Shown one piece after another: positions 1 to 64,000 of a DNA stretch of 64,000 nucleotides; positions within the stretch are counted from its first letter, which is position 1; each line of letters starts with the position of its first letter. Location: assembly GCF_030028105.1 (NCBI RefSeq), contig NC_092398.1, positions 11,654,600 to 11,718,599 of the forward strand. The letters are read 5' to 3'. The translations under genes were made by a program, and so were the position numbers. This stretch comes from Mobula birostris (lineage: Eukaryota). The notes under the pieces are model-generated. The model saw nothing but the letters and a program-made list of their open reading frames with translations. It made no database searches and was not told where the DNA came from.

Positions 1-298
1 TCGCTACTAAGAACCCTACCTCACTACCTTTTTTTATTTATGCACTATTTATTTAACTATTTAATATCTATCTGACTGTAATTCCCAGTTTACTCTTCTC
101 TCTCTATTACCGTGTTTTGCTGCCGCAAAGTTGACAAATTTCACGAAGTACGCTGGTGATATTAAACCCGATTCTGAAGTTACTGGACGAGCTTGTAGGG
201 TATGCCAATGAGATGGTTTAGTTACTTAAGCAGTATCCAGGGTGTTGTTAGTTAATTTACCGGATTAGAATCCAACATGTTTTAACACTTTGGTATCC

Positions 299-940
299 GG
301 AGGGAGGAGAAGATGGCGGCACGATGCAGCGCATGCGGCTGTTCCGAATGAATATTGATTATGTGTAACTAGGGGCCGTGCGCAAACAGGATTTGATGGG
401 GACAGCCGTGAGAAGCGCAGAGGAACATCTGGAGTAACTTCTGAAATGCCTGCTTCGCTGCCGCTGCTACTGTGTGATCGAGAATCTCCGGAGACGAAGG
501 CCCCAAATCCTCGGCTTTGCGTATCGCCTGTTGCCGGGGCCAGGGTCGGAGTGCTCGGCAGAGATGGTGCTCGGTGCTCGGTGTCGGAGAGCTGGTCGGA
601 GGCTCGGAGTTTTCGGACGGACTCGGAGTTGGACTGTGGTCGGATGCTTCCAGGATGCATCGGCAAGTTTGCAGCGCTGGAGGTTCACCGTCTGCGTGAG
701 ATGATGGGACTTTCGAGAGACTTTGAGATTTTTACTGTGCCATGGTCTGTTCTTATCAAATTACAGTATTGCTTTGCACTGTTGTAACTATATGTTACAA
801 TCATGTGGTTTTTGTAGTTTTTAAGTCGGTTTGTCATGTGTTTTCATGATATCATTCTGGAAAAACATTGTATCATTTCTTAATGCATGCATTACTAAAT
901 GACAATAAAAGGGGACTGCGTGTCCTCATAATCATAATCA
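299..940 (+). mobile_element. ~640 bp non-coding retro-type repeat, copy 1
   Basis: AAGATGGCG head, AATGACAATAAA and (ATCATA)n tail; colinear with 33657-34333. Confidence 0.7.
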
Positions 941-1142
941 AGATTCTAGTTCTGGAAAATAAGTTTCAGTTCCCCTGCTATAAGAAAAAAGCCATTACAA
1001 TGGAAAGAGTGTAAAGAAGATATAGGAGGATGTTGCCAAGACAAGAGGCTAGCCAAGGCTATGTCATTTTTCCTTGCAACATAGGAAAATCAGGGGGTGA
1101 CCTTATAAGTGTTTAGAATTATGAGAAGTGTAGATAAAGTGT

Positions 1143-1452
1143 GCTGGCGCGCGGCCAAGTGGTTAAGGCGTCGGTCTAGTGATCTGAAGGTCGCTAGTTT
1201 GAGCCTCAGCTGAGGCAGCGTGTTGTGTCCTTAAGCAAGACACTTAATCACACATTGCTCTGCAATGACACCGGTGCCAAGCTGTATGGGTCCTAATGCC
1301 CTTCCCTTGGACAACATCGGTGTTGTGGAGAGGGGAGACTTGCAGCATGGGCAGCTGCCGGTCTTCCATACAACCTTGCCCAGGCCTGTGCCCTGGAAAA
1401 CTTTCAAGGCACAAATCCACGGTCTCACGAGACTAACAGATGCCTAAATAAA
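1143..1452 (+). mobile_element. tRNA-derived SINE (CORE-like body) inserted in a CR1 3' fragment (~960-1760)
   Basis: A box CGGCCAAGTGG, B box GTTTGAGCC, gtgtccttaagcaagacacttaa core, A tail, TSD agataaagtg/agacaaagtg. Confidence 0.8.
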
Positions 1453-2329
1453 AAAGACAAAGTGGATGGAACAGTCTTTAGGGTACAGGAGTCCAAAACC
1501 GGGTGGTATAGGTTTACAGTGAGAGAGGACCTGACGGGCAAATCTTTCATGCTGAGAGTGGTGTGTATATAGAACAAGCTGCCAGAGGAAGTGGTTAAGG
1601 CAGGTACAATGGTAACATTTAAGGAGCACTTGGATTGTTGCAGGGAGGGGCAGGGCTTGGAGAGGTACGGGCTAAACACAGGAAAATTGGTGGGCGTCGT
1701 GCTGGAATGGACTGGTTGGGTAAAAGAGCCTGTACCCTTGCTGTATTGTTACATGACTCCGTGAATCCTACAACTGCAACGGAAGCACTTACATTTAATT
1801 AAACATATTTGGAATGTTAAACTATCAGCAACGGTGACCATGAAAACCTTAAGACCATTAAGATACAGCAGCAGAATTAGGCCATTTGGCCCATCGAGTC
1901 TGCACCACTATTTCATCATGGCTGATCCACTTTCCCTCTCAGCCCCAATCTCCTGCCTTCTCCCTGTATCCCTTCACACCCTGACCAATCAAGAATACAT
2001 CAACCTCTGCTTAAGTATACCCAATGATTTGGCCTCCACAGCCGCCCGTGGCAACGAATTCCACAGATTCACCACTCTCCGGCTAACGAAGTTCCTCCTC
2101 ACCTCCGTTCTAAAAGGCCACCCCTCTATTCTGAGGCTGTGCCCTCTGGTCTTAGACTCCACCACCATTGGAAACATCTTCTCAAAGCACTGATTTGTCA
2201 GAAAAGGTCACCTAATTTACTGATTCATTTAGATAAACAAAATCCAGCCAGGCAGTTATACACACTTCCAGACCCAGCACAGCTTATTAACTGCCTTCTG
2301 CTTCAGCACAGCCACCCGTTCAGTGTGAA

Positions 2330-2800
2330 TTCCAAACAGGAGAAAGCCTGCAGATGCTGGAAATCCAAGAGAAGCACACAAAATGCTGGAGGAACATCTA
2401 CGGAAAACGGTAAACAGCCGACATTTTGGGCCGAGACACTTCATCAGGACCAGAAAGGAAGAGGAGGTCAGAATCAGGTGGGTGGTAGGTGACAGACGAA
2501 ACCGGGAGAGGGGGAAGGGTTTAGTAAAGAGCTGGGAAATTGATTGGAGAAAGAGATAAAAAGGGCTGGAGAAGGGGAAATCTGATAGGAGAGGACTGTA
2601 GACCATGGAAGGGAGGGAAGGGGGAGGACCACCAGAGGGAGGTGATAAGCAGGTAAGAAGAGAAGTGAGGGAAATGGGAATGGGGGAATGGTGAAGGGGT
2701 GGGGAAGTCTGAGAAATCAGGTTGGGGGCTCCACAGGTGGAATACAACGTGTTACTCCTCCAACCCAAGTGTGGCCTCATCGCGACAGTAGAGAAAGTGT
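2330..2800 (-). mobile_element. Penelope terminal-repeat fragment (others at ~4570-4960 and 40335-40790)
   Basis: GIY-YIG C-terminal remnant, pyrimidine-rich tract and degenerate hammerhead at ~2416-2452. Confidence 0.75.
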
Positions 2801-2856
2801 GAACGAAATGACAGCTCAGCCAACAAGGTGACTGAACAAGTTAATTAAACACTTAC

Positions 2857-3047
2857 ACTGGTGAATCTCCGCGTGATTCCTCTGCATAACGATGTAGAGC
2901 ATTAATGCGAGTTGAGGAGCACTTTCAAAGATGCTCTCAAAGAGTCGTAGCATGCTGATATCACAGACCAGGTAAATGGCGTACTGTGCACCCATGGCCT
3001 CGCCCTCTCTGATTACTCGGAAGCCTACCTCCAGTGCCGTTACGTAC
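2857..3047 (-). CDS. XKR8: XK-related protein 8, coding exon 2 (last exon is outside the window)
   Basis: Acceptor tttccctcag|G completes the Arg codon from exon 1; RYVTALEVGF...CDISMLRLFESIFESAPQLALMLY is the XK-family signature; donor T|GTAAGT at 2856. Confidence 0.9.
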
Positions 3048-3189
3048 CTGAGGGAAAAAAAATTCAAATGATAAAACCAACATACCATGTTTCTCAAATC
3101 TTCAGGATGCAGACAGGAAAAGCCATTCAGCTCAAGCCCACTAATCAACTTCAGATGCCTACAGTTCCTACAGCATCAGGCTACGCCTT

Positions 3190-3905
3190 AGGGTGCCACG
3201 GTAGCATAGTGGTTAGTGCAACAGTATTACAGACTGGGGCATTCTGGGGCTCTGAGTTCAATTCCGGCGCTGGCTGTAAGGAGTTTGTACGTTCTCCCCG
3301 TGAATCGCGTCGGTTATCTCCCAGTGCTCTGGTTTCCTCCCACAGTCTAAAGGTGTACCGGTTAGTAGGTTGATTGATGATTGTAAATTATCCTGTGATT
3401 TCTTCTCACTGCCCGTTACACCACTGGCGTTTAGGGCAGCCATGAAGATCCTCCATCTCTGGCGGTGTCCAGGGCTTCCTTCATCAGGTCAGTAGCTTCC
3501 TCTCAGTTTTCACTCCTGTCAGTCATGCAAGTCCCGGGTGTAGACCCAAGAATACCATCACACTCAGATGTAGAAGGATTCTTCACTGCTGTTTCCATAA
3601 CCATTTTGTTTCGCCAGTCAGCATTGGTAGCCGAGCTGAACCCCCAAATCTGGAGGACCGGTGGACCACTCTTAGTCTGGCCTCTACCCTTTGACCTGTT
3701 TGGCATGGGTGACCCTACCGAGAGCCAAAGCATAAAGCCCTGACTCCAGCCAACATAGCTCTCGGGGTCATTGAGGCACGCAAGCCTCCAAACCCTACGA
3801 CAAGGTTGTGGTCCTGTTGGAGGATCCTTTGACTCGGCTGGGGTTGAACAGGCGAGTTGCTGGGTAGCACAGGACCTGTTCTGTGTTTTATCCCTATATA
3901 TAAAA
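3190..3905 (+). mobile_element. V-domain tRNA-SINE split by the RTE-derived element; related copies at ~11590-11790(-), 24487-24750(+), 53850-54180(-), 61310-61540(-)
   Basis: gtagcatagtggttag A box, gttcaattcc B box, V-domain ggagtttgtacgttctccccgtg...ggtttcctcccacagtctaaag. Confidence 0.75.
3401..3823 (-). mobile_element. Second full-length copy of the RTE-derived element, inserted in a V-SINE; ribozyme-like fold at 3663-3823
   Basis: Same sequence as 56570-56987; degenerate TSD atcctgtgatt (3390-3400) / atcctttgact (3824-3834). Confidence 0.85.
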
Positions 3906-5730
3906 TAATGAAAACTAATGCAGTCTTCTGCAGGTACTTTTCGACATTGGGAAATGTCTGCTGTGTTTCCTTCAGGCCGGTTCTTCAACCCTCCATCTGC
4001 AGGAATCAGCCTCCGCATCAACCCCAGGACTTAAGCAAAGATCTGATACATGATCTGCAAGAAAATTGGATTGATATTCTGCACAGCTCGACATAATTTA
4101 CTCATTTTTAAATTGTGGATTTAAATAACCCATTTTGTCAGAAAAGAGGGAGAAAAAGCTCCATCTCTTACGACACAACCATCTTCCCGAGAAGACAGAG
4201 GAAAGTAAGGCTTCCCCACCCCACTCCCCGCCACCCCAACTTAGCCGCATTTCACAGGAGCACCATTGACAGCATCCTAACAAGCTGCATCTCCATCTGA
4301 TATGGGCGCAGACGAACATCGGACTGGAAGTCCCTACGAAGGGCTGAGAGGATCATAGAGGTCTCCCTACCATCCATCGGGAATGTCGCGTACATACGGC
4401 CCTTAGTAGTATCAAGGATCCCACCCATCCATCCAGCATCCTCTTTGACTTCCTACCATCAGGCAGGGGATCCGATGCATAAAAACAAGAATGGTCAGGG
4501 CGGGGAACAATTACTTCCCTCGGGCCATTAGGCTTCTGAACTCGCTGCCACATCGCATTCAAAGCTTACTTGATGGGTGAAACTGTGAAAGGGTGAGGGG
4601 TGAAGTAAAGAGCTGGGAAATTGATCGGTGAAGGGGATAAAGGGCTGAAGAAGGGGGAAATCTGATGAGAGGACACAAGGCCAGGAAGGAAGGGAAGGCA
4701 GGGAGCGCCAGAGGGAGGTGATGGGCGGGTAAGGAGATAAGGTGAAGGAGGGAAGCAGGAATGGAGAATGGTGAAGGGGGGGGTTGTAATTACCGCAAGT
4801 TCAAGAAATTGACCTTCATGCCATCAGGTTGGAGGCTACCCAGGCGGAAATCAAGGTGTTGAAGAGAAGGAGAGAGGGGGAAAATGGGAATGGGGGGGCA
4901 GGGCAGAGAAAGGGTGAAGGGCGGCAATTAATATCTGAGAAAAATATGGTTACCTGAAAATAATCTAGGAGCCCAAGACTGGATATAACAATTTCAGCTG
5001 GCAAAATGCAAATGCAAACACAATACTACACCTGTAGTACAATAAATTCTTGGATATATTAAACATGCATCTGCTTTCTATACCTATTTACATTATGATC
5101 TTAAAGGACATTGACATCAGTGACAATGCAAACATTTCATGTCCATCTCTAATGGCCCATCAGAACAGAGTGCCTTGCTGACCTATTATTATAGTTATTG
5201 TTCTATTGGATAAGATTAGATTCAACATTATTGTCATTGTGCCAAGTACAGATACAAAGCCAATGAAATGCAATTAGCATCTGACCAGAAGTGCAAAGAA
5301 TAGTACTGCGAATAAAAAGTAAGTGCTACAGCATACAAATATAAAAGTACGGAGACAGTACAATATGGGTGCAATACTGCTTAGCGCTGTGACGTGAGGT
5401 TCAGCAGGATCACAGCCTCAGGGAAGAAGCTCTTCCTGTGCCTGCTGGTGCGGGAGCAGAGGCTCTTGTAGCGCCTACCGGATGGGAGGAGAGTAAAAAG
5501 TCCATGGTTAGGGTGAGATGCATTCCTGATAATGCTTTTCGCCCTGCCCAGGCAGCGTTCATGGTGAATTTTCTCAATGAAATGGTTCTCAATTTATAGC
5601 ATATGCCCGCAAGAAAATGAATTTCAGGGTTGTGTGCGGTGTCATGTTTTGATAATAAAGTTACTTTGAACCTTCAGAGGCCAGGTAAGAGTCAACCATC
5701 CTAGGGTGGGCAAGGCAAAGGCAGCAGAGT

Positions 5731-8700
5731 GGACTTCCGGGGTCGAGTATGGAGTGAGTCGGTGCGTGTGAGTGTGGCTTCCGATTTTTATTGAAAATCT
5801 ACCTGTTTATCTTTGCCGTATGCTCGAGACCATTGTGAACAATGCGGGACATAGCTGGTCATTGAAATGGCAAGTAGAATGTACCTTCGAAGTAAAACTG
5901 GGGAAAAAGATAGCGAAGCCTCCAGCAAGAAGGTGGATGTTACAGTAATGGCGCCGTTGCACGCTGCTGGAGCTGGACCCGGACCTGCGCTACCCGACGA
6001 CTTGGAGAGCCTTCGTTTAAGTACTTATTTCTGACATGACGCAAGCGGTGCATTCTGCCCTAAAAAGAGAACCTGAAGATGCTTTATCGCCAGTGAATGC
6101 TACCATGGAACAAATTATGTCTGTTTATGAGTCACACGACCAACGCATTCGTGGGGTTGAAGACGGCCTGAATGATTACAGTGACCGACTGGTGAGCGCC
6201 GAAGCCGCCATTGCAGCGTTGCAGAGCGAAAACGCATTTCTGAGGGAAAGCTTGATGACCTCGAAAATCGGTCGCAGAGATCCAATTTGAGAGTGGTCGG
6301 CATTCCTGAAAATTTGGAAGGTTCGGACCCTGTTAAATTTATGACCGAGTTTTTTGACGAAGTGCTGGGGACAAATTTTTTCCCAAGTTCTGTCGTACTT
6401 TCGCGTGCTCACCGAGTCGGACATAAACCATCCGGTGTTTCTGGAGCCAAGCAAACGAGACCAAGAACGTTCCTGGTTTGCTTTCACTCCTTTCAAGATA
6501 AGCAACGCATCATCAATAGACGGAAGCAGGAGCCGTATTTCCGCGGACACCGCGTGTTTTTTTATGAAGATTTTAGTGCGGAGCTGGGCAAAAAACGAGC
6601 AGCTTTCAAGGAGGTGAAATCCCTGCTTTACGGGAAAGGAGTCAGGTTTGGCCTCTTGTATCCTGCCCAGCTCCGGGAGGTCATGCATGAAGGTGAAAAG
6701 CATTATTTCGATACACCAGGGGCGGCCAAAGAGTTTTACCATTCGCGCTGGGGAGAAGAAGAATGAGAAGAGCAATGACTTTTTTTTAGGTTATTCATGC
6801 AGCATGGAAGGGGCCTCATGCCCAGGCAAACTGTTAATTTTCACAATCCACTTCTTTGTTCATTTTTTCCAGTTTAATTTGTGGAACGCGATCGGGTGGA
6901 ACTGCTATGCTGCCGAAACTGATTAACAAAAACTTTCAACCAGCAAAATGTAAATATTTGGGATTTGTATCTCGGGCGTTTAAGTTGCCTAGTGTGTTTT
7001 TCTTTTGTTTTTAATGCTTAGCTTGACCTGTGTCATCTTTAGCCTATATGTTATATTAAAAGTAGTATAAGTGATAGGATAAATGTTAAGGAGGGGAGCC
7101 ACCCTAGATTAGATTGAAAGTTGGGCTGTATGGAGAACACCTTGGAAGTTTTTTGTTGGGTACTGCCTGTGATCATCCTCAATTGGGGAGGTAGATTTAG
7201 GTTTCGGGGGTTAATTGGGTTTTTTTTGTTGTTTGTGTAAAGGGGTGGGGGGAGTGTTTTGGGGGATTACCATGGCAGTTTATTCTTTTGTGTGTTACGG
7301 ATTGATCAGACTTTCTTTTCATTGTGCGTTATTGTGTGCAACTTATGCCCTCGCACTGTTTTGCATTGTAGGTCCTGTGTGTCTTTTGATACGGTTAACG
7401 TGAGTGCTGCTGATGGAGGCCACCCTGTGAGGTTTATTTCTTGGGATGTAAAGGGGCTCAATGGTCCGGTTAAAAGAGCTAAAGTTTTCTCTCATCTCAA
7501 ACAATGAAAAGCAGATATACTATTTCTACAAGGGACACATTTAAGAGTGGAGGACCATAATAGACTTCGTAAAGCGCGGATTAGTCAGGTTTTTCATTCC
7601 AGATTTAATAGTAGGTCCAGGGGGGTGGCAATATTAATCGCCAAAAGAATGCAGTTCACACCATCTGATGTAATCAGTGATCCTAATGGTCGCTTTATTA
7701 TAGTCTCTGGTTCTCTCTTTCAGATACCTGTTATTTTGGTAAATGTTTATGCTCCTAATTGGGACGGTGTCCAATTTGCAAATAGGGTTGTGTCATTAAT
7801 ACCTAACCTGAATGCACATAAGCTAATCTTTTCCAGAGATTTAAACTGTGCTATTGATCCACTGCTTGATAGGTCTTGCCCTAGGGGAACATTTTCAGGT
7901 ATGGTAAAAGCCTTCTCGATGTTTATGCAACAAAATGGTTATATGGATCCTTGGAGATTTTTGAATCCATCAGTTAGGCAATTCTCTTTCTTCTCTCATG
8001 TTGACCACTCCTATTCCAGGCTAGACTATTTCTTTATAGATAACTCCTTGATACCAATGATTAGACAAATTGAATACACTGCTATAGTTATATCTGATCA
8101 CTCGCCCGTGAAACTGGACCTAAGTTTTCCTTTAAATGTTAGAGAACGGCCTCTGTGGAGACTTAACCCCCTTTTGCTTTCTAATGAGAAATTTTGTAGT
8201 TATATATCGGCTAACATTGACACATTCTTCGAGACTAATAAAACTGAGTCGGTATCGTACTCTTTACTTTGGGAAACTTTAAAAGCTTACTTGAGGGGTC
8301 AAATAATATCTTATACTTCACATGCCAAAAACGAGCGTAGGAAGGAAATGCAAGTGTTATTGCAATCTATTTTGGACCTGGATAGAAAATACTCTGAGGC
8401 ACCCACTGCGGAATTATATAAAAGCCCGGTTGATTTCCAAGCGAAGTTAAATCTTCTATCTACAAACCTATCAGAACAATTAATTCTTAAGACACATGGC
8501 CTCTATTATGAATACGGTGACAAGGCGAGCTGGCTTATGGCTCATCAGTTGAAACGTCAAGCTGCATCACGACTTATTCCCCAGATAAGAGACACGCACC
8601 AGAACTTGACAAGCAATCCAAAAGAGATTAATAACATCTTTGCAACTTTTTATTCCTCTCTGTATGCCTCAGAGTTCCCCCTCACGTAAAACAAATATGG

Positions 8701-11526
8701 AACGTTTTTTAGATAATTTGGAAATACCAACTCTTGAACCAGAGGAGGTGGAGAACCTAGATCGGGCTCTTGGGCAGGAAGAGATTAATAATGCCATTAT
8801 GGCTATGCAGAGTGGTAAGTCCCCAGGTCCTGATGGTTGCCCAACAGAATTTTATAAGAAATTTAAGGATAAGCTCATACCGGTCCTTCTAGAAGTGTTT
8901 CAGGAATCTTTGGAGAACAGCTCCTTACCCCCTACTCTTTCACAGGCAGCTATTTCACTACTTCTTAAAAAGGACAAGGACTCAACTCAATGTGGATCAT
9001 ATTGCCCCATCTCACTTTTGAATGTAGATATGAAAATTTTGGCTGAAGTGCTTGCATGTCATTTAGAACGTCCCCTTCCCAAGATAATTTCAGATGATCA
9101 AACAGGTTTTATTAAAAATCACTATTCTTTTTTTAATATCTGTCGACTGGCTGATGTGGTTTATTCACCCAGTGATTCTCCAAGTCCAGAGGTTGTTATC
9201 TCCTTGGACGCAGAGAAGGCGTTTGATAGTGGAGTGGGTATACTTGTTTAGTGTTTTGGAGAAATTTGGATTTGGCAGAATATTTATAGCTTGGGTTAAG
9301 CTATTATACCACTCGCCCTTAGCATGTGTACAGACAAATTATTTTCGATCTGACGATTTCCCATTAACACGTGGCACTCGCCAAGGCTGCCCATTGTCCC
9401 CTCTTCTTTTTGCAATTGCAATTGAGCCTCTTTCTATTGCACTTAAGTCAACTACATGGTTCAAGGTGTTAGAAGAGGGGACATGGAACACCATGTATCC
9501 CTATATGCTGATGACCTCTTACTTTATGTTAGCGACCCTGTAGGTAGTAGTCCTGCTATTGTGTCATTATTAGGTCAATTTGGAGCCTTCTCTGGCTATA
9601 AACTGAACTTTCAAAAAAGCAAATGCTTTCCCATTAATAACTTGGCCCTACAGATCCCACAGGAATCCTTGCCTTTTCCTTTATCTCAAGATGGTTTTGT
9701 ATACCTAAGAATACATATTACTCGCTCTTTTACATCTCTGTTTGAAGCTAACTACAGGCCTCAGGTTAGCCAAATGAAGGCTGATTCGAGAGATGGTGCA
9801 GTTTACCCCTTGCTATAGCTGGGAGAATTCAGTCAGTGAAAATGGCTATAGTTCCTAGATTTCTCTATTTGTTTCAGTGTTTGCCAGTTTTCCTATCTAA
9901 GTTATTTTTTAAATCAGTTGACCAAGCTATAACCTCCTTCATTTGGGAAAATAAGATCCCAAGGGTCAGTAAGCACACTCTCCAAAGAGGTCGTGACGTA
10001 GGTGGAATGGGTCTTCCCAGCTTTATTCATTATTACTGGGCATCGAACATTCAAAAAGTATTATTTTGGCTTCACCGGCCAGATATAATCTGGTGCCTGC
10101 TTGAGTCACGGTCTTGCCACTCCTCATCTCTCCCAGCTTTGGTGTATTCTTCCTTACCATTGAAATCCTCTCAATTCACATCTAACTCGGTCGTGCTCTC
10201 CACCCTCAAAATCTTTAATCAATTTCGCTGCCACTGTAAGTTCATATCAGCTTCAGTTTTGGGTCCCATTCATAAAAACCATTTATTTCCTCCCTCCACA
10301 TTCGATTTGGCTTTCAGACAATGGGGTTTGAATGGTCTTATGTGCATTAAGGATTTGTATACTGATAACATATTTGATAGTTTTGATAACCTGAGCGGTA
10401 AGTATGGCCTTCTGCATAATCATTTTTTAAAATACCCGCAGATTCGTCACTTTGTCAAGGAAAAATTTCCCTCGTTTCCTGATCTACCACCTGCTATGTT
10501 ATGGGAAAAATTCACTCTTAGCTTTAACAATAAGGGGCTGATCTCTGAACTATACTCTCAGCTGATGTCTTTGGGAGTTCAAGATCTAAACAAAACTAAG
10601 AGTACGTGGGAGGATGACCTCAGTATGGATCTGGCGGAGGAATATTGGGCAAAAGTATTGAATAGGGTTCATTTCTCATCATCATGTGCTAGACTGGGGC
10701 TCATACAATTTAAAGTTTTACACAGGGTACATTTAAGTAAAGCCAGACTGGCAGACATATACCCTGGGACAGACACTGGCTGTGACAGGTGTTCCTTCTC
10801 TCCGGCTGGTTTAGTACATGCATTTTGGTCTTGCCCTCAGCTTGATGACTAATGGACACTGGTTTTTAAAATTATCAGTGAGGTTTTGGGAGTGACACTG
10901 AGACCTTGCCCGCTTATAGCTGTATTTGGTGCGGCAGATGATGATTTGAGTTTAAATGCAAGCCAGTCAGATATCATTGCATTTACATCGCTATTGGCCT
11001 GTAGGAGAATTTTGCTGGTTTGGAAATCTGCCACTCCCCCAACTGCTGCTGCTTGGCTAGAAGATGTAATGTTTTTTCTGAAATTAGAAAAGATTAAATT
11101 CACTTTCAGGGAGTCTGTGAAAAAGTTCTATTCGAAATGAGGACCTTTATCATCATATTTTGGGAGTCTTAAGGAATTACCTACTAGTTGAGGGCATTTG
11201 ATTGTACTTGGGAAGTTGCCTCCCATTTAACACGCTTATAATTTACCTCACAGGGTGGTTGATGAATTGTAAATATGAGTGTATTTTGGATCATCTGACA
11301 TGTTGCAGATGTGTGTGAGCCGTCATCTTGAAGTAGTGTGGGGGTATGGTTGTGAAATGTCTGTACTTGTATTTGTGAATTGTTGTGTTGTAAATATATT
11401 AGCTGCCATGATATGTTCGGGGAGGGCGGGTGGGGGTGGGGGAGGTTTGTTTTGCAAAATGGAGGAAAATGTAATCTATTATATATTCTGTATTGTGTCA
11501 TTCCTTCAATAAAAATAAATTTTAAA
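5731..11526 (+). mobile_element. Full-length, decayed L1-clade LINE in XKR8 intron 1 (antisense to the gene)
   Basis: ORF1 from ATG 5867 to 6766 (NLRVVGIPE RRM); ORF2 ~7400-11185 with APE endonuclease, RT (QGCPLSPLLF, YADD) and CCHC, broken by frameshifts and stops; AATAAA/A tail; TSD aaaggcagcagagt (5717-5730) / aaagacagcagagt (11527-11540). Confidence 0.93.
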
Positions 11527-11911
11527 AAAGACAGCAGAGTTAGGCAGATGGGTTTTGACAACAGTCTTGTCAATAATATATTTTTTTAAACTATTGAGAC
11601 ACAGGCCCTGGCAATCCCCCGATTTAAGCAGAGGACAATTTACAATGACCAGTGAATTTTGGACAGTGGGAGAAAACAGATGCGGTGGCGGGGTGATATG
11701 TATCAACTCTTTACAGACAGTGGCGGGAATTGAACGCGGGACTAAAGTACTTATAAAGCGCTGGGCTAACCACTACACTCCCGTGATGCTAATACATTTC
11801 CTAAATTTTAAAATTCCCTGAGGTGCTGGTGGGATTACAACCTGAGAATCTGAATCAACGGTTTAGGTTCTGGATGTTAGTCCGGATATTAGACTGTTTG
11901 CCGTGACTGAC

Positions 11912-12237
11912 CTGATCAGGAACCCCAGCTGCAACCAGTGTAACAGGCCCAAGACGCAGTCTCCTGGCGTGGTCTTCAACTTTGCTAACAGCCCGGAGTT
12001 GAAATAACTCCGCTGCTCCCGGTCCCCAGCGAACCAAAACCAGCTGAACAGTTGGACGACCGCCGAGCACAGCAGCGCCAGACTCAACACTATGCTGCCC
12101 CAAAAATAATCTCCGGCTAGGTAGAAGGAGATCATTACCCAGGCATCAGTCCCAAGGTCCAGAAGGAAAGTGCCCATACCGAAACCGATAAAGAAGAGGT
12201 CGACAACAGAGAAACGAACCGCATTGTTCGGGTACAT
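11912..12237 (-). CDS. XKR8: XK-related protein 8 (phospholipid scramblase), coding exon 1
   Basis: ATG at 12237; MYPNNAVRFSVVDLFFIGFGMGTFLLDLGTDAWV...VQLFSWFWF...LLHWLQLGFLIR matches the XK-family N-terminal TM pattern; donor AG|GTCAGT at 11911 (phase 2); synteny with SMPDL3B and RPA2. Confidence 0.88.
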
Positions 12238-12463
12238 TTTTTTTGGTACAAAACTTCCGGGGAAAAGTTAACTGCTATTTATTCTGGAGCTGACTCTTAG
12301 TGTTCTCTGTAACATTTGCCCCTCCCGACATACTTCGGCTTCGTGTCGTCGCTGCCCGCTCTGCATAACTAACTTTCTTCCACTGTTAACTCACCAAAGG
12401 TCTTTTCACTCCTGTAGGGCAAACGAAACCAGACAAGAGTGGACACGGCTTAAATATTCCCTT

Positions 12464-12478
12464 TGGCACCCTCTAGTG
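12464..12478 (-). promoter_or_regulatory. CTCF-like motif upstream of XKR8
   Basis: Minus strand CACTAGAGGGTGCCA resembles the CTCF core consensus; motif match only. Confidence 0.45.
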
Positions 12479-12526
12479 TTATTTCCCAAACTCTTAAGAA
12501 AATCTTCCAGGAAGAAAACTCTCTTC

Positions 12527-12625
12527 CTGGAAGCTGTTGCTTATCTGCATCAAAATGGAATTGTTCATCGTGATCTCAAACCCGAAAACCTCCTCTAGGC
12601 GTCTCCAGCTCCAGATGCATTATTA
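12527..12625 (+). pseudogene. Isolated CAMK4-like protein kinase fragment (catalytic loop)
   Basis: Translates [32 protein letters not shown] with an in-frame TAG at 12596; HRDLKPEN catalytic loop followed by the CaMK4-type PAPDA segment. Confidence 0.85.
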
Positions 12626-13013
12626 GTCATAGTCATGGTCATACTTTATTGATCCCGGGGGAAATTGGTTTTCGTTACAGTTGCACCATAAATAATTAAA
12701 TAGTAATATGTAAATTATGCCAGGAAATAAGTCCAGGACCAGCCTTCTGGCTCAGGGTGCCTGACCCTCCAAGGGAGGAGTTGTAAAGTTTGATGGCCAC
12801 AGGCAGGAATGACTTCCTATGATGCTCTGTGCTGCATCTCGGAGGAATGAGCCTCTGGCTGAATGTACTCCTGTGCCCACCCAGTACATTATGTAGTGGA
12901 TGGGAGACATTGACCAAGATGGCATGCAACTTAGACAGCATCCTCTTTTCAGACACCACTGTGAGAGAGGCCAGTTCCATCCCCACAACATTACTGGCCT
13001 TACGAATGAGTTT
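12626..13013 (-). mobile_element. Rex1/Babar LINE 3' end
   Basis: KLIRKASNVVG...SHPLH...RKSFLPVAIKLYN; AATAAA and (ACTATG)n tail; cut off by the Penelope insertion. Confidence 0.8.
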
Positions 13014-13117
13014 AAACGCAAACAACAGGAATTCTGCAGATGCTGGAAATTCAAGCAACACACATCAAAGTTGCTGGTGAACGCAGCAGGCCAGGCAGCA
13101 TCTCTAGGAAGAGGTGC

Positions 13118-13153
13118 AGTCGACGTTTCAGGCCGAGACCCTTCGTCAGGACT
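13118..13153 (-). ncRNA. Minimal type I hammerhead ribozyme in the Penelope terminal repeat
   Basis: AGTC CTGACGA AGG GTCTCGG CCT GAAA CG TC GACT: helix I, CUGANGA, helix II, GAAA, palindromic ACGT, GUC cleavage triplet. Confidence 0.85.
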
Positions 13154-16100
13154 AACTGAAGGAAGAGTGAGTAAGAGATTTGAAAGTTGGAGGGGGAGGG
13201 GAAGATCCAAAATGATAGGAGAAGACAGGAGGGGGAGGGATGGAGCCAAGAGCTGGACAGGTGATTGGCAAAAGGGGATACTAGAGGATCATGGGACAGG
13301 AGGTCTGGGAAGAAAGACAAGGGGGCGGGACCCAGAGGATGGGCAAGAGGTATATTCAGAGGGACAGAGGGAGAAAAAGGAGAGTGAGAGAAAGAATGTG
13401 TGTATAAAAATAAGTAACAGATGGGGTACAAGGGGGAGGTGGGGCCTAGCGGAAGTTAGAGAAGTCGATGTTCATGCCATCGGGTTGGAGGCTACCCAGA
13501 GGGAATATAAGGTGTTGTTCCTCCAACCTGAGTGTGGCTTCATCTTTACAGTAGAGGAGGCCGTGGATAGACATGTCAGAATGGGAATGGGATGTGGAAT
13601 TAAGATGTGTGGCCACTGGGAGATCCTGCTTTCTCTGGCGGACAGAGCGTAGATGTTCAGCAAAGCGGTCTCCCAGTCTGCGTCGGGTCTCGCCAATATA
13701 TAAAAGGCCACATCGGGAGCACCGGACGCAGTATATCACCCTAATCGACTCACAGGTGAAGTGTTGCCTCACCTGGAAGGACTGTTTGGGACCCTGAATG
13801 GTGGTAAGGGAGGAAGTGTAAGGGCATGTGTAGCACTTGTTCCGCTTACACGGATAAGTGCCAGGAGGGAGATCAGTGGGGAGGGATGGGGGGGACGAAT
13901 GGACAAGGGAGTTGTGTAGGGAGCGATCCCTGTGGAATGCAGGGGGGGGGGAGGGAAAGATGTGCTTAGTGGTGGGATCCCGTTGGAGGTGGCGGAAGTT
14001 ACGGAGAATAATATGTTGGACCCGGAGGCTGGTGGGGTGGTAGGTGAGGACCAGGGGAACCCTATTCGTAGTGGGGTGGCGGGAGGATGGAGTGAGAGCA
14101 GATGAACATGAAATGGGGGAGATGCGTTTAAGAGCAGAGTTGATAGTGGAGGAAGGGAAGCCCCTTTCTTTAAAAAATGAAGACATCTCCCTCGTCCTAG
14201 AATGAAAAGCCTCATCCTGAGAGCAGATGCGGCGGAGACGGAGGAATTGCGAGAAGGGGATGGCGTTTTTGCAAGAGACAGGGTGAGAAGAGGAATAGTC
14301 CAGATAGCTGTGAGAGTCAGTAGGCTTATAGTAGACATCAGTGGATAAGCTGTCTCCAGAGACAGAGACAGAAAGATCTAGAAAGGGGAGGGAGGTGTTG
14401 GAAATGGACCAGGTAAACTTGAGGGCAGGGTGAAAGTTGGAGGCAAAGTTAATAAAGTCAACGAGTTCTGCGTGCGTGCAGGAAGCAGCGCCAATGCAGT
14501 CGTCGATGTAGCGAAGGAAAAGTGGGGGACAGATACCAGAATAGGCACGGAACATAGATTGTTCCACAAACCCAACAAAAAGGCAGGCATAGCTAGGACC
14601 CATACGGGTGCCCATAGCTACACCTTTAGTTTGGAGGAAGTGGGAGGAGCCAAAGGAGAAATTATTAAGAGTAAGGACTAATTCCGCTAGACCGAGCAGA
14701 GTGGTGGTAGAGGGGAACTGATTAGGTTTGGAATCCAAAAAGAAGCGTAGAGCTTTGAGACCTTCCTGATGGGGGATGGAAGTATATAAGGACTGGACAT
14801 CCATGGTGAAAATAAAGCGGTGAGGGCCAGGGAACTTAAAATCATCGAAAAGTTTAAGAGTGTGAGAAGTGTCACGGACATAGGTCGGAAGGGATTGAAC
14901 AAGGGGTGATAAAACAGTGTCGAGGTATGCAGAAATGAGTTCGGTGGGGCAGGAGCAAGCTGAGACAATAGGTCAGCCAGGACAGGCAGGTTTATGGATC
15001 TTGGGTAGGAGGTAAAAACGGGAAGTGCGGGGTGTGGGAACTATAAGGTTGGCAGCAGTGGATGGGAGATCCCCTGAGTGGATAAGGTCGGTGATGGTGT
15101 GGGAGACAATGGCCTGGTGCTCCTTAGTGGGGTCACGATTGAGGGGTAAATAAGAGGAGGTATCTGCGAGTTGTCGCTGTGCCTCAGCAAGGTAGAGGTC
15201 AGTACGCCAGACTACAACAGCACCCCCCTTATCGGCGGGTTTAATAATAAAGTTAGGATTAGTGCGGAGGGAGTGGAGAGCAGAGCGTTCGGAAGGAGTG
15301 AGGTTGGAATGGGGACAAGGTGCGGTGAAGTCAAGACGGTTGATGTCCCGTCGGCAATTAGCGATAAAGAGATCCAGAGCAGGCAGAAGACCAGAGCGGG
15401 GTGTCCATGAAGAAGAGGAGGGTTGAAGACGGGAGAAGGGGTCATCGGTGGGGGTGGAAGAGTCCTTGCCGAAGAAGTAGGCTCGGAGACGGAGACGGCG
15501 GAAGAAAAGTTCCGCATCATGGCGAACAGGGCCCTCGGAGGCTCCATCTTCCTCTCACCCCAACCCTCCCCTCTCCATTGACACCCCCAGCCTCCCCCCT
15601 CCCCCCTCTGATCGCAGCTCTCATCCTTGCCGGGTCTTTACCATCCCCTCCGACCTTCAACTGTCAGAGGCAGAACACTCGGTCCTCAGTAAGGGCCTCA
15701 CCTTTGTCCCCCTTCGCCCACACCTCAGCGAGTTCCGTGTTCGCCATTTCCGACACCTCCCTCCCCTTTCTAGATCTTTCTGTCTCTGTCTCTGGAGACA
15801 GCTTATCCACTGATGTCTACTATAAGCCTACTGACTCTCACAGCTATCTGGACTATTCCTCTTCTCACCCTGTCTCTTGCAAAAACGCCATCCCCTTCTC
15901 GCAATTCCTCCATCTCCGCCGCATCTGCTCTCAGGATGAGGCTTTTCATTCTAGGATGAGGGAGATGTCTTCATTTTTTAAAGAAAGGGGCTTCCCTTCC
16001 TCCACTATCAAATCTGCTCTTAAACGCATCTCCCCCATTTCACGTACATCTGCTCTCACTCCATCCTCCCGCCACCCCACTAGGAATAGGGTTCCCCTGG

Positions 16101-17006
16101 TCCTCACCTACCACCCCACCAGCCTCCGGGTCCAACATATTATTCTCCATAACTTCCGCCACCTCCAACGGGATCCCACCACTAAGCACATCTTTCCCTC
16201 CCCCCCTCTCTCTGCATTCCACAGGGATCGCTCCCTACACAACTCCCTTGTCCATTCGTCCCCCCCATCCCTCCCCACTGATCTCCCTCCTGGCACTTAT
16301 CCGTGTAAGCGGAACAAGTGCTACACATGCCCTTACACTTCCTCCCTTACCACCATTCAGGGCCCCAAACAGTCCTTCCAGGTGAGGCAACACTTCACCT
16401 GTGAGTCGACTGGGGTGATATACTGCGTCCGGTGCTCCCGATGTGGCCTTTTATATATTGGCGAGACCCGACGCAGACTGGGAGACCGCTTTGCTGAACA
16501 TCTACGCTCTGTCCGCCAGAGAAAGCAGGATCTCCCAGTGGCCACACATTTTAATTCCACATCCCATTCCCATTCTGACATGTCTATCCACGGCCTCCTC
16601 TACTGTAAAGATGAAGCCACACTCAGGTTGGAGGAACAACACCTTATATTCCCTCTGGGTAGCCTCCAACCTGATGGCATGAACATCGACTTCTCTAACT
16701 TCCACTAGGCCCCACCTCCCCCTCGTACCCCATCTGTTACTTATTTTTATGCACACATTCTTTCTCTCTCTCTCCTTTTTCTTCCTCTGTCCCTCTCACT
16801 ATACCCCTTGCCCATCCTCTGGGCTTTTCCCCCCTCCCCCTTTTCTTTCTCCCTTGGCCTCCTGTCCCATGACCCTCTCATATCCCTTTTGCCAATCACC
16901 TGTCCAGCTCTTGGCTCCATCCCTCCCCCTCCTGTCTTCTCCTATCATTTCGGATCTCCCCCTCCCCCTCCCACTTTCAAATCTCTTACTAACTCTTCCT
17001 TCAGTT

Positions 17007-17042
17007 AGTCCTGACGAAGGGTCTCGGCCCGAAACCTCGACT
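17007..17042 (+). ncRNA. Minimal hammerhead ribozyme, second Penelope arm (palindrome mutated)
   Basis: AGTC CTGACGA AGGGTCTCGGCCC GAAA CC TC GACT. Confidence 0.7.
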
Positions 17043-17711
17043 GTATCTCTTCCTAGAGATGCTGCCTGGCCTGCTGCGTTCACCAGCAACTGTGATGTGT
17101 GTGACTTATATAAATGCTGCCTTTATAGAGTATAAGGGGTATAAATACTGTGAATGCATGAAATCATTTTCCCCTCAGGTTGGTTGAGACTAGAACTACA
17201 GATCATAGGTTTAGAAGGAAAAGTAAAATATTTAAGAGACATCTGGGGTTGGGGAGGGGAGTCTTCTTCACTCAGAGGGTGGTATGAGTGTGGGATGAGC
17301 AGCCAGCAGGAATAGTAGATACATGTTTAATTGTAACACTTAAGAGAATTTCACATAGCCTGTTTCTGTGCTGTAGTTTTTCTATGGTTTCTATGTGTGC
17401 AGGTCAGTGGGACTAGGCAGAAAATGGTTCGGCACAGCCAGGAAGGGCCAAAAGGCCTGTTTCTGTGCTGTAGTTTTTCTATGGTTTCCAAAATCCTGCA
17501 ACCCTTAAGTGGCTTCTTCATCCCATATATATCTCAAAGTTCAAAGTAAATTTAATATCAAAATGCATATATGTTACCTTGAAATTCATTTTCTTACAGG
17601 TATTTTCTCACAGGGGAAAATAAATACAATAGAATTTTATTTTAAGCTATACTTAAACGAAAGTCGATGAATACCAATACGTAAAAAAAAGATAGCGTAA
17701 ATATATATATA

Positions 17712-20082
17712 TTTTAAATATTTTATTTATGATTTTCTACAAAGTACAGCATAGAAGAAAAAAATCAATGGTATAAATAGGATCATTGCAATACAGACAA
17801 AAATAACAATAATACATACCTTAACAAATGAGCAAGTCACCCATGTTAAAAATGAAAAAATAAAAAGGAAAGCACCCAACCCATCCACTATCCAACTCCA
17901 AGCCAACTTATATTATAAGTATACATATTTGAAAGGACATTTGAGATAAACTTTTATCACCCCAGAGCTATACATTGTAGTAAAAAAATGAACAATAATA
18001 ATAATTTAAAAAACAGCCTGCTAGCTAATCAAAGAAAGCTGGAAATGCCGGATCTGACAATCAAGGGAAGAAAAAAAATACACCTGTCAATCTGGATGAG
18101 AATTATGAAAATATTCAAGGAAAGGTCCCCACACCTTATGGAACTTTATGTCCGAATTAAAAAGTGAATACTAAATCTTTTCAAGATCTAAACAAGACAT
18201 AATATCCCTAAGCCATTGAACATTGGGTGGGGGGAACTTCATCTCTCCACTTAAGGAGTACTGCACGTCTAGCTAAAAGAGAGGCAAAAGACAATGTTCG
18301 TTGTTTAGCTGGGATCAAATGCTTGTCAGAGTCTCGAGAAATACTGAAAAGAGCCATCAAAGGATCAGGTTCCAAATGACTATTTAATATAGAAGATAAA
18401 GTTAAAAAAAATCTTTCCAAAATTCTTCCAAAGAAGGACAAGCCCAATACATATGAACAAGGGAAGCCCCACCTCCTTTGCACTTGTCACACCAGGGACT
18501 AATATCAGGATAAAACTTCGCCAGTTTGGTTTTAGACATATGAGCCCTGTGGTCAACTTTAAACTGCAAAATACAATGACAAGCACATAAAGAAGTTGAA
18601 TTGACTGACTTAAGAATTGAATCCCAAACCTCATCGGACAAAGAAAACCAAAGTCATGCTCCCAAGCAGTTTTAATTTTATCACAAGGGGCTCATCTGAG
18701 ATTCATAAATTTGACATGAATAGTAGAAATTAAACCTTTAACCAAGGGGTTCATTTGAAGAAACAAGACTACAACATTTTTATCAGGTTGTTCAGGAAAA
18801 TGTGGTATTAAAGGGCTAATGAAATGTTGAATTTGAAGATATCTAAAAAATGAGTATTCAGTAAATTAAACTTTGTAGACAACCGTTCAAAAGTCACAAA
18901 CCGATTTATAAAAAGATCTTCAAAACGCCTGATACCTCTCCTACACCAGTCTTGGAATGTGGAATCCTGCATAGAAGGTTGAAATAAATGATTGTATGGA
19001 ATAGGACTAGAAAGGGAAAAACTATAAAGGCCATGATATTTTCTAAATTGAGCCCATATTCTCAGAGTATGCCTGATTACAGGATTAATAATAAATTTTG
19101 GCGGGTGGCAAAGAAGTGTAAATCCAAGTAAAGCTGGAATAGATAATTTCTTATAAGCATTCAATTCCATTGCCACCCATGTTGGACAAACAGACTGATT
19201 ATAAAAGTAGGACCAAAAGATAATATTGCGAATATTGGCTGCCCAATAATATGAAAGAAAATTAGGCAATGCCAAGCCACCTTCTCTTTTAGGCTTTTGA
19301 AGATGAGCTTTATTAAGTCTGGACTGTTCACTCTTCCACAGGTATGACGAGATAATAGAATCTAAAGAATCAAAAAAAACTTTAGGAATAAGTACAGGTA
19401 AAGATTGAAATAAGTATAAAAATTTAGGAAGAATATACATTTTAATTACATTAATTTGCCCAATTAAAGACATAGATAAAGGTGAACACTGTGCTAGATT
19501 CTGTTTTGTAAAATTTAAAAGATTATTGAAATTCTCATCAAAAAGGCGATTATAATTCCTTGTTACTATAATACCAAGATAAGTAAAACAATTGTTTACT
19601 ACTTTAAAAGGGACATTTTGGAATTCTAATGCTTGTGCTTCTTTATTTGTCGGAAAAGGTTCACTCTTATATAGATTAAGTTTGTATCCAGATAACTGAC
19701 TAAATTTATTAAGAAGTGAAAACATCAAAGGTAAGGTGGTCAGATTTGATATAAAAAGTAATAAATCATCGGCATATAGAGAGACTTTATGCTCAAGACC
19801 GCCCCTCCAAATCCCAGTCAGTTCAGTACAACTGCGAAACGCAATTGCCAATGGCTCGATAGCCAGATCAAATAGCAGAGGACTGAAAGGGCATCCTTGC
19901 CAGGTGCCACGTTTTAAGGTCAAACGGTTGGGATTGCTGAGAATTAGTTAAAACTGATGCAATTGAATGAGAATATAGTATCTTAATCCACTTAATAAAA
20001 TTATGTCCAAAATCAAATCTTCCTAAAACCGCAAATAAGTAGTGCCACTCCACCCGGTCAAATGCCTTTTCTGCATCGAGAA
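17712..20082 (-). mobile_element. 5'-truncated L1-clade LINE (RT to 3' end)
   Basis: [21 protein letters not shown] and CDKC...HMYWAC across frameshifted ORFs; A-rich tail; boundaries approximate. Confidence 0.9.
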
Positions 20083-20240
20083 ATAAGTATATATTTTTTA
20101 AAAACTGATGACTTGAATTGTAAAGAGTCCTCGAAAGTGAGCCTGTAGATGGTAGAGTCAGTGGTGAGTGGCATTATCCATGCTGGTCTAGAGAGTCAAA
20201 CCAAAACAGTATTTTACAAGCTGGAAGAATATATCTAGAG

Positions 20241-20320
20241 CAGAGGTTCCCAACCTTTTTATGCCATGGACCCTTACCATTACCCAAAGGGGTCCAAGGA
20301 CCTCAGGTTGGGAACTCCTG
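20241..20320. mobile_element. 80-bp hAT (Charlie-type) MITE
   Basis: TIR cagaggttcccaacc/ggttgggaactcctg; 8-bp TSD atctagag/atctagtg. Confidence 0.85.
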
Positions 20321-21516
20321 ATCTAGTGGAACACCCCAGATAACACAGAACATAGAACAGTACAGCACAGGAACAACCACTTAGCCCACAATGTTGTGCT
20401 GAACCAACTAAAAAGCAAATCCAAAACACTCAAACACTAATCCCTCCTACCTACACCATGTCCCTATCCTTCTATCTTCCTTACATCTATGTGCCCATCC
20501 AAACATCTCTTAAAAGCCTCTGATGTGTTTGCCTCTACCACCATACAAGGCAGCACATTCCAGGAATTCACAACCCCTCACATCCCCTCTGAACGTACCC
20601 CTCCTCACCTTTAATATTAATAACCTGGAGGATGGAGCAGTTTGTAAGGTAAGTTTGCTAATGAGATGAGTATAGGTGGGAGGACATGTTGTGATGAGGT
20701 TACTTGCTCTCTGCAAGAGGATGCCCTCTCACCTAATGCCCCCAGGTTACGGACTCTCCATCTTGGGGGGAGTCCATTTACCATGTTATGCCATTTGCCA
20801 AGCTATTGCTCTCACACTCAGCCTATGGCAAAAGGAGTTTAATATGGCAAAGTGTGAGATAATGCACTTCAGTAAGAGGAATCTTAAGGTAAACTATTAT
20901 CTGCATGTTCAATGTGTTCGCAATGTGTTCATGTTCGAGCTGTAGACGGAGATGGAATTCGTATCGCTGCTGGAGATGGAGTGAACGATTTGGTGAGGAG
21001 TTGATGCGGAAGAGTTTTGATGCCTGTCCACCTAACCCAGGTGCGAGGCTGGTTCGCTCCAAGCACCAAACTGATTTGGTGAGATTGAGAATGGTTTCAG
21101 GCTGGGTGGCCCAAGTGTATCAGGGCACCAGGGTCCAGGTCCGAGAACATGGCACTGCTCAATGCTTGAACAATTTAAATGCTGGCACAGATAGACTGGA
21201 AGCCTAATTGTCAGGTACGGAAGTGAGGGTTGGACTGATTTTGTTCGCTCTCCCACAAATGGTCATTCCTTTCTCCACAGCACCGAGGCTGTGAATTGAT
21301 CCAGCTGCTCTGCATTTCTGCCTCACTAGTGTGAAAACTGGGAACTGAGACTTGGCTTAGGCCTCCTCTGGCTGCTCCGAGAACAGATCTTCGACTCAGA
21401 CTGATTTGGGATGCGGTTGGCTTGCTCTATTGTTTGCATGATATGGATTTTTTTTTTTGCTCTCTTTCTCTGCACAGTGGTTTTTTGTCTTTTTTAAAAT
21501 TGGGTTATTCAATTTC

Positions 21517-21826
21517 TGATCAACGACCTCACCTCACTCCTCCCGGGTATTACTACAGCTACCAGAAAAAATTAGACAGCTACAAATAGACTTAGAATTC
21601 GGCGTGCCAAAACAGCACAAACACTACACTGATGGGGTGCCCAACAAATCCCAGCTTGGCCCTGTGGTGCCCCTACCCAGGACATCCTCCTCCTGGTCCA
21701 AACATGCCCTCTCACCAAGATCCAAGACAGCTTTGCCGCGGTCCATTAATTGGGTCACAAGTTGGAGGAGTGATTTGACAAAAACTAATTAGAAGAGAAA
21801 AGCACCTGCCATACGAAACAACAACG
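21517..21826 (+). mobile_element. Ingi/Vingi-like LINE 3' fragment
   Basis: NRLRIRRAKTAQTLH*WGAQQIPAWPCGAPTQDILLLVQTCP (decayed CCHC knuckle) and tail gccatacgaaacaacaac. Confidence 0.7.
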
Positions 21827-23129
21827 TCATTGGAGTTTCTTGCTTTGCGGCTGCCTGTAAGCAGACAAATTTCAAGGTGTATAGTTTATACATTCTTTGA
21901 TAATAAATATGTTTTGCATCTTTGAAATAGAAAAAGATTACACATGGATAGGCTTTTTCCATTGAGAGTGGGGGAGATTCAAACAAGAGGACATGAATTG
22001 AGAGTTAAAGGGCAAAAGTTTAGCGGTAACATGAGGGGGAACTTCTTTACTCAGAGAGTGGTAACTGTGTGGAACGAGCTTCCAGCAGAAGTGGTTGAGG
22101 CAGGTTCGATGTTGTTGTTTAAAGTTAAATTGGACAGCTATATGGACAGGAAAGGAATGGAGGGTTATGGGCTGAGTGCGGGTCAGTGAGACTAGGTGAG
22201 AGTAAGAGTTCAGCATGGACTAGAAGGGCCGAGATGGCCTGTTTCCGTGCTGTAATTATTATATGGTTATAAGCAAAATGCAATGGGATCTGGGTGTCTT
22301 TGTGCATGAAGCACAAGAAGTTAGCAAGCAGGTGCAGCAAGTAGTTAAGAAGGCAAATGAAGGATTGGAAATTAGAAATAGAGAACTACTGTAACAATTA
22401 TGTAGGGTACTGGTGAGGCCACACCTTAAGCATTCTGCATGATTTTGGTTCCTATTTAGGAAAGGATATACTGGCATTAGAAACAGTCCAGATGAGATTC
22501 ACTTTGGTTAATACCTGGGACAACTATCCTGAGAGGCTGAATAAATTAGATCTATATTCTTCGGCGTTTAGAAGATTGAAAAGTGATTTTGGAGGGATAT
22601 AAGATCATGGGGGAGTGTAACAAAGCAGGCATTGAGGTGTTTCTACTAGTGAGAGAATTATGAACAAGGGGACAAATTTACAGGATTTAATTTTGCACAG
22701 ATACTGCCTGATCATTTGAGTGCTTCCAGCATTTTCTGTTTTTATTTCAGATTTCTGGTATCTGCTGTTTTCCATTTTCTCCCTTGCATCTTTAAGAGCA
22801 TATACATGTTGATTATTCTAGATGTAAATATCTTATGCCCTTAAGATGCCTTGTTTCTCTGATCTCAGATTTCATATTCTTCTCCTTAAAAACATGGTCT
22901 CCTAAATTACAATGTCTATATCATCACCAGCTCCCATGAAATCAGTTGCCAATTTTTTTTTTCCAAAAGTTACAAATTTGGACTGTAACACAGCAGTGGA
23001 CAATATACAATGAATGAAAGAGACAAAAGAACTAAATGCGGCAAGGAATTTTTTTTACACAGAGTGGTCCAATTCTAGAATTCTTCCATAGGTAGTATTG
23101 AAGACAGCTTCAATTCAATACTCCAGGAG

Positions 23130-23648
23130 CACATGGAAGATGTGCACCTTTGGAGTGCGGCCCCGCGGATGACCCAATTCCTCACCGGTGTTACTGACTT
23201 AAGTGTCGCAGGAGATTGAAGTATTGAGACAGCCGGCGCAGCTGTCAAAATAAGCAAAGCTGCAGATTGTAACATTGAAACAGCGAGCTGTTGGCCTCCC
23301 CTCTCGCCAGGCAGGAGCGATAGCTCTCTCTCCCTCGTTAGTGAGAGAGAAAGCCAGTGGGATGTCAATGCGTTGGGATGGACAGGGTTTTTTTGATAGA
23401 CTCTCGGGGCTTTGCTATTGCTTGTATAGTGGGTGGGGGGGAGTGATGATTTTGCTGAAGCAAGTTGAGGGGGCTGATGCTTTTGCTGCTGCTTGTGTGT
23501 GGGAGTGGAGGGGGAGGGCTTTGGGGTTCCAACAGTTTCCTGTCTTTCATTCTTTGGGTTTTTCTTCTGTTTCGTGGATGTCTGTGAAGAGCAAGAATTT
23601 CAGGTTGTATACTGTTACATTCTCTGATATTAAATTGAACTGTTGAAA
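23130..23648 (+). mobile_element. Non-coding interspersed repeat; inverse copy at ~32520-33150
   Basis: Shared tttcattctttggg...tttcgtgga..tctgtgaagag.aagaatttcagg...ctctgatattaaa 3' end. Confidence 0.65.
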
Positions 23649-25197
23649 CTTTGTAGCATTCTATAGGAAGCTGGATAGGTATCTGAAATTAGAGAATTTG
23701 CAAGACTGGGGATGGGAGAGGGGCATGGGATTGGCATTGTGGTGGTATGGATTTGATGGGACAAACACCATAATTTTGTACTTGAGATAGCCCTATGAGA
23801 GACCAATACAGAGAATGGGGGTAAAGGATTGTGGCTGTCCTCCCACATCACAAGGATGTGCTAGTTGGCCTAATATGCACATGAGTGGTAGAATCTGGGG
23901 AGAATTGGTGGTAATGTGAAAAGAAATTTCAAGGCAGTTCACAAGGCAGGAAATGGATACTGATAGTGGATGATCAGCCATGATCACAGTGAATGGCAGT
24001 GCTGGCTCAAAGGGCTGAATGGCCTACTCCTGCACCTATTGTCTATTGTCTAAATGGATCAGTGGAAGATTAATGTAAGTTATTGGCACAGACTCTGTGG
24101 GCCATCAGGTTTGTTGACAGTGTTGTTCAGTCAATGTACAGAGAAACGATAAATACTGACCAAAATATTTTAATACAATATTCATTAAACTTTGTTTCCA
24201 TATCAACACATTACATATCAGTTTAAAAAACAGATACAATAAAGAGAATCCAGGCAGTGTTGACCATAAAATATTTGGTAACTTTAGCACTTGACAATTA
24301 CTCCCAGATAATCAGGTTTTTGATCAAATAAATACAACTCTCTGCAATTCACTCATAATTAAAAATCTGAGCCACATCCAAGAGGCTGATATTTGACCAC
24401 TGAGCCAAAATGGTGAGAATAAATGGTCAAGTTTGGCAATTTGACAAAATCCCTTTGGTAATATCTGTTTTATCTCTCTGAGCCAAGGGTAGCATGGTAG
24501 TGGTTAGTGAAACACTATCATAGTATCACTTGTAAGATCAGAGTTCGATTCCTATCATTGCCTTTAAAGAGATTGTACTTTCTCTCTGTGATTGCGTAGG
24601 TTTTTTTTCCCACATTCCTAGTGATTTGTTGGCACCGGAATAATGGCAACATTTGCAGGCTGCCCAGCAGAATTCTCACTGATTTGATTTGATGCAAATG
24701 ATGCACTTAACTGTATGTTTCAACGTACATGTGACAAACAAAGCTAATCTTAATGTTGCCTCACTGGTCATACCCTTGTTTCACCACAATATTCTCAAGA
24801 GTCATCCTGGGCACAATGTGTTGGGTTGGCCTCCATTCTTTGTACACTGGGCAAGTATGATGGTGACAAACATGAATAAGTCATTATCAAATTATTCACA
24901 TCCAACCCAACAAATAATGTTCTGAAATATGAGTTTTAATAGCATTTTGAGAATTTCAATGATGTCACAAAGTTAGTTGTCTTCAGAAGTGCACTCAGGA
25001 AGATCATCTTTCGCACTGATTGACCATAACAATAGCTGTTTAATCCCTTCTTCATGGTCAATTTCACAATTATGCAGAAACAATGGTCAAAGAACTGTGT
25101 GAATAAGACTCAAATACATATATATTTTGAAATACAGCCATTATCCCTTTAAAGTCATGCATTAATCAATAATCCTCATATCTTAGTACATTTATAC

Positions 25198-25277
25198 CAG
25201 GGGTTCAAAACCTTTTTTATGCCATGGACCAATATCGTGAAGCAAGGGGTCCATGGACCCCAGGCTGGGAACCCCTG
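25198..25277. mobile_element. 80-bp hAT MITE in the SMPDL3B 3' UTR
   Basis: Same family; TSD atttatac/atttatag. Confidence 0.85.
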
Positions 25278-25299
25278 ATTTATAGAGATCTGGTAAATA

Positions 25300-25665
25300 T
25301 TAGAACTGAAGAAACAGCAGAGAAAGAAGCAGAAATGAAATGATGGGCCATGTTGCAGTATGAGTGGAAGAAGAGCTCTCCCTTTGCACGCACTCCTCAT
25401 ATTCACCAGAGTCGACTGCTTTAATTGCACAAAGCTGATCTATTCTGCAGTTCCTATCACATTCACTCAAATCATAACTGACAGAATTATATTTATAATA
25501 TTTCTGTAGGTAATAGTCGTCTTTGTACAGTTTATCCAGAACTGTTTGCATAGACTTAACTGTACCATCCGGAACGCCAAATGCCTCTGTTAGTTTATAT
25601 TCGCATTGCCATTCTGGAGTCACTGTGTTAGCGTAGCTTAAGTTGAAGTAATATGTCATCATATT
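25300..25665 (-). CDS. SMPDL3B: SMPDL3B exon 8 (C-terminal domain and GPI-anchor-type hydrophobic tail)
   Basis: ttttag| NMMTYYFNLSYAN...EYKLTEAFGVPD...YNSVSYD...WPIISFLLLSLLFLQF*; the 8 exons sum to 1365 nt = 454 aa plus stop; the hydrophobic tail indicates 3B rather than 3A. Confidence 0.95.
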   Translation of the reverse strand, partial: NMMTYYFNLSYANTVTPEWQCEYKLTEAFGVPDGTVKSMQTVLDKLYKDDYYLQKYYKYNSVSYDLSECDRNCRIDQLCAIKAVDSGEYEECVQRESSSSTHTATWPIISFLLLSLLFLQF

Positions 25666-26049
25666 CTAAAAGAAAGTCAAAAGTTACTGTGATTACAGTA
25701 AGTCTATGTCAATTATTGTAAAAGTAACTAAAATATTAATTCCATATATCATCCCAGTCACTATGAGCTATTCCATTAAAAAATGCCTCCAAACTGCAAA
25801 ATTAATCACACCTTTTAGGTGTTAATTTACCCTTTTTATCTTGTGGATTCTGAGTTTACTACATACTGAAACTCCAGCCCACTCTATATAGACAAGGAAT
25901 CAAATCTAGCGCCTGAATGATTTGATGTTGATTTGATATCAGTTGTAAGTGCCAGGGGATCAGCTGGATACATCAAACAAGCATCCGAAATATATTAATA
26001 CATTTATAACCTCTACAAATTCATTGCTACTAGTATGGATCCCTCTTAC

Positions 26050-26183
26050 CTGAATTTCCAATGTATTTGTGTCATACTGAAATAGCCGTATTCCTGGATT
26101 GTTAGCTCCATTCTCTACACCAGGTAGTGTTGTCTTCCATGGAGTAATGCCAGGTGCAATAAACATAACTCCTATGGGGGAAT
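26050..26183 (-). CDS. SMPDL3B: SMPDL3B exon 7
   Basis: ttctcag| DSPIGVMFIAPGITPWKTTLPGVENGANNPGIRLFQYDTNTLEIQ |GTAAGA. Confidence 0.95.
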
Positions 26184-26216
26184 CTGAGAAAAGGTTGAAA
26201 GATGTATATTATAGTA

Positions 26217-26894
26217 CAGGTCGACCACCTCAACTCCAACAATCAGTAATCCAATTCCACTGCTGGTTTGGACATAACTTACACCAGCCTAATTTCAAAT
26301 TACCTGCATCGACGTGCCAACCTGTTGCCACTGTTTCGGTGGCACCATTAGCAGAATCAGCTGTTGGCACTGTCTTTAAAAGAAATAAGATAAGGTGGAA
26401 GCTGGGCTCAACAATGGCGTGCCTGTTAAAAAGCATATGCAACTTGCATAACTTTGGCTCTTCCAGAGTTTATGATATAAATAAACAAAAAAAGAACGTT
26501 GCTCCAGTTCTTTGCTGACAGTGAATTTAAAAAAAAACAGGTGTGCATAAGGAAAATAATGAAAGACATGAATGATTATTTGTACAATTCAACTCTTTAC
26601 TTTGGAAGTGGCAATAACCGACCTTCTGATGTATGTAAATAGAGATACCTTTTAAGGTATTTTGCCTGTACTGTACTTCAATAAATTTCACTTGCTTTTC
26701 ATTTGTTATTTCTTTTTTCTTTATTATCCAACTTGCACTATTTACAGGGTACTTTAAAGGTGGGTTGAGGTGATCATCAAGTGGATTTGAGGGGTTATTT
26801 GTTCAATCCTAACCTAGCCACCTGTGATTCGGCAAAACCACTAATCTGGCACTGCACACATCCCAATCATTTCGGGTGTGTGATGGTCAACCTG
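26217..26894. mobile_element. Tc1/mariner (Tigger-like) non-autonomous element
   Basis: TA-CAGGTCGACCA ... TGGTCAACCTG-TA terminal inverted repeats with TA duplication. Confidence 0.8.
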
Positions 26895-27965
26895 TACTGC
26901 ATTCTGTTGGCTTGCAATGAAACTTAAGATATATTATCATACATCTTGATCTTCAAGCATTTTCTGGGAAATGAAAATTCTTGTATCCTGACTCTCACTC
27001 ATTGCTTCTTTCCTAACAGACCTTTACTAGTTACCTACTCACTAATGCATACTATTCAAATTCCAGATCCTCCTCTTCATGCATATACACACTTCACCCC
27101 TCCTACTTGTTTAAAGATTTAGTTCCCCGCATTCCCTATGGTTTTTTGTTCTTTCAGCTGCAGTCTCTTGAATAATCCCTTCCCTACTCTGTCATTAACA
27201 CAAATTATGTATTTGGACTCAATTTGGTTCAGAATGCTGTTTCTGTTTCTCACTTCTATTGTTTCCATGATTTGTTTTTTTCTCACAGGGGGTTGGTCAT
27301 TATTTTTGATAATTGCACTCTTTCAGGTTTCTTGCTTGCTTAAGCAAACAAATCTCAAGGTTGTATAATTTATACATTCTTTGATAATACATTTACGTTG
27401 AATCTTTGATGTCATTGGTAAGTGGTAGGGGTTCAGCTGGATGCATCAACCATGCATCTTAAATATTTTCCTAAGTTTATAACCTCTATAAATTCATTGT
27501 TACTAGTATGGACCCCTCTGTTTCAATGTACATGTGATAAATAAATAAATCTAATCCAATCTAATCTAATCAAATCATAACCTCTTTATCCTCATCTTTT
27601 CTCATCACCACACTTACTTCGTTTTACTACTGGTGGCAAAGTTTCAGACTAGGTAGCCTAATAGTTTGGCATAGGGTAGATGGGCCAAAGGCCTATTTCT
27701 GTGATGTAGTGCTCTATGATTCTGCTCTATTCTTTGGAATATCCTCCCTGAATATCTTTGAGATTATTCTTTATAAACCTTCTCAGAAATCATTTTTTTC
27801 CATCTGGCTCTTTAGTTATCCTAAGTATTACTAATAACTTGATCTCCATTCTTGAATTGTGCCTGAAAAGCAATGAAAATTTAAAGCAGATCAATTAACA
27901 TATAATTGATTCTGATGCCTGTTTGGAGGGAAATAACAAAAAGGAATAAAAGTTAATTTCACTAC

Positions 27966-28146
27966 CTGAATCACTGTAGAACATCCTGAAGCTGTCAGTA
28001 TGGTGATGTCCAAAGAACTGACCAGCTATTACACTGTGATACTTCTGAATAATTTTAGTGTATCTTTCATTGAAGTGCTGATGAAACCAGAATACCTTTC
28101 TCTTCTTTTCAAAAGAGCCTGGTGGTACATGTCCAATAATGTAAAC
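27966..28146 (-). CDS. SMPDL3B: SMPDL3B exon 6
   Basis: atag| VYIIGHVPPGSFEKKR...IAGQFFGHHHTDSFRMFYSDS |GTAGT; GHVPPG and GHHH metal ligands. Confidence 0.95.
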
Positions 28147-28335
28147 CTATGAATGCAGAGAATTAACAGATAATATTTAGTTGATCCTGCGTGCATCTCA
28201 ATTTGATTATTATTTCATGTGCAGTTTAACAGATTGTATTCAATGACACAGAAGGAAGCTATTCAGCTCATGCTGATATCCAAGGGAGAAATCCCATGCA
28301 TCATGTTGCTGTGTTCCTTACCTCCTTGCAGCTCT

Positions 28336-28678
28336 AATGCCCGTTACACCGCTGGCGTTTAGAGCAGCAATGAAGGTCCTCTATCTCTGGCAGTGTTCAG
28401 GGTTTCCTTCATCGTGTCAGTAGCTTAGTTTTCACTACTGTCAGTCATGCACATCACGGAGAAGACTCAGGAATACCTTCACACTCAAATGTAGAAGGAT
28501 TCGTCATTGCTGTTTCAGTAACAATTTTGTTTTACCAGTCAGGGTTGTCAGCCCTGAGCTGAACCCCTGAACCTGGAGGACCGGTGGACCACTCCTTGTC
28601 TGGCCTCTACCCTCTGACCTGTTTGGCATGGGTGACCCGGCCAAGAGCCAAAGCATAAAGCCCTGACTTCTGCCAACA
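28336..28678 (-). mobile_element. 5'-truncated third copy of the RTE-derived element
   Basis: Matches the other two copies but lacks about the first 65 nt. Confidence 0.8.
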
Positions 28679-29584
28679 GTCATTGGCTGTGGTCTTCCTG
28701 GAGGATCTCCCTGCATGCTTGCAACATATTCTCTCCCATTCATGCCCATCAACATCACTTTGATTCTTGCTGTCATTAATTTAGAATCTGTATTAGCCAG
28801 CATGATGGAATACTCTGCATTGGCCTGGATGAGTGCAGCTTCAACTACACTAAAAAGCACCCAGCAACACCCACGACAAAGCCGCCCATGTAAAGGACAC
28901 TTCACCCACCACCCTAAACACTTATTTAGTCAATCACCAGTTACAGTGTAGCAAAATACATTGTAGTTTCCAGCCTAGGTTACTTGACAGCATCTTCAAA
29001 ATCTGCAGCTCCACCACCAAGAAGGATAGAGGCAGCAAGCACGAGAACACCATCATTTGTGGGAGTGCTTCCAAGAATCTTAAGGTTGTATGTAGTGACA
29101 TGTATATACTCTGATAATAAATTTTACATTGAACTTTGAAGTTGCACACCAATCTGATTTGAAAAACTGTTTCTGTTTCCTCATCTTTGTTAGGTCTAAG
29201 TTACAGAACTCCCAACCCAATTGCACTGTGAAAGTACCTTTACCAATACATCAAGAAGTCAGCTCACTGCCAACTGTTCAAGAGCAATTTAGGGATGGAC
29301 AATAATGCTGGCAATGTTGTAGATTCATCCTTCTGTCCTGACGTGCTGACATATCGAACAATAATGTTCCAGGCTGATTTTCCCTATTCCATCATGAATA
29401 ATAGCCTCCATAACATTCCTTCAGAAATCCATTGCAAAATGATTAACAATTACCTTATAAATAATGTTAGATTTATTTGCTCATAATTTTTTTTAAATAG
29501 GGAAAGAGACCTAAACAGAAGATCCATATTTCTGAATACAGACATTTCTTTTTTGCGTTTGAACTCAGAAAACACAGTACTTAC

Positions 29585-29754
29585 TTTCTCTTTTGTTGTC
29601 ATTGCCTTTGAAAGTGTTTCTTCAAGCCATTGAAATTGACCAGCAGGGTCACATAGGCCAACATTAAGTTTATTTTTAGTATAATACAAATTTGTGTTTA
29701 AGACAATAATACGCTGGTCATTTCGATTCAGCAGCTTCTCAGTGTAGAAAGCTC
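29585..29754 (-). CDS. SMPDL3B: SMPDL3B exon 5
   Basis: ctttag| GAFYTEKLL...IIVLNTNLYY...DPAGQFQWLEETLSKAMTTKEK |GTAAGT. Confidence 0.95.
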
Positions 29755-30039
29755 CTAAAGATAATCAAAAGATCCAGTAAGAAGGGCCATTTACTACTTG
29801 AGTTCTCCTCCTTTGTTCATTCTTTCCAATCTTGGATTGGACTTAGTTTTTTTGCTTTTTTTTTTGCAGTTGGCTCTTACCTTCCTAATGAACAAAGAAA
29901 AGGCAGCTCTGTGTTCACACAGTAAGTACAAAGGGGATGAAAGCCATTTAATCCTTTTGCTGAGTAGAATGTAACAATGATTGAGCTTCTATCACCAGAT
30001 AATATATCCAATGAACCATAATCCTAAAGATCTTCAGCA

Positions 30040-31510
30040 CTTTGAATTGGGATTGGTTTATAATTGTCACATGTGCCAAGGTATAGAGAGAAGCTTGTCT
30101 TGCATCCTGTTCATACAGATCAATTCATTACACAGTGCATTAAGGGAAAACGAGAAACAGAATTCAGAACACAGTGTAACAGTTACAGAGAAAATGTAGT
30201 GCAGGTATACAATATGGTGCAAGATCATGAGGTTGATTGTGAAGTCAAAAGTCTATCTATCACACTAGGTAATCATTCAATAGCCTTTAACAGTGCCATT
30301 GAGCCTGGTAGTGCATGCTTTAAGGCCTTTATATCTTATGCCCGATGGGAGAGGGTAGGTAAGAGAATGACTGGGTTGGGCGGGGCCTTTCATTATGTTG
30401 GTTGCTTTAATGAGGTACTATAGTGAGAAGTGCAGACAGAGTCAGTGGAGGGGTGGCTGGGTTCTGTGATGCCTTGAGCTGTGTCCACAACTTTCTGCAA
30501 TCATGGGCCAAGCAGTTGCAATATCAAACCATAATACATCCAGAGATGATGCTTTTTATGGTTCACGATAAAATAAATGAAGGTCAATTTGGATGCGCCA
30601 AATTCTTTTAGCCTCTGAGGAAGTAGAGGCATTGGTAAGCTTTCCTGGCCATGATGTTTATGTGGTTGGATGAAGATGGGCTATTGAATTGAATTGACTT
30701 TATTTCTTACATCCTTCCCATACATGAGGAGTAAAAATCCTTACGTGATATCTCCATCTAAATATGCAATGTGCAATCATAGTAATTTATAATAAATAGA
30801 ACAGTCAATGTAATATAGAGTACACTCAAGTCAGCGTGAGGTCATCACTCTGATGGCCTAGTGGAAGAAGCTGTCCCGGTGCCTGTTGGTCCTGGCTTTT
30901 ATGCGGCAGCATTGCTTCCCAGATGGTAGCAGCTGAAATAGATTGTGGTTGGGATGGCTTGAGTCCCCAGTGATCCTACGGGCCCCTTTTACACAACTGT
31001 CCTAGTAAATTTCCTGAATCATGGGAAGCTCACAACTACAGATGCACTGGGCTTTCCGCACCACTCTGCAGAATCCTGTGATTAAGGGAGGTACAATTCC
31101 CATAACAGGCAGTGGTGCAGACAGTCAGCAAGCGATTGGTGATGTTCAGCAAGCTCCTAGGAGCTTGAAGCTCTTAAGCCTCTCAACCTTGGTACTGTTG
31201 ATATAGACAAGAGAATGTGCACTGCCTCCCTTCCTGAAGTCAATGTCCAGCTCTTTTGTTTTGATGACAATGAAAGAAAGGTTGTTATCAAGCTCTGACT
31301 CATCATTATTTGAGATATGGCCCACTAAAGTGATATCACCTACTATTTACTCTGTTGATTAGGAAGTCGAGGATCAGAGCATAGGGGAAAGACTCCCACA
31401 TCTTGGAGCTTGGTGATGACTTTTCTCAGAATTGTAGTATTAAAGACGAAGCTGTAGTCAATAAACAATACTATTCAGATGCCCCATAGAATAGTGCAGG
31501 GCCAAGGAGA
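30040..31510 (-). mobile_element. Nested Rex1/Babar LINE remnants
   Basis: Two interleaved RT C-terminal and 3' UTR remnants (aggaagaagctgtcc and gctgtagtcaataaac motifs); boundaries approximate. Confidence 0.6.
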
Positions 31511-31683
31511 CGACATCTTTTCTGTTACATTTTATGGATATTTTGTTTAAGAGAATCCTTATGATAAAATACAAGTATTCATTAAAAGAGACTTACAACC
31601 AGAAAAGCATCTGAAGAAACAAATACTGATGATGTAATAGCTTCCACTCTATAAATTTATGTTAATTTATTATTACTGCACCT

Positions 31684-32225
31684 ATGCTCAGTGGCCACTT
31701 TATTAGGCACACATATACATCAGCTCATTAATAATCAGCCAATCATGTGGAAGCAACTCAATGCATGAAAGCATGAAGACAAGGTCAAGAGGTTCAGTTG
31801 TTGTTCAGACCAAACATCAGAATGGGACAGAAATGTGATCTAAGTGACTTTGACCATGGAATGATTGTTGGTGCCAGACGGGGTGTTTTGAGTATCTCAG
31901 AAACTGCTAATCTCTTGGGATTTTCATATACAACAGTCCTTAGAGTTTTACAGAGAATGGTGAGAAAAACAAAATACATCAAGTGATCGGCAGTTCTCTG
32001 GGCAAAAAAGCTTTGTTAACGAGAGAGGTCAAAGGACAATGGTCAGACTGATTCATGCTGACAGGAAGGTGACAGTAACTCAAATAACCACACTTTACAA
32101 CAGTGGTGTGTAGAAGAGCATCTCTGAATGAACAACATGTCGAACCTTGAAGTGGATGAGCTACTGCAGCAGAAGACCACAAACATATACTCAGTGGCCA
32201 TTTGCTTAGCTACAGGAAGTACTGA
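31684..32225 (+). mobile_element. Internally deleted Tc1-like transposon
   Basis: cagtggccactttattagg terminus; paired-like HTH remnant MGQKCDLSDFDHGMIVGARRGVLSISETANLLGFS. Confidence 0.8.
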
Positions 32226-32994
32226 TCATGTGCTCTCTTTTCTACTATTGGTCTACTCATCAAATCTATTACTACTATAGAATCAAGAGAATGCCATTTG
32301 TCTTCATGGTTGTACTATCATTCTATTAGTCATGACTAATTTATACCTCAATTCATTGCTACATATTCTTTTAAACATCTATTGATCTAACTCTTGAAAA
32401 TCTACCAAGATAATATAGGTCAACAATTATTACCATCCACTAAAGAGGAACCATTGATCCAAATGATTTTAATTTTAAAATCCAGGCTTGAAATGGTCTA
32501 GATTTGATAGTTTAATGGTTCCATTTAATATCAGAGAATGTGTACGGTACAAAACCTGAAATTCTTACTCTTCACAGATGTCCACGAAACAGAAGAAAAC
32601 CCCAAAGAATGAAAGAAAGATGTTAGAACACCTAAGCCCCCTCCCCGTCCCACACACAAGCAGCAGCAAAGCATCAACCCTTCCCCTTCCTCACTTGTTC
32701 CAGCAGGAAGCATCAGCACCCCTCCCCCCCCCCACCTCCACACACCATGCAGGCAATAGCGAAGCCTCAAAACAGATGATGATCTAGGTCTATGAAAATC
32801 TACAGTTCATAGCCCAGCACTTTGACATGCCATAGGCTCTCTCTCTCTCTCTCAACGACAAGGGAAAGAGAAGTGTCACCCCTTCCACAGCAAGAGGGGA
32901 GACCAACAGCTCGCTGTTTCAATGTTATAGTCTGAGGTGTCATTTATTAGAGCTCAGCAGACTTAAGAACCAGCTGACTCTCCCCCCAAACAGG

Positions 32995-33090
32995 AGAGAG
33001 ATAAATAGATAGATAGATAGAGAGAGAGAGAGACACACACACAGAGACAGAGGGAGACAGAACGAGAGGGAGAGAAATAGAGGTAGATAT
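32995..33090. repeat. Compound (GATA)n/(GA)n/(CA)n microsatellite
   Basis: Directly visible in the sequence. Confidence 0.85.
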
Positions 33091-33656
33091 AATGCAGAGG
33101 CCTCCGATAGCCACACCCACTGTCTCAATGTTCTGATCTCCTGCGGCGCTTGGAAGGAGAGATGTGGTGTGCTATGTGAAACTGAATAAAGAGGAAAAAT
33201 AATCCAAGATGTCCCTGAAAGTAAAGCATGGACTTCATGAAAATAAAGTATTCAATACAGTATCTGGATTGTTGAAATTGGCTTCAATGCTCTTGACACA
33301 AGAAAGGGAGAAATCAAGAAGAAAGCAGAAAAAATTTGAAGTTATTGATGAGCTCAGTGTTTCATAGCCATTTACTTTTACTAGAAGTCACTCTTAGAGA
33401 AATAATTTTATACTCCAGTAGGTCCCAGAGCAGCATAAGCAGCACTTTGCCTTCTTGGCTGATAGATGAGAAATATGCAGAATTAGAAGAACTTCCATGC
33501 TGTTCTTCAAAATATTCTCATCTGTCTTTTATATTATTTTATTTTGGTGAACTTTCAACCATGTGACTGGAGGTTGCTCCCACCCTGTCAATAAATGTTT
33601 TTCTCAATCAACACAGCTATTAGGTTCCTAAAGAACCCTTATTTAGGCGTATAAGA

Positions 33657-34333
33657 TGGAGGAGGAGAAAATGGCATGACGGCAGCGTGCGCAGCCACTT
33701 CGGTGATGAATATCTGTCATCTGTCAAGTAGGGGACAGAGCACAATTCTGATTTGATGGAGACAGACGTGAAAGTACGGAGGAACATCTGGAAAACTTCT
33801 GAAATGCCCGCTTCGCTGCCGCTGCTACTGCGTGGTAACCAGAATCTCTGGAGCAGAAGGCCCCGAAATCCTCGGCTTTGCTTGTTTCAGCGGCCGGGGC
33901 GAGGTCGAAGGTACTCGGCAGAGGATGGCCCTCAGGAGGCTGTATCGGAGAGGCTAGTCGGAAGCTCGAAGTTTTCTGACGGATGGACTCAGTGTCGGCT
34001 GCTTCCAATGCATCGGCAAGTTGACGGTGCCTGGAGGTTTATGGCAGGGAGTTTCTCCCTTTTGCCGCCTGCTATCAGGGACTCGGGAGTCAATCAACTC
34101 GGGGGCTTTTGAGACTTTATTTACCGCGCCCATGGTTTCTTCTTCATCAAATTATGGTATTGCTTTGCACTGCTGTACCTATATGTTATAATTATGTGGT
34201 TCTGTCAGTGTTAGTCTTTGGTTTGTCCTGTTTTCTGTGATATCACTCCAGAGACACACTGTATCATTTCTTAATGCATGTATGCATTTCTAAATGACAA
34301 TAAAAGAGGACTGAGTGTTCTCATATTCATATT
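33657..34333 (+). mobile_element. ~680 bp non-coding retro-type repeat, copy 2 (diverged)
   Basis: Shares ggaacatctgga...cttctgaaatgcc.gcttcgctgccgctgctactg and the 3' tail with 299-940. Confidence 0.7.
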
Positions 34334-35643
34334 GGAGGAGAAATAGTAAACCTTTAACTTATGTGGGGCATATCAGTTGCTGTGGAAAGCGAGAGAAGAA
34401 ATCCACAGTTAGTCAGTCTTCTCCCAGACAGGATGCAGTACATCAAAAGCAAAACAAAAACAAAATCAAATACAGAAGATTTTGTTTTGACACACAAAAT
34501 CTTACAAGTCTTTTAGGCTGATTGGGCGATCTAGCGCTTTGCTGTCTCTGAGCATGGAGGCCAGGAAACCAGGAGACAAGTTGTGAGCCCATGATCAACT
34601 GCATCTCTTGCCGATCTCACTAATTAAAGCGCTGAGGAAAATTGAAATCATCAAGGCAGGTGCGGAGGTTGAGTGAGTGTGCAGTGCCATCTACTAGTCT
34701 CTCGCTCGCTACTGCGGGAAGAAGGTGTCTGCATGTGACAATCTCTCTCTCCCTCCTGCTCGTTGCTCCTGAGGGAATATCCTTGCATTCAAACTATCTC
34801 TCTTCCTTGATGTTGTCGGAGGATGTTTCCAGAGCATGGACTCTTAATTCCATATGGTGCGTTTGTAGTTTTTCTGGTCGCTCTTGTTTTTGTTGCTAGT
34901 TTGGGTGAATTTGAATCGGTGGGGTGGCCAGCAGAAAACGAACACTGAGCTGAAATGAATATGCCTTTTCAAGTTGTGTTTTATACTCCGTGTTTTCGCT
35001 CATTTTTTTCTGGTTGCCATTTCCCTGATTTGTTTTTTTTTTGTGTGTGGGGGTTGTTTTATTTTTGAACAAGTTCCATGGTTCCTCTTTGTTTCTTGGC
35101 TGTCCATGAGGAAGACAAACCTCAGAGCTGCATACTGCACACATACTTTGATAATAAATGTACTCTGAATCTTTGAATGCGATGGTCATTGCTGCCAGAA
35201 GGAAGAGCATGAGGTTTGGTTTTTCCCTCTCTATTTAACTAGTTTGTTTATTTACCATCTCCTTCCCTGTGTTTGAAAGACAGGATCCAAATATTTTTCC
35301 TACCCTTCATGGTAGTGAGCAAAATCAACACTAAATTTATAAAACCTTACATTGTAGCAAAGATTTGTTAGGCAACAAATTGCAAACAGGGAGAGATCTA
35401 TTTACAATACTAACTGCAGCAATGTGTTCATTTCCTAGCACTGCACTCAGCTCTGATATCTGCCATTGCAAAAGAGCTTGCCATGTACATTAAACAACTA
35501 TATACATATCCTAAGTGTGGTGAAGTAGACAAGGTACTGTAAGATTACGGAAGACCTGAAGGAAAATAGAAATAACAGGACTCAATCATCTGGAAGATAA
35601 AAGAACAACCAGTAACTTGAGAAGTGATTTTCTTTGGTCATAC

Positions 35644-35787
35644 CTTTGTTAAACGTGGAGACAGACTGAGAATCCATCCAAGGTCTCCAGAGATCTGCAG
35701 TTCTGTTGTAAATCCTGTGGTGGGTATCAGGAAACTGACTCTTTGGGTGAAAGTCATGATTTCCCATTGCAGAGTAGACTTTAGTAT
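35644..35787 (-). CDS. SMPDL3B: SMPDL3B exon 4
   Basis: cag| DTKVYSAMGNHDFHPKSQFP...WRPWMDSQSVSTFNKG |GTATGA; GNHD motif. Confidence 0.95.
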
Positions 35788-36019
35788 CTGTGAACATATT
35801 CTCAGTTTACAAACACAAATCTTTAGTGCAAAATTGAAAAATATAGCGGTAGGTAACTTCTTTAGAAAGCAGGTTCAGATTAGAAGGTTAACTGTGTAGT
35901 TAATTCAACTGTTGTGACCAAACTGAGTCACTGAAACTGGTTGATATAAATGGTTAACTCTTTACTAGAAGCAGGCATTCTTTTGGAGACCTAGAATTTA
36001 ATATTTAATATAATATGCT

Positions 36020-39000
36020 ATGTTTAAGTTTGCTGACAACACCACCATCTTTGCCGAATCAAAGGTGGTGATGAATTAGCATATAGGAGGGAGATTGAAA
36101 ATCCGGCTGAGTGGTGGCACAATAACCTCTCACTCAACATCAGCAAGACCAAGGAGATGATTATTGACTTCTAGAGGAGCAAAACAGGAGGTCCATGAGC
36201 CAGTCCTCATTGGGGGATCAGAGGTGGAGAGGGTCAGCAACCTTAAATTTCTTAGTGTTATCATTTCAGAAGCTCTGTCCTGGATCCAACATGTAAGTGC
36301 CTCTAATTTCTTAGAAATTTGTGAAGATTAGGCATGCCATCTAAAACTTTGGCAAACTGCTATACATGTGTGGTAGAGAGTATGTAGAATGTCTGAGAGA
36401 TGGCTTTTTAGAACAGCTTGTTGTTGAGCCCACTAGGGGATCGGCTGTACTGGATTGGGTATTGTGTAATGAACCGGAGGTGATTGGAGAGATTGAGGTG
36501 AAGGAACCCTTAGGAGGCAGTGATCATAACATGATTGAGTTCACTGTGAAATTAGAAAAAGAGAAGCCGAAATCTGATGTGTCGGTGTTTCAGTGGAGTA
36601 AAGGAAACTACAGTGGCATGAGAGAGGAACTGGCCAAAGTTGACTGGAAAGAGACACTGGCGGGAAAGACGGCACAGCAGCAGTGGCTGGAGTTTATGCG
36701 AGAAATGAAGAATGTGCAAGACAGGTATATTCCAAAAAAGAAGAAATTTTCGAGTGGAAAAAGGATGCAACGGTGGTTGACAAGAGAAGTCAAAGCCAAA
36801 GTTAAAGCTAAGGAGAGGGCATACAAGGAAGCAAAAATTAGTGGGAAGACAGAGGATTGGGAAGTCTTTAAAACCTTACAAAAGGAAACCAAGAAGGTCA
36901 TTAAGAGAGAAAAGATTAACTATGAAAGGAAACTAGCAAATAATATCGAAGAGGATACTAAAAGCTTTTTCAAGTATATAAAGAGTGAAAGACAGGTGAG
37001 AGTAGATATAGGACCGATAGAAAATGATACTGGAAAAATTGTAATGGGAGATGAGGAGATGGCAGAGGAACTGAACAAGTATTTTGCATCAGTCTTCACT
37101 GAGGAAGACAGCAGGATACCGGACACTCAAGGGTGGCAGGGAAGAGAAGTGAGCGCAGTCACAATTACGACAGAGAAAGTACTCAGGAAGCTGAATAGGC
37201 TAAAGGTTGATAAATCTCCTGGACCAGATGGAATGCACCCTCGTGTTCTGAAGGAAGTAGCTGTGGAGATTGCGGAGGCATTAGCAATGATCTTTCAGAA
37301 GTCGATAGATTCTGGCATGGTTCCGGAGGACTGGAAGATTGCAAATGTCACTCTGCTATGTAAGAAGGGGGCAAGGAAGCAAAAAGGAAATTATAGACCA
37401 GTTAGCTTGACGTCGGTGGTTGGGAAGTTGTTGGAGTCGATTGTCAAGGATGAGGTTACAGAGTACCTGGAGGCATATGACAAGATGGGCAGAACTCGGC
37501 ATGGATTCCTTAAAGGAAAATCCTGCCTGACAAACCTATTACAATTTTTTGAGGAAATTACCAGTAGGCTAGACAAGGGAGATGCCGTGGATGTTGTATA
37601 TTTGGATTTTCAGAAGGCCTTTGACAAGGTACCACACATGAGGCTGCTTAACAAGATAAGAGCCCATGGAATTACAGGAAAGTTACATACGTGGATAGAG
37701 CGTTGGCTGATTGGCAGGAAACAGAGAGTGGGAATAAAGGGATCCTATTCTGGTTGGCTGCCGGTTACCAGTGGTGTTCCACAGGGATCAATGCTGGGGC
37801 CGCTTCTTTTTACATTGTACATCAATGATTTGGATTATGGAATAGATGGCTTTGTGGCTAAGTTTGCTGACGATACGAAGATAGGTGGAGGGGCCAGTAG
37901 TGCTGAGGAAACGGAGAGTCTGCAGAGACTTGGATAGATTGGAAGAATGGGCAGAGAAGTGGCAAATGAAGTACAATGTTGGAAAGTGTATGGTTATGCA
38001 CTTTGGCAGAAAAAATAAACAGGCAGACTATTATTTAAATAGGGAAAGAATTCAAAGTTCTGAGATGCAACGGGACTTGGGAGTCCTCGTACAGGATTCC
38101 CTTAAAGTTAACCTCCAGGTTGAGTCAGTAGTGAAGAAGGCGAATGCAATGTTGGCATTCATTTCTAGAGGAATAGAGTATAGGAGCAGGGATGTGATGT
38201 TGAGGCTCTATAAGGCGCTGGTGAGACCTCACTTGGAGTACTGTGGGCAGTTTTGGTCTCCTTATTTAAGAAAGGATGTGCTGACGTTGGAGAAGGTACA
38301 GAGAAGATTCACTAGAATGATTCCGGGAATGAGAGGGTTAACATATGAGGAACGTTTGTCTGCTCTTGGACTGTATTCCTTGGAGTTTAGAAGAATGAGG
38401 GGAGACCTCATAGAAACATTTCGAATGTTAAAAGGCATGGACAGAGTGGATGTGGCAAAGTTGTTTCCCATGATGGGGGAGTCTAGTACGAGAGGGTATG
38501 ATTTCAGGATTGAAGGGCGCCCTTTCAGAACAGAAATACGAAAAAATTTTTTTAGTCAGAGGGTGGTGAATCTATGGAATTGTTGCCACGGGCAGCAGTG
38601 GAGGCCAAGTCATTGGGTGTCTTTAAGGCAGAGATTGATAGGTATCTGAGTAGCCAGGGCATCAAAGGTTATGGTGAGAAGGCGGGGCAGTGGGACTAAA
38701 TAGGATAAAATGGATCAGCTCATGATAAAATGGCAGAGCAGACTCGATGGGCCGAATGGCCTACTTCTGCTCCTTTGTCTTATGGTCTTATGGTCTTATG
38801 TTGATTGGTTGCATCACAGCTAGGTATGAAAGCACCAAAGTCCTTGTACAGAAATGCCTGCAAAACGTAGTGGACATGGCTCAATCAATCAAGGGTAAAG
38901 CCCTTCCCACCATTGAGCACATCTACACAAAGTGCAGTTGCAGGAAGGCAGCATCCATCATCAAGGATCCCCCGTCATCCACACCATGCTTTCTTCTCAC

Positions 39001-39355
39001 TGCTGCCATCAGGAAGAAGGTCCAAGAGCCTCAGGACCCACACCATCAGGTCCAGTAACAGCCTCAACCATCAGAGGGGATAACTTCACTCAACTTCATT
39101 CACCCCATCACTGAACTGTTCCCATAACCCATGGACTCACTTTCAAGAAATCTATTTATTTATTATTATTCTTTCTTTTTGTATTTGCACAGTTTTTTTA
39201 CACAGTGGCTGTTGTCCTCCCTGTTGGATGTGATCTTTCACTGATTTGGTTGTGTTTCGTGTATTTACTGTGAATGCCTGCAAGAAAACGAACCTCAGGG
39301 TTGTATATGGTGACATATTTGTACTTCAATATTCAATTTACTCTGAAATTTGAGT
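36020..39355 (+). mobile_element. Rex1/Babar LINE 3' remnant split by the CR1
   Basis: KFADNTT...NLSLNISKTKEMIIDF before the CR1; LIGCITA...KAASIIKDP resumes at 38801. Confidence 0.75.
36380..38800 (+). mobile_element. Young 5'-truncated CR1 LINE (endonuclease end and RT) inserted into a Rex1/Babar remnant
   Basis: 523 aa and 254 aa ORFs with one frameshift (SDHNMI, YLDFQKAFDKV, GVPQGS, FADDTK); (TTATGGTC)n tail. Confidence 0.93.
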
Positions 39356-41680
39356 TTGACAATGCTTCCATGGAGCTATGCATTACAATAGGAGACATTT
39401 CTGAATACTGGACCGGGACAAAGTAATTCATAAGGATGGTCTAAAATCTTCAGAGGATAAAGAACACAGACACTAAAATTAATGACTCTGAGCATACAAA
39501 TATCCCAATTATTAATGAAGCAAAGAGACCTGTGACCATATTTGATGTGCTAAATGACAATATCAGTCTGGTCTGCAAACTTCCTTGAATATAGACACAA
39601 TGGTTTAAAATAACTTAGCCAGTGTTGATTGGTTTAATGTAGGCAACAATGGATAAGTAATTTAAAAAGCTGCAAAAAAGACTAAGTTCTAATTGCATAA
39701 TCAATAGCATTATGAATGTTTGATCCCAGTTATCCCTAAAGGGTAATCTTTAGAAATTAATATGATCATTGGGATAAGCTGGAAGAATCCTAGCTTTTTA
39801 TATCATGATCACATTGAACTGATGGTCAATTAAGAAAACTTGGGAGAAAGAGAGGAAAACGCTCTTTAGATTACCCATATAACCTGGTGCAGAGAATTGT
39901 AAGATTTTTATACTGTTCTGTAATGTGTTATCTGAAAAGGAAGTAGAAACAGATTGAAAATAATTTTCAAAAGAGAATTGGAGAAACACTTGGAGAGAAA
40001 ATTTTGATGTCCAAAGGAAGAATTAATTGAATAAATCTATGCTATAAAGTTCAATGATAAAATGTGGACTTTCAACTCTTAAATTGTTTAAATAATTTAT
40101 CATCTGTTGATAAGTATATAATCAGTCTCTCTATCACTTTCTCTCTAAAATATGTTAGATGGAGTAATAAAACAACAAACAGATCTATTAAAGAGGTGGA
40201 GCATTTGTTCCAGTGCACTTACTGCCAGGCAAACAATCCATTCAAGCCAATTTAGTACCAGCAATGCAAATCAAATATATGAAGAACAAATGGTCATTTG
40301 GTACAATTTTTAAAGAAGACACCCCAATATTAGAGTAACACACACGAGATGCTGGAGGAATTCAACAGGTCAGGCAACATCTATGAAAAGGAATAAACAG
40401 TTGACGTTTCACGCTGAAACCCTTTGTCAGGATTTGAAAGGAAGAGGGCAGTAGGGGAAGGGAAGGAGAACAAACTGATAGTTGATAGGTGAAACCAGGT
40501 GAGGGAAAGGTGGCTGGAATGAAGTGAGAAGCTGGAAGGTGACAGGTGGGAGAAGTAAAGGGCTGAAGAAGAAGGAATATGATAGGAGAGAATGAAAGAA
40601 AGAGGAGAAGGGGGGGCACTGGAGGAAGGTGTTGGGCAGGTGAGCAGAAAAGAATTGATGAGAGGAAAACCCAGAATGGGGTAAGGGGGAGGGTGGAGAA
40701 ATTACCAGGTCAGAGAAATTGATGTTCATGCCATTAGGTTGGAGGCTACACAGATAAAACATGAGGTGTTGATCCTCCAACCCCAATACTGGATATTTGT
40801 ATTACATAAATACACTGTATGGATATAGGATAGCAATGGAGATAGGAGAAAACCTGCAGAATCTTATTCTACACTTTGAGTATAGTATAAACACTGTGTG
40901 AAATTTTCTTTGCCCATTGTCTCAAAGTATGTTCAAAAACTATGTCAAAGAAGTACAAACAGTAAGTATGCACTCATGGTGGAGATGAAATGACATAATA
41001 GTGCAATAGACAACTACTCCAAGTCTGTGTATTCATTCTAGGGCCCGGTAAGCATGAGTATATTTCTGTGGTGCTTGTTTCTGGAGAATATATGGCTTCA
41101 TTATGAATTATGTAGATGAATTCATTATTGGCTATTGTCATGCTGCCATTAAGAATGACTATCTAAACTAGTTAGTAATGTGCAGAACATAGAGTATCTG
41201 AGCAGGTATTTGGGGCTGTAAGTTATTTCACAGGAACCTCCAACAAACTAGCAAATGATCTCTTTGTGATTATTTTCAGTTTTCAATCTCTATTATAGAA
41301 AACTTCATTTAGTTGTGATCCTGAACCAACACCAGATATTAATTATGGTTTGCTTATAAAACTGTAAAAATCAAAAAACAAAACGTTTACGTGCCCAAGT
41401 CAAGTAATAGTAAATGTATCAATCTCCCTGTTTTCAGGTTTTGTCTATTACAGTGCAATTCTCCATCCAACTTTAGTTTACCAATAGTTTTCTTTCACAA
41501 AAACAGTGTTTTCTTTAGAATATTGTGTTCAAGAAATGCACAGTTTGTACTAGAAGAAATTTTAAAAATCATTATGGTGAGGTGAACTAAGTACATTCGA
41601 CAATGGAAGTGCCAGTTGTTCTGTTCAATGGTACCATTCATTCCAAGCTGGCTATGTGTAGACACCACCATGGTTTAGAC

Positions 41681-41760
41681 CTGGGGTTCCCAACCTTTTT
41701 TATGCCATGGACCAATACCATTAAGAAAGGAGTCCATGGACCCCAGGTTGGAAACCCCTG
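41681..41760. mobile_element. 80-bp hAT MITE in SMPDL3B intron 3
   Basis: Same family; TSD gtttagac/ggctagac. Confidence 0.85.
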
Positions 41761-41810
41761 GGCTAGACAGTTACACTTAACATTCACTTAATGGTTTAGG
41801 GTTGACATAC

Positions 41811-41908
41811 CTGGAAACACCTCTCGTATAAGATGGGTCAAATTGCCAATTATACTCAGCACTGCATCCTCGCCAAGCTTTTCATCAGCAACATGTGGGG
41901 TGTCATCA
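41811..41908 (-). CDS. SMPDL3B: SMPDL3B exon 3
   Basis: ttcag| DDTPHVADEKLGEDAVLSIIGNLTHLIREVFP |GTATGT; completes the GDD motif; phases consistent. Confidence 0.95.
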
Positions 41909-42675
41909 CTGAATGTTTCAATAAGAATAACATAATTAATTATTATAAATAGCAGACCCACTTTCCTTGTGCACCCTATAACCTTAAGATTACAACTATG
42001 TTAGTTTAATATCCCGTAAAGTGGTTTAGCCATGTTAGTGATTATGACTTAAGCCTGAAAAAGGAAGTAGCAGAAATCTACCACAATGGCAGACACTCTG
42101 CATCATATTCTGTTAAAATTATTAGGAATGGTTCAATGTAAAATACCTTGGACAGAACCTAAAAGCAGAGAGGTCATGTTAAGCATATATCGATCCAATT
42201 CAAAACAAGTCTGGAGTACTGGAGTTCTCCATACTTACAAAGGGATGGTGAAGCACTGGAAAAAAATGCAATAAAGATTCACAGAGCTAATACCAGAAGT
42301 GAGAAAAAACATGACTGAAGTTACCTGATGGAGGTAATTAAAATTATGAAGAAATTAATAAGGTAAAGAAATTGTATAGAAGCTAATCACAAACAAGACA
42401 AAATCTTCAGATTGCTTGAATTTCCAGCATCTGCAGAATTCCTGTTGTTTGCGTTTAAAATCTTCAGATGTTGGAAATCAAGGTAACACACACAAAATGC
42501 TGGAGGAATCCAGCAGGCCCCGTCAGCATCTATGGAAAAGAGTAGTCAACGTTTTGGCCGAGACCCTTCATCAACACTGAAAAAAAAGAGTTCAGAAGTC
42601 TGAGTGAGATGGTGGGGAGAGGGGAGGAAGAAGTGTAGGTGATAGGTGAAACCAGGAGACGGGAAGGGGTGAAGT

Positions 42676-45667
42676 CAGGGGCATATCTACGGAAAATAGT
42701 GCCTATGGCAAGCACTGAAATTGCGCCCCTGTCCAAACATCTGACACTCACCTTTTAGATAACTTTACCATAATATCAGCTCAAAACTACAAGTCAAGCT
42801 CATTAATCTTTTAATTAACAAATTATGGCACTACATGAAAATTATAACTGCACCTTCCTTACTTTCACTGATGCAAATTGGTCTATGATGTGATCAAAGT
42901 CAGTTTTTTCAGTTTCTTCTCTTTCTACACTCAGAACAAGATCATAGGCTCTCAAATATGAAAGTATTAGTTTGAACTTGCTGAATGATCTCTCACAGCT
43001 GGCAATGGAAACTGCGAAGGTTTATCTGAATTGCAATGCGAAGATTGGGGAAGACGCTCTCATCTCCATACTGAACAATAAATTCAAGAAGCTCTTCAGA
43101 TCTTGATATTTTCATGTTGACCCACCTTGATAGCAACATTCTGCAATCCAAAATTTCTTCATATAGCTGCTGTCCATCAACATCAGAGCTGTACAATTCG
43201 CCCAAATTTTCACACTTCTTCTTTAGGTCGTTACTATCGGTGCCGTAACACAGCCCCTCGACATCCAGAAGGAACCCAAACTTGGCATCAGTGTTGTGCA
43301 AACAAGCGAACCTTTCGTCCATTTCTCTGTGAAGACGGTCGAGTGTTCCCTTCATGACTGTTTCCATTTCCTCCTTAGTTGTTATCCCAGCATCTCTCGA
43401 GTTCTCGTCAGCCATTCGTTTCTTTCGTCTCTGACATCTTTCAACTTCAATATTCCATTCTTGACAGAGACCAACTCCTTCTTCGAGTGACTCACTGACC
43501 AACACTTCTCTTTCATCATAAAAATGATCTTGGAGGGCTTTCAAATCCAGGGCAGCATCGTGGAAGTTCATGCTAGGATCCTGCAGCTTCTTTTGAATAT
43601 GGTCAATGCGAATGAGTACTTTGTTCCAAAATCCTAGCAAAACCAGAAAATCGTAACTCAACATGCCTTGTGTCACTTCTTGTTTCACTGGTCTCGTTTT
43701 CATTGTCTATCATGTCCTGGAGAACTTGAAGTATCTCCTCAAGGTACTTGTTGACGGGCTTCACTGCTTCTCTCCTTGCACTCCACCTGGTTTTGGACTC
43801 CGACTTAACAACCACAGGCATGGCGTTTTGGGTTTTTCCCAGTGCTGTGTTGAACGAGAGAAAAACATGTAGAGAGCTTCAATGGTTCCAAAAAATGTGA
43901 CCATCATTGTATCCTGCTTGACTGCATGTACACCCACCAAGTTGAGTGAGTGATTGTCGCAATTCACAAACACTGCCAGGTTGTTTTTCTCACTTATTCT
44001 TTGATGAACACCACTTCTGTGTCCAGCCATCACAGCAGCGTTGTCATAGCACTGTGACCAACAATCTTGTGGCTCGATATCTTCCCTCTCTAGCTGTTTC
44101 AAGATGTCTTCAACCAAGCTCTCAGCATCCTTCTGGCTTATCTCGATAAAACCAAGAAAGGACTCTCTAACACGGACTGCTTTCCTTGCAAAATCAACTT
44201 CCACATACCTCACTACTTCTGACATCTGCTCAGTGTGCCTGATCAGGAGTCGAGTTGAACATGAGACCATAGTACTTGGCTTTATGAATGCTTCTCAGTA
44301 AACTCTGGCGAACAGTGGATGCCATCATGTGGATGAATTCATTCTGGACACTTGGTGAAAGTTAAGACGTGGATCCAGGGTGACTTTCCAAATGAGTGAG
44401 GTGTTTTTTTATGACAGGGTCAAAGATGGCCAGTAGCTTCAGTAAGCCAAGGAAATTTCCCACATCGTCTAGCTGAAGTGACTCCCTGTGTCCTCGCAAA
44501 GCCAGGTTCTGAGTCGCAAGGAATTTTATACAGTGAAGGATTCTCGTCAAGATATCGCGCCACTTCTGCTTTTCCTTCTCAAACTGTGACTGAAATACCA
44601 CGTCAATAACTCCTCTGTTTCCAGCTAAATTTCTTTCCATTTCTTTCCACTGTGTGAAGCTTTCCCGATGATTCTTGGCATTTTCATGAACACTAATCCT
44701 TTCAGGTGCTTTCCACTGGTTGAATCCACTTTCCTGCTCCAATGAGGGTTGATGGTCTGACTGGGAATAGAGAAGACAACAGATACAAAATGCAGACTTT
44801 TTAGAAGGGGAATAGACCAGCCATGAGCGAGTCACTTCCTCACCATGACCATTTCCCAATTTCCTCTTGAACCAAGTTTTGTTCATTGAGCGGTTATTTG
44901 TTGGTAGGAAAGGCCCCTCTGCTCTGGAAATACTTCGAATCTAGCTTTATTATTTCTGTTCTCAACGCATCAGGCAGAATTGCTTTTCCAGTATCCTTGT
45001 CGAACTTCAGAAGTCCAATGTCATGCTGTTTAATCACTTCTGGTATGACAGTTCAAGGCTCTTTGACATCAACCAGTTCATTAGGTTCAGTGTTGTCAGG
45101 TTTAATCCCGTCAGGTAAAATCTCATCAATAAATTCAACATCACCACCACCACCATCGTCTTCCCCTCCTGTCATGTTCACGTTCTCTGTGGCTGCCTCA
45201 CTCTTAATCTCGTTATACTTGTTTATCTGACCTGATTTCCTCCTCGGCTTGTGACGCATTTGTACATGATCCACCTTCGGATTCTAACAAACTTGTAGCA
45301 GGTGCAGGTGACTCCATGGAACGTGTCGAACTAATTGTTTCAGGCTTTTCAAAGAAGGGCATGAAGAACTTGCTCGACTTCTTGGCTTCCTCCACCTCCA
45401 ACTTTCGTCTCTTCCGTCCTTCAGCTCCACTTTCCTTCTTCTTCATGAAGAAACGTTTCATGGTCTTCTTACACAATGCTCTGAAACAAGGCCATCCTAG
45501 TGCTTCTTACCCATGATAATCAATGACATATCATACATCTAAAGAAAATTCGTTCTTCACTATCCGAGGATGGCATGTCTGACTTTAATAGAATTTGTCA
45601 GTGGCGTCCCCCTTCAAGTGGCACCCAGGGCATGTGCCATACCTGCAATACCTTAGATACGCCACTG
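42676..45667 (-). mobile_element. hAT-superfamily (Tip100/ZMYM1-like) DNA transposon, full length, frameshifted transposase
   Basis: TIRs CAGGGGCATATCTA / CAGTGGCGTATCTA; 8-bp TSD ggtgaagt / tgtgaagt; TTF zinc finger (WLVYS...FCICCLL), DUF4371-type ALRGH/GNF, QCYDNAAVM, CxxH, TRWS, hAT dimerisation end (FPNL...CERSFS). Confidence 0.93.
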
Positions 45668-47823
45668 TGTGAAGTAAAGGGGAGAAGTCGATTGTGAAAG
45701 AGATAAAGGGCTGGAGAAGGGGGAATCTGATAGGAGAGGATAGAACACCATGGAAGTAAGGAAAGGAGGAAGAGCACCAGAGGTAGGGGGCAGTTACAGA
45801 AAGCTAAAGAAATTGAAGTTCATGCCATCAGGTTGGAAGCTACCCAGACGTAATATAAGCTGTTGCTCATCCAACCTGAGTGTGGCCTCATCGCAGCAGT
45901 AGAGGAGGCCATGGAATAACATGTCAGAATGCGAATAGGAGATAAAATTGAAATGGGTGGCCACTGGGAGATCTCGCTTTTTCTGGGGGACAGTGGATGC
46001 TCAGCAAAGTGGTCTCCCAATCTACTCTTTGTACATGGGGTCTCACCTATGTACAGGAGGCCACACCGGGAGCACCAGATGTAGTAGATGACCCCCCCCC
46101 ACAGATATCTGCATACTTTGACTCATTCTTATCCCCCTCTTCCCCTGATTTAGTCCCTTCTTACTTACATCCATGAAATTTCACACACTCTTCACCTTTT
46201 CAATGACTTCAAATTCATTGGCCCTGGTCATCTCATTTTCACTATAGATATCTAGTCTCCATACACCTCCATCTCTTATCAGGAAGGTCTCAAAGCCCTC
46301 CATTTTTTTCTGGACACCAGACCTAACCAGTTCCCCTTCACCACCACTCTCCTCCATCTGGCAGAACTGGTCTTCACTCTTAATAATCTCTCCTTTGGCT
46401 CCTCCCACTTCATTTAAACAAAGGGTGTAGCCATGGGCACTCACATGGAACCCAGCTATGCCTACCTTTTTTTTTGGCTACATGGAACAGTCTATGATCC
46501 AAGCCTATACCGGTATCACTCCCCAACTTTTCTACACTACGTCGACAACTGCATTGGTGCTGCTTCCTGCACCCATGCTGAGCTCATCGACTTCATGAAC
46601 TTTGCCTCCAATTTCCACCCTGCCCTCAAATTTACCTGGACCATTTCTAACACCTCTCTCCCTTTTCTCAGTTTCTCTGTCTTTATCTCTGGAGACAGTT
46701 TATACACTGACATCTTTTTTCAAAACCCACTGATTCTCACAGCTACCTGGACTATACCTCTTCCCACCCTGTCACTTGTAAAAATGCCATCCCCTTATTT
46801 CAATTCCTTTGTCTCTACCACATCTGCTCTCAGGATGAGGCTTTTCATTCCAAACCTACTGAGGTGTCCTCCTTCTTCAAAGAAAGCATCTTTCCTTCCT
46901 TCATCATCAACACTGCTCTTACCCACATCTTTTCCATTTCACCTAAGTCTGCCCTCATCTCACCCACCACCACCCCACCAGAGTTAGGGTTCCTCTTATC
47001 CTAACCTACCACCCCACCAACCTCTGCATCCAGCACATAATTCTCTGTAACATCTTCACGGGATCCCACCACCAAACACATCTTTTCCTCCCCCCCCCCC
47101 GGCACTTTCTGCAGGGATCACTCCTTATGCGAGTCCCTTGTCCATTCATCCCTCCTGGTACCTATCCTTACAGGTGGAACAAGTACCATAGCTCCCCCTA
47201 CACCTCCTCCCTCACTACCATCCAGGGCCCAAACAGACCTTTCAGGTGAGACAATACTTTACCTGCGAGTCTGTTGAGGTCAAATACTATATCCGGTGCT
47301 CCTGGTGTGGCCTCTCGTATATCAGTGAGATCTGACGTAGATTGGGAGACTGCTTCACCGAGCATCTACGCTCTGCCTATCAGAAAAAGTGGGATCTCCC
47401 AGTGGTCATCCACTTCAATTCTACTTCCCATTCCGACATGTCAGTCCACTGCTGCGATGAGGCCACACTCAGGTGGGAGGAGCAACACCTTAAATTCCAT
47501 CTGGGTAGCCTCCACCTTAATGGCATCAACATCGATTTTTCGGACTTCCAGTAATTGCACCCCCTCCTCTACATTCCCCATTCCCATTTTCCTCTCTCAC
47601 CGTATCTCCTTCCCTGCCCATCACCTCCCTCTGGTGCTCCTCCCCTTTCCCTTTCTTCCATGGCCTTCTATCCTCTCCTATCAGATTCCCACTTCTCGAG
47701 CCCTTTATCTCCTTCACCAATCAACTTCCCAGCTCTTTGCTTCACCTCTTCCCCTCCTCTGGTTTCACCTAACATCTACCACCTTGTATTTCTTCTTCCC
47801 CCACCTTCTCATCCTTTATTTCC

Positions 47824-47859
47824 AGTTCTGATGAAGGATCTCGGCCTGAAACGTTGACC
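47824..47859 (+). ncRNA. Minimal hammerhead ribozyme in an older Penelope copy
   Basis: AGTT CTGATGA AGG ATCTCGG CCT GAAA CG TT GACC. Confidence 0.6.
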
Positions 47860-48573
47860 CTTTTCCATAGACGCTGTCTGACCTGCTGAGTTCCTCTAGC
47901 ATACTTAGTTGGCTTCATTGAATGGTTGCATCAACTGAATGCCCAACACAAAACTAATGCCAAATTTCAGCTAGTTGACAAAGAAAGAAACTCAAGGATC
48001 TGCTCAGAGCTTCCTTGGAAAAATCACTTGTCCATGACTCTCCAAAGTGGAGATGGAGTATTCAAGATGATATTGAGAACTTTATGTTCACGCTTTGGGA
48101 ACATACAGAAACCCTGAATAAGTGACAGAAAGATTATGCTACTTCATAAACTACCCACTTGCCTGTCCCAACTGGGGGTAAATCCTGCCATTTCCACATT
48201 AGCCTCATTGGTCATCTTACAACCCACAGAATTCTAGTGGAAGCAAGTCATCCTTATTATCAAAGGACTGCTCTATGTTATCACACTCCAAATATATAAA
48301 TACAAGTCTAGCAGATGTTGGAAATCATTAGTTAGATGATGATTAAAGCTTATCAACATGAACTTCCTCTCTCCATGGTTGCTGCCTGATCTGCTGAGTA
48401 TTTTCAACATTTTTGGTTCCTATTTCAATATTTAATGTTTACAGCCCACTATCACACATTAGCACCACCCCCTTAATTATAGTAACTGTTGGTAATCATT
48501 AGGCAATCTCAGTTGTATTGATTTTGTAATCTAGCTGTTAAATTCTGCTTTCTGCAGATAGTTAAATACTTAC

Positions 48574-48784
48574 CCTGTCCAAAGAATGAAATCTGGTCGA
48601 GGATGAAGCTCTCTCATGGTATAAATGGACAGATTGATAAGGTCCCAGTTGGAATCACAGAAGTAGCTGCCCCACTTCCCTGGGTTTGGTACAGGTTTAG
48701 AAGATGAAGGGCAAACAGCATTTGGGTTATCTGTAACACTATAATCTGGATCCCAATGAAGATCTGTGATATGCCAGAAGTAAC
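48574..48784 (-). CDS. SMPDL3B: SMPDL3B exon 2
   Basis: tttcag| GYFWHITDLHWDPDY...WGSYFCDSNW...PDFILWTG |GTAAGT; metallophosphoesterase DxH motif. Confidence 0.95.
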
Positions 48785-48853
48785 CTGAAATAAATATGTA
48801 GATTGGATGAATGTTTGCCTCTCACTTCCTCAGACGCAGTAATTCAATACAAT

Positions 48854-49008
48854 CAACACACATAAAAGTTGCTGGTGGATGCAGCAGGCCAGGCAGCATC
48901 TCTAGGAAGAGGTACAGGTGCTGCTTGGCCTGCTGCGTTCACCAGCAACTTTTATGTGTGTTGCTTGAAATTCCAAAATCTGCAGATTTCCTCGTGTTTG
49001 GGACTTTT
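48854..49008. mobile_element. Fold-back mini Penelope remnant
   Basis: ~45 bp inverted arms of the Penelope terminus, a one-sided tail, and aatacaat flanking duplication. Confidence 0.8.
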
Positions 49009-49074
49009 AATACAATAATGGGTTTGCAAATGGGGTGATTTCAATCTTTGATATCTATTAATATATTTTTATAT

Positions 49075-52015
49075 TTAATGCAAGAAGCTTGGCAGGCAAA
49101 GCAGATGAACTCAGGATATGGATTTATACATGGAACTAGGGTATTTTAGCCTTGATCTAAATGTAGCTGAGGGAAGGACCAACAACTCAAATGTACAGAA
49201 TTCCAGAGTATAGGTGCTACATAAATGGTATTGGTGGAAGTATGTGAGGAGGGTTAATTTCATTTTTGATTAGGAAGAACATCGAAGTAGTAGTTAGAGA
49301 TGATATTATTGGGGATCATCCAATGAGGCTATAAGGGAGGGACTTAGAAATAAAAAGGGGACGATCACTTTGACAGGTTTGTATTATGAGCCCCCCCAAC
49401 AGTCAGCAGGAATTAGACTTGAGGAACATATCTGTTGGGAGATCAGAGATTGCTGTAAGAATAATAGGGTTGCATTAGAAGGTGATTTCAAATTGACTGG
49501 GACTGTGCAGAAGGCCTTGATAGGTGGAATTTGTTTAATCTCTTATATTCCTCAAGTATATCTCTTGAAGATGTTACGTACCCCGTAACTGGGTTGCCAA
49601 ACCAGCAGAAATGGATCACTCAGTTGGAGTCTGGATTACTAGAACTAAGAAAGTTTTATTAAAGAAACAAGCAACACAGTACTCTAATCAAAAGGATAAT
49701 AAATGCAACAGTTCAGCAGTGATAAACACACATGTACACAGAATTAGGATAACAGGATCAATCAAAGTCTATCATCGTCTAGGGGTAAATGACCAGTTTC
49801 AAAGTGACGCAAAGTTCAGTTCAATTGAGTTCAGCTCAGTTCACCGGAATCACTGCCGTGGGAGATGGACAGTGGGGGGAAGGAGAGAGAAAGGAAAAAC
49901 GAATGAATATTCAAACGGCTTCCACACAGACATTCGATATTCTTCGCAGTCGGCTTTCGGGCGAGCCCTTTGTGATGTCTTCTGAGGTTACCGACCGTGA
50001 CCCCTCCGTTTCCAGATACGATCATTTCTCTGTGGTGAATCTGGCACCCAGGCAAGGGCGGACACACACCAGGTTCCCGCTGATCGTGCCTTTCCACCCT
50101 GTGCGTCTATGGCTTGGTCCCGTGACCAGCCCTCCAAAACTTCCCACCGACTTGTGGGAGACACACCGCTTCCAGGGTCTCATTACCTCGGGGTGTCGTG
50201 TGTGTCTTGCCTTAGCGAACCTGTCCCTTTTTATCCCCCTGCTGGGGTATCGCCTGTCCATCACTTCAAACAGTTCAGGGTTCAAAGGGGGAGCCGATCT
50301 TGACAGCTCTCCTTCCGTTAAACTCTCCCGTCCCTTCATTAACATCTCCAAATGCTGCTCCATTGTTTTCCTTATCTCTCTTTCTCCTGAAGACAGGTGG
50401 CAGACCAACCGCTGATCCCACTGATGCCAGCACAGGACAGATAACATCTTAATCTATGTGTATTCTCGTCACAAAGAGTATAAGGGATGTAGGAGTACAG
50501 TTAAGAGTAAAATCAGGAGGGCAAAATGGGGATGAGATAGCTTTTGGCAGATAAGGGGATTATAGAAGTATATTGAGAGCAGAAGGGTAACTAAAGAAAG
50601 AATAAACCCCCTTAATGATCAATGTAGTTATATGTGGAGATATCAAAGTCTTAAATGAGTTTTCTTCATCTGTATTTTCACCATGGAGAGGGTCATGGAG
50701 GCCAAAGAATTAAGGAAAATAAATAGTAATGTATTAGAAGATGGTACAAAAGAAAAGGTGCTATAGATCTTAAAGAGCAAAAAGATGGATAATTCCACCT
50801 GACTTGATCAAGTGTTTCCAAGGACATCGTGGAAAGTTAGTGAAGAAATTACAGGGGCCTTGCAGAGATACTTGCATCATTTTTAGCCATGGGTGAAGTA
50901 CTGGAAGACAGGAGCATGGCTAATGTTCTTCATTTACTTAAGAAGAGCTGCAAGGACAAGTTAGGGAACTATAGGTTGGTGAGTGGTGGGAAAGTTACTT
51001 CAGAGGATTTGAGGGACAGGATCTACAAGATTTGAAAAGGCAAGTACTGAAAAGGGATAGTCAGCATCGATTGCTGTGTGGGAAATTGTGTCTCACAAAT
51101 TTGATTGAGTTTTTTGATGAGTTAACAAAGAAGACTGATGTTGGCAGGGTGGTAGATGTTGTCTACATGGACTTTAGCAAGGACATTTACAAGGTCCCAT
51201 GTGGTTGTCTGGTTTGGAAGAATGAATCACATGGGATACAGGCTAAGCTATAAAATTGGATACAAAATTAGCTAGGTGGAAGAAGATAGAGGATGATAGT
51301 AGAGGGTTCTTATCCAGATTGGATGCATGTGACCAGTGGTGTGCCACAGGGATCAGTGCTAGGTCCACCGTTGTTTGTCATCTATATTAATCATGTGGTT
51401 GACATATTGTATGTAAGTTCATAATGGCACCAAAATTGTTTGGTTGTGAACACTGAAGAAGGTTATTTAAGATTACAACAGGATGTAGATGAACTGGAGA
51501 AATGTGCTAATGAATAGTAGATAGAATTTAATTCAGGAGAGTATGAGATTTTGTAATTTGATAAGTTAAGACAAGACTTACAGAGTGAATGATAAGGCCC
51601 TGGAGAATGTTGCAGGGATATAGCTTCATAGTTTCTTGGAAGTGGCAACACAGGTTGACATGGTGTTGAAGAAAGCATTTGGCAGTTTTGTATTCATCAG
51701 TAAGGGCACTGAGTACAGGTGTTGGGACATTATTTTGCAACTGTTGGTAAGACCACACTTGGAGTATTAAGTGCTGTTCTTTTTGCCCATCTATAGAAAA
51801 GATGCCAATAAGTTGGAAAGGGTACAGAAAAGATTCACAACAATGTTACTGGGTCTTGAGTGCTTGAGTCATAAGGAGAAGGTAGAGAGGTTGGGATTTT
51901 TTCCCAGACGCTGATATATGAACTCATAGAGGTACATAAAATCATGAGGGGAGTAGATAAGGTGGATGTTCAGTATTTTTCCAGGGCAGAGAGCCTTAAA
52001 TTAGAGGGCATAGTC
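49075..52015 (+). mobile_element. Old decayed CR1 LINE (split by the solo LTR)
   Basis: LTNLIEFFDE...VDVVYMDFSK and SGVPQGSVLGP remnants; boundaries approximate. Confidence 0.75.
49572..50473 (-). mobile_element. Solo LTR (Gypsy-like) inserted in an old CR1
   Basis: TGTTACG...CGTCACA termini; 4-bp TSD aaga/aaga; minus-strand TATA-like GATAAAAA at ~50230 and AATAAA at ~49656. Confidence 0.85.
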
Positions 52016-52779
52016 TCTGAAACTGCAAAATAGACTAAATATATATTTATAAAATGCTACATTTACAGATTTCTTGAAGAAGTAACACAACTGAAGGTTT
52101 TGCAAACATTAGAAAAGACAGAATGGCTCTCCCAGTAATCCAATGATGGGAGTTCAATTCCCACAACGGCATAAAGGAATTGAAATTCAATTAATTAAAT
52201 AAATGTTGAATAAAATATAAATAACAATGGTGACCACAAAACTAGAACCATTCTAACTAGCAAATGATCTAGTCTTTTTCTTAAAACAGACTGCAGAAAC
52301 TTTAACTACTCTCTGAAATGGCCTAGCCACTTTGTTCAAGGGCTGTTGTGGGTGCTCAATGAGGCTAGCCTTGCAGTAATCCCCATAACTCCCAAATGAA
52401 TAATTAAGAAACCCCAGGTCCAAATCTTGGTGTATGTAGCCTCGGGAAATATATGTTAATGTATAAACATGAGAATATCTGCAGATGCTACAAACCCAAA
52501 GCAACACACACAAAATGCTGGAGGAACTCAGCAGGCCAGGCAGCATCTATGGAAAAGCATAAACAAATACTTTAAATATCTTAAAGTAGTTGTTTGGCTA
52601 TCATTGGCTTCTGTATCAATAAATAGAAGAAAACGCTGGTCAGAATTCTTAGCTTGAAAGAGTTCCTGGGAGGATGGCAAATACATATGCATTATTTTTT
52701 AAAATCTTGAAAAGAATAAGCAAGGAACAATATCCTGATAAGCCTTACAAGAGCAGTAGGGAATATATAGGATCTAATA

Positions 52780-53840
52780 AAAAGAATATGATGACAGGAA
52801 ACTAAAAGACTATCAGTGGGATTACCCAAAATCAAAATGGACTTATAAATGGAAGATTGTATTTCATAAATATACAGAAGTTTTATTTTCTTCACTGATG
52901 GAATAAATAATAGAGAACAAGCAGATGTGATGTATTTGGATTTTAAGAAAGCCTTTGATAAAGTCTCATAAAAGAGATTAGAATGCAACATTAAAGCACA
53001 TGGTAGTCGCATAGATTGAAACTTGATTGACAGACAGGAAAAGGGAGGAATAAATGGGACGGGTAGTGGACTACCAGGCTACCACAGGTATCAGTCTATT
53101 TACAATTTATGTTAATAATACGTACTGGTTGGGCACAGGAGTACATTCAGCCAGAGACTCATTCCACTGAGATGCAACACTGAGCATCATAGGAAGTCAT
53201 TCCTGCCTGTGGCCATCAAACTTTACAACTCCTCCCTTGGAGGGTCAGACACCCTGAGCCAATAGGCTGGTCCTGGACTTATTTCCTGGTATAATTTACA
53301 TATTACTATTTAATTATTTACGGTTTTATATTGCTATATTTATACTCTATTCTTGGTTGGGGCAACTGTAACGAAAATCAGTTTCCCTTGGGATCAATAA
53401 AGTATGACTATGACTACTACTACTACTAATCCAGATGAGGCAACAGAATGTAATGTTTGTAAATTTGCTTACAATATATAATTGAAAGTTATGATGAGAA
53501 TGGAAAGAGGTTTCAAGGCAACTTAGACAAGTTGAGCAAGTAGACAAATACATAGCAGTTGCAATCTGATGCAGACAAATGTAGTTAGGCATTTTGAAAG
53601 GAAAACAGAAAGTCAGAGCATTTGTTATTTCTCAGAATGACAAACTGGGAAATATTGATATACAAAGGAATAGGAGTGTTTTTGTACAGCTTTCACTGCA
53701 AGCAAACATGCTTTTCCAGGAGCAGTTATGAAGAAAAATTGTTTATTGGCCTTCGTTGAAAGAAGTTTTGCATACAGCAGCAAGGATTTAGTATTATAAT
53801 GATACAGAGCTTAGTGAGACCATACTTGGAATATTGTGTT
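52780..53840 (+). mobile_element. Old CR1 fragment with a Rex1 3' end (53120-53428) inserted
   Basis: YLDFKKAFDKV remnant; the Rex1 segment matches 12626-12890 in reverse and has a (TATGAC)n tail. Confidence 0.65.
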
Positions 53841-54364
53841 CAATGACATGGCACAAGGTCATTACGCTCATCGTGAGCATGCCAGCTTCTAAGGTGGCAA
53901 TATCATTAGTCCTATTCCCTCTCTCGTTATACTCCCACTACTTATTTTCTCTTCCTCATGCTCATTAAAGCCTTGTGATTCTTCTCGCCATTATGCTTAA
54001 CTATGGGTAGTTAGTTAATAAACTTCTTATGGTCTTGAATTAACATACCAACACACCTTTGGGGTGTGTGAGTAATCAGGAACAACTGGGGAGAAATTGC
54101 ATAACCATGGAGAGGACATGCAAACTCCACAAAGTGAGATCAGGATCAAACTAGAGTCTCTGGAGCTGTATGGCAGCTCTGGGATGAGGGATAATGCACT
54201 GGGGAAAAGGAAAAAGGGATGCCTTCTTAACTTTGGAAGAGAAGAAAACACTGATCAAGGAAGGATGACCACTGTGATAAAGCTAAAACAGATCATTTAA
54301 TTAGCTAACCAAAGGAACAGATTTCAACTATAACTGAATCAAATAGTGTCAGAAATAGTCTTAC

Positions 54365-54425
54365 CTTGCTGACTAGAAATGATCCCACTGTTCATAATGA
54401 AAAGAATGTAAATCAGAAGTCTCAT
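54365..54425 (-). CDS. SMPDL3B: Sphingomyelin phosphodiesterase acid-like 3B, exon 1 (signal peptide)
   Basis: MRLLIYILFIMNSGIISSQQG, 61 nt; donor G|GTAAG; phase 1 matches exon 2. Confidence 0.85.
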
Positions 54426-55992
54426 TGCGCAGTTTTAGCTTTCTCGTTAGTACTGATTGTTTGACAATGTTAATGGCCAAAGTTCTGGAGTTTTAACTTT
54501 TATATTGACTCCAAGCAAAGGAACTTAATACCAAGGCAATATGCTGCCTGAGAGGTCATAAAAGTCTTATCGCACTTCAAGATAAAGCTAATTTGTTTCT
54601 GTGCAGATCTTTACCGTCAGCATAAATTAATCTAGTTTTCCTCCAATCTGAATATTGTACTGGCACTTAGACATTTATTGTTAGTGTGCAGCTGGGGTCC
54701 ACCGGAAGCACTCTAGGTCCTGTGTCCAAAAGCTTTATGTCAAAGTCCAGAGATTCTAACACAAGAAGTACACCGCCCCATCCGCCCATTATTGAGACAT
54801 ATAATGGAGCTTGGGCTAGAGTTTCTAGTATCATAGCCCTCTCTCATGATATCATATCAAAGATTACAAGATTGTTCACCCAATGTCCTGGTGAATATCT
54901 ACCCTTTGATAAACATCACTAAGGCAGGTTAATTGGCCGCCATGTTACCTACATTAGAATTGTGACTGCAGTTGAAAAAAAATGCAGTTAAAACAATCTG
55001 GAACATCTTCTGGTTGAAGGTTGACATAGACTCAGTAGTCGAAGGATCTAAAACATTTCCACTTTGTAATCTCTGTAAATTAGTATTCACCCAAGATTAT
55101 ACAAAAAAAACTTGCATTCGGACTTTGTAATGAATGCGTATCTGAACTTTTGTATTTGAACTTTGCAATTTGTAATTTGGATTCAAGAGGATATTGTATA
55201 CAAATCATAAAACAAGTGAATAAATCCATAAGTATACTTATTTATGGTGCATGAGGTCTAAACCAGCTAAAAAAAAGATGATGCTAATCCCAATTTCAGC
55301 AGGTTTTGGTGTTTCAAGTTGCTCATAAATGCAGTGAGGATTTCTGCCTAGTCTAACCTTTGAGACAGGGAGCACCACAGTCTGGATGATTTTTTTTCTT
55401 CAACTACTCTCTAACTTTCTGTCCATAAGCCCATAAGATATAGGAGCAAAATTAATCCATTTGGCCCATTGAGTCTGTCAATCAACTTTCGTTGTTAAAA
55501 ACATAAGGGTGTAAGAAACAAAAGCAGGACTAGGGTCATGTTTGCTGTCATTCATTACGATTGGGGCTGATGTTTTACTTTTTCTGGAATATTGTGCACA
55601 GTTCTAGACTGCCCATCCAAAGAAGTATATATTTACATTAGAAGGAATATAATAAAGGTTCACAGATTGATTCCTGGAATGGAGGTTTGTCTTTCAGAGA
55701 ATAAGCAGATTCAAAGTAACCCAGATCTCAATGAACATTCACATCCTTCAGTCTCCAACATTTAAAATATATCTTGGCCATACAATTTCTATCTAACTGG
55801 ATGGCCTCACATTTTTCCACATTATATATGCCACACCCTTTTTAATTTATTTAATGCCTGAATCTTTTCTGCATTATTCTATCAAAGCAACATGCCAGTA
55901 TATTACCCCAAACAATTTGGATAATTCTGTTTAATAACCTCTTGTGTAGCACCCAACTTTGCATCATTAGTAAACCCACCAATATTCATTAA

Positions 55993-56173
55993 AACACACA
56001 CAAAATGCTGGAGGAACTCAGCAGGCCAGATAGCACCTATGGAAAAAAGTACAGTTGACGTTTTGGGCCGAGACCCTTCAGCAGGAGATGCTGACTGGTC
56101 TGATGAGTTCCTCCAAAATTTTTGTGTTACTTGCATTTCCAGTATCTGTAGATTTTCTTTTGTTTGTGATTCA
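55993..56173. mobile_element. Fold-back mini Penelope remnant with a degenerate hammerhead in the loop
   Basis: Inverted arms acaaaatgctggaggaactcagcaggccag / ctggtctgatgagttcctccaaaatttttgt; attcattaa flanking duplication. Confidence 0.75.
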
Positions 56174-56569
56174 ATTCATTAATATAGATTTGGCACAGCT
56201 AGTGAAAGGCTTTTTGTGGCAACCTGCTATCAACAGGCTCCTAACCCAGAAATAATGTTTTCTGTCAGTTAACCAATCTTTGATCTATACCAGTATATTA
56301 TCATCAGAACGGTGGACTGTATTTTATTTTAATAACTCCTTGCACAGCATCTCATCCAGTCTTCTGTAAGTCCAAAATACATCCAATCCAATGATTCACT
56401 CTTACAACATGAGGAAACTGTAACAGATTGACAAGCATGACCTGCCTTTCATAAAACCATGCTGATTCAGCTTATTTCTTGTTTTACTGCTCAGCAACTC
56501 CCTTAATAATATTCCTGAATTTCCTTGTTGCTTATATTAGGCTGCGTTCCACTTCTCTCTCTTTGCTTA

Positions 56570-56728
56570 CCTCCAAGAGGACCATAACCTAGTCGTGGTT
56601 TGGAGGCTTGTGTGCCTCAATGACCCGGAGGGCTATGTTGGCTGGATTCAGGGCTTTATGTTTTGGCTCTCGGTAAGGTCACCTATGCCAAACAGGTCAA
56701 AGGGTAGAGGCCAGACTAAGAGTGGTCC
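56570..56728 (+). ncRNA. Candidate HDV-like ribozyme at the element 5' end
   Basis: P1 CCTCCAA/TTGGAGG, P2 GGACCAT/GTGGTCC, P3 ACC/GGT, 7-nt L3 TAGTCGT, P4 GCCTC...GAGGC, J4/2 CAGACTAAGA, in nested double-pseudoknot order. Confidence 0.65.
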
Positions 56729-56987
56729 ACTGGTCCTCCAGGTTCAGCTCAGGGCTAACAACTCTGACTGCCAAAACAAAGTTGTTACGGAAACAGCAAT
56801 GAAGATTCCTTCTTCACCTGCGTGCAATGGTATTCCTGAGTCTCCACCCGTAACTTGCAAGACTGAGGTAGTGAAAACTGAGAGGAAGCTACAGGCACGA
56901 TGAAGGAAGGCCTGAACACCGCCAGAGATGGAGGGCCTTCATTGCTGCCCTAAACGCCAGCAGTGTAACAGGCAATAATGATGATGA
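56570..56987 (+). mobile_element. Bipartite RTE-derived non-autonomous retroelement, full length
   Basis: RTE-type 5' UTR motifs joined to an RTE-type 3' end with a (TGA)n tail; 12-bp TSD tctctttgctta at 56558-56569 and 56988-56999. Confidence 0.85.
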
Positions 56988-57477
56988 TCTCTTTGCTTAA
57001 CTTCTGGGATTACATTTCCTGCCTTCTAGTCATGGAAACTTTTCCTGGATCGGTGGGGGTTTGGAAAATGTTGAACAGTGCAAACCCAACTCTAAGGTAC
57101 TACCTTCAAAATCTTGAGATGCCCAAAATGTCAACTGTTTATTCCCCTCCATAGCCTATATTTTGCACGTTAATTGAGAGGCAGGTCATTGGTTCCTGGG
57201 AATTTATCACCTTTCAGTCTCTCCATACTTTCCCTGTAATAATTGCCTTCAGCTCCTTGTTCACTTGAGAATTCTTGTGCTGCATTATTTCTGGAAGGTT
57301 TTTTTTCTATCTTCTTCTGTAAATACAATTGCAAATATTTGTTTTATTTCTCTGTCAATCCCTTATTCACAATATAATTTTTTCTGTCTCATTCTACAAG
57401 GAAACAGTATTAACTTCAGCTAAATATTGCCTGCTTACACAACTATGGAAATGTTAATAGTCTGTTTTATGTTTCTT

Positions 57478-57995
57478 AGGACCATAATATATAGGAGCAG
57501 AAGTTGGCCATTCGTCCCATTGGGTCTGCTCCACCATTCGATCATGGGTTGATCCAATTCTTCTAGTCACTCCCACTACCCTGCCTTCCCCCCATACCTT
57601 TTGATGCCCTGGCTAATCAAGAACCTATCTATCTCTGCCTTAAGTACACCCATTGACTTGGTCTCCACAGCTACTTGTGGCAACAAATTCCACAGATTTA
57701 CCACCCTCTGACAAAAGCAATTTCTCCCCATCTCAGTTCTAAATGAACATCCTTCAATCCTAAAGTTGTGCCCTCTTGTCCTAGAATCCCCTACCATGGG
57801 AAATAATTTTGCCATATCTAATCTGTTCAGGCCTTTTAACATTCAGAATGTTTCTATGAGATCCTCCCTCATTCTTCTGAACTCCAGGGAATACAGCCCA
57901 AGAGCTGCCAGATGTTCCTCATACAGTAACCCTATCATTCCTGGAATCATTCTCGTGAATCTTCTCTGAACCCTCTCCAATGTCAGTATATTCTT
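57478..57995 (-). mobile_element. CR1 3' fragment (others at ~1850-2185, 17130-17490, 20345-20610, 21935-22690, 60910-61290)
   Basis: LERVQRRFTRMIPG...TRGHNFRIEG...RVVNLWN and CR1 3' UTR. Confidence 0.8.
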
Positions 57996-60179
57996 TTCCA
58001 TTTCATCTAGAGATTCAAACAGGAATGTGTCCGATGGGTGACCATAGCAAAGTCTCTGAACAGTGGGGTGGGGAGAAGCATACCCACCATCACTCTCATC
58101 CTGATGGCGCCTTTGTGTGTGTGGATGCGTCAAGCTATGTCTAACACTGATGTACATAGCCTTGTACTTGACTTGTATTGCAAAGGATTGCCTGGCCCCA
58201 TTGTCAAACAGTGACCCATTCAGTAGTACACTGCTGCATTATTTGTCCTTCATGGAAAAGTTCTTTCAATAAAATATCTTTGAACACAAGTTCATCAGGC
58301 AGCAGTCAGCATGCACTGTGGCAGAAGGACTTTAGGGATTCCGCAGGATAATTCCGTGGAAGACTTGGTATCACCAGAACTCACCGATGAGCACCAAGGT
58401 CTTTTTGGCTGGCAGTAAGACGAGCCCTTCCTGTCTGATTCTTCTGCATATTTGGAGGTTCACTCCCAATCCATGCTGCCCTCAGATCAAGGTCGAGATT
58501 ATCTCTAATCTCTGTGGATTGTGCCTTTGCAAAGAATGTCTGAAAAAGGATGCAAGTGTCCTTGTCAAGGTTTATCTCGAGCAGTTGTGTTACAAAGGAC
58601 ACCTTCAAGGAGCGGCACTTGAAAAGGTGGCACCCATCATTAAGGACCCCCATCACCCAGGTCATGCCTCGTTCTCTTTGCTATCATCAGGGAGGAGATA
58701 CAGAAGCCTGAAGCCACACAATCAACAATTCAAAAACAAGGTTGTTGCTACTACACCACTTAACTAGCTGGTATATCTCACTCCTGTACGCCCTCTCATC
58801 TCCGTCTGAGATTCTGCCCACAATGGTTGCATCATCAGCAAATTTATAGATGGCATTTCAGCTATGCCTAGCCACACAGTCATGTGTGTAGAGAGAGCAG
58901 AGTAGTGGGCTAAGCACACATCGCATGAACACTGGAAAAGCAGAAACCCCATGAACACTACCTCAATACTTTTTAAATTTCTATTTTGCACTATTTATTT
59001 AATTTAATATATATTTACTGTAATTCATGTTTTTTCTATTTATTATATATTGTATTGTACTCCTGCCGCAAAGACAACAAATTTCATGTTGTGTGCCGGT
59101 GATACTAAACCTAATTCTGATCTAAAGACTATTCTCAAGGATGCATTCTGACACAAATGTTGCGTGCTTTTCGAAAGTCAATGAGGTGAAAAATGTACTT
59201 TGGCTTTCCAGTACAACAGAACACCAACTGACACTTTCCAGGCTGCAGGGATACATGCTAAGGGAGGCACTGAAGCTTGCTGCTACCTCCTAAAAGGCTT
59301 TCTGCCACTAGACATTGAAAAGTTAAACCTGTATAAAAGCCTCTCAAACACGAGAAGTTGTGCAGCTTAACAACCCACATGAAGGGTCTCAACTCAAAAC
59401 ATCAACTTCATTTCCCTCTATAGACTTCCTGACCTGCTGAGTTCCTCCAGCATCTCGTATACTGCTCCAGATTCCGCCATGTCTCTACTAAAAGTTTTGA
59501 TTCACTCAAAATACTATATACGTACACAGAACGTCCTTACACTATAAAATGAGACCCCCATAAATGATCAACCATGAGCATTGATTCACAAACTCACAAT
59601 ATAGAATCAATGACACTACAAACGTATAGACTGAACACTGTAAATGTACAAAACGATTTTTTGTATTTCTTCTATGCAGTGCATTTTTACAGTGAAAGCA
59701 AATAAAAAGATATTGTCTCAATCTGAATTCGGATTCACAATCAGGTTTACTGTCACTGTCATATGCCGTGAAATTTGTTGTTGTGTAAAGACGTAAAATA
59801 GCTATAAATTCAAAAATAAATTAGTGCAAAAACACTAGTGGTGACAGAGGGGGGAAGAAGCCATCCCGAATCGTTGAGCAACATGCACAAAATACTGGAG
59901 CCACTCAGCAGCGTTTTGTATGTGTTGCTTTGGATTTCCAGGCTTTCTTGCGTTCCTGAATCGTTGAGTGCGGGTCTGCAGGCTCCTTTAACTCTTCCCA
60001 ATGGTTGTCAGGAGAATTCTCGGCATTTCCCTTGTATCGTGCACGAGAAAATGCTTCTATATTTTTTCTCTAAACTCATAAGACATCAAGCTCATAAGAC
60101 ATAAAGAAAAAGGCGATATATAAGTATATAATTACTCGGCCAGGCTTTTAATCATCGTCTTCTGACCAACCTCTTCACA

Positions 60180-60660
60180 GCCATCAGCCAATGACAGTCT
60201 GAGTGTCGCGTTATGGCGTACTTCCGAAGGAGGGGGGAGAGGCCTCAGCACCCCGTGCCATCCTAGGCACTGATTGGCCGAGGCTTTGAGTACGCAGAAG
60301 CGTGAGTGGTCGGCTGCTCCACGAGGCCTGTTTGGCGGGTTTTGGCCGAGCGGCGCGCGTAGTTTCGTCCGCCGACCGCTTGCTGAGGAGAAATGTGGAA
60401 CAACGCGGGTGAGTGAGGGAAGGCTGCCCCTGAGCGTGTGCTGAGGAGCTCGGCCCACCCGGCTTGCCGCACTCCACCCGCTGTCTTTGGTGCGGGCGGA
60501 GGCTGTAAGACTGAAAGAAGTTTGGAAGTGTGCAAATGTCAACAGGACGGGGCTGGGAGAATGGGCGGCCCAGTGGCCTCTGGAGGTGTTTTGGCTTAGG
60601 GAAGGGGCTGCAGTGGAGATGCGACCGGGTTTAGTAAAGAAGAGATACCGTCTCGGGTAG
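60180..60660 (+). promoter_or_regulatory. RPA2 CpG-rich promoter with CCAAT boxes and an E2F site
   Basis: CpG-dense; agccaatga at ~60187 and ctgattggc at ~60270; E2F-type TTTGGCGG at 60331, typical of S-phase genes. Confidence 0.7.
60393..60408 (+). CDS. RPA2: Replication protein A 32 kDa subunit, exon 1
   Basis: ATG TGG AAC AAC GCG G|GTGAGT (MWNNAG) in a CpG-rich region; phase 1 matches exon 2. Confidence 0.85.
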
Positions 60661-62956
60661 AAGAAAAGGGATAATCTCCAGATGGGGACGATTATCCACC
60701 TGCACCATAATCAATTAAGTTTTCCAAGCTTCTATCGCCAAAGTACATGAGAAATATTAACCTTCCAAAACTTGCTTTTTTTTTTACAAAGAGCATTGCA
60801 ACAATAGTGACACTACGGTGAGGGGCTGCCACACTGAATTTCAGACATGAGGAGCCCTGATTCATTGCAATTATCAAGGAAGGAAAATAGTATTTACATT
60901 TGTAAGATGCACGACTTAAAATCATATAAGACTTGCGTCATTTTGTAGCTGTATAAAGTTTTGGTCAGGCCATATTTCAGGTATTGTGTGGAGTTCTGGC
61001 TACTGCTGGGGCCAGCCAGAAGAGCTGGTTGAAGGATGGGTTGGAGTATTAGCTACAAGGGCAGGTTGAACAAACCTAGTTTGTTTTCTCTGGGATACAA
61101 GAAGCAGAGGGGGTCACCTGACAGAAGATTGTAAAATTATGAGGGCCATAACTAGAGTAGGTAGACTTTTCCCCAGGTTGCAAGTGTTAAGGTACTGGAG
61201 GGTGTAGCTTTAATCTGAAAGGAAAGTTTAAGGAGACTTGAGACAATTTTTCCTTACGCAGAAAGTGGTAGGTAGGGGAAGCAGATTTTATTAATGCACA
61301 GAGTGGAATAGCAGTCCCTTGATTTAATCCTATCCTAATCACAGGACAATATACAATGGCTAATTAACTTACCATCACAGACAGGTATGTCTTTGGACTG
61401 TGGGAGGAAACTGCAGCACCCAGAGAAAACCCCACGCAGTCACAAGGAGAACATACTGCTTACAGGCTGCGGCGGGAATTGAACTCGGGTCATCTATATT
61501 GTAAAGCATTGTGCTAACCACTATGCTACCGTGCTGCCCCCAAACATTTGACAGTAATGTTCAGGAGGCAATTGGATGTGCATACTTAGGTAGAGGTCAG
61601 GGGTTTAGAATATGTTATTGATACTGATAATGTTACAGTTACTTATCTAGGGGTTTCCACACTCCCCCTGTTACTGTATTTCCTTCTACATCCTGGAGAT
61701 GTTCAAGTAGCTCTGGATCAAAAAGGTTCAAAAACTGCTTCCTGTAATGTAAAAAAACTTAGGAAGTGCACACCGAAATGTTTCTTCAAGGCATGTCCTT
61801 GGCTGGACAAACTGGCTATCGTGTCAATTAACGTGCAGCTTGGGGCTAAGTGGATTGTTCAGATAAGTTTGTCAAGATTCAAAGTACAATTATTATCAAA
61901 GTATGTATGCCATATACAACCCTGATGTTCATCTTCCGGCAGGCAGCCGAGAAACAAAGAAATGCCATTAAACCCGTATAAAGAAAACACCAAATACCCA
62001 ATAAAAAGAACACAAATAACAATAAAAGACCAAATAGCACACAGAATATTAAACATCAAACTGTAGAGCCCTTGAAACAGTCGAAGAATGAAGAATGTTC
62101 AGTTTAACTCATCCTGTACCTGGGTGCAACAAAACTTAGACAATATTCAGACACAAACATAAAAAGGGCGAATGGCATGGGACTATAAGACATAGCAGAT
62201 TTGAGCCGCTTGACCCATTGAGTCTGCTCTACAGTGCGAGCTGATAACTATCTCCATCACAGAATCTAGTCACCTACTCTTGATATCCAATGGTATTGCC
62301 ATCAGAAAGTACCTCTTCACCAATATCTTGGGTGGGTCACTAGTGATCTAAAATGCAAGTGGATCATTGCATAAATGCTGTGACTGCAAAGGTGGCTCAG
62401 GCCTGTAATCTGAGTGGGTTGCCTTCCTACACATCATGGCCTTTCCATCATTTTCAAGGTGCTTGTTAATACTCCGCAGTTGCAAGGATGATTTCATCCT
62501 TAGTAACATTCAAGCAGTTTATCATAACCTGGCACCCTATCCCTTCTAAGTATTGATTGCTATCAGTGTGACTGCAAGTATATCATCTACAAAATGCATG
62601 GTAGTTAAACACCAGGGCTATTTTAGCAGCATCTTCCAAACTAGCAACCACTATTTTGAAGAACAACAGTTGGGATGTGGGGATACCAACACCTGCTGAT
62701 TTCTTCTCAGTTGTATAACATTCTGAATTAGAAATAAACTGCTATTCCTTCATCAGTGACTAGCTCCTGGAACAACCTAGCAGCGTACAGACTGCTGATA
62801 ACAACTTCTGCGGCAATCAGGGATGGACCTTAAATGGACTTTACATTGAATCAGGGGTGGAGGGAGAAATCCTCTTTGAAAAGAACAGTAGGTAGTTATT
62901 TGTATGAAATAGTATTGTGTTCTACTTCTATGACTGATTTGTAACATTTTTGCCAG

Positions 62957-63075
62957 GCTCTTTCGATGGTGGTTATGGAAATTTTGGAGATACTGGTTCA
63001 GGAGGTGGGGGCTACATGCAGTCACCTGGTGGATTTGGTTCTCCTGTTGGAGGTAGTCAGAGTGACAGGAAAACA
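62957..63075 (+). CDS. RPA2: RPA2 exon 2 (N-terminal phosphorylation domain); gene continues beyond the window
   Basis: tttttgccag| GSFDGGYGNFGDTGSGGGGYMQSPGGFGSPVGGSQSDRKT |GTAAGT; QSPGGFGSP is the RPA2 signature. Confidence 0.92.
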
Positions 63076-64000
63076 GTAAGTATTTCAATAGAATTGGCTT
63101 CATAAGCACAGCCAAAAATTTTGGGACACAATGTAAAGGTTTTCAATTTGAAAATTCTTGGTTCTTGTTTAAATGGGCAGTGTTTTCTGTTTTACTGATT
63201 TTTGTTTTTAATATCTTTAGATTATGCAAGTTATATTCTTTTCCCTTTGACTGTTGTTTTAAATGAACAAAAATAACAGCTTTTTATTTGGCTATTTGGT
63301 TTGACTTTTTTTTTGGTTCTGATAATATATGTGTAATAGAAAGTCTATGCCATGCTGTAGTACATTGGCACCATGCTTAAAAGTGTGGATATTTTTCCAG
63401 GGGCAAAACCACTACAATGGGTTATGATAGTATTATGAATCAAAGGCTGCGTAACTGCTTTGTCTGGAATCTCAGGCAACACCTTCCCTTCTCATAGCTG
63501 TACTGGGATTAGTCCTGCGTCACTGCCCTCCTTTTGCTGTCCATTATTGTGCACAAACCTGATGTGGATCCCAGCCTTTTAATCACAAGCACGCAGAAAT
63601 GAAATGGGTTTGATGTGGAGCGATTGCCTGTGAAGGCTAGTATTGTTTCAGCCAGCTGAGTTGTACAGTAACTCAGAATTGTAGTTTAAAGCTCAATTGC
63701 TGGGGACTGCAAGCACCTATTCCATGTATTGACAATCTCCTGGTGTCTACAGTTAGTTCTTCACCTCTTAGCCAATATTATGGGTGTTGTCTCTCCCTCT
63801 GACTGTACACTTTTCCTAGCCAGAGTTTTGTCTTTGGTGAAAAATCACGGGTGAGTGATTGGTTATCTAGGCATGGAATAGCTTTGCAGCCAAGTAGGGG
63901 GGGTGATACCAACTTCCGTCACATCCTGCAGATGGAGCACACTTTCCTCTACCAAAATGGTCCTATTCACTACTTTTGCAGCATATATATTAAAACAAGG

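What the first reader, a model, noticed from the sequence alone, without database searches (positions are those of the whole stretch)
12527..12625. Orphan ~100 bp CAMK4-like kinase fragment ~290 bp upstream of the XKR8 start codon
Seen: [32 protein letters not shown] on the plus strand, missed by the ORF track. No other kinase sequence was noticed in the window. The fragment abuts a Rex1 tail on the right and a 12-bp inverted repeat on the left (cttccaggaaga/tcttcctggaag). Established (from recall): CaMK4 reads [33 protein letters not shown]. Inference: a piece of cellular mRNA or cDNA captured at a break or by RT template switching; it would be an RNA-templated insertion if it spans a parental exon junction.
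Basis: partly seen in the sequence, partly recalled or inferred. Interest (0 to 1): 0.7.

Follow-up and report, generated by a model that had tools for sequence, protein, structure and literature searches.

The report
Half-spliced CAMK4 copy with CR1 tail
A dead scrap of the CAMK4 kinase gene, missing one intron but keeping the start of the next, lies just upstream of XKR8 in a ray-like fish; it is an RNA copy, likely made when a CR1 retrotransposon's copying enzyme jumped onto the half-spliced CAMK4 RNA at an old CR1 remnant in that intron, a route by which sequence-picky retrotransposons could move host exons.

Summary
The fragment is real and RNA-derived. Window 12525-12625 joins the last 17 nt of one CAMK4 exon to 84 nt of the next; the parent's 19,848-nt intron is precisely absent. 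Only the parent and this copy were found. The copy is larger than reported: behind a Rex1-like and a Penelope-like insertion (4.5 kb) it resumes with the first 260 nt of the following intron (17101-17357), so the template was half-spliced RNA. It then ends in a 131-nt young CR1 tail in exact register with an old CR1 remnant of that intron; 0 of 15 similar tail copies show this. Best reading (0.55): CR1 reverse transcriptase started on its own tail and switched, guided by homology, to CAMK4 pre-mRNA. Main rival (0.25): a transcript ending at the remnant was mobilised, and its tail later replaced. The 'inverted repeat' is a locally templated junction patch and is a direct repeat in a related species, which shares the insertion. 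Rex1 is a later guest, not the driver. No function shown; no empty site found. The scan noted a related PPM1B case elsewhere in this genome (unchecked).

The parts
11950..12237 (-). XKR8-like first coding exon (part); ATG at 12237
   Evidence: Pfam XK-related E 3e-15; best PDB match XKR8 E 1.2e-11
12238..12405 (-). Likely XKR8 5' UTR; contigs of two runs guessed to be RNA (two species labels, two studies) stop at 12404 and 12405
12499..12504 (+). AAAATC, last bases of the left flank; the same hexamer opens the right flank (possible short target duplication, weak)
   Evidence: family-wide survey shows no clear duplications
12505..12524 (+). 20-nt junction patch copied from the left flank and from the insert's own start; holds the left arm of the reported inverted repeat
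   Evidence: 18 of 20 bases covered by local matches of 6 nt or more, reached by 0.04% of 20,000 shuffles; organism B has T at 12509
12525..12541 (+). Last 17 nt of the upstream CAMK4 exon ('exon 5'), 17 of 17 identical, followed by GT in the parent
   Evidence: G000 C21:23287449-23287465
12542..12625 (+). First 84 of 91 nt of the next CAMK4 exon ('exon 6'); differs at 12583 (silent) and 12598 (TAT to TAG stop)
   Evidence: G000 C21:23307314-23307397
12626..13013 (-). 5'-truncated non-LTR element (Rex1-like; label recalled), 3' tail against the CAMK4 exon; likely a later insertion
   Evidence: multi-copy, 95-96% to best copies; 11 of 384 columns differ from the majority of 19 copies; no Pfam hit
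13014..17102 (.). Penelope-like element, head-to-head inverted (minus 13018-15537; plus 15529-15746 and 15744-17102); likely one later insertion
   Evidence: RVT_1 E 1.4e-5 and GIY-YIG E 8e-4, both under the curated cut-offs; segment map; 21 of 1521 columns differ from family majority, 40 mismatches in 1351 between the two arms
17101..17357 (+). First 260 nt of CAMK4 'intron 6', from the donor GT; from about nt 25 it is an old CR1 3' remnant
   Evidence: 93.5% to G000 C21:23307405-23307664; other family copies at most 74% (38 others among 40 scored of 2997 candidates)
17358..17488 (+). Young CR1 3' end of the tandem-tail type (38 nt + 93 nt), in register with the intron's old CR1 remnant
17490..17498 (+). 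Start of right flank; 8 nt of it equal the parent exon sequence around the point where the copy begins
   Evidence: printed flanks; post hoc observation

Best explanation
This is a dead, single-copy RNA copy of half-spliced CAMK4 (exon end + exon + 260 nt of intron) fused to a young CR1 tail, likely made in one event in which CR1 reverse transcriptase began on its own RNA tail and likely switched onto nuclear CAMK4 pre-mRNA where an old CR1 remnant in the intron could pair with the new cDNA. SHOWN: spliced junction; retained intron start; source is the C21 gene; young CR1 tail in sense at the 3' end, in register with the remnant; locally templated 5' patch; insertion shared with a related species. 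INFERRED: (1) priming at the right flank on a CR1 RNA with a tandem tail; (2) after 131 nt the cDNA's 93-nt unit pairs with the homologous intron RNA, which places the cDNA end at intron nt 260; (3) synthesis runs through the intron start, the next exon and 17 nt across the spliced junction, then stops; (4) the 5' end is joined by stop-and-start end joining of the polymerase-theta type; (5) a Rex1-like and then a Penelope-like element insert at the A-rich end of the exon, with loss of 4-7 nt. No function is proposed: it has a stop, no start, and appears to lie about 100 nt outside the XKR8 transcript.
For: Junction: 17 of 17 nt match the upstream exon end followed by GT, then the next exon after AG; 19,848 nt of intron absent. 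Two places found among 2 candidates: this one and the parent. Intron piece 93-97% to the parent, next-best copies at most 87% and 74%. Register: the copy aligns without gaps to young CR1 copies, and within 1 nt to the parent, across the 38-nt unrelated block; 0 of 15 other tandem-tail copies have an in-register CR1 body upstream, 2 have an out-of-register one. Tail and gene piece are on the same strand, as template-switch chimeras are (bioRxiv 2025.02.02.635956, passages). Ages fit: 9-10 copy-lineage changes in 358 nt of CAMK4 sequence; the young CR1 family averages 93-97% pairwise identity; Rex1-like 2.9%, Penelope-like 1.4-2.3% from family majority; organism B differs at 14 of 704. Template switching by stringent LINEs is documented for U6-L2 in platypus, with 5'-truncated cellular part, short LINE part and small duplications (PMC4476161, passages).
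Against: The tail looks younger than the gene piece (1 of 131 against 9-10 of 358), though not significantly (Fisher p 0.30; the tail copies were picked by likeness, which lowers its figure). There is no microhomology at the switch point. The shared hexamer at the outer ends is weak: 25 short copies of this family gave only 0-6 nt best matches under generous offsets, i.e. no clear duplications, and no empty site was seen. No contig listed for organism B bridges the intron/tail or tail/flank joints. An in-register replacement can also arise at the DNA level. Exon and intron pieces are 4.5 kb apart and the break falls at the splice donor, so their original continuity is inferred.
Confidence: 0.55

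Rival explanations
1. A half-spliced CAMK4 transcript that ended at the old CR1 remnant in the intron was itself recognised and retrotransposed by CR1 proteins in trans, like a SINE. Later a young CR1 tail replaced the last ~125 nt in register, by insertion with deletion or by gene conversion.
For: The insert ends at the position homologous to the remnant's own 3' end. The remnant still folds into the same terminal stem-loop as the young tail, loop AAAG against AAAA (z -1.57, 11 of 200 shuffles as good). Stringent LINE proteins bind such a stem-loop (PMC4176376, abstract, shown for L2 elements). The tail has fewer changes than the gene piece. An unchecked note describes this route for PPM1B in the same genome (e1-8653818).
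Against: Needs two events, and a transcript ending inside the intron. The remnant is only 66% like the young family. In-register replacement was seen in 0 of 15 other tandem-tail copies.
Confidence: 0.25
2. A cDNA of CAMK4 pre-mRNA, made by any reverse transcriptase (L1-clade elements are present), patched a double-strand break (class 2 templated insertion). The CR1 tail arrived later and independently, deleting the original right end.
For: The 5' joint is a locally templated patchwork, the reported mark of polymerase theta (PMC12426944, passages). No poly(A), no clear duplication. Such patches include spliced cDNA and intronic sequence (PMC5110952, passages). Two long RT-bearing elements that look L1/Tx1-like lie in the window (clade recalled from motifs).
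Against: It leaves the exact register of tail and remnant to chance, or has to borrow the homology step of the other models. Microhomology-type 5' joints are also reported for ordinary LINE insertions (reference list and passage).
Confidence: 0.12
3. The exon piece and the intron piece were captured separately, for instance by template switching of the adjacent Rex1-like or Penelope-like enzyme (closest to the first reader's picture).
For: The intron piece starts exactly at the donor GT; 4-7 exon bases are missing; Penelope elements are reported to move intron-containing host genes (PMC3846280, passages).
Against: The Rex1-like element is antisense and meets the exon with its 3' tail. The Penelope-like block has the usual head-to-head form, with the tail at one end only, and looks younger than the CAMK4 pieces. 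The two pieces are colinear to within 7 nt.
Confidence: 0.05
4. DNA-level duplication from an intron-less allele or paralogue, or an assembly chimera.
For: None found.
Against: No second source in the assembly. A contig of organism B spans flank, junction, fragment and Rex1-like tail (11950-12653), and one of organism C spans 12321-12575. The copy carries its own substitutions.
Confidence: 0.02

Closest known systems
LINE/cellular-RNA chimeric retrocopies by template switching (U6-L1, U6-L2 of platypus: PMC4476161, passages; mRNA/L1 chimeras: bioRxiv 10.1101/2025.02.02.635956, passages)
   Same: Cellular RNA 5', LINE 3' end 3', same strand; 5'-truncated cellular part and short LINE part as in U6-L2; at most a small duplication.
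   Different: The LINE is CR1-type; the cellular part is an internal, half-spliced pre-mRNA piece, not an snRNA or first exons; the joint sits in register with a homologous remnant in the host intron, a feature not seen in the passages read.
Semi-processed (partly spliced) retrocopies and 5' transduction through an intronic LINE (RAP1GDS1/L1PA2, same preprint, passages)
   Same: One intron spliced out, the next retained; an intronic LINE copy in sense supplies or guides the 3' end.
   Different: The tail in the copy is not the parent's intronic copy but a much younger relative; no poly(A); about 500 nt in all.
Class 2 templated sequence insertions (PMC5110952, passages)
   Same: Short RNA-derived piece from another chromosome, end-joining marks at the 5' joint, no poly(A).
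   Different: The 3' end is a retroelement tail in register with the source, which a plain break patch does not predict.
HE1 SINE / HER1 LINE pair of sharks and rays (table row in PMC3747384)
   Same: An RNA gains mobility through a shared LINE 3' tail in the same animal group.
   Different: A single event with a host pre-mRNA, no amplification. Whether this CR1 family is HER1 was not tested.

Membership tests
Retrocopy (RNA-derived gene copy) | Precise loss of a parental intron | tested here: met
   17 nt | 84 nt joined at GT-AG borders, 19,848 nt absent
Retrocopy (RNA-derived gene copy) | Dispersed from an intact parent, not part of an amplified element | tested here: met
   Parent on C21, copy on C34; 2 matches among 2 candidates
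Classical L1-type processed pseudogene | All introns removed | tested here: not met
   260 nt of the next intron retained
Classical L1-type processed pseudogene | 3' poly(A) tract | tested here: not met
   Ends in a CR1-type TTTCTATGG tail
Template-switch LINE chimera | Cellular part 5', LINE 3' end 3', same orientation | tested here: met
Template-switch LINE chimera | Both parts bracketed by one target-site duplication | tested here: inconclusive
   6-nt repeat at the outer ends; family shows no clear duplications in 25 copies
Template-switch LINE chimera | Both parts arrived together (empty site lacks both; no intermediate state) | not testable with these tools
   Organisms B and C hold the left part; no outgroup DNA over the site was on offer
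Template-switch LINE chimera | Same age of both parts | tested here: inconclusive
   1 of 131 against 9-10 of 358, Fisher p 0.30
Class 2 templated sequence insertion | End-joining marks at the joints | tested here: met
   5' patch 18 of 20 nt locally templated
Class 2 templated sequence insertion | No retroelement-primed 3' end | tested here: not met
   A young CR1 tail ends the insert, unless it came later
Penelope-like element (middle block) | RT followed by C-terminal GIY-YIG; inverted terminal arrangement | tested here: met
   Both domains hit, below curated cut-offs; head-to-head arms as in PMC3846280 passages

The most novel reading that the evidence does not exclude
Old CR1 remnants lying in sense inside introns act as landing pads: an active CR1 reverse transcriptase hops, in register and guided by about 70% homology, from its own RNA onto nascent, half-spliced host pre-mRNA. 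This is a general route by which stringent LINEs copy host exons in CR1-rich vertebrate genomes, and this locus preserves a co-transcriptional splicing intermediate (long upstream intron gone, short downstream intron still in place) as a germline fossil.
Probability: 0.3. Interest if true: 0.7.

Novelty: new variant of a known kind. Interest (0 to 1): 0.45.

Why it matters
CR1 is held to be unable to copy ordinary mRNAs because it needs its own 3' tail, which is the usual account of why CR1-dominated genomes have few retrocopies (PMC5470649, passages, citing Suh 2015, which I did not read). This locus shows a host exon piece that ends in a CR1 tail, and it gives a countable signature: a young tail in register with an old intronic remnant. 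If that signature recurs, intronic LINE fossils set which host RNAs a stringent LINE can move. The locus itself looks inert; a 5-kb composite insert about 100 nt upstream of the apparent XKR8 start is a possible promoter change, untested.

Tried and rejected
Looked for more CAMK4 exons in the window: none of the other 8 stretches tested matched; exon 2 was not located. First read the middle block as two CR1 copies with twin priming; dropped when its protein showed RT plus GIY-YIG. Read the shared hexamer as a target duplication; downgraded after the family survey. Read the inverted repeat as a designed hairpin; rejected, because the motif is near-palindromic and one base turns it into a direct repeat in organism B; which state is ancestral is open. 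Sought an empty site: every DNA holder laid over the left end had the insertion (X9, X17; 2 of 12 DNA-type rows with half-way or larger shares were not all laid: of 24 listed runs 6 different ones were laid), so none was seen. No RNA holder was listed on record; runs X5, X7, X14 are only guessed to be RNA. Sought intron-retaining CAMK4 RNA: no contig of X7 or X14 covered 17120-17144; contigs show presence, not absence, so this carries no weight. A contig of organism B crosses 17102 with only 26 letters on the left, under the tool's 31-letter rule. Organism B had no cover at 17670-17800; not interpreted. A 6-nt likeness between the right flank and the old tail was judged chance by eye. Pfam could not assign the Rex1-like or the L1-like elements to a clade. 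Paper searches for a like case; the search for all of retrocop/intronic/CR1/pre-mRNA/template switch gave 0 papers, and cartilaginous/CR1/retrocop/shark gave 1 review on L1; the library lacks most subscription papers, and no supplements were opened.

Full report
1. Observation. Its first 23 residues match CaMK IV best in the PDB, CaMK1G nearly as well. A DNA search of the own genome (window = G000 C34:11654600-11718599) found one non-repeat match, C21:23307314-23307397, 98% over window 12542-12625. That stretch begins right after an AG acceptor. Motif scans of 200 kb around it recovered ten kinase exon stretches in order, reading as CAMK4 (exon 2 not located; exon numbers follow recalled human numbering). 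The gene on the minus strand with ATG at 12237 is XKR8-like, 288 nt from the fragment.

2. The fragment is an RNA copy. The 17 bases left of the exon match (12525-12541) are identical to the last 17 bases of the preceding CAMK4 exon, C21:23287449-23287465, which are followed by GT. The intron between them, 19,848 nt, GTAAGT...TGTAG, is absent. The copy differs from the parent at 12583 (silent) and 12598 (stop). A search with the fragment alone gave 2 matches among 2 candidates, copy and parent; the tool warns that counts are lower bounds.

3. The copy is larger than reported. Window 17101-17357 matches the first 260 nt of the intron that follows the same exon, from the donor GT (93.5%). From about nt 25 that intron is an old CR1 3' remnant, but the window copy comes from this very intron: 97% over 95 nt against at most 87% for other places (40 scored of 194 candidates), and 93% against at most 74% (40 of 2997). 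So the template had lost the long upstream intron and kept the next one (1,145 nt): a half-spliced transcript. Seven exon bases are missing between the two pieces; three of them may be shared with the neighbouring element's tail.

4. What splits it. 12626-13013 is a 5'-truncated, multi-copy element on the minus strand whose tail repeat touches the exon; 'Rex1' is a recalled label, Pfam gave nothing. 13014-17102 encodes RT plus GIY-YIG (both under cut-off) and is arranged head to head, with the terminal extension at one end only, the form described for Penelope elements (PMC3846280, passages; PMC11167929, abstract). Distances from the family majority: Rex1-like 11 of 384, Penelope-like 21 of 1521 and 5 of 218; the two arms differ at 40 of 1351. 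Both read best as later insertions at the A-rich exon end. That the break meets the donor site is not fully explained.

5. The 3' end. At intron nt 260 the parent match stops, and 17358-17488 is a young repeat end, 38 nt of tail plus a 93-nt unit, 95-99% like other copies. Longer copies carry a CR1-type RT frame (clade recalled from motifs) and average 93-97% pairwise identity. The old remnant is 66% like this family. The alignment shows the point: the copy runs without gaps from parent-derived sequence through the 38-nt unrelated block into the young unit, in exact register with young CR1 and within 1 nt of the parent. The insert thus ends where the remnant ends. Among 15 other tandem-tail copies none has an in-register CR1 body upstream; two have an out-of-register one. 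Both tails fold into the same stem-loop (z -2.68 young, -1.57 old).

6. The 5' end and the inverted repeat. Between the left flank (ending 12504) and the CAMK4 match lie 20 nt, 18 of which are covered by 6-nt or longer matches to the 40 nt on either side (8 of 20,000 shuffles reach this; the boundaries were chosen by eye). Such patchworks are reported as the mark of polymerase-theta end joining (PMC12426944, passages). The reported inverted repeat is part of the patch; organism B has T at 12509, which makes it a direct repeat, equally well templated (17 of 20). The hexamer AAAATC ends the left flank and opens the right flank, and the right flank shares 8 nt with the parent exon where the copy starts. 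The family as a whole shows no clear target duplications (25 copies, best matches 0-6 nt), so this is weak.

7. Age and spread. A contig of organism B spans 11950-12653 with 14 differences and none listed at the stop; one of organism C spans 12321-12575 with none. Polarised against 28 old family copies, 7 of 13 intron differences fall on the copy, 5 on the parent, 1 is open; with the 2 exon changes that is 9-10 of 358, about 2.6%. The tail has 1 of 131; the difference is not significant (p 0.30) but leans against one event. The order CAMK4 copy and Rex1-like, then Penelope-like, then the A/B split fits all figures.

8. Mechanism. Best (0.55): CR1 priming on its own tail, a homology-guided switch in register onto half-spliced CAMK4 RNA, truncation 17 nt past the spliced junction, end joining, then two later insertions. 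Rival 1 (0.25): a transcript ending at the remnant was mobilised in trans and its tail replaced later. Rival 2 (0.12): a break patch or L1-type copy with an unrelated later tail. Rivals 3 and 4 (0.05, 0.02): separate captures; DNA duplication or artefact. The RNA origin itself I put above 0.95, and a role of the CR1 remnant (best plus rival 1) at about 0.8.

9. Function. The piece has no start and carries a stop. XKR8 contigs from two studies stop at 12404 and 12405 (weak hint), which would leave the insert about 100 nt outside the transcript. An antisense or promoter role is not supported by anything here and was not tested.

10. Comparison. Template-switch chimeras are known for L1 and for stringent LINEs: U6-L2 in platypus, and one incompletely characterised U6-CR1 case in turkey (PMC4476161, passages). 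mRNA/L1 chimeras and mobilisation through an intronic L1 are described in human (bioRxiv 10.1101/2025.02.02.635956, passages). RNA-derived break patches are described (PMC5110952, passages). CR1's tail requirement is held to limit retrocopies (PMC5470649, passages; PMC4176376, abstract, for L2). I found no paper on an in-register switch at an intronic CR1 remnant (searches; open-access library only; no supplements opened). An unchecked note of this scan reports an unspliced PPM1B piece ending in an intronic CR1 tail elsewhere in this genome (e1-8653818); I did not test it and do not count it as support.

11. Verdict. A real, inert, half-spliced retrocopy with an unusually readable history: a new variant of a known kind. 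Interest 0.45; 0.7 if the in-register route proves general (probability 0.3).

Noticed in passing
window 13014-17102: Penelope-like insertion whose plus arm has an internal jump at a 4-nt microhomology (15744-15748), exactly where the minus arm begins; the two arms overlap by about 19 nt of reference sequence.
   Followed up: partly
window 17358-17488 and loci L034-L048: A CR1 subfamily with a tandem 3' end (tail + 93-nt unit, one shared junction) occurs as many very short 5'-truncated copies; its source element was not found.
   Followed up: partly
window 8000-11520 (+) and about 17900-20200 (-): Two long RT-bearing elements that look L1/Tx1-like, with long open frames; the first ends in an AATAAA and A-rich tail about 400 nt from XKR8 exon 1 sequence. 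RVT_1 hits in 2 of 4 frames scanned; clade recalled from motifs.
   Followed up: partly
window 12449-12458 (-): A TATA-like stretch about 45-50 nt upstream of the apparent XKR8 5' end; seen by eye.
   Followed up: no
L002:1-1140 (CAMK4 long intron, C21): Looks like the integrase end and terminal repeat of an LTR retrotransposon about 360 nt before the exon acceptor; seen by eye.
   Followed up: no
window 17101-17357 against the parent: Differences are uneven: 3 in the first 148 nt, 10 in the last 110 nt, on both lineages.
   Followed up: partly
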